Assembly: GCF_036365525.1 (NCBI RefSeq)
Contig: NC_090379.1
Coordinates: forward strand, 28,449,790-28,513,789
Length of the DNA: 64,000 nt
Direction of reading: 5' to 3'
Source of the DNA: Heterodontus francisci
Taxonomy: Eukaryota
How positions within the stretch are numbered: position 1 is the first letter of the stretch; every line of letters starts with the position of its first letter. Position numbers and translations under genes: made by a program. This document shows positions 1-64,000 of this stretch, one piece after another. The notes under the pieces are model-generated. The model did no database searches and was not told the DNA's origin. It worked only from the letters and a program-made list of their open reading frames with translations.

Positions 1-215
1 CAGGTGAAGTCAGCAGGGACACAAGTGGTGACCCTCAGCTCCCACATCCTGCATGAGGAGCATGCAACTGCCCTAGCTTCCATCGCCTCCGCACTAAATT
101 GACAACAGAGATTAAAAAATAAAGGAAAACCTTACCTTACCAAACCCTCCACACAAGAGTCCTTTTTTTTTGGTTAGAGGAGGAGGATGGGTGGGAGACA
201 CTACACGTGTCGGGT
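1..215 (-). mobile_element. CR1 LINE 5' part (5'UTR plus ORF1 zinc-finger N-terminus), running off the window edge
   Basis: Minus strand 83->1 reads MEARAVACSSCRMWELRVTTCVPADFT, homologous to ORF1 of the CR1 at 21283 (VICSSCAMWE). Confidence 0.75.
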
Positions 216-219
216 TTAG

Positions 220-486
220 CCACATTGCTATGAGTCTGGAGACAGATTTCGGCCAGACCAGGTGAGGAAGGCAAATTTCCTTCACTCAAGGGCATCAAGT
301 GAACCAGATGGATTTTTTATGACAATTGAGCTTTTAATTCCAGATTTTTATTAATCAACTGAATTTATTAATTAATTGAATTTAAATTCCACCAGTTGCC
401 ATGGTGGGATTTGAACCCATGTCCGCAGACATTAGCCCGGGTCTTTTGATTACTAGTTCAGTGACATGACACTATGCCACCATCTC
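220..486 (-). mobile_element. tRNA-Thr-like head and 5'UTR of the tRNA-headed LINE/SINE family, 3'-truncated
   Basis: Reverse complement aligns with ~7461-7735; A box, CT-AGT-AA anticodon loop, B box GGTTCAAATCCC. Confidence 0.8.
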
Positions 487-564
487 GAACTACGTTCTGG
501 GAGTACTACACCTTCAGAGGTGTCATCTCTCAGATGAGATCTTAAGTTCAGGCCCCATCTGTTC

Positions 565-975
565 TTTTTTAAAATTCATTCATGGGATTTGGGCATTGTT
601 GGCAGGGTAGTTTTTAATGCCCATCCCTATTTTCCCTTGAGAAGGTGGTGGTGAGCAGCCTTCTTGAACTGCTGCAGTCCATGTGGTGTAGGTACATCCA
701 CAGTGCTGTTATGGAGGGAGTTCCTGGATTGTGACCCAGCAGCAGTGAAAGAATAGCCGATATATTTCTGAGCCAGGATGGTGTGCAACTTCAACAGGAA
801 CTTGCAGATGGTGGTGGTGTTCCCATGTGCCAGCTGCCCTTATTTTTTTAGAAGGGAAGGTACTGTTGAGGAAGTCTTGGCAAGTTGCTGCATTTCACCT
901 TATTGATGGTACACACAGCTACCAGTGTGCATTGGTGGTGGAAGGAGTGAATGTTTAAGGTGGTGGATATTGTGT
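565..975 (-). mobile_element. 3' end fragment of the tRNA-headed LINE family
   Basis: Reverse complement matches ~10340-10744, including the 3' tail region. Confidence 0.75.
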
Positions 976-1019
976 CCATTACCACTTTCTTTGGCTTTGT
1001 ACCTTGAAACCATTTGTCA

Positions 1020-1828
1020 ATGTGGAGAAATGTGGATAAATGTGATGTGATTCAATTTGGTAGGAAAAACTTGGAGAGACAGTATAAAATAAAGGGATAA
1101 CATTCTAAAAGGGGTGTAGGAGCAGAGGGGCCTGGCGGTATATGTGCATAAGTCACTGAAGGTGGCAGGACAGGTTAAGAGAGTGGTTATAAAGCATACA
1201 GTATTCTAGACTTCAGTAATGGAGTACAAGAGCAAGGAGGTTCTGTTGACCTTATATGAGACATGAGTTCAGCCTCAACTGGAGTACTGCAGCCAGTTCT
1301 GGGTGCCACACTTCAGGAAAGATGTGAAGGCATTGGAGAGAGTGCTGAAAAGATTCACGAAAATGGTTCCAAATATGATGAACTTCAGTTATGAGGGTAG
1401 ATTGGAGAAGCTGGGACTGTGTTCCTCAAAGAGAAGCCTGAGAGGAGATTTGATAGAGATATTCAAAATCATGAGGGGTCTGGACAGATAGAGAAAAACT
1501 GTTCCCACTCATGAAAGGATCGAGAACACGAGGCACAGATTTAAAGTAATTGCCCAAAGAAGCAAAAGCGACATGAGGAAAAGATTTTTCATACAGTGAG
1601 TGGTTAAGGTCTGGAATGCACTGCCTGACAGTGTGGTGGAGGCAGGTTCAATTGAAGCATTCAAAAGGAAATTAGACTGTTATCTGAAAAGGAAGAATGT
1701 GCAGGGTTACAGGGAGAAGGCGGGGGAATAGCACGAGATGAATTGCTCATTCAGAGAGCAGTAGGGACATGATGGGCTGAATGACCTCCATATTCTGCGC
1801 TGTAACAATTCTATGGTTCTGTGATTTA
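1020..1828 (+). mobile_element. CR1 LINE 3' fragment
   Basis: ORF2 C-terminal motifs PHFRKDV..LERV..RFT, LRGDLIEIFKI; (ATTCTRTG)-type tail. Confidence 0.85.
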
Positions 1829-2016
1829 ATCTGTCCTGAGGCAGAGAGTGTAAAAATTGGCAAGTCATGCTGCAGCTGTACAGAATTTTAGTTAGGCCAC
1901 ACTTAGAATATTAGATTTTAGATTTAGATTTAGAGATACAGCACTGAAACAGGCCCTTCGGCCCACCAAGTCTGTGCCGACCATGAACCACCCATTTATA
2001 CTAATCCTACACTAAT

Positions 2017-5000
2017 AATTTCCGGACGTCGATGGTGGGCACTGAGGAAATGGCTTATTACCTGCACCAGATTCCACCCCCCTTCCCCCCCCCTTTACCC
2101 CCCTTCCACCCCCCCCACCCCCGTCCCCTTCCCTGCTCCACCCTCTCAGCTCACCCCCTCACAACCCCGTCCCAGCCCGCCCCCCCCTCGCACCATCTTC
2201 ACCCCGCACCCCCTTCCCCTGCACCCCCCCCCCACCCCCTCCCTCTACCCCTCCCCCTTGCATCCCCTCCTCCCACCGGCACCATCCTACACCTGTGTAG
2301 GGGCCCCAACAACCCCACTGCCTTGTGGGCGTCTCGGGAGAGACCAAGGCTAAGGGAGTAAACCCTAACAGAAAATCCGGAGCGGAACCCCGTAGGCGGT
2401 CATGTGTCACCTTTGGCATGTTTCCGGCAGTTCCTGCAGCCATACTGGTGCCAAACGTCGTGTCCTGCACTCCTTTGGACCCCACCAGAAAGGCCGAGAG
2501 GGGGGTTTTGACGACTGGGCAACTCTCAACCTCCATAAATTTGCCCAGGCATGCGCCATGGAGAGGTCACTCCATAGTTGCCTCACAGCGACTGAAACAA
2601 CACGGAAGGCAGCAGTTACGGGTTATAAGTCCAGATAAATTGGCGTAGAAACTGGGCGCCACGGGTTGCCTTTGTCGGTGGGAGAGGTCATTGCACCTCA
2701 CTGGACAGCTACCGCCCGCCTCAAACCGGGCAGCCCCCGGTCAATAAGGTTCTGTCCCGCCACAGTCTGCCTGCTTCAATGGGTGCTTGGAGCTCAGGGT
2801 CATTGCCCGAAAGGTGGACTGATACACCGCACCAAACAACATGAAAAAAGGAAAGAAGGTACCAGCCCTTCGCTTTGCAAGCTGGAACGTCAGAACTATG
2901 TGTCCTGGCCTGTCGGAAGACCTTACACAAATCAACGATTCTCGGAAGACCGCCATCATTAACAACGAGCTCAGTAGACTCAATGTGGACATTGCAGCAC
3001 TTCAGGAGACTCGCCTCCCCGCGAGTGGCTCTCTAGCAGAGCAAGACTACACCTTCTTCTGGCAGGGCAGGGATCCTGAAGAACCAAGACAGCATGGAGT
3101 GGGCTTCGCCATCAGAAACTCCTTGCTCAGCATGATAGAGCCTCCCTCAAATGGCTCGGAACGCATACTGTCCATCCGACTGCTCACCACCTCTGGTCCA
3201 GTACACCTACTCAGCATCTATGCTCCAACACTCTGTTCCGCACCTGAAGCTAAAGACCAGTTCTATGAACAACTCCATAACATCATTAGCAGCATCCCCA
3301 ACACCGAACACCTATTCCTGCTGGGGGACTTTAATGCCAGGGTTGGGGCCGACCATGACTCATGGCCCTCCTGCCTTGGGCGCTATGGCGTTGGAAGGAT
3401 GAATGAGAACGGGCAGAGACTGCTTGAGTTGTGTACCTATCATAACCTCTGCATCACCAACTCGTTCTTTCACACTAAACCCTGTCACCAGGTTTCATGG
3501 AGGCACCCAAGATCACGTCGTTGGCACCAGCTAGACCTCATTGTCACAAGGCGAGCCGCCTTAAACAGTGTTCAAATCACACGCAGCTTCCACAGTGCGG
3601 ACTGTGACACCGACCACTCCCTGGTGTGCAGCAAGGTTAGACTCAGACCAAAGAAGTTGCATCATTCCAAGCAGAAGGGCCACCCGCGCATCAACACGAG
3701 CAGAATTTCTCACCCACAGCTGTTACAAAAATTTCTAAATTCACTTGTAACAGCCCTTCAAAACACTCCCACAGGGGATGCTGAGACCAAGTGGGCCCAC
3801 ATCAGAGACGCCATCTATGAGTCAGCTTTGACCACCTACGGCAAAAGTGCGAAGAGAAATGCAGACTGGTTTCAATCTCATAATGAAGAGCTGGAACCTG
3901 TCATAGCCGCTAAGCGCATTGCACTTTTGAACTACAAGAAAGCCCCCAGCGATTTAACATCCGCAGCACTTAAAGCAGCCAGAAGTACTGCACAAAGAAC
4001 AGCTAGGCGTTGCGCAAACGACTACTGGCAACACCTATGCAGTCATATTCAGCTGGCCTCAGACACCGGAAACATCAGAGGAATGTATGATGGCATGAAG
4101 AGAGCTCTTGGGCCAACCATCAAGAAGATCACCCCCCTCAAATCTAAATCGGGGGACATAATCACTGACCAACGCAAACAGATGGACCGCTGGGTTGAGC
4201 ACTACCTAGAACTGTACTCCAGGGAGAATGCTGTCACTGAGACTGCCCTCAATGCAGCCCAGCCTCTACCAGTCATGGATGAGCTGGACAGACAGCCAAC
4301 CAAATCGGAACTCAGTGATGCCATTGATTCCCTAGCCAGCGGAAAAGCCCCTGGGAAGGACAGCATTACCCCTGAAATAATCAAGAGTGCCAAGCCTGCT
4401 ATACTCTCAGCACTACATGAACTGCTATGCCTGTGCTGGGACGAGGGAGCAGTACCCCAGGACATGCGCGATGCCAATATCATCACCCTCTATAAAAACA
4501 AAGGTGACCGCGGTGACTGCAACAACTACCGTGGAATCTCCCTGCTCAGCATAGTGGGGAAAGTCTTTGCTCGAGTCGCTCTGAACAGGCTCCAGAAGCT
4601 GGCCGAGCGCGTCTACCCTGAGGCACAGTGTGGCTTTCGTGCAGAGAGATCGACTATTGACATGCTGTTCTCCCTTCGTCAGATACAGGAGAAATGCCGT
4701 GAACAACAGATGCCCCTCTACATTGCTTTCATTGATCTCACCAAAGCCTTTGACCTCGTCAGCAGACGTGGTCTCTTCAGACTACTAGAAAAGATCGGAT
4801 GTCCACCAAAGCTACTAAGTATCATCACCTCATTCCATGACAATATGAAAGGCACAATTCAACATGGTGGCTCCTCATCAGAGCCCTTTCCTATCCTGAG
4901 TGGTGTGAAACAGGGCTGTGTTCTCGCACCCACACTTTTTGGGATTTTCTTCTCCCTGCTGCTTTCACATGCGTTCAAATCCTCTGAAGAAGGAATTTTC

Positions 5001-6091
5001 CTCCACACAAGATCAGGGGGCAGGTTGTTCAACCTTGCCCGTCTAAGAGCGAAGTCCAAAGTACGGAAAGTCCTCATCAGAGAACTCCTCTTTGCTGACG
5101 ATGCTGCTTTAACATCTCACACTGAAGAATGCCTGCAGAGTCTCATCGACAGGTTTGCGTCTGCCTGCAATGAATTTGGCCTAACCATCAGCCTCAAGAA
5201 AACGAACATCATGGGGCAGGATGTCAGAAATGCTCCATCCATCAATATTGGCGACCACGCTCTGGAAGTGGTTCAAGAGTTCACCTACCTAGGCTCAACT
5301 ATCACCAGTAACCTGTCTCTAGATGCAGAAATCAACAAGCGCATGGGTAAGGCTTCCACTGCTATGTCCAGAATGGCCAAGAGAGTGTGGGAAAATGGCG
5401 CACTGACACGGAACACAAAAGTCCGAGTGTATCAGGCCTGTGTCCTCAGTACCTTGCTCTACGGCAGCGAGGCCTGGACAACGTATGCCAGCCAAGAGCG
5501 ACGTCTCAATTCATTCCATCTTCGCTGCCTTCGGAGAATACTTGGCATCAGGTGGCAGGACTATATCTCCAACACAGAAGTCCTTGAAGCGGCCAACACC
5601 CCCAGCTTATACACACTACTGAGTCAGCGGCGCTTGAGATGGCTTGGCCATGTGAGCCGCATGGAAGATGGCAGGATCCCCAAAGACACATTGTACAGCG
5701 AGCTCGCCACTGGTATCAGACCCACCGGCCGTCCATGTCTCCGTTATAAAGACGTCTGCAAACGCGACATGAAATCGTGAGACATTGATCACAAGTCGTG
5801 GGAGTCAGTTGCCAGCATTCGCCAGAGCTGGCGGGCAGCCATAAAGACAGGGCTAAATTGTGGCGAGTCGAAGAGACTTAGTAGTTGGCAGGAAAAAAGA
5901 CAGAGGCGCAAGGGGAGAGCCAACTGTGCAACAGCCCCAACAAACAAATTTCTCTGCAGCACCTGTGGAAGAGCCTGTCACTCCAGAATTGGCCTTTATA
6001 GCCACTCCAGGCGCTGCTTCACAAACCACTGACCACCTCCAGGCGCGTATCCATTGTCTCTCGAGATAAGGAGGCCCAAAAGAAAGAAAGA
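2017..6091 (+). mobile_element. Full-length RTE-clade LINE with 8-bp TSD
   Basis: TSD ACACTAAT at 2009-2016 and 6092-6099; ~820-bp 5'UTR; single EN-RT ORF; (AAAG)n tail. Confidence 0.95.
2841..5780 (+). CDS. RTE apurinic endonuclease-reverse transcriptase, 979 aa; after a premature TGA the frame continues to 6032 with a C-terminal zinc finger
   Basis: EN motifs ASWNVRT, ALQETR, LGDFNARVG, TDHSLV; RT motifs QCGFR, FIDLTKAFD, GVKQGCVLAP, LFADD; read-through gives CSTCGRACHSRIGLYSH. Confidence 0.95.
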   Translation: MKKGKKVPALRFASWNVRTMCPGLSEDLTQINDSRKTAIINNELSRLNVDIAALQETRLPASGSLAEQDYTFFWQGRDPEEPRQHGVGFAIRNSLLSMIEPPSNGSERILSIRLLTTSGPVHLLSIYAPTLCSAPEAKDQFYEQLHNIISSIPNTEHLFLLGDFNARVGADHDSWPSCLGRYGVGRMNENGQRLLELCTYHNLCITNSFFHTKPCHQVSWRHPRSRRWHQLDLIVTRRAALNSVQITRSFHSADCDTDHSLVCSKVRLRPKKLHHSKQKGHPRINTSRISHPQLLQKFLNSLVTALQNTPTGDAETKWAHIRDAIYESALTTYGKSAKRNADWFQSHNEELEPVIAAKRIALLNYKKAPSDLTSAALKAARSTAQRTARRCANDYWQHLCSHIQLASDTGNIRGMYDGMKRALGPTIKKITPLKSKSGDIITDQRKQMDRWVEHYLELYSRENAVTETALNAAQPLPVMDELDRQPTKSELSDAIDSLASGKAPGKDSITPEIIKSAKPAILSALHELLCLCWDEGAVPQDMRDANIITLYKNKGDRGDCNNYRGISLLSIVGKVFARVALNRLQKLAERVYPEAQCGFRAERSTIDMLFSLRQIQEKCREQQMPLYIAFIDLTKAFDLVSRRGLFRLLEKIGCPPKLLSIITSFHDNMKGTIQHGGSSSEPFPILSGVKQGCVLAPTLFGIFFSLLLSHAFKSSEEGIFLHTRSGGRLFNLARLRAKSKVRKVLIRELLFADDAALTSHTEECLQSLIDRFASACNEFGLTISLKKTNIMGQDVRNAPSINIGDHALEVVQEFTYLGSTITSNLSLDAEINKRMGKASTAMSRMAKRVWENGALTRNTKVRVYQACVLSTLLYGSEAWTTYASQERRLNSFHLRCLRRILGIRWQDYISNTEVLEAANTPSLYTLLSQRRLRWLGHVSRMEDGRIPKDTLYSELATGIRPTGRPCLRYKDVCKRDMKS

Positions 6092-6779
6092 ACACTAATC
6101 CCATATTCCTACCACATCCTCACCTGTCCCTATATTCCCCTACCACCTACCTATACTAGGGGCAATTTATTATGGCCAATTTACCTATCAACCCGCAAGT
6201 CTTTTGGCTGTGGGAGGAAACCGGAGCACCCGGAGGAAACCCAGGCGTGCAATTCTGGTCACCACACTACCAGAAGGACGTGGAGGCTTTGGAGAGGGTA
6301 CAGAAGAGGTTTACCAGGATGTTGCCTGGTCTGGAGGGCATTAGCTATGAGGAGAGGTTGGATAAACTCGGATTGTTTTCACTGGAACGACGGAGGTGGA
6401 GGGGCGACATGATAGAGGTTTACAAAGTTACGAGTGGCATGGACAGAGTGGATAGTCAGAAGCTTTTTCCCAGGGTGGAAGAGTCAGTTACTGGGGGACA
6501 TAGGTTTAATGTGTGAGCGGCAAAGTTTAGAAGGGATGTGCGAGGCAAGTTGTTTACACAGAGGGTGGTGCGTGCCTGGGACTTGCTGCCAGGGGAGGTG
6601 GTGGAAGCAGGTACGATAGCGACGTTTAAGAGGCATCTTGACAAATACATGAATGGGATGGGAAGAGAGGGATACGGTCCCCGGAAGTGCAGAAGGTTTC
6701 AGTTTCGACAGGCACCAAGATCGGCGCAGGCTTGGAGTGCCGAATGGCCTGTTCCTGTGCTGTACTGCTCTTTGTTCTG

Positions 6780-7005
6780 CCCTTCACCCTATCAAAGATC
6801 TTCCCTTTTGTTCTTCTTCCACCTCCCCTCTTTCCCTTGCTGAAAACCAATTATATTTCTAACTTCTGATAGGTGTGATGAAAAGTCACAGACCTGAAAT
6901 GCTAACTCTGTTTTTCTCCCCACAGATGCTGCCTATCCTGCTGAGTATTTCCAGCATTTTCTGTTTTTGTTTCAGAATTCCAGCGTCTGCAGTATTTTAT
7001 ATTTG
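6780..7005 (+). mobile_element. Penelope-like pseudo-LTR fragment with degenerate hammerhead (6871-6907)
   Basis: Matches 26900-27093 and 44700-44890 (GACCTGAAA...CACAGATGCTGCC...CTGCTGAGTATTTCCAGC). Confidence 0.75.
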
Positions 7006-7009
7006 TATT

Positions 7010-7458
7010 TGTCTCTGCCTGTGCCTGAGTGGTCGTCTAAGTCAGGGAGGTGCCGGGGAGGCACCTTCAGAGTCTGCTGCATCATTCCAATAGCAGACTC
7101 CGTAACTGGGCCCTGCTCCACAGATGTTCCCTCTGTCAGCACCCTCATTCTCCTCAGTGACAGCTTCATTCCTTGGCTGGCGCACTGAATAGGAGCACCA
7201 GATGGGGCACAATTGGCATCCCCTCCAAACATCCCTGTGCTATTGGCGCCACTGACCGGTCCATGCTACGTAATGTGCCATGCATCTTTGAACGTCTGTG
7301 CATGCACTCCGAATGCTGTCACATATGGTTCTACATGAGGTTGGCCACTCAGTGGAGGAGCTCATGCGCTTAAAGCCCAGAGCCATTGTGGTGCACGTGA
7401 ACTGAATGGACTCCTCCAACTCAGCCCATGACCCCGCACAGCCTTGGAATTCCGACAT
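7010..7458 (-). mobile_element. Probable Harbinger Myb-like accessory gene fragment
   Basis: ELEESIQFTCTTMALGFKRMSSSTE resembles the helical segment at 36380-36690 inside the larger Harbinger. Confidence 0.4.
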
Positions 7459-7460
7459 GG

Positions 7461-7555
7461 GGGAGGCGGTGGTGTAGTGGTATTGTCATTGTAATAGTAA
7501 CCCAGAGACCCAGGGTATTGCTCTGGGGACATGGGTTCAAATTCCACCACAGCAG
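7461..7555 (+). promoter_or_regulatory. tRNA-Thr-like RNA polymerase III type 2 internal promoter
   Basis: A box TGGTGTAGTGG 7470-7480; B box GGTTCAAATTCC 7534-7545; sister copies show anticodon arm CTGGA-CT-(A/C)GT-AA-TCCAG. Confidence 0.85.
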
Positions 7556-10500
7556 AAGGTGGAATTTGAATTCAATTAATGAATCCGGAATTAAAAGCGA
7601 GTCTAATGATGGCCATGAAACCATTGTCGATTATTGTAAAAACCCATCTGGTTCACTAATGTCCTTTAGGGAAGGAAATCTGCTGTCCTTACCTGGTCTG
7701 GCCTACATGTGACTCCAGACCCACAGCAATATGATTGACTCTTATGTGACGTCTGAAATGGCCTAGCAAGCCACTCAGTTGTACCTAACCGCTACAAGGT
7801 CAAAAAAAAAAGAATGAAACCGGACGGACCACCCGCCATCGACCTAAACACTGGAAATGACAACAGCAAACCCAGCCCTGTCGACCCTGCAAAGTCCTCC
7901 TTACTAACATCTGGGGGCTTGTGCCAAAATTGGGAGAGCTGTCCCACAGACTAGTCAAACAACAGCCTGACATAGTCATCCTCACGGAATCATACCTTGC
8001 AGACAATGTCCCAGGCACTGCCATCACCATCCCCGAGTATGTCCTGTCCCACCGGCAGGACAGACCCAGCATAGGTGGTGGCACAGTGGTATACAGTCAG
8101 GAGGGAGTTGCCCTGGGAGTCCTCAACATCGACTCCGGACCCCATGAAGTCTCATGGCATCAGGTCATACATGGACAAGGATACTTCCTGCTGATTACCA
8201 CCTACTGCCCTCCCTCAGCTAATGAGTCAGTACTCCTCCATGTTGAACACCATTTGGAGGAAGCATCAAAGGTGGCAAGGACACATAATGTATTCTGGGT
8301 ATGGGGACTTCAATGTCCATCACTAAGAGTGGCTCAGTAGCACCACTACTGACTGAGCTGGCTGGGTCCTAAAGGACATAGCTGCTAGACTGGGTATGCA
8401 GCAGGTGGTGAGGGAACCAACAAGAGGGAAAAACATACTTGGCCTCATCCTCACCAATCTGCCTGCCACAGATACATCTGTCCATGAAAGTATTGGTAGG
8501 AGTGACCACCGCACAGTCCTTGTGGAGACGAAGTCCCGCCTTCATATTGAGGATACCATACATCGTGTAGTGTGGCACTACCACCGTGCTACATGGGATA
8601 GATTTCGAACAGATCTAGCAATGCAAAACTGGGCATCCATGAGGCACTGTGGGCCATCAGCAGCAGCAGAATTGTACTCAACCACAATCAGTAATCTCAT
8701 GGCCTGGCATATCCCCCACTCCATCATTACCATAAAGCCAGAAGACCAACACTGGTTCAATGAAGAGTGCAGGAGGGCATGCCAGGAGCAGCATCAGGCA
8801 TACCTCAAAATGAGGTGTCAACCTGGTGAAGCTACAGCACAGGACTACTTGCATGCCAAACTGCGTAAGCAGCATGCGATAGACAGAGCTAAGTGATCCC
8901 ACAACCAACGGATCAGATCTAAACTCTGCAGTCCTGCCACATCCAGCCGTGAATGGTGGTGGACAATTAAACAACTAATTGGAGGAGGTGGCTCCACAAA
9001 TATCCCATCCTCGATGATGGGGGAGAACAGCACATCAGTGTGAAAGATAAGGCTGAAGCATTTGCAACAATCTTCAGCCAGAAGTGCCGAGTTGATGATC
9101 CATCTCGGCCTCCTCCTGAAATCCCCAGTATCACAGATGCCAGACTTCAGCCAATTCCATTCACTCCACGTGATATCAACAAACGACTGAAGGCACTGGA
9201 TACTGCAAAGACTATGGGCCCTGACAATATTCCGGCAATAGTACTGAAGACCTGTGCTCCAGAGCTTGCCACGCCCCTAGCCAAGCTGTTCCAATACAGC
9301 TGCAACACTGGCATCTACCCTGCAATGTGGAAAATTGCCCAGGTATGTCCTGTACACAAAATGAAGGACAAGTCCAATCCAGCCAATTACTGCCACATCA
9401 GTCTACTCTCAATCATCAGCAAAGCGATGGAAGGTGTCATCAACAGTGCCATCAAGCAGCACTTCCTTAACAATAACCTGCTCAGTGATGCTCAGTTTGG
9501 CTTCCGCCAGGGCCACACAGCTCCTGACCTTATTACAGCCTTGGTTCAAACATGGACAGAAGAGCTGAACTCAAGAGGTGAGGTGAGAGTGACTGCCCTT
9601 GATATCAAATAAGCATTTGACTGAGTATGGCATCAAGGAGCCCAAGCAAAACTGGAGTCCATGGGAATCAGGGGAAAAATCTCCGCTGGTTGGAGTCATA
9701 CCTAGCACAAAGGAAGATGGTTGTGATTGTTGGAGGTCAATAATCTCAGTCCCAGGACATCACTGTAGGGGTTCCACAGAGTAATGTCCTAGACCCAACC
9801 ATCTTCAGCTACTTCATCAATGACCTTCCCTCCATCATAAGGTCAGAAGTGGGGATATCTGCTGATGGTGGAATAATGTTCAGTACCATTCACGACTCCT
9901 CTGATACTGAAGCAGCCCATGTCCATATGCAGCAAGACCTGGACAACATCCAGGCTTGGGTTGATAAGTGGCAAGTAACATTCGCGCTATATAAGTGCCA
10001 CGCAATGACCATCTCCAACAAGAGAGAATCTAACCATCCCCCCTTGATGTTCAATGGCTTTACCATCGCTGAATCCCCCACTATCAACATCCTGGGGGTT
10101 ACCATTGACCAGAAACTGTACTGGACCTGCCACATAAATGCTGTGGCTATGAGTGCTGGTCTGAGGCTGGGAATTCTGTGACAAGTAACTCACCTCCAGT
10201 CTCCCTAATGTCTGTCCACCATCTACAAGTCAGGAGTGTGATGGAATACTCTCCACTTTCCTGGATGGGTGCAGCTCCAAAACACTCAAGAAGCTCGACA
10301 CCATCCAGGAGTACGCAGCCCGCTAATTTGGCACCCGATTCATCACAGTCAACATTCACTCCCTCCACCACTTTACGCACAGAGGCAGCAGTGTATACCA
10401 TATACAAGATGTACTGCAGTAACTCACCAAGGCTCCTTCGACAGCACCTTCCAAACCCACAACCTCTACCGCCTAGAAGGACAAGGGCAGCAGAAGCATG

Positions 10501-10744
10501 GGAACACCATCACCTGCAAGTTCCCCTCCAAGCCACCCTGACTTGGAACTATATCGCTGTTCCATCATTGTCACTGGTCAAAATCCTGGAACTCCGTTCC
10601 TAACAGCACTGTTGGTGTACCTACACCCCAAGGACTGCAGCGGTTCATGAAGGCATCTCACCACCATGTTCTCAAGGGCAATTAGGGATGGGTCATAAAT
10701 GCTGGCTTAGCCAGTGATGCCCAAATCCCCCAAATGAAAAAAAA
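7461..10744 (+). mobile_element. Near full-length single-ORF LINE (CR1/L2 group, no ORF1) with a tRNA-derived head; ORF disrupted
   Basis: tRNA-like 5' end; EN motifs TNIWGL, VILTES, GDFNVH, SDHRTV; RT motifs GPDNIP, ANYCHISLLS, QFGFR, ALDIK*AFD; 3' stem-loop and A-rich tail. Confidence 0.9.
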
Positions 10745-11597
10745 GGACACAAAATGGCTGCAAAGAGATATAAACAGGTTAGATGAGTGGACAACAAGCT
10801 GGCAGATGGAGTATAATGTGTGGATATTATTGGCAGAGAGGGAGTGCAATGAAGGTTCACCAGACTTGTTCCCGGGATGGCATGTCTGTCCCATGAAGAG
10901 AGATTGGGGAAACTGGGCCTCTATTCTCTGGAGTTTCAAAGAATGAGAGCTGATCTGATTGAAACCTACAAAATACTTAAAGGGATAGACAGGGTAGATG
11001 CAGCTAAGATGTTTCCCCTGGTTGGGGAGTCTAGAACCAGGTGACACAATTTCAAAATAAGGGGAAAGCCACTTAGGACAGAGATGAGGTGAAATTGCTT
11101 TACTCAGAGGGTTGTGAATCTTTGGAATTCTCTACCCCAGAGGGCTGTGGAAGCTCAGTCACTGAGTATGTTTCAAGCAGAGATTGACAGATTTCCAAAT
11201 ACCAATGACATAAGGGGATATGAGGATAGTGTGGGAAAAAGGCATTGAAATGGATGATCAACCATGATCATATTGAATGGCGGGGTAGGCTTGATGGGCT
11301 GAATGGCCTACTCCTGCTCCTAAGTTCCTAAGTGTGAGGTTTTTCACTTTGGCAGTAAGAATAGAAAAGCGGAATATTTTTGGAAAGACGTGAAACTTCA
11401 AAATGTTGATGTGCAGAGACACTTGGATGTACTCGTACACAGAACACAGAAATTAGCATGCAGGTACAGCAAGCAATTCAGAAGTCAAATGGCATATTGG
11501 CCTTTATTGCAAAGGAATAGGAGAATAAGAACAAAGAAGTCTGCTACAGTTGTATAGGGCTTTGGTGAGACGGCACCTGGAGTACTGTGTGCAGTTT
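10745..11597 (+). mobile_element. CR1 3' fragments (two pieces, internally deleted)
   Basis: LQRDINRLDEW..WQMEYNV; CR1 3'UTR GGCTGAATGGCCTACTCCTGCTCCT. Confidence 0.8.
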
Positions 11598-12839
11598 TGT
11601 AAGTTTCAGGTAGATGTTACCTGAATAGAGGTGAGACAGAGGATACCCAACCCATCTCACCTTGGGATTCTTGACCACGCTAGATCTACAGGGTATGGAC
11701 TTATGTTCTTTAATCAAGTCAGAGCGTTTATTAAGTTAACTAAGGTTTACAAAGTTAATACTTAACAGCAATAGGTATGCAGCTAGAACTCAGTTCTTGC
11801 TTCTGAACTTGCTAGGGCACAGTCTTCTCTCCTCCTTCTTCTCTTGCTGTTGTCTGTTGACCGTGGTCTATCTTTTTCTTCTAAGTGTGCCAGCGATGGT
11901 CTGCTGACCCCTAAGTTTGCCAATGTGGTATCAAATCTCTTTTTATCCCTCTTAGGGTGCTCAGATCTTACCACATTAGGTTATGAATTTTTCCAGGTGT
12001 CCTAATTGGTCCAGATTGACATCATTGTTAGACCTTAGTTAGTTAATAGTTCAACATACACATTTTACAGATGTTTCCTTTTTCTTTCTACTTTAGGTCC
12101 TAAAGGTCATTCTTTCTGATGCCAACTATAAGGGTGGGGACTTGCCCCGGTACCCAAAAACGGCTCGAGAGTCGGATGTCTTGTTCAAATGAGCAATCTT
12201 TATTACGAGCATGCAAGGAAATGTCTTACTCTCTTGAATGCTCGTAGGGATTTTGCTAGTACAATGCTTGAGCAGTCATTTTATACACTTAGAGGAGGTT
12301 TACTTGACAAGCTGTTTCTTTAATTCCATCATCTCCCATCTACTGTCTTCTCTCATCCTGCCTTGATTATATTATTCACCTCATCTAATAGGAAAGCTTT
12401 TCTCAAGTTTCAGGGACCTAAATTACGTCAAGTATCCCATGATCCCCATATGCTAGCCTCCCCTTACAGACCCCACTTTTGGTCCTTGGCCAGTGCCTGG
12501 CCCAAGGTAGCCATTACCCTAGAATCCTCTGCCCATCGAATAATCCTGGAATCTTACCGGTTTCGATGAGCTTTGGATCCTTCCCCTGCATCCTCTTATG
12601 ACCTCACCTGTGCCTCAGTGACCAGGCTTAGCCTGGGATTGATGCTTTGTATTATTTTACATAAATTACAGCAATTTTAGTCAAGCCTGCAATACTCCCA
12701 GGGTACACCACTTCAGTTCCCCCTTTTGGCCCTTAGCTGCTACTAACGCGAAGTGCTCCTTGCTCCATCACTGTTGGCCAGACAGGCAGTTAGATTTGCA
12801 CAGTTACAATTTCTAAATTATGTCTAGCATCTCAATTTA

Positions 12840-13575
12840 GGTGCCAGGGTTCAACATTCAACCATAAGTCCGATAGCAATTAGCAACTGCACCACCACCA
12901 GTACATGGGAATCAATTCTAATCCAGGGGTGAACATCCACCCTAAATACCCCGGTTCCAAACTGTCTCCCACCATTATGCATCATCCAGTTGGGCTACCA
13001 CATCCTCTCCCAATTGTTTGACCTCCTGTTGGATTCAATGATACTGCTTTATTGCTGTCCGGGCCTCTTCCCTCACCTTCAGTAGATGTTCCAGCAGTTT
13101 AGGGATTTGCTTAGGGAAGCAGGTATCTCAACCAGTCCTCCATTAGATTGTCGGTTATATTCATCTACTCCCTATGGGGAAGCAGGATGTGAGTTATCGC
13201 TGACTGTCCGATTGTCGTTGGGGCCCGGGGGTGGAAGCAGAAACTTAAGTTGATCACTGGGCAGTGGATGTTACTGTACTGATATTGAGGCTCGCTGGTG
13301 GTCACACAGTATTCTCCTTCTCCGCAGTGTGCCACCTGCGTCAGTTCATGGCGCTGGAAATTTCAAGGGTACAGTTTAGGGTGGTATTGAAACCATGTGA
13401 GGTTCTTGTCCCTATCCCCATGGGATGTGGACAGACAACATTATTCCCTACACCCAGCCAGCGAAATCCTATGAGGAGGGATTCTCGGGTATCGTATTTG
13501 GGTACGAGGTAGTACTTTGGCCAATTACTATCTCCCAGGATCCCTGTATTCTCTACCCCGAGAAGGGTTTGGATG
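12840..13575 (-). pseudogene. env/fusion glycoprotein-like C-terminal remnant
   Basis: Manual translation across stops and frameshifts: VENTGILG..VVCPHP..NTTLNCTLE..AHCGEGEYCVTT..CPVINLSFCFHP..heptad IPKLLEHLLKVREEARTAIKQY..WWETVWN..TM HVLVVVQLLIAIGLMV. Confidence 0.7.
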
Positions 13576-15889
13576 CCCTTGGTTCTTTAGTGTTTTGCTA
13601 GCATGTTGGTTAAATTCAAATCTAACTTAAAATTCCATTTAAACATTGCTTTGCTCAATATGATTTAGAAGTCAGCAAGCTCATTGTACCTAACAGCTGT
13701 AATTCATTAATAAATACTGACTGGCTCTGCACAAATATTCTAGCAATTCAATTTTTTTTAAATTAAGAGTTACAACTGAATCAGTGAATCTGGCTGTGCA
13801 GTTCAGTCACGAAGCTAGCCAATGTGCTCATGTACACTTAATGGAATCCAACAATCTTTCTCGTTCAGGATACAAATAATGAACAGATTACCCAAAATGG
13901 GACCCTGCAGTCAACACTCACATTGGTTAGATAATTTAATCACAAATAACTTGAATAGAATTTAATCCAACAAGTAACGGCATACAGTTATAATAGGGAT
14001 TATAAAGTTAGAACTACAGTGGAATATATTGACGCTAGATTTATGCATGACTGCTTTAAGTATAAGGGAACCTTCATTGCCACGCTTTGCAACTTCAGGC
14101 ACTGCTGTTCCCCATTCCCAACTGCCCTGGGCTACTCCTTAGGCCTACTAGTTTGCTAACCATGACAGAAAGCTGTCCACGCACCCGATCGCAATTGGCA
14201 TAGCTCAAGTTCTTATACAACAGGCCTTGTTGGGTCCCCCAGTCAACCAACTTGGTTTCTTCCGCACTCGTGATTGCCAGCTATAGCAGTAATGGTCTTG
14301 TAAAAAGAGAACATCGCGGACGCCGGTCATCATCGGTTAGCCCTTATTATTCTTTGTGTTTCCTTATCCCTTGATCTGTGTCCAGTGTTTCCACTGGCCT
14401 TTCCCTTCCACATCCACACGTACAAGTGTAGCTTGTCTTCGGGACCTCGTAAGGACCTTGCCACTGAGTTGCTAAGCCTGGTTTTGCAAGTAGGACCCTA
14501 ACAATCACTTGGTCCCCGACTCCTGGCAACTTTTCCCTGTCCTTTAGAATAACTTACAAGTTCTGATGTTCCCGACTTAACCACATTTGAATTGCATCTT
14601 CTTCAATTTGCTGCAAAAGTTTGAAAGGCTAAAACTGGGTTTCTGCCAGACTTTTACAAGGCTCCAGATTTATTTTTATATTTGGAAAACAAACTGGAAC
14701 TTCATCCCCAGTTGCCAGTAGTTTGTGCCAGGATGTTTTAGTTTTAAAATCGCACTGAAAATCACAAATTCAAACACAAAACATTATGTGCCCAAATAAA
14801 ATAAATAAATCCACACACACCCGCAGACAGAAATGAGTAGCACGTGCGTTTAAAGGAAGGGAAACAGAAATAAATCAATTACATCAATGATTCCAATTCT
14901 CCTTTCTTCAAATGTCTGACTGCAAAACCCGGTAGGTGGCCTTAACATTGTCTCGCTCTTGCTCAGCTTTGCTACACCTTTGCTTCAGCAATCTCTCACC
15001 CGCCTCCCTCTTTTCCCATTCCCTGATATATCCACACAATATGTCTTCAGGAACTCCGCTCTCCCAGCCCACCGACCTGTCTCTTCTATATGCCTGGGTC
15101 ATTCCTCCCCTCGTTTATTCTTTTCTTTCTGTAATTGATTCTTTTTCCTGTCAACTATGGCACACCTATCTTCCTTAATTTAATCAATTCTAACTCCGAC
15201 TCTCTACACTTTTCCTCCTGCTGCTTACACTTAGCCTGATAATCCAACAGCCAGAATGCTTTAATTTGTCTGTCTTTACATGTTCTGCCTCACTGACAGG
15301 ATCATCCGAAATCTGTACAAAAGCAAAGCTTTCTAATAACTTAAACACTCCTCTTTATTGTAGCTTCTTCTTTTAACTTACACTAATTTAATACAACTTC
15401 AATCAAAGATGCTTCACACACATTCACATTTACCATTCAACAACTTCCGAACACACAAAGAGACCGAACACCAACATAGACTTGCACACACACACACACA
15501 CACGTTTTCCTTCTTTTGTCCTTTCAACAGCATTCACGGTACTTCCAATGTAATTTCTACCTATTGTTTTCTGAAACATGTTTCTATCTCTGGACTTGTT
15601 TCTGGACTCACTGTTAATTTGTTTCTGCTTTTGGGAATGTTTGTGGACTCGCCAGCAGAGTCCCATATAAGAATTGATAATGATCATAATTGCCTTATCC
15701 TTCTGACCTTTCTTTGGCCCTTCCACTATACTCTTTGTGCTTCTGGGGGGTCATTAGATTTCCACCCACCTTTTTTCATTTTACTGATCAAATTCTCATA
15801 TGTTACAAACCTGATAAGGGACCCCTCTGGTCCCCAATCTAGGTCTTCCACACTATTGGTCATTCTGTCAGGGTGTGGTCTGCCCAAAC

Positions 15890-16000
15890 GGTATTGACCT
15901 ACGGGATACCCTTTAAATTCCCAGGGTGATATTGACCTACGGGATGCCCTTTAAATCCTCTATGTGGTATATGGACCTCCAGCTTACCCTTTAAATCCCC
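15890..16000. repeat. 38-40 bp tandem repeat x3 in the LTR element leader
   Basis: TATTGACCTACGGGAT at 15892 and 15930; CCCTTTAAAT at 15909, 15947 and 15987. Confidence 0.8.
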
Positions 16001-16324
16001 TGTGCAGCTCGACCTCTTGTGAATGTCTGCTTTGCGGTCTCTCTTAGCACGGTCTCCTGCGCAGAAACGGCCTGCGAGATACCTCTAAATCCCCTGCGCG
16101 AATCTGCGTTGCGACTTTCTCAGCGCAGCTCTCTGCCCGATTCTCTCAACTCACGACCTACTACCCTGGCGCGCACTTTGATCGCTCGGCACTCGAGTCT
16201 CCAGGCATTGGTTCTTTAATACCTACTTAAAGTACTAGTCCCATGACTGTGAGGTAGACCTTTCCTAGCTATGGGTGGTGAAATAAAAGATACTCACCCC
16301 TTGATTAATCTCCTCACTGTCACA

Positions 16325-16342
16325 GTCCTGCCAACTACACCA
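16325..16342 (-). promoter_or_regulatory. Primer-binding site complementary to tRNA-Ser
   Basis: Close to the reverse complement of the vertebrate tRNA-Ser 3' end (TGGCGTAGTCGGCAGGAT, recalled) with two CpG-type transitions; 2 nt from the 5' LTR. Confidence 0.8.
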
Positions 16343-16892
16343 AATGTAAGGGTGAGGGCTTTCCCTGGTACCCAAAAACGCCTAGAGAGTAGGATGCCTT
16401 GCACAACCGAGCGATCTTTTTTACGAGCATGCAAGTCCTACTCTCAGGAATGATCGTAGGGATTCTGCTAGTACAATGTTTGAGCAGTCATTTTATACAG
16501 TTACAGGAGGTTTCCTTGACAAGCTGTTTCTTTAATTACATCATCTCCCATCTACTGTCTTCCCTAATCTCATCCTGCCTTGATTATATTTTTCACCTCG
16601 TCAACCTCTTGATTAGGTTATTCATGTGATTCGTGTGTCTAACAGGCAAGCTTTTCTCAAGTTTCAGGACCTAAGTTACACCATGATTCCCATAAGGCCA
16701 GTTTCCTCTTACATCAACCAATGCTGCAGTTTTACATTTATCTAATTTTGTCCCCTGTGAACAACTGCTAGGTCTCCAACCCATCTTTCCCATTGTTCTT
16801 ACACAAAGATTTAAACAAAGTACAGCCTTGAAAAACCATTTCATAATAAAGCAAGCATTAACTCAAACAGACTTCAATATATTTGTGTACAT

Positions 16893-18852
16893 CTTCTTCT
16901 TCTTTGGCCTCCTTGTCTCGGGAGACAATGGGTAAGCACCTGCAGGTGGTCAGTGGTTTGTGGTGCAGCGCCTGGAGTGGCTATAAAGGCCAAAACTAGA
17001 GTGACAGACTCTTCCACAGGTGCTGCAGATAAAATTGGTTGTCAGGGCTGTTTCGCAGTTGGGTCTCTCCTTGCACTTCTATCTTTTTTCCTGCCAACTG
17101 CTAAGTCTCTTCGACTCGCCACACTTGAGCCCCACCTTTATGGCTGCCCACCAGTTCTGGCAATCACTGGCAACTGACTCCCACGGCTTGTGATCAATGT
17201 CACAGGACTTCATGTCGCGTTTGCAGACGTCTTTAAAGCGAAGACATGGACGGCTGGTGGGTCTGATACCAGTGGCGAGCTCGCTGTACAGTGTGTCTTT
17301 GGGGATCCTGCCATCTTCCATGTGGCTCACATGGCCAAGCCATGTCAAGCGCCGCTGACTCAGTAGGGTGTATAAGCGGGGGATGTTGGCCACCTCGAGG
17401 ACTTCTGTGTTGGAGATACGGTCCTGCCACCTGATGCCAAGTATTCTCCGGAGGCAGCGAAGATGGAATGAATTGAGACGTCGATCTTGGCTGACATACG
17501 TTGTCCAGGCCTCGCTGCCATAGAGCAAGGTACTGAGGACACAGGCTTGACACACTCTGACTTTTGTGTTCCGTGTCAGTGCGCCATTTTCCCACACTCT
17601 CTTGACTAGTCTGGACATAGCAGCGGAAGCCTTTCCCATGCACTTGTTGATTTCTGCATCTAGAGACAGGTTACTGGTGATAGTTGAGCCTAGGTAGGTG
17701 AACTCTTGAACCACTTCCAGAGCGTGGTCGCCGATATTGATGGATGGAACATTTCTGATGTCCTGTCCCATGATGTACGTTTTCTTGAGGCTGATGGTTC
17801 GGCCAAATTCGTTGCAGGCAGCCGCAAACCTATTGATGAGACTCTGCAGACACTCTTCAGTGTGAGATGTTAAAGCAGCATCGTCAGCAAAGAGGAGTTC
17901 CCTGATGTGGACTTTCCGTACTTTGGTCTTCGCTCTTAGATGGGCAAGGTTGAACAACCTGCCCCCTGATCTTGTGTGGAGGTAAATTCCTTCTTCTGAA
18001 GACTTGAACGTATGTGAGAGCAGCAGGGAGAAGAAAATCCCAAACAGTGTGGGTGCGAGAACACAGCCCTGTTTCACACCACTCAGGATAGGAAAGGGGT
18101 CTGATGAGTTGCCGCTATGCTGAATTGTGCCTTTCATATTGTCATGGAATGAAGTGATGATGCTTAGTAGCTTTGGTGGACATCCAATCCTTTCTAGTAG
18201 TCTGAAGAGACCATGTCTGCTGACGAGGTCAAAGGCTTTGGTGAGATCAATGAAAGCAATGTAGAGGGGCATCTGTTGTTCGCGGCATTTCTCCTGTATC
18301 TGACGAAGGGAGAACAGCATGTCAATGGTCGATCTCACTGCACGAAAGCCACACTGTGCCTCAGGGTAGACGCGCTCGGTCAGCTTCTGGAGCCTGTTTA
18401 AAGCGACTCGAGCAAAGACTTTCCCCACTATGCTGAGCAGGGAGATTCCACGGTAGTGGTTGCAGTCACCGTGGTCACCTTTGTTTTTATCGAGGGTGAT
18501 GATATTGGCATCGCGCATGTCCTGAGGTATTGACTGCTCCCTCGTCCCAGCACAGGCAAAGCAGTTCATGTAGTGCTTCGAGTATAGCAGGCTTGGCACT
18601 CTTGATTATTTCAGGGGTAATGCTGTCCTTCCCAGGGGCTTTTCCACTGGCTAGAGAATCAATTGCATCACTGAGTTCCGGTTTTGTTGGCTGTACGTCC
18701 AGCTCATCCATGACTGGTAGAGGCTGGGCTGCATTGAGGGCAGTCTCAGTGACAACATTCTCCCTGGAGTACAGTTCTAGGTAGTGCTCAACCCAGCAGT
18801 CCATTTGCTTGCGTTGTTCAGTGATTATGTCCCTTGATTTAGATTTGAGGGG
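16893..18852 (-). mobile_element. RTE LINE, 5'-truncated, same family as 2017-6091
   Basis: 506-aa ORF nearly identical to the RT half of the 979-aa ORF; frameshift near 18530; (AAG)n tail. Confidence 0.93.
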
Positions 18853-18854
18853 TC

Positions 18855-20555
18855 TTTATTAATAGGGGTATAGAGTACAAGAGCAAGGAAGTTTCTGTTG
18901 AACTTGGATAAGACACTAGTTCGGCCTCAGCTGGAGTATTGCATCCAGTTCTGGACGCCGCACTTTAGGGAAGACGTGAGGGCATTGGAGAGAGTACAGA
19001 AAATATTCACGAGAATGCTTCCAGGGATGAGGAATTTCAGTTATGAAGTTAGATTAGAGAAGTTAGTACTATTTTCCTTGGAGAAGAGAAGACTGAGAGG
19101 TGATTTGATAGAGGTATTCAAAATCATGAGGGGTCTGGACAGAGTAAATAGAGAGAAACTGTTCCCACTCGTGCAAGGATCGGGAAGGAGAGGGCACAGA
19201 TTTAAAGTATTTGGTAAGAGAAGCAAAAGCGACATGAGGAAAAACTTTTTCACAAAGCGATTGGTTAAGGTCTGGAATGCACCGCCTGAGAAAGTGGTGG
19301 AGGCAGGTTCAAATGAAGCATTCAAAAAGGAAGATTGTGCAGGGTTACGGGGAGAAGCCGGGGGAATGGAACTGAGGGATTGCTCTTTCAGAGAGCCAGT
19401 CTAGACACGATGGGCCAAATGGCCTCCTTCTGCACTGTAACGATTCTGTGATTCTGTGATTCAGTGGCAGAAAGCAAAGGGTAATTGTTGACGGATGTTT
19501 TTGAGAATGGAAGGCTGTTTCCAGTGGCATTCTGCAGATCTCAATACTAGGTCTCCTGCTTTCTGTGGTATATGTTAACAATTTGGATGTAAATGCAGCG
19601 GGGGTGGGGGAGGTGGTGGATGATCAAGAAGTTTGCAGATGACACAAAAATTGGCCATGTGGTTGATAGCAATGAGGATAGCTGTAGGCTGCAGGAAGCT
19701 TTCGATGGACTCGTCAGATGGGCAGAAAAGTGACAAATGGAATTCAACCTAGAGAAGTGTGAGCTGATGCATTTGGGAAGGTCAAACAAGGCAAGGAAAT
19801 ACACGATAAATGGGAAAATAGTGAGAAATGTAGAGAAAGTGAAGGACCATAGAGTGAATGTCCACAGATCCCTGAAGGTAGCAGGACAGGTCGATAAGGT
19901 CATTAAGAAGGCATATGGAATCCTTTCCTTTATTAGCTGAGGTATAGGATATAAGAGCAGAGAGGTAATGCTGGGAATGTATAAATCATTAGGCTATGAG
20001 TTGAGTACTGTGTGCAGTTCTGGTCACCTCATTACAGAAAGGGTGTAATTACACTAGAGAGTGTACTGAGGAGATTTATAATGATGTTGCCGGGACTGGA
20101 AAATGCAGCTATGAGGAAAGGTTGGATAGGCTGGGGTTGTTCTCCTTGAAACAGAGAAGGCTGAAGGGAGATTTGATTGAAATGTACAAAATTGTGAGGG
20201 GCTTGGATAGAGTGGAGGTGAAGGGCATATCTACCTGAGCAGAGAGGTCAGTGACAAGGGGGCATGGATTTAAAGTGATTGGTAGAAAGATTAGAGGAGA
20301 GATGAGGAAAATATTTTCACCCAGAGGGTGGTGGGGGTCTGGAACTCATTGCCTGAAAAGATAGTAGAGGCAGAAACCCTCAAGTCATTTAAAAGGTGTC
20401 TGGATATGCATTTCAAGTGCCATAACCTGCAGGGCTATGGACCAAATGCTGGAAGGTGGGATTAGGCTGGGTGGCTCATTTTTCAGTCGGCGCAGACACA
20501 ATGGGCCAAGTGGTCTCTTTCTGTGCCATAAACTTTTTATAATTCTATGATTTTC
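18855..20555 (+). mobile_element. Two adjacent CR1 3' fragments (18855-19462 and 19463-20555)
   Basis: VRPQLEYCIQFW, KFADDTK; separate CR1 3'UTRs and tails. Confidence 0.85.
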
Positions 20556-20767
20556 TGTTCATAACTTCCCCTTTCTATTGTGGACTATCTGCAGTTCAGC
20601 ACACACACTCATCTCTCAACATTGACATATTTCAGTGAAGAGCAACGTCATGCTTTGCAATCCATTACATTTAGCCTTACAGAAAAAGTATTGCAAAGTT
20701 ATTCATAAAAGTAAGCCATGCAAATCTTCTAAACCTTACAGTTTTGGTTTCCATATTTAAGGAAGGA

Positions 20768-20968
20768 GACTGAGCGAGACCGACAGAGTTTAATAGTGCA
20801 GCGGCAGCAAGAAGGAGTGAGACTGAGTGAGGCCGGCAGAGTTTAAAAGTGCAGCGGCAGCGGGAAGGAGCGAGACTGTGCAAGACCGGCAGAGTTTACA
20901 AGCGCAGCGTCAGCGGGAAGGAGCGAGACTGAGTGAGACCGGCAGATTTTAAAAGTGCGGTGGCAGCG
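20768..20968 (+). repeat. 53-bp tandem monomers (~4 copies) at the CR1 5' end
   Basis: GAAGGAG recurs at 20811, 20864 and 20917. Confidence 0.9.
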
Positions 20969-23900
20969 CGCCAGAGTTTTGAAAAAAAAAAGCCAACAGT
21001 GACATCACAGGAGAACTGCAAGGTGATTGGTTGGTGAGTCACTGCTGTTACGGAATAGCTCTAAACAGCTGGGTAAGTATATCAGGTAGGAAAAAAAAGG
21101 GGAAAGTTTTTTTTTGTTTGTTGAAAAAAAAAACTCTGGTGATAAAGTGAGTACTATTAATGTGTTTTTTAAAATTCAGTGTAGCTTATTAAGGACTTTA
21201 AATTGTAGTGGGTAGAACAAGGCCCCTAGTATAATTAGTATTTTTTAATTCAGGGAGTAACTAATTAATCTAAGGGTAAGTCATGACAGGAGAGCTCAGC
21301 CCCGTGATATGCTCCTCCTGCGCAATGTGGGAAATCAGGATCACTTCCAGTGTCCCTGACAACCATGTGTGCAGGAAGTGTATCCATCTGCAGCTACTGG
21401 CTACCCGCAGAATGGAGCTGGAGCTGCGGGTGGATTCACTGTGGAGCATCCGCGATGCTGAGGACGTCGTGGATCACACATTTACTAAGGTGGTCACACC
21501 GCAGGTAATGGCTGCACAGGCAGAAAAGGGATGGGTGACCACCAGATGGAGTAGTAGGCGCAGGCAGGAAGTGCAGGAGTCCCCTGTGGCCAACCCCCTC
21601 TCAAATGTTGGGGGGGTGGGGGGGATGACCTCCCAGGGGAAAGCAGCAACAGCCAAGTTCATGGCACCATGGAGGGCTCTGCTGCACAGCAGGGGAGCAA
21701 AAGGGGTGGAAGAGCTATACTGATAGGGGATTCTATCATAAGGGGTGCAGATAGGCATTTCTGTGCCTGCAAACGAGACTCCAAGATGGTATGTTGCCTC
21801 CCTGGTGCTAGGGTCAAGGATGTCTCGGAGTGGCTGCAGGACATTATGAAAGGGGAGGGTGAGCAGCCTGAGGTCGTGGTCCATATTGGTACTAATGACA
21901 TAGGCAGGAAGAGAGATGAGGTTCTGCAAAGTGAATATAGGGAGTTAGGCAGAAGGTTAAAAAGCAGGACCTCTAGGGTTGTGATCTCAGGATTACTCCC
22001 TGTGCCACGTGCTACTGAGGGTAGGAATAGGAGGATAAGGCAAATGAATGCATGGCTGAAGAGCTGGTGTAGGCGGGAGGGCTTCAGCTACTTGGATCAT
22101 TGGGATCTCTTCTGGTGAAGAGGTGACCTGTACAAGAGGGACGGGTTGCATCTGAACTGCAAGGGGACCAATATCCTTGCGGGGAGATTTGCGAGTAATA
22201 CTCGAGAGGGTTTAAACTAGTCTTGCAGGGGGGTGGGACCCAAAGTAGTAGTCTTTCCGATGAGATATGCAAATGTAGAGATTAAAGCAAGCAAGTCCAG
22301 TAGGCAGGCTGGACAGGGGTAGGACAGGGAGCGTGGAAGGTCTGGTAGGCCAAACTGCATTTACTTTAATGCAAGAAGCCTTACAGGTAAGGCAGATGAA
22401 CTCAGAGCATGGATCGGTACATGGGATTGTGATATTATAGCTATTACGGAAATGTGGTTGAGAAATGGGCAGGACTGGCAGCTCAATGTTCCAGAGTACT
22501 GATGCTTCTGGCATGACAGAGGTGGAGGTAAGAGAGGAGGGGAAGTTGCACTATTGATTAGGGAGGACATTACGGCAGTACTTAGAGAGGATATCCCGGG
22601 GGAACGTCCAGCGAGGACATATGGGTAGAACTTAGAAATAAGAAAGGAGTGATCACTGATGGGATTATACTATAGGCCCCCCAATAGTCAGAGGGAAGTG
22701 GAGGAGCATATATGTAGGGAAATCACAGATAGGTGTAGGAATTATAGGGTTGTAATAGTAGGTGATTTTAACTTCCCTAATATTGACTGGGACTGCCTTA
22801 GTGCTAAGGGATCAGATGGGGGAGAATTTGTTAAGTATGTCCAGGATAGTTTTCTGAAGCAGTATGTGGATGGCCCACTAGAGAAGGGGCTAACTCGACC
22901 TCCTCTTGGGAAATGAGGCTGGGCAGGTGGTTGATGTGTCAGTGGGGGAGCACTTTGGGACCAGTGACCATAACTCTATTAGCTTCAAGATAGTTATGGA
23001 AAAGGATAGGACTGGTCCTCAGGTTGAAGTCCTAAATTGGGGGAAGGCTAATTTCAATGGCATCAGACAGGAACTCTCAAAAGTTGAATGGGAGAGGCTG
23101 TTTACAGGTAAAGGGACGTCTGGCAAATGAGAGGTTTTTAAAATTGAGATAGGAAGACTTCAGGGCCGGCATGTTCCTGTTAGATGGGAGGGCAAGGCTG
23201 GCAAGTTTAGGGAACCTTGGTTGACGAGGGATATTGAGGGTCTGGTCAGGACAATAAAAGGAGGCATATGACATGTATAGGCAACTGGGATCAAGCGAGT
23301 CCCTCGAGGAGTATAGGGGATGTAGGACTACACTTAAGAAGGAAATTAGGAGGGCGAAAAGGGGCCATGAGATTTCCCTGGCAGATAAGATAAAGGAGAA
23401 ACCTAAAAGATTCTATAAGTATATTAAGAACAAAAGGGTAGCTCGGGAAAGAGTAGGTCCCCTTAAGGATCAGTGTGGTAATCTATGTGTGGAGCCACGG
23501 GAAATGGGCATGATCTTAAATGAATACTTCTCGTCCGTATTTACCGTGGAGAAGGTCATGGAAGCTAGTGAGTTCAAGGGAGAAACAGCGATATCCTGGA
23601 GCATATCAACATTACAAAGGAGGTGGTGTTGGAGGTTTTGAAGCACATTAAGGTGGATAAATCCTGAGGGCCTGACCAGGTATATCCTAGGATGCCATGG
23701 GAAGCAAGAGAGGAGATTGCTGGGGCACTGGCAGAGATTTTTGTATCATCGATAGCCACGGGTGAGGTACCGGAAGACTGGAGGATAGCTAATGTTGTGC
23801 ATTTATTTAAGAAGAGCAGCAGGGATAAGCCAGGGAACAACAGGCTGGTGAGCCTTACATCAGTGGTGGGAAAGTTATTGGAAGGGATTCTGAGAGACAG

Positions 23901-25230
23901 GATTTATATGCATTTGGAAAGGCAAGGTCTGATTAGGGATAGTCAGCATGGCTTTGTGTGTGGGAAATCATGTCTCACGAATTTGAATGAGTTTTTTGAG
24001 GAGGTGACCAAGAGGATTGACGAGGGCAGGGTGATGGACGTTGTCTACATGGACTTTAGCAAGGCCTTTGACAAGGTCCTGCATGGTAGGTTGGTCCAGA
24101 AGATTCAAACACATGGGATCCAGGGTGAGCTAGCAAATTGGATACAAAATTGGCTTGGTGGTAGGAGGCAGAGGGTGGTAGTGGAGGGTTGTTTTTCAGA
24201 TTGGAGGCCAGTGACCAGTGGTGTGCCGCAGGGATCGGTGCTGGGCCCTCTGTTGTTTGTCATACATATTAATGACTTGGATGTGAATGTAGGGGGCATG
24301 ATTAGCAAGTTTGCAGATGACACCAAAATTGGTGGTATAGTGGACAGTGAAGAAGGTTGTCTAAGGTTACAACAGGATATAGATCAACTGGGAAAGTGGG
24401 CAAGGGATTGGCAAATGGAATTTAATGCAGATAAGTGCAATGTGATGCATTTTGGGAAGTTAAACCAGGGCAGGACATATACAGTGAACGGCAGGGCCCT
24501 GGGGAGTGTTGTTGAGCAGAGAGACCTTGGGGTGCAAGTACAGTTGCCTGAAAGTGGCAACACAGGTAGACAGGGTGGTGAAGAAGGCATATGGCATGCT
24601 TGCCTTCATCAGCCGAGGCACTGAGTACAAGAGTTGGGACGTCATGTTACAGTTGTACATAACATTGGTTAGGCCGCATTTGGAGTACTGTCTGCAGTTC
24701 TGGTCGCCGCACTACAGGAAAGATGTGATTAAGCTAGAGAGGGAGCAGAAAAGATTCACAAGGATGCTACCTGGAGGTTTGGAGGGCTTGAGTTATAAAG
24801 AGAGATTGGATAGGATGGGTCTGTTTTCCCTGGAACGAAGGAGGCTGAGAGGGGACATGGTAGAGGTATATAAAATTATGAGAGGCATAGATAGGGTAGA
24901 TAGCCAGAGTCTATTTCCATGGTAGGGGTGACTAAAACTAGAGGGCATAGATTTAAGGTGAGAGGGTGGATGTTTAAAGGGGATCAAAAGGGGTAAATTT
25001 TTCACACAAAGAGTAGTGGGTATCTGGAATGAGCTGCCCGAGGAGGTGGTGGAGACAGGAACATTAGCAACATTTAAGAGGCATCTGGACAGGTACTTGA
25101 ATGAGAAAAGCATCGAGGGATATGGAATTAATCCAGGCAGGTGGGATTAGTATAGATAGGCATTATGATCGGCATGGACGCGGTGGGCCGAAGGGCCTGT
25201 TTTTATGCTGTACAACTCTTTCAGACTCTA
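20768..25230 (+). mobile_element. Full-length two-ORF CR1 LINE, degenerate, inserted in an older CR1
   Basis: ORF1 ~21283-22220: CxxC..CxxC plus SGNH esterase (IGDSII, LPGA, HIGTND, DGLHL); ORF2 ~22340-25100: EN (YFNARS, GDFN, SDH) plus RT (FADDTK); the flanks rejoin as QFWFPYLRK|DILAL. Confidence 0.93.
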
Positions 25231-25680
25231 TACTTGCATTGAAGGTGGTGCAGCGAAGGTTCACTAGATTGGTTCCAGGGATGAGAGGGTTGTCCTATGT
25301 TGAGAGGCTGAGTAAATTGAACCTATCCTCTCTGGAGTTTAGAAGAGTGAGAGGTGATCTCATTGAAACATACAACATTCTGAGGGGGTTTGACAAGGTC
25401 GACACTGAGAGGTTGTTTTCCTGAGTTGGAGAATCTAGAACACGGGGGCACAGTCTCAGGATAAGGGGGCAATCATTTTGGACTGAGTTGAGGAGAAATT
25501 TCTTTACTCAGAGGGTTGGAAATATTTGGAATTCTCTACCTCAGAGGGTTGTGGATTCTCCATCATTGAGTATATTTAAGTATGATTTTTGTTCTCTCAA
25601 GGGATATGGAAGAAGGAGGCGGAAGATTAGCCATGATCATATTGAGTAGCAGAGTAGGCTCGGTGGGCTCTCTGGTCTAC
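25231..25680 (+). mobile_element. Older CR1 3' fragment (host of the full-length CR1)
   Basis: ILALKVVQRRFTRLVPGMRGLSY; continues 20739-20767. Confidence 0.8.
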
Positions 25681-25689
25681 TTTGTTTCT

Positions 25690-25865
25690 TTATGAAGGTG
25701 GTTAGGTTCTCTGTTGTTGGAAATGGTCATTGGCAGGCACTTGTGTGATGCGAATGATACTTGCCACTTACCTCGAGCCTGAATGTTGTCCTGGACTGTG
25801 TCATTATCTGAGGAGTTGCAAATGGAATTGAACACTGTAAAATCATCAGCAAAGATTCCCACTCT
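25690..25865 (-). mobile_element. Internal RT fragment of the tRNA-headed LINE family
   Basis: GIFADDFTVFNSICNSSD matches 9849-10040. Confidence 0.75.
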
Positions 25866-26664
25866 CAGGTGGACATAAATCTTTCCATGGCACTATTTTG
25901 AAGAAGAGTCAATGAGTTCTCACCAATATTTATCCCGCAACAAGCATCTCTAAAACAGATTATCTTGGATTTGCTGCCAATGGGTTTCTGTCAGCACAGT
26001 GCTGATTTTAATTTGATTCCCACCCACTCATGGCAGAATGAGGCCAGTGCAATTTTAACCGCCATGCTTTAGTAAAATGACATTGACCCATTTTCCGTCT
26101 GTGCAAATGGAACTGAAATGCTAAGGCCTTGAGAGCCATCTGTCTCTGCCCTAACCTGGGGATTTAAGTGCATAGCAAGGAAATGTTTTTCAAAAACCAA
26201 ATTTATTCCAAAATTGCCTTTTTAAAAACAAAAATGCCATTATTCTAATCCAGTGCGATGAAAATTAAACTTGAATATTATTTCTATTGCATGATGTCTT
26301 CAAGATTATTACATTCTTTGTTTACCCTTTGTAGAATACAGTTAAATTCTCCGATGAGTAATCTATTTTTGCAGTGCAATGGAGTGATGTTGGTAATAAA
26401 TTTGTAGCTAATTTGATATATCAGGTTATTAAATGACAATAGAAAATCTAGGAAAACAACTTTTATTGAACAGTAATGTAAGCAATCCTCACAAAAATTC
26501 ATATGTGCAGGAAAATTATTCATTGCATCAGTCTCATGTGTCCTTGGTGCATATAAAACAAAAATCCATTGAACTTTTGATATGCAAATGTTTACATTTT
26601 CATCTAGTGATTTGAGCCTTTAACCTACCTGGAAATGAGAGAACAGAAGATATTTGTGATCCTG

Positions 26665-27093
26665 ATATTTCGATCAGGCACTCTCCAGCCTTGCAGACTG
26701 AACATTGAGTTCAATAACTTCAGAGCATGACTGGCCTCTTTTTAATATTTAGTTTTCTAACCATGTGCCTGCTTTTCATATAATCAGAGTTGCTCATTAT
26801 TCCGCTATTAACAGTCTCTCTGGACTAATGCTTTGTCTTTCACCACATGCATTAACACACATTTTGCCTTTGTCCAAGGAGAGCTTTGTTATTTAATCTC
26901 CCTCTGCCCTATCAAACACCTTCCCCTTTGTTCTCTCCCCCACTCCCCTCCCCATGCACTTGCTTAAAACCTAATTCTTTTCTAATCTTTGCCAGTTCTG
27001 ATGAAAGGTCACAGACCTGAAAAGTTAACTTTGCTTCTCTCTCCACAGACGCTGCCAGACCTGCTATTTCCAGCACTTTTTGTTTTGTTTCAG
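26665..27093 (+). mobile_element. Penelope-like element 3' end / pseudo-LTR
   Basis: Encodes LNIEFNNFRA* (as at 55295); hammerhead at 26994-27030. Confidence 0.8.
26994..27030 (+). ncRNA. Minimal type-I hammerhead ribozyme (PLE type)
   Basis: AGTT-CTGATGA-A-AGGTC aca GACCT-GAAA-AG-TT-AACT. Confidence 0.7.
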
Positions 27094-27434
27094 ATATTTG
27101 TGTTGTATAGCTATCACTGTTTGATTTCCCAAAGTACAAGCTGTTAATGATTACCGTGCAAGCTACTGAAATAGGAAGGTGTTATTATTTCTGAGCTACT
27201 TTCTTGAGTATAGCTTAGGTGGTATTAACAAAAGTTAAAAAAAACATCTACTATGGGATATAGCACAACATGAACTTAACTGTTAAATTGTTCTCTGTTA
27301 AGCAGAAATATTTATTGTTCTCTATCCAAGAGGACATTTGTTTGTGGACCAAAGTTAAGATGCCAAGAAAAAGCCTTGTATTTTATACATTTCCATTATT
27401 GTAATGTCCCAAAGCAATTCACAGAAAAAAGGAA

Positions 27435-27866
27435 AAGAAAATCCTACATTTAAACAGCACTTTTGTTGACCACCAGATATCTCAAAGCGCTTTATAGCCA
27501 ATGAAGTTAGTCACTGTTTTAATGTAGGAAATGCAGCAGCCAATTTGCACATACCAAACTCCTAAAAACATCAATCTGGTTTTGTGACGTTGATTGAGGG
27601 ATAAATATTGGCCAGGAGACTGGGGATAACTCTCCTGCTTTTCTTTGAAAAGTACCATGGGATCTTTTATAATCAATGTAAGTAAGCAGATGGGGGCCTT
27701 AATTAGGCATCTCATCCACAAGACATCACCTCCAAGAGTGCAGCACCCCCTCAGTACTGCACTGGAGTAGCAGCCTTGAATTTGTGGTCAAGTCCTGGAG
27801 TTGGACTTGAACCCTGAAGTTTGTGATTCAGAGGCAAGAGTGCTACCAGCTGAACCACAGCTGACG
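27435..27866 (-). mobile_element. DeuSINE (SacSINE1-like)
   Basis: tRNA-like head with B box GGTTCAAGTCC on minus; Deu-type core (TGAGGGATAAATATTGGCCAGG on +). Related copies at 48765-49170 (-) and 52215-52430 (+), fragments at ~490-560, 25865-25965 and 33350-33450. Confidence 0.75.
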
Positions 27867-28039
27867 TGTTTAGAAGTGAAAAAGAATGGTTGCTGAGCTG
27901 GAAGAGTTAGGGGAAGTGATTGAATAGTTGCTCAAGTGGAAAGATTTTGAGATATCTCTTAAAGGCATGGAGGAAAATAGAATGAAGGAAGGAATTTCAG
28001 AGAGTAGAATCAAGATGGCTGAAGGGTCAACAATCAGTA

Positions 28040-28976
28040 CAAAGAACAAAGAACAAAGATAATTACAGCACAGGAACAGGCCCTTCGGCCCTCCAAGCCT
28101 GCGCCGATCCAGAGCCTCTCTCTAAACATGTCGCCTATTTTCTAAGCTTCTGTATCTCTTTTCTTCCTGCCCATTCATGTATCTGTCTAGATACATCTTA
28201 AAAGACTCCATCGTGCCCGCATCTACCACCTCCGCTGGCAATGCGTTCCAGGTGCCCACCACCCTCTGCGTAAAGAACTTTCCACGCATATCCCCCCTAA
28301 ACTTTTCCCCTTTCACTTTGAACTCGTGTCCTCTAGTAATTGAAACCCCCACTCTGGGAAAAAGCTTCTTGCTATCCACCCTGTCTATACCTCTCATGAT
28401 TTTGTACACCTCAATCAGGTCCCCCCTCAACCTCCGTCTTTCTAATGAAAATAATCCTAATCTACTCAACCTCTCTTCATAGCTAGCGCCCTCCATACCA
28501 GGCAACATCCTGGTGAACCTCCTCTGCACCCTCTCCAAAGCATCCACATCCTTTTGATAATGTGGCGACCAGAACTGTACGCAGTATTCCAAATGTGGCC
28601 GAACCAAAGTCCTATACAACTGTAACATGACCTGCCAACTCTTGTACTCAATGCCCCGTCCGATGAAGGAAAGCATGCCGTATGCCTTCTTGACCACTCT
28701 ATTTACCTGCGTTGCCACCTTCAGGGAACAGTGGACCTGAACACCCAAATCTCTCTGGACATCAATTTTCCCCAGGACTTTTCCATTTACTGTATAGTTC
28801 ACTCTTGAATTGGATCTTCCAAAATGCATCACCTCGCATTTGCCCTGATTGAACTCCATCTGCCATTTCTCTGCCCAACTCTCCAATCTATCTATATTCT
28901 GCTGTATTCTCTGACAGTCCCCTTCACTATCTGCTACTCCACCAATCTTAGTGTCGTCTGCAAATTTGCTAATCAT
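28040..28976 (-). mobile_element. Young 5'-truncated CR1 (open 284-aa ORF2 end)
   Basis: ISKFADDTK..LVRPHLEYCVQFWSP uninterrupted; (TTCTTTG)n tail; candidate TSD CAGTA at 28035-28039 and 29010-29014. Confidence 0.92.
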
Positions 28977-29369
28977 ATAATCAATGTAAGTAAGCAGATG
29001 GGGGCCTCACAGTAGTGAGTGAAGGGAGTGGAGGATAAAGAAGAACCAAGAGCCAGAGAATTGGACGGCATGGGAAGGGATGTAAGGCTGGAAATAGTTC
29101 TTGTGAAAGTATGGGATCAGTAAGACCATGAAAGGATTTTGTAGATTGTTATGAGTATGCCCAGTGCATAACGATGTCATTAAACATGTGATCTGGCCAT
29201 CTATGTGTCTGTCTTTCTTTACAATTTCCTCCCAATATATGACAAATCTTGGCAATGAAATGGAATTAAAGTGCAAACAATTTTGCAGCAAATGGAGAGA
29301 CCATGATGAACAAAAGAAGCTATCTCCAAGTGACCTACCTGCTAGGACGGTGAACATTTTCAACTAGAT

Positions 29370-32300
29370 TGTGTTGAGGCTCATTGTTTCTGAAAACATG
29401 TGGCTGCACTCAATTGAATGGATTCTGCAGGATCATAGTGACCACCTGCTTCAGCTACCAACTACACTAGTTTTGGTGAGTTTGTTCTGATTAGGCTGAC
29501 TTAGCTTCCGTATCACTGTTGCACACAGCCACAATAAAGTGTTCGTTAGATCACAGTTACATTTGAAAATGGGACAAAATGACTGCATCCATGGGATACA
29601 TTGGAAGGCTAGGAATGTATGATAGAGCTCAAGAACCATTCAGTTCATTCATTGAAAGAATGGACATGTTCTTCAGAGCTAAGAATATATTAGAACTCAA
29701 AGGTGAAAGTGAAGAGGCCCAGACTCTGAATAAGGCACTTCTTAAGCGCAAGAACGCAATTTTGCTCACGGAGATTGGCCCGGAAGTGTATAGCACATTA
29801 ACAAACCTTCTTGTTCCCAACAAGGCAGAAGATGTGCCATTCAAAATAATTATCACCAAGTTAGAGGAACATTTTAATTCTAAACCACTAGAGATAGCCG
29901 AAAGGTACAAATTTGGAACCAGAAACCAGAGAAATACTGAAACAGTTGGCGAGTACATAGCGGCACTGAAGAGTTTATCATTACATTGCAACTTTGACAC
30001 ATTCTTAGAGACAGATTCATGTGTGTGTTGGTGGATGAAAGAATCCAGTCAAAGTTGCTAAGTAAACAAAATTTTACATTTGAGGTAGAATGTAAGATTG
30101 CTTCTACCATGGAGATGGCGTCAAAGAATGTTCAGGAATTTATCCTATGTAAGTGACTAATACAGCTTCTGTCCACTGTCAGAAGACTTCTGCCAATTCT
30201 AAAGTGGGAAGACCTAATCAGAAGAGTGCTTTTGATAAAAGTGCCTTGTTATCACTGTAATGACAACCACACAATACAGGCATGTCAGTACAGAAATGTC
30301 AAATGCTTCAATTGCCAAAAGATAGGTCATATTGCAACTGCTTGCTGAGCAAAGGCCAAAACAGAAAAGAGAACACTTACAAGTAGTAATGGAAAGCAGC
30401 AGCGTAACAAGGATGGAGTTCACAATCTTGAAGTGAATCCATAGCGCTTAATTGAAGAGGAGCTAGGCTATACAGCATTTATGCTACTCACAATCACTCA
30501 AATGGCACAGACTTTTGTACAAAGGTGTTGGCAAAGCAACAGTACATCAACATACGCATCGACACAGCTGCAGCTTGCTCAATTACAAGTAGAGATGTAC
30601 GAGAGCAAATTCAGTGACGTACATCTAACTGAGAGCACAGTTCAATTGAAAACCTACTCTGTGTTAGAGATGTGTGAACAAATGTCAGGGCAAATCCCTC
30701 AAGTTACCCATTGTTGTAGCAAGATATGTCAACAAACTATTAATGGACAATGACTGGCTCTGTAAGCTGAAGTGAGACTGGAAGCATGTTTATCAAGTTG
30801 CGACAACCAAGAAGCTTGATCAACTATTCAATAGTTACAGACACATTTTCGAGGATAACTATGAAGGCACAATCAGCGTGAAAACACATATCTGAATTAG
30901 GCCTAATACAAAACAGTATATTGCAAGGCTCGGCAGGTTCCTTATGCCCTCAACACCCAAGCTGAAGAGAAACTAGAGAAGCTAGAGAGGAACAATGTGC
31001 CAGTGAAAACTGATCGTAGTAATTGGGCAACCTCAATTGTAGTGCCAAGTCAGACAAAACCGTGAGACCATGCGGGGACTACAAAGTCACAATCACCCAG
31101 GCAGTGGATCCACTACCGACCTCTCGAGAGTTGTACAACCTCTCAAGATTTGTATGCGGAGTTATCGGGATTCAACCCATTCACAAAGTCGGATTTGTCC
31201 CATGCTTATGCACAGCTCAATGTGGATCAAGTCAGCAGTATCTCACGATAAACACACAAGTGGGGTTATACTCCTACATGAGACTGCCCTATGTTGTGAA
31301 ATCTACTCCAAAAATCTTCCAAACTACAATAGTTAAGATTTTGAAAAGATAATACTATAGGTGATGCACTGTCGCATTTGCCACATGAAGACTTGAAAGT
31401 CGGCTGCGAAGAGGCAATCTTCAAATCAGGAGTTGTGGATGAGGACTTTCTAAATCACTGCAACTCAAATTGCAGTTGAAACTCAGAAAGACCTGGGGTT
31501 TTTTTAAAGTCTACAAACAGAGTTCGAATGGTTGAATGGAATTTGGCAATTGTACAGACGTGACAAGTTGTTATATGAACAAGGAAGTATTAATTGGGGT
31601 CACAGAGTGGTCGTACCTAGTTCTTTAACAGACAAGATTCTGGAAGAATACTGAACACACGGGTATAGTTGGCATGAAATCTGTAGCTAGGGGTTCTGTT
31701 TATTGGCCTGTTTTAGACAGTGTTCTAGAATCATTGGTTAGTAACGTACCATTTGTCAAAACTGCAGGAATAGATCACTAAAAACTCCTTTACAACTATG
31801 GTCATGGTCGATCCAACCATTTCAAAGAGTGCACGTAGACTTTTGCATAAAGGAAAGTTCCAATTTCTTGTTGCTTATTGACAATCACTCAAAGTGGATC
31901 AAAGGAAAGCAAATGGGTCAAAACACCAATGCTGAAAGGACAATGGACAATTTATGGTCCATTTGTGCTTGTCATGGTTTACCAGAGGAGCTTGTCTCAG
32001 ATAATGGACCTCAATTTCGTTCTGCTCTGTTTCAGAATTTCATAAAGCAAAATGGTATCAAACATACCCTCACTCGTCCATATCATCCGACATCAAATAG
32101 AGCTGCAGAAAGATCTGTGGGAATAGTCAAGGAAGCACTCAAGATGAAAGGACTGCATGGATGTTCAGGTTTCAGCATGAAATAGATTAGCTAATTTTCT
32201 GCTGAAGTGTGGAACAACTCCATACTCAACTACAGGGTATACACCTGCTGAGCTCTTAATGAAGCAAAGGTTAAGAACACATTTGAGTTTCGTTCTACTA

Positions 32301-32420
32301 AATTTGACTGCTAAAGTTGAATGAAAACAGTTCAATCAGAAATGTCAGTATGACACAAACAAAAAAGAACGTGGCTTTTGCTAGAGTGTGTACCAGTTCA
32401 GACTTTGGTGTCTTAAGTAC
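29370..32420 (+). mobile_element. Decayed Ty3/Gypsy LTR retrotransposon (gag-PR-RT-IN)
   Basis: gag LLTEIGPEVY..IAERYKF..GEYIAALK; CCHC knuckle (CFNCQKIGH) ~30300; protease IDTAA ~30558; RT VRPCGDYK, RLPY; IN HVDF, VSDNGPQF, PYHPTSNRAAER. Confidence 0.9.
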
Positions 32421-34724
32421 CAGTTTCAGAAAAAGAAACAAGATTTTCTGTCAGTCCTGCACTGAAACCAGATAGTAATACTGTAATTCACACAGTATTT
32501 TATAAGAAATACTATCCATAAATTTTGGAAAACTCGCATTTACTTAAAAATCCATTAAAAGTGCAGAAGCAGAATGTTTCTGCACACTATTAAATGTTCA
32601 CTTTGAGTCATAGTTACAAGTGAGTATCATGTCTCAGTTCAGCTACTAACAGCTGTCGATATCAAGGACTGCAAACAAGCCAACTTCATTCTTCTTATTA
32701 TCCTTATGATGCATCATCTTTCTTCATTCAAGTTAAAAAGGACAAAAATAAAGGACAAATTACACATATGCTGACTTCTTCTGAGGTTCATTAGAAATCA
32801 AGCACAAAGATATTTTCCCCACTTCTATAGCAACCAAAGTTGACATGAACAGAACATAGACAAGTTTTGTGATTTTCCCTTAACACTTGAGTGAAAGTCA
32901 AATCCAGACCGATGTACTTCCAATAAAGCTACAGTTTCAGCCAAATGACACAATCCCCAACAAGCTACTTGTTGGTCCAAGTGGAGCTCACTGGCTAAGC
33001 TGATTTGGGTTGAGCAGCTCCACACTGCAGATTCAGTACCTCGACTAGTATTGACGTGGTGTGACAACTATTAGTCTAACAAGAGCATCAGGCAGCCATT
33101 CTGAACCTACAGCATCTCCCAACAGTTTTCATTAACTTCCCAATGAATTGACACAAGAAGAAGTTATTGCCCACATTCAATACATCTAATGAAACAAAAA
33201 CCCATTTCAAAAATTGTATAGCTGCTAAAATAACATTCTCTATCTAACTTTGTATCATTGCAATGATTCCTGTGTCAGCTAACAACCATAATACTTATCT
33301 TTACCAAATAATTCAATAGAATGAAAGCAATAGGAAAGAAAGAAAGACATTTGAATTGCAGTCACTGTTGTAATATGGGAAACGCAGCGGCCAATTTGTG
33401 CACAGCAAGGCTCCAAAAACAGCAATGTGATAACGACCTGCTCACTTGCATTTGTTTTTAATTAAGGGGTTTATCTCATCAATATAATAAAATAAATTTG
33501 TAAAAAAAACTGCTTCCAATTAGTATGGGAAGGTCCTAGTTCTATTAATAATACTTTGCTCACAACACCACGTGGGATCTCCAGAATCAAGGAGCTACTC
33601 TGTTGATGGGTTGTCAAGGTGGGACTCTAAAACGAAACTGAGAAATAGTTTTTCTTTAAACAGCTATAGCGCCATGAAAGTGAAAACTTTCAATGGTAGC
33701 ATAATGATAAAGATTGAATAGCAATAATAGGCTGGATTTTAACTTTTCAACCTGCCCGGCAGCTTGTGGGGAACACACTAGTTTCAGAAGTGCATTTGTT
33801 AGTGGCTTTTTAACCCAGCCACTGTATTTACATTTAATTTACAGTTTTCTCAACCAATTGGAGCAAGCAGACGTGATGATGTCCTGCATCAGTCTCGTTC
33901 AGCTCAACTATTTAAAGGGACCCTGCTAGGATGAAACCTGAAGCATTGTAGAGGCCTTTAGACAGAGCCTAAACCTGGAGTTGTGGAGACACAACATAGC
34001 AAGGCAACAGCATCTTTCAATGATGCCTCCATGGAGATGGTGCTGTGGACTATAAGGGCCCAGTTAGATTCAATTCCCTGTGGATAGAAGTAGCGGGCCT
34101 CAGTAAACAAGGAGGTGAGGTTGGAAATTGTTGAGAAGATCAGCAGCAGAAGCATGGTGTCATGCTCCTGAATACAGTGACGGAAGGGGTTTAATGACCC
34201 AATTAAGGCCGGAAAGGTGAGTGTATCCTGATGTGCATCTTACCCCAACCCTCCTCACTCTGCCTTCCCAAGCCTTCTCTTGCACATCACTCCTCATACC
34301 AATTTACCTTGGAGATGCACCCATCCACCTTTGTCTAGGCACCTCCTCAAATCCCCATTTCACCATTCACCACAGACACTCACCCCCATCTTAATGCAAT
34401 GTCACACCCATCTCTGGCAGTCACCCTCCACAGATGCTGTCCATCTATTTTCTCCACATATTCCATTTCTCACACTCATAGGTCTCTTCTTTTCCTCCTT
34501 GTAGGAGAAAAGCATACAGAACACCAGAAGGAGGAAGAGAACCAGAGGTGGCCCACCAGTCATCACCATACTGACAGCTGCAGAGGAGGAAGCTCTGGGG
34601 GTAAGCTGAGTCTCAGCATGCCTGGCCATTAGAGATGGAGGGATGGGTCGATTAAATATCACACAACCACATGGCATGCAGCACTCACTCATGTTGATTT
34701 GATGTCAGCAACCACTGTAAAATG

Positions 34725-35103
34725 ATTCTTTGGCCTCCTTATCTTGAGAGACAATGGGTAAGCGCCTGGAGGTGGTCAGTGGTTTGTGAAGCAGCGCCTG
34801 GAGTGGCTATAAAGGCCAATTCTAGAGTGACAGGCTCTTCCACAGGTGCTGCAGAAAAATTTGTTTGTCGGGGCTGTTACACAGTTGGCTCTCCCCTTGC
34901 GCCTCTCTTTTTTCCTGCCAACTGCTACGTCTCTTCGACTCGCCACACTTTAGCCCCGCCTTTATGGCTGCCCGCCAGCTCTGGCGAACGCTGGCAACTG
35001 ACTCCCACGACGTCTTTAAAGTGGAGACATGGACGGCCGGTGGGTCTGATACCAGTGGCGAGCTTGCTGTACAATGTGTCTTTGGGGATCCTGCCATCTT
35101 CCA
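34725..35103 (-). mobile_element. RTE 3' end fragment
   Basis: Matches 5660-6080 with an internal deletion. Confidence 0.9.
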
Positions 35104-35114
35104 ATGATAATGTG

Positions 35115-35400
35115 TGTAATATTACTTGTTCCTTTGATATGTGAAATATTGTAAGAGTCACAGGGCTTCAAGCACTACCCAAAGAAAATATGGGCTTTTA
35201 TTATAACTTAACCAGAACACGTATGTGTGTTCTAGTTACGTTATAATATATGAAACTGCTGCAGGAGCCATAGCAATACACCTCTCACTCTGTCAGGCTA
35301 CACCTACAACTCTCCAGTCATGTCTGACACAACATCACTTCCTTTGGTGATCTTTACTTACAGTTTCTTAAGGTGGGCCTCTTAAGCTCATCCCACAACA
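35115..35400 (-). mobile_element. Solo LTR (286 bp, Gypsy-like) with perfect 5-bp TSD
   Basis: TGT...ACA termini; ATGTG at 35110-35114 and 35401-35405; AATAAA on minus at ~35197. Confidence 0.8.
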
Positions 35401-35454
35401 ATGTGTGCAATGATGACTTAGGCCCCTCTTACCTTGACAGTTATAATTCATCCA

Positions 35455-36375
35455 GTCCTACTCAGGCCCCCTCCCCCAGCTCTTTTTCTGGTACATTGAT
35501 GACTGTATTGGTGCCATTTCCTGCTCTCGCCCTGAACTGGAAAACTTCATCAGCTTTGCTTCCAATTTCCACCCTTCTCTCATCTTTACATGGCCCATCT
35601 CCGACACTTCCCTTCCTCCACTTTTCTGTCTCCATCTTTGGGAATAGACTGTCCACTAATTTTGATTATAAGCCCACTGCCTCCCACAGCTACCTCGAAT
35701 ACACTTGCTCACACCCTACTTCCTGTAAGGGCTCCATTCCATTCTCCCAATTTCTCCATCTCCGACACATCTGTTCTGATGATGCAACCTTCCACAACAG
35801 CGCTTCTGAATATGTCTTCCTTTTTCCTCAACTAAGGATTCCCCCTCCCACTGTGGTTGACAGGACCCTCAACCGTGTCTGGCCCATTTCCCACACTTCT
35901 GTCCTCACCCCTTCCCCTCCCTCCCAGAACCGCGACAGGGTTCCTCCTGTCCTAACTTTCCACCCCACCAGCCTATACATCCAAAGAATCATCCTCCGCC
36001 ATTTCCACCAGCTCCAGTGTGATGTCACCAGCAAACACTTCTTCCCCTCCCCACTGAAGGGATCGTTCCCTCCGCAACACCCTGGTCCACTCCTTCATTA
36101 CCCCCGACACCTCATCCCCTTCCCATGGCATATTCCCATGCAATTTCCCTTTTAGCTCCTCTCTCCTCACCATCCAAGGCGCCAAACATGCCTTTCAGGT
36201 GAAGCAGCGAATTACTTGTACTTCTTTTAATTTAGTATACTGTATTCGCTGCTCACAATGCTGTCTCCTCTACACTGGGGAGACCAAATGCAGATTGGGT
36301 GACTGCTTTGTGGAACACCTCTGTTCAGTCCGAAAGCATGACCCTGAGCTTCGGTTTGCTTGTTATTTCAACAAC
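35455..36375 (+). mobile_element. Penelope-like element RT-thumb plus GIY-YIG endonuclease remnant
   Basis: YKPTASHSYL..HPTSCKGSIPFSQFLHLRHICS; NLVYCIRCSQCCLLYTGETKCRLGDCFVEH. Confidence 0.88.
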
Positions 36376-38831
36376 AGCAGCGGATGAGATTCTGTCAGCC
36401 CTTCCAGCCACGCTGCAAATGATTGGCGAGAGATTGGCAGAGGCCATCTCTAGCATGAATGCTGTGATGTCTCAGGCCTTCGAGCTGATGTCAACGTTCA
36501 TGAAAAGAGTGGCCACCTGCATGAAGCATCGGACACAACAGTTCACTGAATGTATGCTGGTCCTCATCAACAGCATGCAGATTCAGAATGCCATCTTAAG
36601 CAGGATCGCTGAAAATCTTGCCTTGGCCATTCAGCGCCTCACTGAATTGCAGCAAAATGCATTGCAGCTCTTGGCCAGCTGGGAAGTGTGAGTGGGCCAT
36701 AAGAAGGAAGATTGAGAAAGGAGAAATGGACGGAGGCACTCTGTTCGATGCATTTCCACTTCTGACCCCTTGCACCCCCTCATTCAGAGCCCCACATGCT
36801 GCCTCCTCTTCCGATGGCCAAGTCTTGCTCTGCACTAGTGCAGGTGGGGCAGTTGTTGGCAGGGCCTGAATGAGCTCCAAAACCCAGAGGATGTCATCCA
36901 AGAACATCTGAGTAGTTATAGCAAGGATATAAGCAGCCTGTCCCTAGCTCTGATGAAGCCACAGTGATATCATCACCAAGTAGTAGTCAAAAAAGGAAGA
37001 TTAAGAAACTGTAGTTGCATTAGGTTATATACATGGGTCTTCAACACTGTTACATTGTTAGATTTCTGATAATTTTTCTGTACCATTAAATTAAGTTGAT
37101 GCTCCATTTTCCTGGATTGTCCATTTTTGCCTTTTGCCTGCCAAGTGTCCTTCTGCATTGTGAAGAATGGGAAGACAAAAGTTAAAGATGGGCAACGGAT
37201 TTTTGTGAAAGGGTTGAATTCTTGATTGTAGAACTGCTTTCTGCTGGGATTGGGATAGGGGTCTAAGTGGATTCAGAATTTGTATGCCAGATGGTTTCAC
37301 TGCCTCAGTCTAAGTAAATCGTGTTCAGACCATGCTGTCCCAGGCATCCCAGGAAGTTATGTCTATGCAGTTGCTAGTGCCCTCACCACAACACATGCCT
37401 CCTCCTCCTGCTCCCCTGAAGAGGCAAAGTACTCAGCACCTTTCTCCTCTTAGAGCTCCATTCCTCACTGCTGCACTATGTTGTGCAAGGTGCTGTAGAC
37501 CACTACCATTCTGGAAACCCTGGCTGGTACAGACTGAAGGGTAACCCAAATCTGTCCAGCCACCTGAATCACATTTTCAGCATCCCCATTGCTTGCTCTA
37601 TCACAGCTCTGGTCGTCAGGCGGCCTCTGTTGTACCTTTCTTGGGCATCATTGTCTCCTCAGAGTTATCAGCTACATGTTCAAAGGGTAGACCTTGTTTC
37701 CAAGAAGCCATCTGCTAATTCTGCTCTGAATATCTCAGGGAGGCTTGACTGTCGCAGGATGAAAACATCATGGCAGCTCCCTGGGAATCTCGCACAGACA
37801 TGCATGATGAACGTCTTGTGGTTGCAGACGAGCTGAACTTTGAAGCTCTTTCGGCTGATGAAGACTCTAGGGGCATCTTGACTGCCACATATGTGTGGTC
37901 AATAACTGACTGTGCCTGTGGGAAGCCAGCTACAGTGACAAAGACGACCGGCCACTCATTCTGACTGTCTTCATCAGTTGAGAAGAGCACATAAGTCCCG
38001 CACCTGGCAAATATGGATTGGTCACCTGTGAGATGCACTTGTGAATAGCAGATTGTGAGATTCTACAAATTTCACCTATTGACCCTAGAAGGAGCCAAAG
38101 GTGAAAAAAATTAAGAGCAGTGCTGACTTTGACAGCCACTGGAAATATGTGCCCACCTAGTCTACATGGCAGGAGGACTTCTTTCAAGAGGCTACAAATA
38201 TTATCGACCACCGATGCGAACCTCTGAGCTTCCTGAGGTACCACTGCTCGGTCATGTCCAGGAAATTTATCCTCTGTCTGTAAATCCTGTGCTGGTGATA
38301 CTGCCCCTCAGCGAGCTGGATCTCCGTCCTCAGTGGCAGGTGGTTGAGAAGGCAGCTACTGTTCCTGCTGTTGCTGCTCCTGCCGCTGATGGTGTTGCTG
38401 CTGCTTCTCATCTTGTTCCTCATTTCAGATCCAAGGTAGCGATGCATAAATGGCTCGCACGCTGAACTGATGGTTGACAGTTGAGAAGCGTAGATGAAAT
38501 GATGTGAACTCCAAAGTAGTGAAAATGATCTCCAAAGCAGTGAAAGCACAGTCTCAGAACAAGCCCTGTGAGCCAAAACCTTTCACCTAGGAAAGGAAGC
38601 AAGGGTGATGCCGCAACATTTGAAGGATTTCTTGCCTGTCACTTGTTTATCTCCCTCAAATCCCCCTGTCCTCTTGCCTTGATTTCCCAAGCAAGTTCCA
38701 CAAAGCCATAGAAACCTGTGCACACACCGTCAAAATTCAGGATTAAAGAAGCCAATAATCAGTGCTTAACATATTTAAATTGCCAACCCATCTGTCCCAT
38801 GGAGGTTTTCTGTGTGCTGAAGATCACGCTG

Positions 38832-39180
38832 AGTTTATTTATTTATTTAGAGATACAGCACTGAAACAGGCTCTTCAGCCCACCGAGTCTGTGCCGACCA
38901 ACAACCACCCATTTATACTAATCCTACATTAATCCCATATTCCTTACCACATCCCCACCTTCCCTCAATTCTCCTACCACCTACCCACACTAGGGGCAAT
39001 TTACAATGGCCAACTTACCTATCAACCTGCAAGTCTTTGGCTGTGGGAGGGAACCGGAGCACCTGGCGGAAACCCACACAGTCACAGGGAGAACTTGCAA
39101 ACTCCGCACAGGCAGTACCTAGAACGGAACCTGGGTCGCTAGAGCTGTGAGGCTGCGGTACTAACCACTGTGCCACCCAA
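38832..39180 (-). mobile_element. Complete HE1-like V-SINE
   Basis: tRNA head GTGGCACAGTGGTTAG..GGTTC; V-domain GGAGTTTGCAAGTTCTCCCTGTGACTGTGTGGGTTTCC; CR1-like tail; (TAAA)n end. Confidence 0.9.
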
Positions 39181-40064
39181 AGGCAGACGTGGAAAGGCTG
39201 CTGCCAGCTTCCCGACATACCGGCAGTTTCAGCCTTTTAACCTGCCCCTGCTTTCAAACCCACTCACCTTGTCAGGTTAAAATTGCCCCCATTGAGTATC
39301 TTTATAAATATACTGGCTAGGATTTTTCACTGGATGGATGGTAATGGGATATGGCCATTAATAAGTTTGTGTAGCTGCCATCATAGACATGTTCCAGTCA
39401 CAATAGTGTCAGATTAAAACATGGAAATGTGTGCCTGGTTGTGTTCTGGCACTGATTAGACCAATTTTGTTGGTAAAAGAGTGTTGGAAATCTTCATATG
39501 TTCTATCTGGGAGCTAGGCTGCAACAGTCAACATCGCTTTATACAGAGTTGTCATGGTAAATTCAGCAATTACATGTTGCTAGCTATGTTGGAAGAGAGG
39601 ATGGATTGAAGATAGGATTATAACATTGCAGCCATGATTCTTCTACCTATAAATGCTTTCACCCTTACAGCTGTGCCATAAAGTAGAGGGATTTACAAAA
39701 ATGGATTAACTTATGAATGTGGATTTTACTTCTAGTTTTAACTGAAGATTAAATATTGGAAAATTGAGAGATAGTTTCAACATTCACATTATTTTAAAAG
39801 GAATGCAAGTAAGTTTAATGAGTCTTTAGTTGCCTGAGTTTGTTTTGTTGCCCTCTTTGAACCATAGAGCCTGTTATCTGAACTTCTGATACCTCCCTAG
39901 AGTCCACTGACCCCCGCATAATGATTGCCAGGGCTTCGCAAATCTCCTCACTAATCTCTTTCAACACTCTTGAGATAAATACCATTATTTCCTGGACCTG
40001 ACACCCCGATTTAAATTTTAAAGTGCAAAGTTCAGGCCATCGATGAGACAATTATTATTAGCAA

Positions 40065-42390
40065 TAATACTGTGGTGCAGAATTTCCCGGAGTGTGTGCG
40101 TGATGGTTTTTTAGATCAATACATTGAGGAACCAACTAGAGAACAGGCTATTCCAGACTGGGCATTGTGCAATGAGCAAGGATTAATTAACAATCTTGTT
40201 GTTCAGGGTCCCTTGGGGAGGAGCGACCATAACATGATAGAATTCTTCATTAAGACGGAGAGTGAAGTAGTTGAATCCGAAACTAGGGTCCTGAATCTAA
40301 AGGAAACTACGAAGGTATGAGGTGCGAGTTGGCTATAGTAGATTGGAGAACTTAACTAAAAGGGTTGATGGTGGATAGGCAATGGATAATATTTAAAGAA
40401 TGCGTGGATGAATTACAACAATTATTCATTCCTGTCTGGCACAAAAATAAAACCGGAAAGGTGGCTCAACCGTGACTTACAAAAGAAATTAGGGTAATAT
40501 TAGATCTAAAGAGGAGGCATATAAAATTGCCAGAAAAAGCAGCAAGTCTGAGGATTGGGAGCAGTTTAGAATTCAGCAAAGGAGGACAAATAGGATGATT
40601 AAGCGGGGGAAAATAGAGTATGAGAGTAAACTTGCGGGGAACATAAAAACTGACTGTAAAAGCTTCTATAAATATGTGAAGAGAAAAAGATTCGTGAAGA
40701 CAAATATAGGTCCCTTACAGTCAGAAATGGGGGAGATTATGATGGGAAACAAAGAAATGGCAGAACAATTAAACATATACCTTGGTTCTGTCTTCACAAA
40801 CGAGGACCCAAATAACCTCCCAGAAATGTTAGGGAACAAAAAGTCTAATGAGTGGGAGGAACAGAGGGAAATCAGTATTAGTAAAAAAAATAGTGCTCGG
40901 AAAATTAATGGGGTTAAAGGCTGACAAATCCCCAGGGCCTGATAATCTATATCCCAGAGTGCTAAAGGAAGTGGCCCTGGAAATGGTGGATGCATTGGTG
41001 GTCATCTTCCAAAATTCTATAGACTCTGGAGCAGTTCTTGCTGATTGGAGGGTGGCAAATGTAACCAAACTATTTAAAAAAGGAGGGAGAGAAAAAATGG
41101 GGAATTACAGGCTAGTTAGCCTTGGTAGTGGGGAAAATGCTAGCGTCTATTATAAAGGATGTGATAGCAGAACACCTAGAAAGTCAGCATGGATTTACGA
41201 AAGGGAAATCATGCTTAATAAATATACTGGAGTGATTTGAGGATCTAACAAGTAGAATAGATAAGGGAGAACCAGTGGATGTGATGTATTTGGATTTTCA
41301 GAAGGTTTTTGATAAGGTCCCACATATGTGTGCAAAATTAAAGCACATGGGATTGGGGGTAATATACTGGCATGGACTGAGAATTGGTTGACAGACAGGA
41401 AACAGAGAGTAGGAATAAACGGGACTTTTTCCAGGTGGCAGGCAGTGACTAGTGGGGTCCGGCAGGGATCAGTGCTTGGGCCCCAGCTATTCACAATATA
41501 TATTAATGACTTGGGTAAGGGAACTAAATGTAACATTTCCAAGTTTGCAGATGACACAAAGTTGGGGAAGAAAGTGAGCTGTGAGGAAGATGCAAAGAGG
41601 CTCCAATGTGATTTGGACAAGTTGGGTGAGTGGGCAAATGCATGGCAGATGCAGTATAACATGGATAAATGTGAGGTTATCCACACTGGTTGTAAAAACA
41701 GAAAGGCAGATTATTATCTGAATGGTGATAGAATCGGAAAGGGGGAGGTGCAATGAGACCTGGGTGTCCTTGTACACCAGTTGCTGAAAGCAAGCATTCA
41801 GGTGCAGCAAGCAGTTGGGAAGGTGAATGGTAAATTAGCCTTCATTGCACGAGGATTTGAGTACAGGAGAAAGGATGTCTTACTGCAGTTATTCAGAGCC
41901 TTGGTGAGACCACATCTGGAGTACTGTGTGCAGTTTGGTCACGTATGAGGAGAGATTGGGTTGACTAGGCCTATATTCACTATTCATTAGAAGAATGAGA
42001 GGGGATCTCATAGAAACCTATAAAATTCTAACATGACGAGACAGGCTAGATGCAGGGAGGACGTTCCCGATAGCTGGGAAGTCCAGAACCAGGGGTCACA
42101 GTCTCAGGATACAGTGTATACCATTTAGAACCGAGATGAGGAGAAATTTCTTCACTCAGAGGGTGAATTCTCTACCACAGAAGGCAGTGGAGGCCAAGAC
42201 ATTAAATATATTCAAGAATGAGATAGATATATTTCTTAATACCAAAAGGATCAAGGGATATGGGGAGAAAACAAGAACAGGGTACTGAATTAAACGATCA
42301 GCCATGATATTTTTTGAATGGCGGAGCAGGCCGAAGGGCCAAATGGCCTACTCCTGCTCCTATCTTTCTATGTTCTATGCTCTATGTTCC
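40065..42390 (+). mobile_element. CR1 ORF2 and 3'UTR, degenerate
   Basis: LGRSDHNMIEF, KSPGPDNLYPRVL, SKFADDTKLG; (TTCTATG)-type tail. A small inverted CR1 piece lies at ~39830-40000. Confidence 0.9.
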
Positions 42391-44234
42391 TGCCTAATTA
42401 TCTCCAAAGTCATGGCCTGATGACATCATCAACAAAGTGTTGGGTAGGCCTGACCTGTGGGATTCCAGGTAGCGGGAGGACCAGTCAGCGATTTAGCCTG
42501 CTGCCTGGTGCAAGAAAAGATGGAAATAAGGACATGGAGGAGCTGCCATTAAGATCAGCAGGTCCTCCATGTCCTCAGCCTTGCTGGGGTCTTTGGCCAA
42601 TTCACCCTCTCTGCATTCCTGTAAATATCAAGGCCAATGTATTTGTTTGTTCATGCATTTGAGATCATGTTTGCAACGGATTAGCGTTTTGGTTTTGTAA
42701 ATGTATTATCCTGGATAGTTAGAATTATACCTTTAAAAAAGTGTTCCATTTTATTCGAATGAAGTGTTATTGAACAACAGTGCCCAACTTATTTGTTTTA
42801 ATTGTTCCTTCATTTCCTTGAATGTAGTCCTTTTAAAGTTGTGTACACTGATCCGAGACACTTTTGACTCCCAGATTATATTAAAATTTATCATTGTGTG
42901 GTCTCTGTCCCTCCAAGGGAGCTAGCACTTCCAAGTAATGTACACTTTGAGCCATTTATGAACAATCAAAACATATGCCAATGGCATTACGTAGCCAGTA
43001 CTCTAAAATTGTGAGGTAACCTTATCACAGGGAATGAAATCCAGTCCATTTACTCAGCAAGATTTCATGTATTTACTATAAATGTTGAGCAAGGTTTGTC
43101 ATATAGAATGATAAATATCTTGGGAGTATTAATGTTGCAATTTAATCAAATAAGTTCTAATACTGTCATAAACCATAAAAGTGAAATGTTTTCTGGTTTA
43201 TCGAACTATTGAGACCCTAGCGACTGAACTTTGTTTTCTTAGAAATGGCATTATAAAAGTAGCTTTCATTACATAGGTGAACTAGTTGCATGGAAGCAAA
43301 GAGGTTAGTCAAGTGTGGTGATGTTCAATCTGATGGTAAATCATGCATGCATAAGATCGGTGCTGTAGAGCAATCATTTATTTTATGCAGCAGGTAAACT
43401 ATTTTCTATTTCATGCTTTATTTATTAGTGTTCAACTACATCTGGCAAATTACCCATATTTTGATTGCTTGTTAATGTCTATTTAAAACTGACAGACAAC
43501 ATAAGAAAGTCTGTAGCCGGGAAACACCATTTTACTCATCAGGCTCACTCCATCCAGAATTAATGAAAGTTTATTCCATTGTAGACTTCTCCTTGGATTT
43601 TGCCCTCCACCATCAACATCTGCTGCTCCCTTATTTCAAGGCACACTAAAAGGTAAATTCGAAAAATGGGAGCTGCATTCTCTGACTGGGAGTGCAGGAT
43701 CATACAAATTACTCTTAACTTCGTGCCGAGACATCCTATGATTTAAAATATCCATGAACTACTAGGAATAACTATATAAACCTCATTGCCCCTTCTCACA
43801 GATATCACATCAGCTTCCCTTTAAAATTGTCTGCTGTGTCTGAATGATCTACCTTCCTCGGAATTCTGTTCTACAACATCATTATCTGTGGATTCAAAGA
43901 TTCTGATTTGTAATCTTGTTGGAAGCTTATGAAATTTGTATCTATGATATAAGACTTGATACTGGAACTATTTCTAATGGAACAGGAAAGGCTAAGAAGA
44001 CATTTAGCAGCAACTTTGAAAACTATGAAGTGTGACAAAGGAAAGACTATTCCCTCAGCTTGGGATTCAATGGAGAAGAATCACCAATTTCAAATGATCA
44101 TTGACAAAGAGTGAGGGAAAGAGGTTTGGTGTTTAATGTTTCTTTACTCAGAGATGTTGGAGCATGGAATGATTTACTACAGGAATAATTGGGGTAGAGG
44201 TCAATCCTTTTAACAGAAAAGTGGATAATATTTG

Positions 44235-44890
44235 AACTAAAAACATGAAATGCTGGAAATACTCAGCAGGTCTGGCAGCATCTGTGGAGAGAGAAGCAGA
44301 ATTAATGTTTCAGGTCAGTGAAGGTGTTGATAGGACAAGGATATGTACACTCCAACAACTCCTGTTTGGTTCCTGGATCTCTCCCAGAAAAGGTATCTCA
44401 ACATTGTCAATATCTCCCTTTGTGGATTTTTCCACTTTTTAAAGTTTTCCCTTTCTGTATGTTCCGTACTGGCTTTTCTCTATGGCACCCCCTGGAAGTG
44501 GCCCTTCTTCCTGCACGAATGGCATTTGGCCTTTTTGGCAGGACAGTTTTCCTACTTATGTCTTTCTCGGCCACACCTAATTGAGGGCCGTTCATTTCTC
44601 TGTCAGTTAACACCCTCTCTGCACTAACGCTTTGTCTTTCAGCACACCATTAACATCCCGTTTGCCTTTGTTCCATGACCTTCTGGTCAGTTATTCTCTC
44701 TGACCCTCTGTCCTATCAACACCTTCCCTCGTTATCTCTTACCCCACCCCCACTTTATTTGTTTAAAACCTATTACATTTCTAACCTTTGCCAGTTCTGA
44801 TGAAGGGTCACTGACCTGAAATGTTAACTCAACTTCTCTCTCCACAGATGCTGCCAGACCTGCTGAGTATTTCCAGCTTTTCTTGTTTTG
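44235..44890. mobile_element. Penelope-like pseudo-LTR pair in inverted arrangement
   Basis: 44245-44340 is reverse-complementary to parts of 44705-44880; hammerhead on + at 44793-44829. Confidence 0.7.
44793..44829 (+). ncRNA. Minimal type-I hammerhead ribozyme
   Basis: AGTT-CTGATGA-A-GGGTC act GACCT-GAAA-TG-TT-AACT. Confidence 0.72.
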
Positions 44891-45520
44891 ATCGGTAATT
44901 GCTCTGTGAAATGCCTTGGGATGTCTTACTACATTAAAGGTGCTATATAAATGCAAGTTGTTGTGACTATTGTCAAAAAGTCTCTCCACAGATGCTGTCT
45001 GAACTGATGAATATTTTCAGCATTTCCTGTTTTTATTTCAGTTATTCAGCATCTGCAGTGTTTTGCTTTTTGTTCTAAGTTTTTTTCAAGTAGTGAAAAC
45101 CTATAAATAACCAGCACTGAGGCAAGATGATCATCACTTTATTGATTTTGTGGCCTGTGGTGTTGCACTGTATATCAAGAAATCAGATAACCTTGCTGAC
45201 TCGCCTTTGTAAACTAATTATATCAATTAATCATAGCGACTCCTGAATTCATCTAATCTGGTAAGAGATCTACCAGTAATCTTGTTTGCTTATAGAAAAC
45301 ACAATTTGCTTATCTTGTTACTGTTCTATTTCCCAACCTCTGCTGTACTATTTAATTATAATGACTAACAATACCCTGTATTCTTACTTTGTACCACTGA
45401 ATGTGATGGTAAGTGCTTCAGTTATTTAATTACAGGTGCATTTGAGTCGGGTTGGGGGGGCAGGGTGTGGGGGAAGGCAAAGAATCTGCAGCTTAAAGTA
45501 GAGAGAAGAAAGGGGTCATT

Positions 45521-48093
45521 GGCCGGGAATTTATTGGAAGCCCTGAAGTCCCGACATAGGGCCGGAATCGGGTGCCGTTGCTGAGTGGGCAGGGGTACGA
45601 AATCGTGAACGGAATCTTCTCAGAGCTGCCAATTAGAAGCCGGCAGGCAGGGGAGCCATACAACTAATTCCAGATGTGGCTAGTAGTACTTCCTCCTGGC
45701 ATTAATCATGACTGGGAGAAAGAGTAGAGGCCACATAGAGCAGAACAAGCTGCTAGAAGGGGGAGGAGGAGGGGGAAGACGGGCTCTCAGCAAGGAGGCC
45801 ATATCCATAGAGGGTGTTTAAGGAGTAATTCCCATACCTGAACTTCAGTGACAACCAATGTTCAACATGCCTGCACTTCACTTAAAGGGGTTGTAACTGA
45901 AATCTGCCAAATGTTGCAGCCACAACTCCAACCTCAGAGCAGTGCAATGATTGTATTAGCAATGGCTGTGAAACTGACTGTGGTTATGAACTTCTATGCA
46001 TCTGGCTCCTTCCAGGCTGCTGCTGGAGACACAAGCAACATCGTTCAGTTTGCAGTGCAATGCTGCATCAGGGCGCTCACTGAGACTCCATACAAAGAAA
46101 GAGAATTTTGCCTCATTCCTCCTTGCTAGAAACAAGTGGTTAGAGTAAGTACAAGGGTTTGCAAGGTTTGCCAGGTTTTCCATGATGCAGGATGCCATTG
46201 ACTGCACCTCAAACATTTAACCCTCAGTTCAATATTTTCAGATAATAATCAGCACTCTCATTTTTTTTCGAACAGCAGCTATTGGTAACTGTTAGCATTT
46301 ACACCTCCTCTAGACCCATCTGTTTCTTTTCTTGTCCCATTATCATCCTGTTTTGCTTTGCACCATTATCCTTCTTGCCATTTAATCCGTCCTATCTTCC
46401 TATCACAGACCTCCGCTTTTGCCCTTCCCTCCCTACCTCCCCAACCCAAACACCACCCTTCCCCCCACTCCTTTTTCCTGCCTCTGCACTTATTCAAAAT
46501 TGTTAAATCGACTGGTACCTGTTAAGGCATCTCATGATCACCTTCCTCCACTGTGCATGCAACTCACTCAGTGTCTTCCTCTGGCTCCAGCAATACACCC
46601 CTCTGGAACAGCAGGTTATGCAATGTGCCACAGACAATAATGATGCAGGATGTCCTTGAGGGTGTCTATTGCAGGTCTTCCCCAGATCTATCGAATCATT
46701 GAAAGTTCATCTTCAGCAGGCCAATGGCCTGCTCAATGTAACCCTTGTAGTCATATGGCAGTGGTTATTTGTGTCCTCCACCTTTATGATGGGGTTGCAT
46801 ACAGGAATCAGAAGCCATGACTTCAGTGGATACACTTTGTCCTCCAGGATGTAAGTGCTCGGGTGGTGCGAAGAGTTGAGGCAATGGGGACTGTCTACGG
46901 ATGTAGGAGTAATGGCAGCTTCCTGGAAGCCTTGCACACACCTGCATGAACCGCTTACGGTGGTCACAGATTACCTGAACATTAAGCGAGTGGAAACCCT
47001 TTCTAGAGTCTTTATGGCTACATGAGTGCACATTTGGAAATCTAGCCATGGCGCAAAGCCAACTGCCCTCTCAGCCTGACTGGCTTGATTGGTTATGAAC
47101 GTGACATATTGGTCAGCCCGATGGTACATGTCATACATTAGCTCCTTTCTGCAGCAATGGGCCACTGAACAAGAGATGCTACAGAGATCTCCAGATGATT
47201 GCTGGAACAATCTAGCGGCAAAAGATTTGAGTGCCAGTGACATCTTTAAGACGACAGGCATTGGGTGGCCGTTGCTTCCCAGTGGCCTCAACTCTTGTTC
47301 CATCATTCCACATAGCTCTGCCACCACCTCCCTGGAGAGGCACAGTCTGCATAGGCATTGGTGCTCAGACATTTCAAAGAAGCTGAGCCTCTGCCAGTAC
47401 ATCCATTGAGCTGGGTAGTGCCTTCTGCAATCAGGCTGTCCGTGTTGCCCCATGCACCCCACTTGTCCACCTCCAATGTCTTCCTCAGGCAGCTGGAGCT
47501 CCCTTGGCTGTTGCACAACCACACCATGTGACTACATTGCCACCTCTGGTCCATTCTCCTCCTCACTGGTGGAGTCAGAATTTGAAAATCCTAACCCCAT
47601 CTCAGATGAAGCCTCCACTGCTTTGAGCCTCCTTAGAAACTTTGCCCTGCCTCCACTGGCTGTTTAGGATCTCGGTGGCACCTTTCCAGCTGCAGCAAAT
47701 CACTTTGTTCACACCCCCTACAGAGTCTCCAAACGTGATAGCTTGGCTTGGCTGAGGACACACGGTGCAGACAGGTTCACAGACCTTTCACTTATCCTGA
47801 TAACTCTGATGCCGCTGGTAACTCGCCTCGTTGTAGTAGGTGAGCCTCCTCACTTCCTGTTTGCCGCTGGTAAGATTGAAATCACCTGGCAAAGTCCTGC
47901 TCTATTGGCTCATTAAGAGTCTGTGCCTGTCCGCCTCAGATCAGTCAGCCAGTAATCCGCCACACTGGCCGCTTTTGGAAAAATCAGCCGATGGCGGGAC
48001 AACATCGGGGAGCCTGCTCGGCGCCGGCAGATCCTATTTTACCGGCACCCTCAACTCCATTCCCGGCTCCACGGGGTCCATAAAATCCTGGCC
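45521..48093. mobile_element. Harbinger composite with two converging transposase remnants
   Basis: TIR-like GGCCGGGAATTTAT / ATAAAATCCTGGCC flanked by ATT on both sides; HARBI1-like on + (~45770-46215) and on - (~46510-47450: [25 protein letters not shown]); Penelope-like piece 46230-46505 between them. Confidence 0.75.
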
Positions 48094-49171
48094 ATTAATT
48101 CTGTTCCTGTCTCCACAGATGCTGCCTGACCTGTTGAATATTTCCAGCATTTTCATTTTTTAACATAACTCTCCTTACAGAGTAAAAGGAAAATTGTACG
48201 GAGGCGTTAAGCCATCTAAAAATGAAATATATCAGGATGACCCACATTTTCCCATTTAAAGTGTCAGCATTTTCATCAAAATATGCAGATCTTTAAGTAT
48301 TCTCTACAAACCGCATATAAGATCTTCATGGCATGTAAAAAAATACGTTCAGAAAAATCTTTCTTATGATACTAGTGAAGTCTGATGAAAAACAAACCGA
48401 GCAGCAAAATAAAAGCACAGTGAGGATTGTGCACTGCCACAATTTAAACCCAAGCAATATTTTTTGTCGGCTGAAAAATTCAACCTTTTTATAGTTTTTG
48501 CTTTGTTTTCAAGAGATTAAAGCTGTGCATGGAATAACGGTAGATATTGTCAAGTTTAATTATCTCACTGGCTATAAAGGGATAATTTACAATGGCGTAC
48601 AGCACAATTTACAGTTCACAGAGGTATTTGCAGAAGTTAGATTTTTCCACGAAAATGACTTATGAATATTTGAACAGAATTAATGTTTATGCTTGATTTT
48701 TCGAAAGATTTTTTAGAAAATTCTGTGCTCATCAAGCTGAGGAGGTTTTGAGCTGAGAAATAAAGATTGCATTCATATAGCACCTTTCATGTATTCAGCA
48801 CCTCAACAGTATGCTTCACAGCCAATGAACGCCTTTTGAAGTATAGTCACTGATGTTAAGTAGGCACATGCATCAGCCAATTTGCTCAGACCAAGTTCCC
48901 ATATGGAGCAGTGAGATAACTGATGAGTTAATTAGTTCTTTTGTGGTATTCATTGAGGGATAGATTATAGCCAGGACACTGGTGGAACTCTCTGCTCTTC
49001 AAGGAAAAGTGTTGTTAGACCTTTTACGCCCAGCTGATCAGGCAGAAAAGGTCTTGGTTTAATATATCATCTGAAAGACATCAGTATCACACAGATGCGT
49101 CTGCCTAAATTATATGCTCACGTTCTTCAGTGAGACCTGCACTTATGACATTCTTGCTCAGAGTTGAGAGG

Positions 49172-51110
49172 TTTTCTTTCTTTGTTTCATGGGATGTGGG
49201 CATCTCTTGCAAATCCAGCATTTATTGCCTATTCCTAATTGCTCTTGAGAAGATGGTGGTGAGCCGCCTTCTTGAACCGCTGCAGTCCATATGGTCTGGG
49301 TACACCAACGGTGTTGTTAGGGAGTTCCAGGATTTTGATCCAGTGACAGTGAAGGAACGGCAATATATTTCAGAGTCAGGATGGTGTGTGGTTTGGAGGG
49401 GAACTTGCAGGCTGTGGTGTTCCCATATGTCTGCTGCCTTTGTCCTGCCAGGTGGTAGAGGTCGTAGATTTGGAAGGTGCTGTCGAAGGAGGCATGGCGA
49501 GTTGCTGCAGTGCATCTTGTAGATGGTATATACTGCTGACACTGTGTGTCAGTGGTGGAGGGAGTGAATATTTAAGGTGGTGGATGGGGTTGCCAGTCAA
49601 GCAGGCTGCTTTGTCCTGGATGGTGTCAAGCTTCCTGAGTGTTGTTGGAGCCTCACACTTATCCAGGCAAGTGGAGAGTATTCCATCACACTCTTGACTT
49701 GTAGCTTGTAGATGATGGCCAGGCTTTGAGGAGTCAGGAGGTGGGTTACTCGCCAGAGAATTCCCAGCCTCTGACCTGCTCTTGTAGCCACAGTATTTGT
49801 ATGGCTGTTCCAGTTCAGTTTCTGGTCAATGGTAACCCCCAGGGTGTTGATAGTGAGGTATTCAGTGATAGTAATGCTGTTGAATGTCAAGGGGAGATGG
49901 TTAGACTTTCTTTTGTTGGAGATCGTTATTGCCTAGCACTTGTGTGGCACGAATGTTACTTGCCACTTATCAGCCCAAGCCTAAATGTTGTCCATGTATT
50001 GTTGCATATGGAGATCATTATCTGCGGAGTCACGAATGGTGCTGAACATTGTGCAATCTTCAGCGAACATCCCAACTTCTGACCTTATGATGGAGGGAAG
50101 GTCATTGATGAAGCAGCTGAAGATGGTTGCGCCTAGGGCATTACCCTGAGGAACTCCTGCAGTGATGTCCTGGGGCTGAGCTGATTGCCTCCAAAAATCA
50201 CAACCATCTTCCTTTGTGCTAGGTATGACTCCAACCAATGGAGAGGTTTCCCCTGATTCCCATTGACTCCAGCTTTGCTCGGGCACCTTGATGCCATACT
50301 CAGTCAAATGCTGCCTTGATATCACTCTCAGCTCACCTCTTTTGCCCATGTTTGGACAAAGGCTGAAATGAGGTCTGGAGCCGAGTGCCCCCGACGGAGC
50401 CCAAACTGAGCGTCAGTGAGCAGGTTGTTGCTGTTTAAGTGGCAATTGATAGCACTGTCGACGACATCTTCCATCACTTTGCTGATGATCGAGAGTAGAC
50501 TGATAGAGCAGTAATTGTCCGGATTAGATTTGTCCTGCTTTTATGGACAGGACATACCTGGGCAATTTTCCACATAGTCAGGTAGATGCCAGTATTGTAG
50601 CTGTACTGGAACAACGGTTAGGGGTGTGGCTAGTTCTGGAGCACAAGTCTTCAGTATTATTGCCGGAATGTTGTCAGGATCCATTGCCTTTGCAGTATCC
50701 GGTGCCTTCAGCTGTTTCTTGATATCACGTGGAGTGAATAAAATTGGCTGAAGACTGACATCTGTGATGCTGGAGTGCTCAGGAGGAGGCCGAGATTAAT
50801 CATCCTCTTGGCATTGCTGGCTGAAGATTGGCGCAAATGCTTCAGCCGTTTCTTTTGCACTGCTGTGCTGGGCTCCTCCATCATTGAGGTTGGGGATATT
50901 TGTGGAGCCTCATGACTGAATGTGGCAGGACTGTAAAGCTTTGATCTGATCTGTTCGTTGTGGGATCGCCTAGTTCTGTCTATTGCATGCTGCTTCCACT
51001 GCTTGGCATGCAAGTATTCCTGTTCTGTAGCTTCACCAGGTTGACACCTCATTTTTAGGTCCTGGCATGCTCTCCTGCACTTTTTATTAATGGTACTGGT
51101 AGAGTGAGGA
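49172..51110 (-). mobile_element. Second, 5'-truncated and deleted copy of the tRNA-headed LINE family
   Basis: Reverse complement aligns with ~8700-10744. Confidence 0.88.
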
Positions 51111-51119
51111 ACAGGCAAG

Positions 51120-51511
51120 TTTTTTAAATTATTTCATGGGATGTGTTCGCCATTGACAAGGCCAGCATTTGTTGCCATCCCTAATTGCACTTGAACTCTT
51201 GAACCTGTGAGGCCATTTCAGAGGGCAGCTAAGAGTCAACCACATCGCTGTGGGTCTGGAGTCAATGTAGGCCAGACCAGGTAAGGATGACAGATTTCAT
51301 TCCCTAACTGAACCAGATGGGTTTTTGCAACAATCGATGATAGTTTCATGGCATCATTACTGATCCTAGCTTTCAAATCCAGATTTTTATAAGTGAATTG
51401 AATTTAAATTCCGCCAGCTGCCGTGATGAGATTTGAACCTGTGTCCCCAGGACATTAGCCTGGACCTCTGGATTACGAGTCCAGTGACATTACCACTGTG
51501 CCCCCATCTCC
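51120..51511 (-). mobile_element. SINE made of the tRNA-headed LINE's 5' ~300 bp joined to its 3' tail
   Basis: Sense strand GGAGATGGGGGCACAGTGGTAATGTCACTGGACTCGTAATCCAG... matches 7461-7765, then CAATTAGGGATGG..AAATGCTGGCCTT..CACATCCC matches 10675-10744. Confidence 0.88.
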
Positions 51512-52869
51512 TCTCCCATGAGGTATCACCAAATGTGCCAACCCAACCCATGTTACGGACTCCTGTGTCAAAATGAAGCAGGTTCAGGACAGGCATTTCT
51601 CTTTTTCCTCCTCCTCCTCTGGTACATTCCCCACAATTTTTGCCCCACCCATTCAGCATTCCCATAATCACCATGCATCATTCTTTCCCTGAAAGATAGG
51701 ACAATTTCTAGGTGTGAGGTATGTAGCTGCATCAATCGTTCAGCACAGTGTTAACTTGCAACAAAATCTTGCCTGTTCTCTGTTAAGCTGCATCAGTAAG
51801 GGTAAGGTGGTGCAAATGACCTGGAATCCAAAAAGTAAAGCTAGTCGGTGATCATGGTGTGTGGCAATTTTGGAGCACATTTTAACCACAGAAGAATGTC
51901 TCCCAAAACAGCAGTGTCAAAGCTATTGGCTAACATCAATAAACATATGGAAGGCTCCAATAAACAATTACCCCTTAATTTCTGTATAATGAATTATTTC
52001 TAAGTCATTATTGCTTTATGAAACCAGCATGGATTATTATTTTCCTGTTTCTCCTTCAGTTCAATAAATGTTTACACTTACTTTGTTGCCCAAGAACCAA
52101 CAGCTACTGAAAATGTCCACTGAACTTAGGAGCTCAAGTATCATTTTGTACACTGTTTTCCTGCACATGGATTCACCCTGCTGGTCGGATCTTCCAATAC
52201 TAACAATATCGGGTGTCACCCATTGCTCACTAGTAGCTGTCTTGCCACTGAGTTAGAAGGTTGTGGGTTCAAGTTCTGCTCCAGAGACTTGAGCACATAA
52301 TCCAGATAGACACTTCAGTACAGTACTCAGGGAGTGCTGCACTGTTGGAGGTGCTGTCTTTTGGATGAGACATTCACTAATGTAAAAGATCCTATGGCAA
52401 TACTCGAAGAAGACAAGAGAGTTCTACCCAAATTCATTGGGCTGAGCCCTTCCTAGAGAGGGGACGCAAGTCCTCCTCTCTTGCAAGATAAATTAATTTA
52501 AGCTGCCAATCTAATCTTTCATCCATGTGGGTTTATAGTACAAAACTGTTTATAAATTGGGACTAATTGGGTAAACGCTCTTGGTGCACATTATCGCTAC
52601 TAATTCCAACGGAGCAAAGTCATTTCTTTCAGCATCCTTAAAAGACAAAGGAAGCTTTCTAATTAGTCATCTGTTTAAACCTTCTATCAAAGCTCCACCA
52701 TGATCATTCTCGCATTACACAGTAGAATTAGTATTCACTGTGGATTTAAAACATTTTAACATGTTCAGTCATTGTTTTTGCCTCATTTATATTCTACATG
52801 AGTTTTTCAATCTGTCTTGCCTGTTCTGCTATTACCACCACCTGACTTTTGTTATATTTTAATTGATTT

Positions 52870-53580
52870 ATACTGTGTGTACAGCTTATTAAAAGAAGTT
52901 GAGGAAGAGATAGCAGATGCATTATTATACATCTATAAAACAATTCATTCGAAAAGGGTACAGTCCCAGAAGACTGGCATAGAGCTGTTTTTCCTATATT
53001 TGAAAGGGATTTAGAGCAAGTCCAGGGAACTATAGATAAGTTAACTTAACATCATGATTGGAAAGATAATGGAATCATTACTCAAAAAAAAAACCATCTA
53101 GAAACAGAAAATACAATAAATAGCAGTCAGCACGGATTCCAACAGGAAAGATCATGCTTGACCAACCTTAATTAAATTCTTTGAAGAAGTAACAGAAAGA
53201 GTAGTCAAAGGTAATGTGGTAGATGTAATATATTTGGATTTTCAGAAGGCCTTTGATAAAATCCCACATAGTAGGCCAGAGCATGTGGAATCAGGGGACA
53301 GGTAGAAGAATGGATAGCAAACTGGCTACAAAATAAAAAAACAGACAGCGGAAGTTAAAGACAGATCCTGAGACTGGCAAAAGGTGAAAAGTGATGATCC
53401 ATATGGATCAGTGCTGGGACCATGTTAATCAAAATTTAAATTACCAATTTGGACTTAATTCTAAATTTGCAGACAACACTAAACTGGGGGGGGCGGGGGG
53501 GTGGTGGTGGTGGGGGGGGGGTGTGTGTGTGGGAGGTGGGTGGTGGTGATTGGCAGCATAGTTAATACAAAGGTTGATTT
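52870..53580 (+). mobile_element. Old CR1 RT fragment
   Basis: LKEVEEEIADAL; QHGF; YLDFQKAFD; KFADNTKLG. Confidence 0.75.
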
Positions 53581-54844
53581 TGACAAAGGATATATCCCTA
53601 CAGAAATTAAACCTGGCCTTAAAGGGCCCTACAATTCAACACAAATCTGCCTTATAACACTGTGTATGGTATAAAGCCCTGTCATTAGAAAACAGCATAT
53701 GCTCTAGATTGCCATGAGCAATGCCATAGAAGATCTGTTTCTAATACATAAAACACTGTTTATTTTTCAGAGAAAAATTCAGTTGAGAATACTGGATATC
53801 TGGGAGCTGTTGCACATTGGGAATTTAATTAGTTCAGATACTGTATACAACGCAAAGGATTTGTATCTTTTTTTCTGAAATTATTATTTTTCTTTATTTT
53901 TTTGGCATGAGCGACAGCCGACATCCAGGTCTACATCAGTGTTACTCTGAACAAACAGCCTTATGAGGAAAAAAAAAGTCCTTTCCTTTCCCAGCTTTTC
54001 ATGGATAGAAGCGCAGGACTTGATATTTCCCACAGTGATGTGGCTGTCATTGAGAACTCACCAACATGGAGAATTCTAAGGGCTAATTGATGTCTCATTA
54101 TTTCTTGACCACCAGGTGCTGCTGTTCTGACAGTTCCTCACTTTCAATAGAGTGAAAGCTTTTTTACATTTTTATCAAGAAATTTTTCAAGTTTATTTTG
54201 ATGACCTATATTTTTACATATACTCTGACCTCACACTATGCTCTGGAGTAAACATGTCTAACATCTACAATGTCGCTTGACCACCTGTGTAATCCATTCA
54301 CCAACAGCTTTTCTCTGAAGGGCTACATTATGAAGATCTATAGTATTTAAGGCTGCATGACAAAAATATGTTTTGTGTTTACGACTAAATTATGCAATTA
54401 CACATGAATCTAGCAAAGAAGTGTCCATTACATAAGCTCCTATGGGTAGCAAATTGGAGTATATAATGTTGAAATAAGAATAGACACAAAGATGGTTTGT
54501 TATAAAAGGAGTATTTTTCTTCAGTTTTATTGAGAATCTAGTTCCACTCACATTATACTGCAGGAGTATTCTATATTTCAACAGTGACTACACAAATGTG
54601 CTTAATTAGTGTTTTGGAATGTTCTTGTTTATGAAAGGGTGTATAGATAGATGCAAGTCTTTTACATACTAATACTTTGTTTTATTGGGATGGTTATGTA
54701 TTTGGTTCTTGTGATCTTATCAGGTCAAAATCAATCTTTATTTTAAAATTTAGAAAATCCAATATAGAACTGATTGAAGGACAAGAATTTTAACTCATTC
54801 AAAACTCATCCACTGGCAGAGTTAAAATCAGGACAGGCCCTTGT

Positions 54845-55565
54845 TCTAAAATAAAACTAAAAAGTGCTGGAAATACTCAGCAGGTCTGGCAGCATCTATG
54901 GAGAGAGAAGCAAAGTTAACGTTTCAGGTCTGTGACCTTTCATCAGAACTGGCATAGGTTAAAAAGGTGATAGGTTTTAATCAAATAAAGCAGGGGTTTG
55001 GGGGGGGGGGGGGTGGGGGGGGGGGCGTGGGAGGAGAGAACAAAAGGGAAGGTGCGTGATAGGATACGGAACCGGAGAGATTAACTGACAAGGAGGCCAT
55101 GGGGCAAAGGCAAAGAGAGTGTTCTAGTGGTGGGGTGAAAGACAAAGCATTAGTGGAGACAGAGGTTAAATGACAGAATAATGAACAGCATTAGCCAAAA
55201 GCACAAACATGAAAAACCCAGTTTAAGGCAGTCACATGATATAAAAGATGATAAAAACAAAATAAAGTAAAACAATAATAAAAAAAGCAGCCAGTCACGC
55301 TCTGAAATTATTGAACTCAACGTTCAGTCTGGAAGGCTGGAAAATGCCTAATTGGAAAATGAGCTGCTGTTTCTCGAGTTTGCCTTGATGTTCACTGGAA
55401 AACTGCAGAAGGCCAGGACGGACATGTGGGCATGAGAGCAGGGGGTGGGGGGGTGGTGTTGAAATGGCAAGAAACCGGAAGCTGGAGGTCATGCCTGTGG
55501 ACTAAGTGGAGGTGTTCCACAAAGCGGTCACACAATCTGTGTTTAGTCTCCCCAGTGTAGAGGCC
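54845..55565 (-). mobile_element. Penelope-like element 3' end (GIY-YIG tail plus pseudo-LTR)
   Basis: EHQGKLEKQQLIFQLGIFQPSRLNVEFNNFRA*; hammerhead at 54914-54950. Confidence 0.85.
54914..54950 (-). ncRNA. Minimal type-I hammerhead ribozyme, best-preserved copy
   Basis: Sense AGTT-CTGATGA-A-AGGTC aca GACCT-GAAA-CG-TT-AACT with palindromic AACGTT at stem III. Confidence 0.8.
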
Positions 55566-56156
55566 CTTGTTCTCCCTTTGTCAGACAAATGCATACATAT
55601 GTTGAACCAAAACAGATGTAGTAGATTAATATGGTAAGCTAATCGTGCTACAGTTTAGCTTTTAATTACTTGTTTCTTCTATTTTGTTTGGCTTGCTAAT
55701 ACATTAAATGAAACATCACTATCATTGGCAGTTTTGCATCAGAATTGTACTCATGAGTTCAGGCACAGGAGCCTCAATGTCTACTGTTCTGCATTTCAGA
55801 CATTCTTCCATCTGCTTACTACACAATGTCAGCCAGTTCATTTATATTACAAAAATACAATAATCTAAAACAGAGCATAGTAAATTACAAAAAGTGATCA
55901 TAAATTAATTAGCATTTCAAAATTTTAAAATTCAGTATGAAAGTTTAATGAGGGTCTTATTCTAATTAAGTGATTACAGGCTGTTACAGTTGCAAATTAA
56001 ATATACTCACATCCTACCTATACATTATTGCCCTGTTCCTGTAATATTTCATTTTGTAAGCTGAAACTGTTCTTTCGAGTTGATGGATTACTGCAATTGG
56101 GAATAATTTTGGAATTTCAATAGATTTAACTCTGAACTCTCAACACGGTTTTCAAT

Positions 56157-57002
56157 TGTCATACAGGCCTCCACCTGCCAAGAATGAGGCACATATATTT
56201 CGCCACATGGACATTAAATTTTAAAATTGTTCCTGGGAAGAAAAGAAGGCCTATTACAAGGGGTTGCCAAGCCGCTGGCTGGAAAGACATTTTTTTCATA
56301 CTAGCAGACAGTGTTGGAAAAAAGGAACCACTCTCTGCCCCAATAAACAGAAGAGACCTGGTCAAACCAGTCAGTCACATGACCACCTACTGGACAACTA
56401 GGGGAGTTTTAAATTGGAAAACAGAATATGAACTCAGAAAACTGATTGCTCCTGGACGGAAAAGACATCTCGTGGCTGGCTGGGTGCAGCTTCTCCTGGC
56501 TGCTTCCATCTCTTTCTCACGGAACTGAAGACCCATCGAAGATACATGAACCCCAAGAGAGAAAAGTCTCCGACAGTGAACAAGGTTTAAGAAGACTACT
56601 GGGCCCCAATGAAAAGCAAGTCTACCTAAGGACTCTACAGTGAGCTCAAAACACAGTACCAAACCCACTTCAGAGATTGCCTCACACTTTTTGACTTTAT
56701 TTTTCTTCTGCTCTTTTCTGTTCCTATTCGCATGTGTGTAGCGTGTGTGCATGCTAGCATGGGCACGTTGTGTAGCCTTGGGCATTAACCAAATTAGAGT
56801 TTAAGTTTTTAATAAATTTCACTTTTCTTCTTTAAACCTAAGAAAGCCTGTTTATGCTCATTTCTTTGCCTTATAACTGGAAAGCAGTGAACAAGGATTC
56901 ACCAAAGGGGGAGCTCAAAACACAGTGTGTTTAAAAATTAAATCTGTTACAGGAAGACCAAGCGAAGGCTGAAAAAGATACCTTTCTCACCTGGTCATAA
57001 CA
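56157..57002 (+). mobile_element. Solo LTR (~845 bp)
   Basis: TGTCA...ATAACA termini; AATAAA ~56811; same family as 61589-62430. Confidence 0.8.
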
Positions 57003-57055
57003 CAGCTTTTAAAACATTTGCCACATGCTTCATCATTTCCAAGCACATCACAAAG

Positions 57056-58260
57056 ATTAGCACCACTGGCTAGGTTGTAGAGTGAGGCAGAGTGGTCTGC
57101 ACATTGATGCAGCTAACACGAATGTGCAGAGCAGATAGTGGTGGTGAGAATAGCCTAGGAGACAACTTGGTAGAGGGTGAGATCCTCTTACAACTCTGCT
57201 GAGAAGGGCAGAGACCAGGACTTCAGGGGACCAGCAATAAGACGAGATACTGCTAGGCTCATGAAAGCAGTTATACCAGGTATTGGAAGTCTTTCCAAAT
57301 GGCTTCGCCACCAAGACTGAAAGCACAAGGAGTTTGCTGCCAGCCTATGCGCTGTCATCCTGCAGGACAGCAGCACTCATCGGAGTGTGTGGACACCTTC
57401 AGGCCCTCAACAGGACTCCATGTTTGCATGCTTTGGTGGAGGCTCAAAGGGCTGCCATACAGGCTTTGAACTGAAAGCTCTGCTCCTACTTGGAGAGGCA
57501 GATGCCCACCCAGGAGAGATTGGTGGAGCAAGTGGATAGAGGCTTTAAAAGGCATTGCTCATTTTCTTCAGTCAACCCTCCCGCACAGTGGAAGTGATGA
57601 CCCCAGACCCATGGGAGTGGTAGTGATGGAGCAGCTGTGGCATGTGATACCTTCTCTCAGAATGCCAGCACCTCTGCTTCCTCCTCAACACCCTTAACCA
57701 ATTCCCAGTATGGTGTCAGAAAGCCAGCTAGGATAGACCCCTCTGCAGCTGTTTGCAGCTGAGCCATCTCAGGCTCAAGTACACAGGAGTCACAGGCCAT
57801 TGTCATCCCTGGGGCCCCACATAAGCAACCGCAGCAATATCAGTTCTATTGAAGCCACTGCAGGAATATCTCATAGGGATAGTAGAATGTGGACATCTTC
57901 TATTCGGAAAAAACATTATGGGTTGAACACTTGGGTGTCAAGAGATTTTGGTTAAATCTATTTATACATAAGAGAAGGTTATTCATTTTTTCACATTTAT
58001 GAGTTTGATATTTGGTCACTTTTCATTGCAGCTAGTTTGTCTGCATTCTCAGAATGTTGGCTGAGTAGTTGGCTGTTCTGCTGTACAAAATGAAGAGGGT
58101 GGTGAAGGGATTAACAAGGACTGTTAATGCAGATGGGCTTCTTATAAATTTTCAGGTGAGTGATTGAGCAGGTCAATGTAAGCACTGAGTGACCAACAGC
58201 TTCCTGGCCTCTCTGTTTGTCAAGCATTGTCCAGGTTGCTTAAGCTACTGCTGCTGCTTC
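57056..58260. mobile_element. Probable internal Harbinger fragment
   Basis: Low-complexity helical coding-like sequence similar in style to 36380-37000; no termini seen. Confidence 0.35.
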
Positions 58261-58479
58261 ACTTTCTCCAACTGTTCCACCGTCCATTAGAAAGAAGTAA
58301 AAATGGCATCAATTATAAGCTGATAATGCCTATTCTGAGAGATTATCGAAGAATCATAGACTGATACTGCACTGAAAGAGTCTATTCTGCCCATTGTGCC
58401 TATGCTGGCTCCTTGACAGAGCTATCCCAGTCCCCTCTTTCTCCTCAAGTATTTATCCAACTCCTTTTTGAAAGTGACA

Positions 58480-60697
58480 CGTTCCCACAACGAAAAAGGG
58501 TGGGATGGTCAAATCTAGAGTCCATGGATGTTAAGGAGTTTACAGGGTAAGATAAGGCAGTAAAGGAAAGCTTATGTCCGAGTGTGGGAGTCTTTCAAAC
58601 GTCAGCTGATTAGAATCCAGGACCAGCATGTTCCTGTGAGGAAGAAAGACAAGTTTGGCAAGTTTCGGGAAGCTTGGATAACACGGGATATTGTGAGCCT
58701 AGTCAAAAAGAAAAAGGAAGCATTTGTAAGGGCTGGAAGGCTAGGAACAGATGAAGCACTTGAGGAATATAAAGACAGTAGGAAGGAACTTAAGCAAGGA
58801 GATAGGAGGGCTAAAAGGGGTCATGAAAAGTCATTGGCAAACAGGATTAAGGAAAATCCCAAGGCTTTTTATACATATGTAAAGAGCAAGAGGGTAACCA
58901 GGGAAAGGGTTGGCCCACTCAAGGACAGAGATGGGAATCTATGCGTGGAGCCAGAGGAAATAGGCGAGGTGCTAAATGAGTACTTTCCATCAGTATTCAC
59001 CAAGGAGAAGGACTTGGTGGATGATGAGCCTAGGGAAGAGAGTGCAGATAGTCTCAGTCATCTCATTATCAAAAAGGAGGAGGCGTTGGGTGTCTTGCAA
59101 AGCATTAAGGTAGATAGGTCCCCAGGGCCTGATGGGATCTACCCTAGAATACTGAGGGAGGCAAGGGAAGAAATTGCTGGGGCCTTGACAGAAATCTTTG
59201 CATCCTCATTGGTTACAGGTGAGGTCCCAGAGGACTGGAGAATAGCCAATGTTGTTCCTTTGTTTAAGAAGGGTGGCAAGGATAATCCAGGAAATTATAG
59301 GCCGGTGAGCCTTACGTCAGTGGTAGGGAAATTATTAGAGAGGATTCTTCGGGACAGGATTTACTCCCATTTGGAAACAAACAAACTTATTAGCGAGAGA
59401 CAGCATGGTTTTGTGAACGGGAGGTCGTGTCTTACTAATTTGATTGAGTTTTTTGAGGAAGTGATGAAGATGATTGATGAGGGAAGGGCGGTGGATGTTG
59501 TCTATATGGACTTTGGACTTTAGTAAAGCCTTTGACAAGGTCCCGCATGGCAGACTGGTGCAAAAGGTGAAGTCACACGGGATCAGAGGTGAGCTGGCAA
59601 GATGGATACAGAACTGGCTCAGTCATAGAAGACAGAGGGTAACAGTGGATGGGTATTTTTCTGAATGGAGGGATGTGACTAGTGGTGTTCCGCAGGGATC
59701 AGTGCTGGGACCTTTGCTGTTTGCAGTATATATAAATGATTTGGAGGAAAATGTAGCTGGTCTGATTAGTAAGTTTGTGGACGACACAAAGGTTGGTGGA
59801 GTTGCGGATAATGATGAGGATTGTCAGCAGGATATAGATCGGTTGGAGAATTGGGCGGAGAAATGGCAGATGGAGTTTAATCCGGACAAATGTGAGGTAA
59901 TGCATTTTGGAAGGTCTAATGCAGGTGGGAAGTATACAGTAAATGGCAGAACCCTTAGGAGTATTGACAGGCAGAGAGATCTGGGCGTACAGGTCCACAG
60001 GTCACTGAAAGTGGCAACGCAGATGGATAAGGTAGTCAAGAAGGCATTCGGCATGCTTGCCTTCATCGGTCGGGGCATAGAGTATAAAAATTGGCAAGTC
60101 ATGTTGCAGCTGGACAGAACCTTAGTTAGGCCACACTTAGAATATTGCGTGCAATTCTGGTCGCCACACTACCAGAAGGACGTGGAGGCTTTGGAGAGGG
60201 TACAGAGGAGCTTTACCAGGATGTTGCCTGGTCTGGAGGGCATTAGCTATGAGGAGAGGATGGAAAAACACGGATTGTTTTCACTGGAACGACGGAGGTG
60301 GAGGGGCGACATGATAGAGGTTTACAAAGCTATGAGCGGCATGGACAGAGTGGATAGTCAGAAGCTTTTTCCCAGGGTGGAAGAGTCAGTTACTAGGGGA
60401 CATAGGTTTAAGGTGCGAGGGGCAAAGTTTAGAAGGGATGTGCGAGACAAGTTTTTTACACAGAGGGTGGTGAGTGCCTGGAACTTGCTGCCAGGGGAGG
60501 TGGTGGAAGCAGGTACGATAGCGACGTTTAAGAGACATCTTGACAAATATATGAATCGGAAGGGAATAGAGGGATATGGGCCCCGGAAGTGCAGAAGGTG
60601 TTAGTTTTGGCAGGCATCAAGATCGGCGCAGGCTTGGAGGGCCGAATGGCCTGTTCCTGTGCTGTACTGTTCTTTGTTCTTTGTTCTTTGTTCTTTG
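58480..60697 (+). mobile_element. Young CR1 ORF2 (313 + 376 aa) broken by one frameshift
   Basis: GGACTTT duplicated at 59508-59521 shifts the frame; (TTCTTTG)n tail. Confidence 0.93.
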
Positions 60698-60849
60698 TTT
60701 GACACTGAGAACTCAATACTACAGAAAGCCAAGAGGAGTTTGGAATTTGGAGAGGTGAAATCAAAAAAGAAATTAGGAAAGCAAAGAGAGGGCATTGGCA
60801 AGCAATATATATAAACTATAAACTATAAACTGAGAGAGGGGAATATATA

Positions 60850-61530
60850 ATGAGACCTGGGTGTCCTCGTACACCAGTTGCTGAAGGTAAGCATGCAGGT
60901 GCAACAGGCGGTAAAAAAGGCAAATGTTATGTTGGTCTTCATAGTGAGAGGATTCGAGTACAGGGGCAGGGATGTCTTGCTGCAATTATACAGGGCCTTG
61001 GTGAGGCCACACCTGGAATATTGTGTGCAGTTTTGGTCTCCTTATCTGAGGAAGGATGTTCTTGCTATAGAGGGCGTGCAGACAAGGTTTACCAGACTGA
61101 TTCCTGGGATGGCGGGATTGACGTATGAGGAGAGATTGAGTTGGTTAGGATTATATTCACTGGAGTTCAGAAGAGTGAGGGGGGATCTCATAGAAACCTA
61201 TAAAATTCTAACAGGACTTGACAGGGTAGATGCAGGAAGGATGTTCCCGATGGTTCCAGAACCAGGGGTCATAGTTTAAGGATACAGGGTAAACCTTTCA
61301 GGACTGAGATGAGGAGAAATTTCTTCACCCAGAGAGTGGTGAGCCTGTGGAATTCGTTACCACTGAAAGCAGTTGAGGCCAAAACATTGTATGTTTTCAA
61401 GAAGGAATTAGATATAGCTCTTGGGTCGAAAGGGATCAAAGGGTATGGTGCAAAAGCGGGAACAGGCTACTGAGTTGGATGATCATAATGAATGGCCTAC
61501 TCCTGCTCCTATTTTCTATATTTCTATGTT
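60850..61530 (+). mobile_element. CR1 3' fragment
   Basis: LVRPHLEYCVQFWSPYLRKD; CR1 3'UTR. Confidence 0.88.
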
Positions 61531-61588
61531 TACCATATGCTAATTTAACAGCCTTCTTGCACCTGCAAAGATTTGTGCGCATACATAT

Positions 61589-62430
61589 TGTTTCGACCAG
61601 GTGAGAAAAGTGTCTAGGGGTCCCTCTCAGCCTTCACCTGGTCTTCCAGGGTTTAATTTGAAACACATCATGTTTTGAGCTTCCCCATGGTGAATCCTTG
61701 TTCACCACTTTCCAATTATAAGGCAAAGAAATGAGCACAAACAGGCTTTCTTAGGTTTAAAGAAGAAAAGTGAAATTTATTAAACTTAACTTAAACTCTA
61801 ATTCGCTTAATGCCTACGGATAAACGACATGCCCATGCTAGCATGCATACGCAATAGGCATGTGCAGATAGGGACAGAAAAGAGCAGAAGAAAGATAAAG
61901 TGGAAAGGTTTGAGGTAACATCTGAAGAGTTTGTTACGGTTCTTCGAGATCACGATAGAGTCCTTGCTTGTAGGTAATTCTTGCTTTTCGTTGGGGCCCA
62001 GTATTCTTCTTAAACCTTGTTCACTGTAGGAGACTTTTCTCTCTTGGGCTTCATGTGTCTTCAATGGATTCTGAAGCTGGTGAGAAAGAGATGGGAGCAG
62101 ACAGGAGAGAGATGTTCTCAGTCCAGGAACCAGGAGCTTTCTGTCTTTGAACACTGTTTCTCCAATTTAAAACTCTCAGATCAAAACTCTGCAACAGCCA
62201 GTTCATCATGTGACTAAACTAGTCTGACCACATCTGTTCTGTGTATTGGGAGCAGGGGCTGGTCCTATGTTCCAAGCAGTGTCTGCTTCTATGCAAAAAA
62301 TGTCCTTCCGCCCATGCCTGGCAATTCCTTGTATCAGGCCTTCTCTTCTTCTCAGCAACAATTTGAAACTTAATGTCCATGTGGCGAAATTAATGTGCCT
62401 CATTCTTGGCAGGTGGGGGCCTGCATGGCA
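61589..62430 (-). mobile_element. Solo LTR inserted in a minus-strand CR1 fragment
   Basis: Reverse complement of the 56157-57002 family; 4-bp TSD ATAT/ATAC. Confidence 0.82.
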
Positions 62431-62519
62431 ATACCTGTATCCCTTTGTTCCTGCGGCCCCTTTAAAATTGTACCATTTAGTTTACATTGCCTCTCCTCAT
62501 CCTTCCTACTAAAATGTAT

Positions 62520-64000
62520 CATGGATCAGTTCTCCATATCAAGAAATCTTACAGACTAGACTGGAACTTCCTGATCTCACTGCTGATTCCATTCCAGTAG
62601 AGCTTTGGGAAAACATCAAAGCTGCAGTGCTGGATACTTCCAACGAGGTCATTGGACCTAGCACCAAGAAGAATCGTCAAGCATGCAGCACCCTTCAATG
62701 TAAACTGAGGAACATCCAAAATGACTGGTGGATTGCACTAGCAGAAAAAACTCAACTGTACGCTGATACTGGCGATATGAGAAGTTTCTATGAAGCACTG
62801 AAATCTGTCCAGAGGACATAAAGGGGCTACAAAGTGATATAAATATATTAGGTAAGTGGGCAAAGACCTGGCAAATGGAGTATAATGTGGAAAAGTATGA
62901 AATTGTCCACTTTGGCAGAAAGAATAAAAAAGAAGCATATTATCTAAATGGTGAGAGATTGCAGAGCTCTGAGATGCAGAGGGAACTGGGTGTCCAATGC
63001 ATGAATCACAAAAGGTTAGTATGCAGGTACAGCACGTAATTAGGAAAGCTAATAGAATGTTATTGTTTATCACAAGGGGAATTGAATACAAAAATAGGGA
63101 GGTTATGCTTCAGCTATACAGGGCATTGGTGAGATGACATCTGGAGTACTGTGTTCAGTACTGGTCTCCTTATTTAAGGAAGGATGTAAATGTGTTGGAG
63201 ACAATACAGAAAAAAATTATCAGACCAGTACCTGGAATGGGCGGGCTGTCTTATGAGGAAAGATTGGACAGGCTAGGCTTGTATCTGCTGGAGTTTAGAA
63301 GAGTAAGAGGCAACTTGATTGGAACATATAAGATTCTAAGGGGTCTTGACAGGGTGGATGTGGAAAGGACATTTCCCCTTGTGGGAGAATCTAGAACTAG
63401 GGGTCACTGTTTAAAAATAAGAGTTCACCCATTTAAGACAAAGATGAGGAGAAATTATTTCTCTCAGTGGGTCATGATTCTTTGGAACGCTCTTCCTCAA
63501 AAGGTGGTAGAAGCAGAGTTTTGAATATTTTTAAGGCAGAGGTTATATATATTCTTGATAAGCAAAGGGGTGACAGGTTATCAGGGGTAGATGGAAATGT
63601 GGAGTAATCAGTTCAGCCATGAACTTATTGAATGGCGGAGTAGACTCGAGGGGCCGAGTGGCCTACTCCTGCTCCTAATTCGTATGGTCGTATGTTCGTA
63701 TGTCTATGGACCAGCACATCAAACCCAAAGCCCCTTGAGGAGCGCCGATAGCAAGACCCTATACACAAGGAGTCAGTCCTGAATCGCTGGTTGGAGCATT
63801 TTGAAACTCTCTTCAGTGCCAAGTGCACAGTGTATGATAGTGCCATCAATCGCATCCAACAACAGTCTGTCAAAGAAGAACTGGATGAAACCCCAACTCT
63901 GGAGGAAACTGTGACAGCCGTCAACCAGATGAAGAACAACAAAGCTCCTGGAGCCGATGGAATTCCATCCAAAGCCTTGAAGCATGGTGGCCCTGCCCTA
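62520..64000 (+). mobile_element. Second RTE family fragment (62520-62809 plus 63705-64000) interrupted by a CR1 (62810-63704)
   Basis: YADTGDMRSFYEALKSV|YGPAHQTQSPLRSAD..RWLEHF..KAPGADGIP; CR1 with (TATGTTCG)-type tail in between. Confidence 0.85.

Follow-up and report, generated by a model that had tools for sequence, protein, structure and literature searches.

The element at positions 7461-10744 of the window, the 64,000-nucleotide stretch of Heterodontus francisci DNA analysed here, belongs to a LINE family that is abundant in sharks and rays and has been published, but whose anatomy is undescribed. We propose that this family is an autonomous Zenon LINE with a single ORF, and that RNA polymerase III (Pol III) likely transcribed it, a reading that we infer from sequence and hold to be probable though far from certain. 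The initial annotation had suggested a protein-coding retroposon transcribed by Pol III and selected against terminators; a fixed tRNA-like head, a T-specific loss of TTT and a selected ORF support this in part, but the absence of TTTT taken by itself is borderline.

Anatomy of the window copy

Comparisons are made with the family majority, the column majority of 27 near-full copies (3289 nt), which contains one stop-free EN+RT frame of 975 codons and no ORF1. The features of the window copy are as follows.

7461..10744 (+): full-length though decayed member of the elasmobranch Zenon LINEs; across element positions 1-3288 it is 91.5% identical to the majority
7461..7555 (+): tRNA-like head with the layout of a type-2 Pol III promoter; copies begin here within a few bases
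7470..7480 (+): A box, TGGTGTAGTGG, the commonest form (30 copies); the next two forms are CpG-decay variants
7534..7545 (+): B box, GGTTCAAATTCC; the commonest form in the family is GGTTCGAATCC (22 copies)
7556..7782 (+): conserved non-coding body, also present in a short SINE form whose majority is 89% identical to element positions 1-323
7767..10685 (+): single EN+RT frame, broken in this copy and 975 codons long in the majority, with the stop codon TAG at 10683-10685
7814..7816 (+): conserved out-of-frame ATG (68 of 73 copies); the 46-codon frame that begins with it overlaps the EN frame at its start
10669..10744 (+): 3' tail common to the SINE (element 3219-3289 against the SINE tail, 66/71), with a predicted stem-loop and then an A-run at 10737-10744

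The window copy is dead: 12 indels and 10 in-frame stops set it apart from the family majority, and its Pfam matches to EN and RT fall in broken pieces. Its head had been described as tRNA-Thr-like with no ORF1 behind it. Both boxes lie where they had been placed, but the Thr identity is only weakly assigned: ARAGORN at default settings and Rfam found no tRNA in the window, and a tRNA-Thr(agt) with an atypical long arm appeared on the majority head at a lowered ARAGORN threshold only, overlapping an equally weak call on the opposite strand. No ORF1 fits between head and EN, and frames starting upstream reach at most 46 codons; this lack is not special to the family, because all Zenon elements are described as being without ORF1 (PMC13343379). 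The 5' two thirds of the window copy are near the young majority and its 3' part (10000-10744) groups with an older subfamily, a mosaic appearance seen in many copies of the family.

The head as a fixed part of the family

The 6.0-Gb genome was searched with a query made of the head and the EN start, which gave 8309 candidates; in all 40 that were scored the match spans from the head to the EN start. The same 3' end is reached by 33 of the 39 other fetched head-anchored loci, and sequence similarity drops abruptly at the head's first base. Because this sample is biased by its own query, copies were sampled again from the 3' end (two draws, 78 loci, 76 usable; L281 and L300 were left out). Nine of the 76 start at element position 12 or before, three within the head or body (one of them at the edge of the fetched stretch), and 64 further downstream, eight between 331 and 900 and 56 beyond. 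This is the distribution of ordinary LINE 5' truncation with one full-length form. The head is thus no chance neighbour of a single copy, as the 40 scored matches and the nine 3'-anchored starts show, and full-length copies do begin at it, all nine within 12 bases of its first base.

No shared alternative 5' end was found in the upstream flanks of 16 truncated copies, where common pieces were mostly CR1. A query made from an older copy gave 40 matches, and 18 of the 20 fetched start at position 1-5; full-length copies 86-88% identical to the majority (L311, L325, L328) also bear the head. Two near-identical copies with the same flanks lie about 21 kb apart on one contig (L055, L056) and are probably a segmental duplication. 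Among the full-length copies compared there is no consistent target-site duplication; in the CR1 group such duplications are often short or absent.

The coding frame and its selection

The natural long frames of two copies (L049, L047) match PF00078 (E 6e-35) and PF14529 (E 1e-13). The longest natural frame has 732 codons, and none of the fetched copies has a whole intact frame; in a stingray family, 3 of 612 copies are reported to have an intact ORF2 (PMC13343379). Copies end in A-runs, that is, the family has a poly-A tail. Variants were analysed in 137 copies; L056, a near duplicate of L055, was left out, as were L281, fetched on the wrong side, and one short fragment from the window. Those shared by many copies comprise 94 synonymous and 71 replacement changes, whereas private variants comprise 733 synonymous and 2666 replacement changes and 161 stops, a shared/private ratio of about 0.21; the old and young majorities differ by 68 synonymous and 32 replacement codon differences. 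The contrast between shared and private variants argues that source elements used their protein, and judged by these substitutions the EN+RT ORF is under purifying selection in the source lineage.

Loss of T-runs

The initial annotation had noted that the sense strand of 7461-10744 lacks runs of four or more T and is rich in A-runs, and the count agrees: there are no runs of at least four T, 11 runs of exactly three T and 14 runs of at least four A. Against mononucleotide shuffles the absence is significant (5.9 expected, P=0.001), but, TT itself being rare in this copy, it loses significance against dinucleotide shuffles (2.1 expected, P=0.106). The surrounding T4-free stretch of the plus strand, 6999-11339, is the longest in the window (4341 nt; the next has 1519) and overruns the element by about 460 nt on the 5' side and about 600 nt on the 3' side. 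Neighbouring CR1 and RTE elements do hold sense TTTT, as had been stated: two RTE copies have 4 and 3 runs of four or more T, and three CR1 copies have 8, 9 and 4.

The family majority contains no TTTT and seven TTT in 3289 nt. Permutation of its own codons makes the absence of T4 by itself borderline (0 against 2.0 expected, P=0.08-0.09), whereas runs of at least three T in the ORF number 4 against 12.8 expected, a value reached in 0 of 2000 own-codon permutations with codon usage fixed. All four are Phe TTT codons. At codon junctions TTT is absent where 9.9 are expected (0 of 10,000 codon-preserving shuffles), while AAA, CCC and GGG stand at a normal level there. TTT is the most depleted non-CpG triplet, with only four CpG-containing triplets lower, and codon use points the same way, TTA serving for 0 of 92 Leu and TTT for 4 of 18 Phe. 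The T-run frequency of the majority is not an ordinary one, since there is no T4 and the loss of TTT survives codon-preserving shuffles and is absent from the controls: runs of at least three T are at 34 against 34.8 expected in CR1 and at 23 against 24.4 in RTE, the latter control being the single RTE frame of the window. AATAAA is not depleted in the family.

The shortest Pol III terminators are described as TTTT and T(A/C/G)TTT, and TTT alone is said to terminate Pol III poorly (PMC8466645). The T signal must therefore be read as near-terminator avoidance, because it rests on TTT, itself a poor terminator. T(A/C/G)TTT is absent from the ORF where 2.6 are expected (P=0.043), although it is also lowish in the RTE control (3 against 6.5, P=0.066). 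Among individual near-full copies, 37 of 61 are without T4, and the mean is 0.5 T4 against 13.7 A4. New T4 arises in 0 of 58 shared and 19 of 1307 private variants, and new T3 in 3 of 58 and 144 of 1307, numbers too few for power. A TTTT at position 205 of the low-depth older-lineage majority is noise, as this column reads C in 63 of 70 copies and T in 3. Runs of at least four T stand just before the A tail at 14 of 80 LINE ends and 4 of 15 SINE ends (L031-L337); we did not count these as a Pol III signature, because such runs are described as growing with age (PMC8466645).

The SINE form and other elements of the window

The window contains further pieces of the family.

51120..51520 (-): complete SINE of about 390 bp (L169), the LINE head and body joined directly to the LINE tail, with its own tail and A-run
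49181..51088 (-): 5'-truncated copy of an older subfamily, 83.4% identical to element 1298-3284, with two sense T4 runs; groups with older copies
216..968 (-): old remnant of a LINE 3' part (574-956) and, after it, a head-like piece (216-481); the two are 77.8% and 74.5% identical to the majority

The initial annotation had seen an older copy at 49172-51110. This is not one element with a head of its own: the head at 51520-51120 belongs to a separate SINE lying beside a 5'-truncated LINE. The two sense T4 runs reported for the older copy are indeed at 50193 and 50740.

Of 29 other matches to the SINE locus, 26 have element 1-323 fused straight to 3219-3289, and not one extends into the ORF. 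The SINE majority is close to the two LINE ends (89% for the head, 66/71 for the tail). The SINE is most simply seen as an internal-deletion derivative of the LINE that keeps promoter and tail; the order may also have been the reverse, the LINE capturing the 5' part of this SINE. An identification of this SINE with SINE2-1_CM was withdrawn, as the latter is a CORE-SINE with an L2 tail. A likeness of the body to the Deu domain was likewise not borne out, comparison by eye with the Deu, Meta and UCON3 alignments in the supplement of PMC7245038 giving no match.

Among the unrelated elements, the RTE LINE at 2823-5780 (+) has an unbroken 985-codon EN+RT frame and so is probably young; a 93% copy of it lies at 16897-18852 (-). 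A 275-codon frame at 35328-36155 (+) has a putative resemblance to the C-terminal part of a Penelope-like retroelement protein.

Relation to published elements

Whether the family had already been described was left open by the initial annotation. The family of 7461-10744 is, by sequence comparison, the elasmobranch Zenon of Stuart et al. 2026 (PMC13343379): the first 400 nt per row are near-identical by eye, and two of three short motifs occur in the published rows, the third lying beyond the 400 nt compared. The paper describes elasmobranch Zenon from five species (CarCar, HypSab, RhiTyp, ScyCan, SquAca), without ORF1 and with a poly-A tail; its rows have the same head, body and ATG region as the family described here, and five of seven are 3.24-3.31 kb long. 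By eye, all seven shark and ray rows begin with the head and have no TTTT in the first 400 nt, whereas in the supplement two hagfish rows and one coelacanth row are without the head and contain runs of four or more T. The main text, like the preprint, nowhere uses 'tRNA' or 'polymerase III', and the head, the T-run loss, the missing start codon and the derived SINE are undescribed in what it reports.

The Zenon-like LINEs of hagfish, coelacanth (CR1-5_LCh) and invertebrates likewise have a single EN+RT frame, with proteins up to about 40% identical, but they have ordinary T-runs, and no tRNA-type head is present in the three published rows. Protein homologues at about 40% identity are numerous. 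The DNA of 80 relatives was fetched, of which 73 with frames of at least 350 codons were kept and 7 dropped for short frames. Their lowest observed/expected ratio for T3 is 0.72 (n=73), compared with 0.31 in the shark family, and T4 is absent in 1 of 73. A B box was found upstream in 0 of 73, many of which have little upstream DNA, and low-threshold ARAGORN gave noise only; deep conservation of the head is thus not seen in these 73 relatives. As far as these sequences tell, the T-run loss is lineage-specific and goes with the head. A distant relative (L278:54-2789, 29% identity) has no sense T4 against 5.4 expected, on a contig without upstream DNA.

The layout of an A/B-box head, conserved body, LINE tail and AATAAA by the A tail is shared with tRNA-derived SINEs (SINE2), such as the T+ SINEs B2, Dip and Ves described in PMC8466645. 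In contrast to these, the shark LINE is 3.3 kb long and protein-coding and its majority tail has no built-in terminator; the T-runs before the A-run in 14 of 80 LINE copies may be later decay. Short and non-coding, as a SINE2 is, applies to the form of about 390 bp (26/29 loci) and not to the 3.3-kb LINE. Persaeus, an internal-deletion derivative of lepidopteran Zenon, is likewise a short element made from Zenon 5' and 3' ends, but it is described as being without tRNA homology or a Pol III promoter (PMC6740152), whereas the shark derivative is built like a true SINE. SacSINE1 (Deu; PMC5499810) and SINE2-1_CM (CORE; PMC3747384) are also tRNA-headed SINEs of cartilaginous fish; by their descriptions they use L2-type tails, unlike the shark Zenon SINE. 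Our search of published articles turned up no Pol III-transcribed coding LINE. Some Ingi/I elements of sea hare and amphioxus in Repbase may carry tRNA-like heads, and these would be a precedent.

Proposed transcription by RNA polymerase III

On the reading that we prefer, the A and B boxes would be bound by TFIIIC, Pol III would start about 10 nt before the A box and could cross 3.3 kb because TTTT and T(A/C/G)TTT have been purged, and, as the majority tail lacks a terminator, it would stop at a T-run in the flanking DNA. Of the terminators that a Pol III type-2 unit should not contain, there are 0 TTTT in 3289 nt and 0 T(A/C/G)TTT in the ORF. The encoded protein would bind the RNA from which it was made at the 3' stem-loop and integrate that RNA through target-primed reverse transcription, and the SINE would be an internal-deletion product retaining promoter and tail. 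Assembled contigs from four runs, one of them on record as RNA, cover all 30 element bins and include SINE-type joints, although such contigs are blind to transcript start, cap, strand and level.

The strongest of the other explanations, which we nevertheless regard as unlikely, is an ordinary Pol II LINE that captured the 5' end of a SINE, so that the head is carried along or has turned into a Pol II promoter, and U-runs are shunned for some other reason, for example RNA decay, export or A-tail pairing. In its favour, PMC5786205 describes LINEs as being transcribed by Pol II and template switching as a known way for chimeras to arise, translation would be easier with a cap, and the loss of T4 alone is borderline. 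However, the A and B boxes are kept across five shark and ray species, T4 runs are kept in CR1 and RTE of the same genome and in 72 of 73 relatives, nine upstream ATGs fit cap-dependent scanning badly (an argument made in PMC3894237), and AATAAA, as noted, is not depleted.

Distinctly less probable is a division of labour, with Pol III making the full-length RNA that is copied and the protein coming in trans from capped Pol II read-through transcripts, whether of the copy itself or of others. Such an arrangement would account for the precise 5' ends, for the loss of T-runs and for an uncapped RNA that shows no obvious start, and the enzyme clearly acts in trans on the SINE. Purifying selection along the source lineage is, however, most easily explained when source copies each produce the protein that they use, and a capped read-through RNA still meets the upstream ATGs and the missing in-frame start. 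Least credible of all is that the tRNA-like fold is a processing signal at which host read-through RNA is cut 5', e.g. by RNase P, in the manner of the ribozymes of R2, RTE and Ingi: the precise 5' ends would suit it, as would the self-cleavage that is described at the 5' ends of LINEs from six clades (PMC5786205), but the fold is poor, the copies begin 5 nt upstream of the predicted acceptor stem, and T-run loss over 3 kb is left unaccounted for.

The start of translation

The weak step of the Pol III reading is the route of translation: the RNA would be uncapped, the head and body hold 9 upstream ATGs, and the first in-frame ATG of the EN+RT frame is codon 284. The protein would thus have to be started by an unusual route, and our preferred guess, which we rank above a non-AUG start, is entry at the out-of-frame ATG at 7814 and then a frameshift onto the EN frame. 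This ATG lies 86 nt from the EN-start motif, i.e. out of frame, in 46 of 73 copies, and by eye an equivalent is present in 6 of 7 published shark and ray rows; in one row, a shorter one, it seems to share the frame of the endonuclease, which may be an artefact of the consensus. The linker before it varies, with 31 nt in three species rows and 27 and 30 in two others (by eye), and a variable linker in front of a conserved ATG therefore favours frameshift entry at 7814 over an upstream UUG. A UUG start at the end of the body, although its frame is open in the H. francisci family, is disfavoured by this variation in length and by a stop right after TTG in one species row (by eye). A structured IRES is unsupported in the two regions tested, which fold no better than shuffles (z=-0.59 and 0.06, the latter for the body, 7556-7782). 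Deletions of at least 4 nt just after the conserved ATG (7814-7900) occur in 15 of 75 copies, compared with 2-11 in eleven other 85-nt windows, and their breakpoints differ.

Implications

By the working rule, LINEs are Pol II transcribed and protein-coding and SINEs are Pol III transcribed and non-coding (PMC5786205). Pol III itself is regarded as serving short, non-coding RNAs only. If the Pol III reading is true, a selected ORF of 975 codons behind A and B boxes, with codon junctions shaped by the avoidance of terminators, would amount to a vertebrate mRNA made naturally by Pol III. The family also provides a compact element of 3.3 kb with one ORF for study, a single substrate on which to ask if cells can translate a long Pol III transcript and if simple deletion can turn a LINE that already bears the promoter into a SINE.
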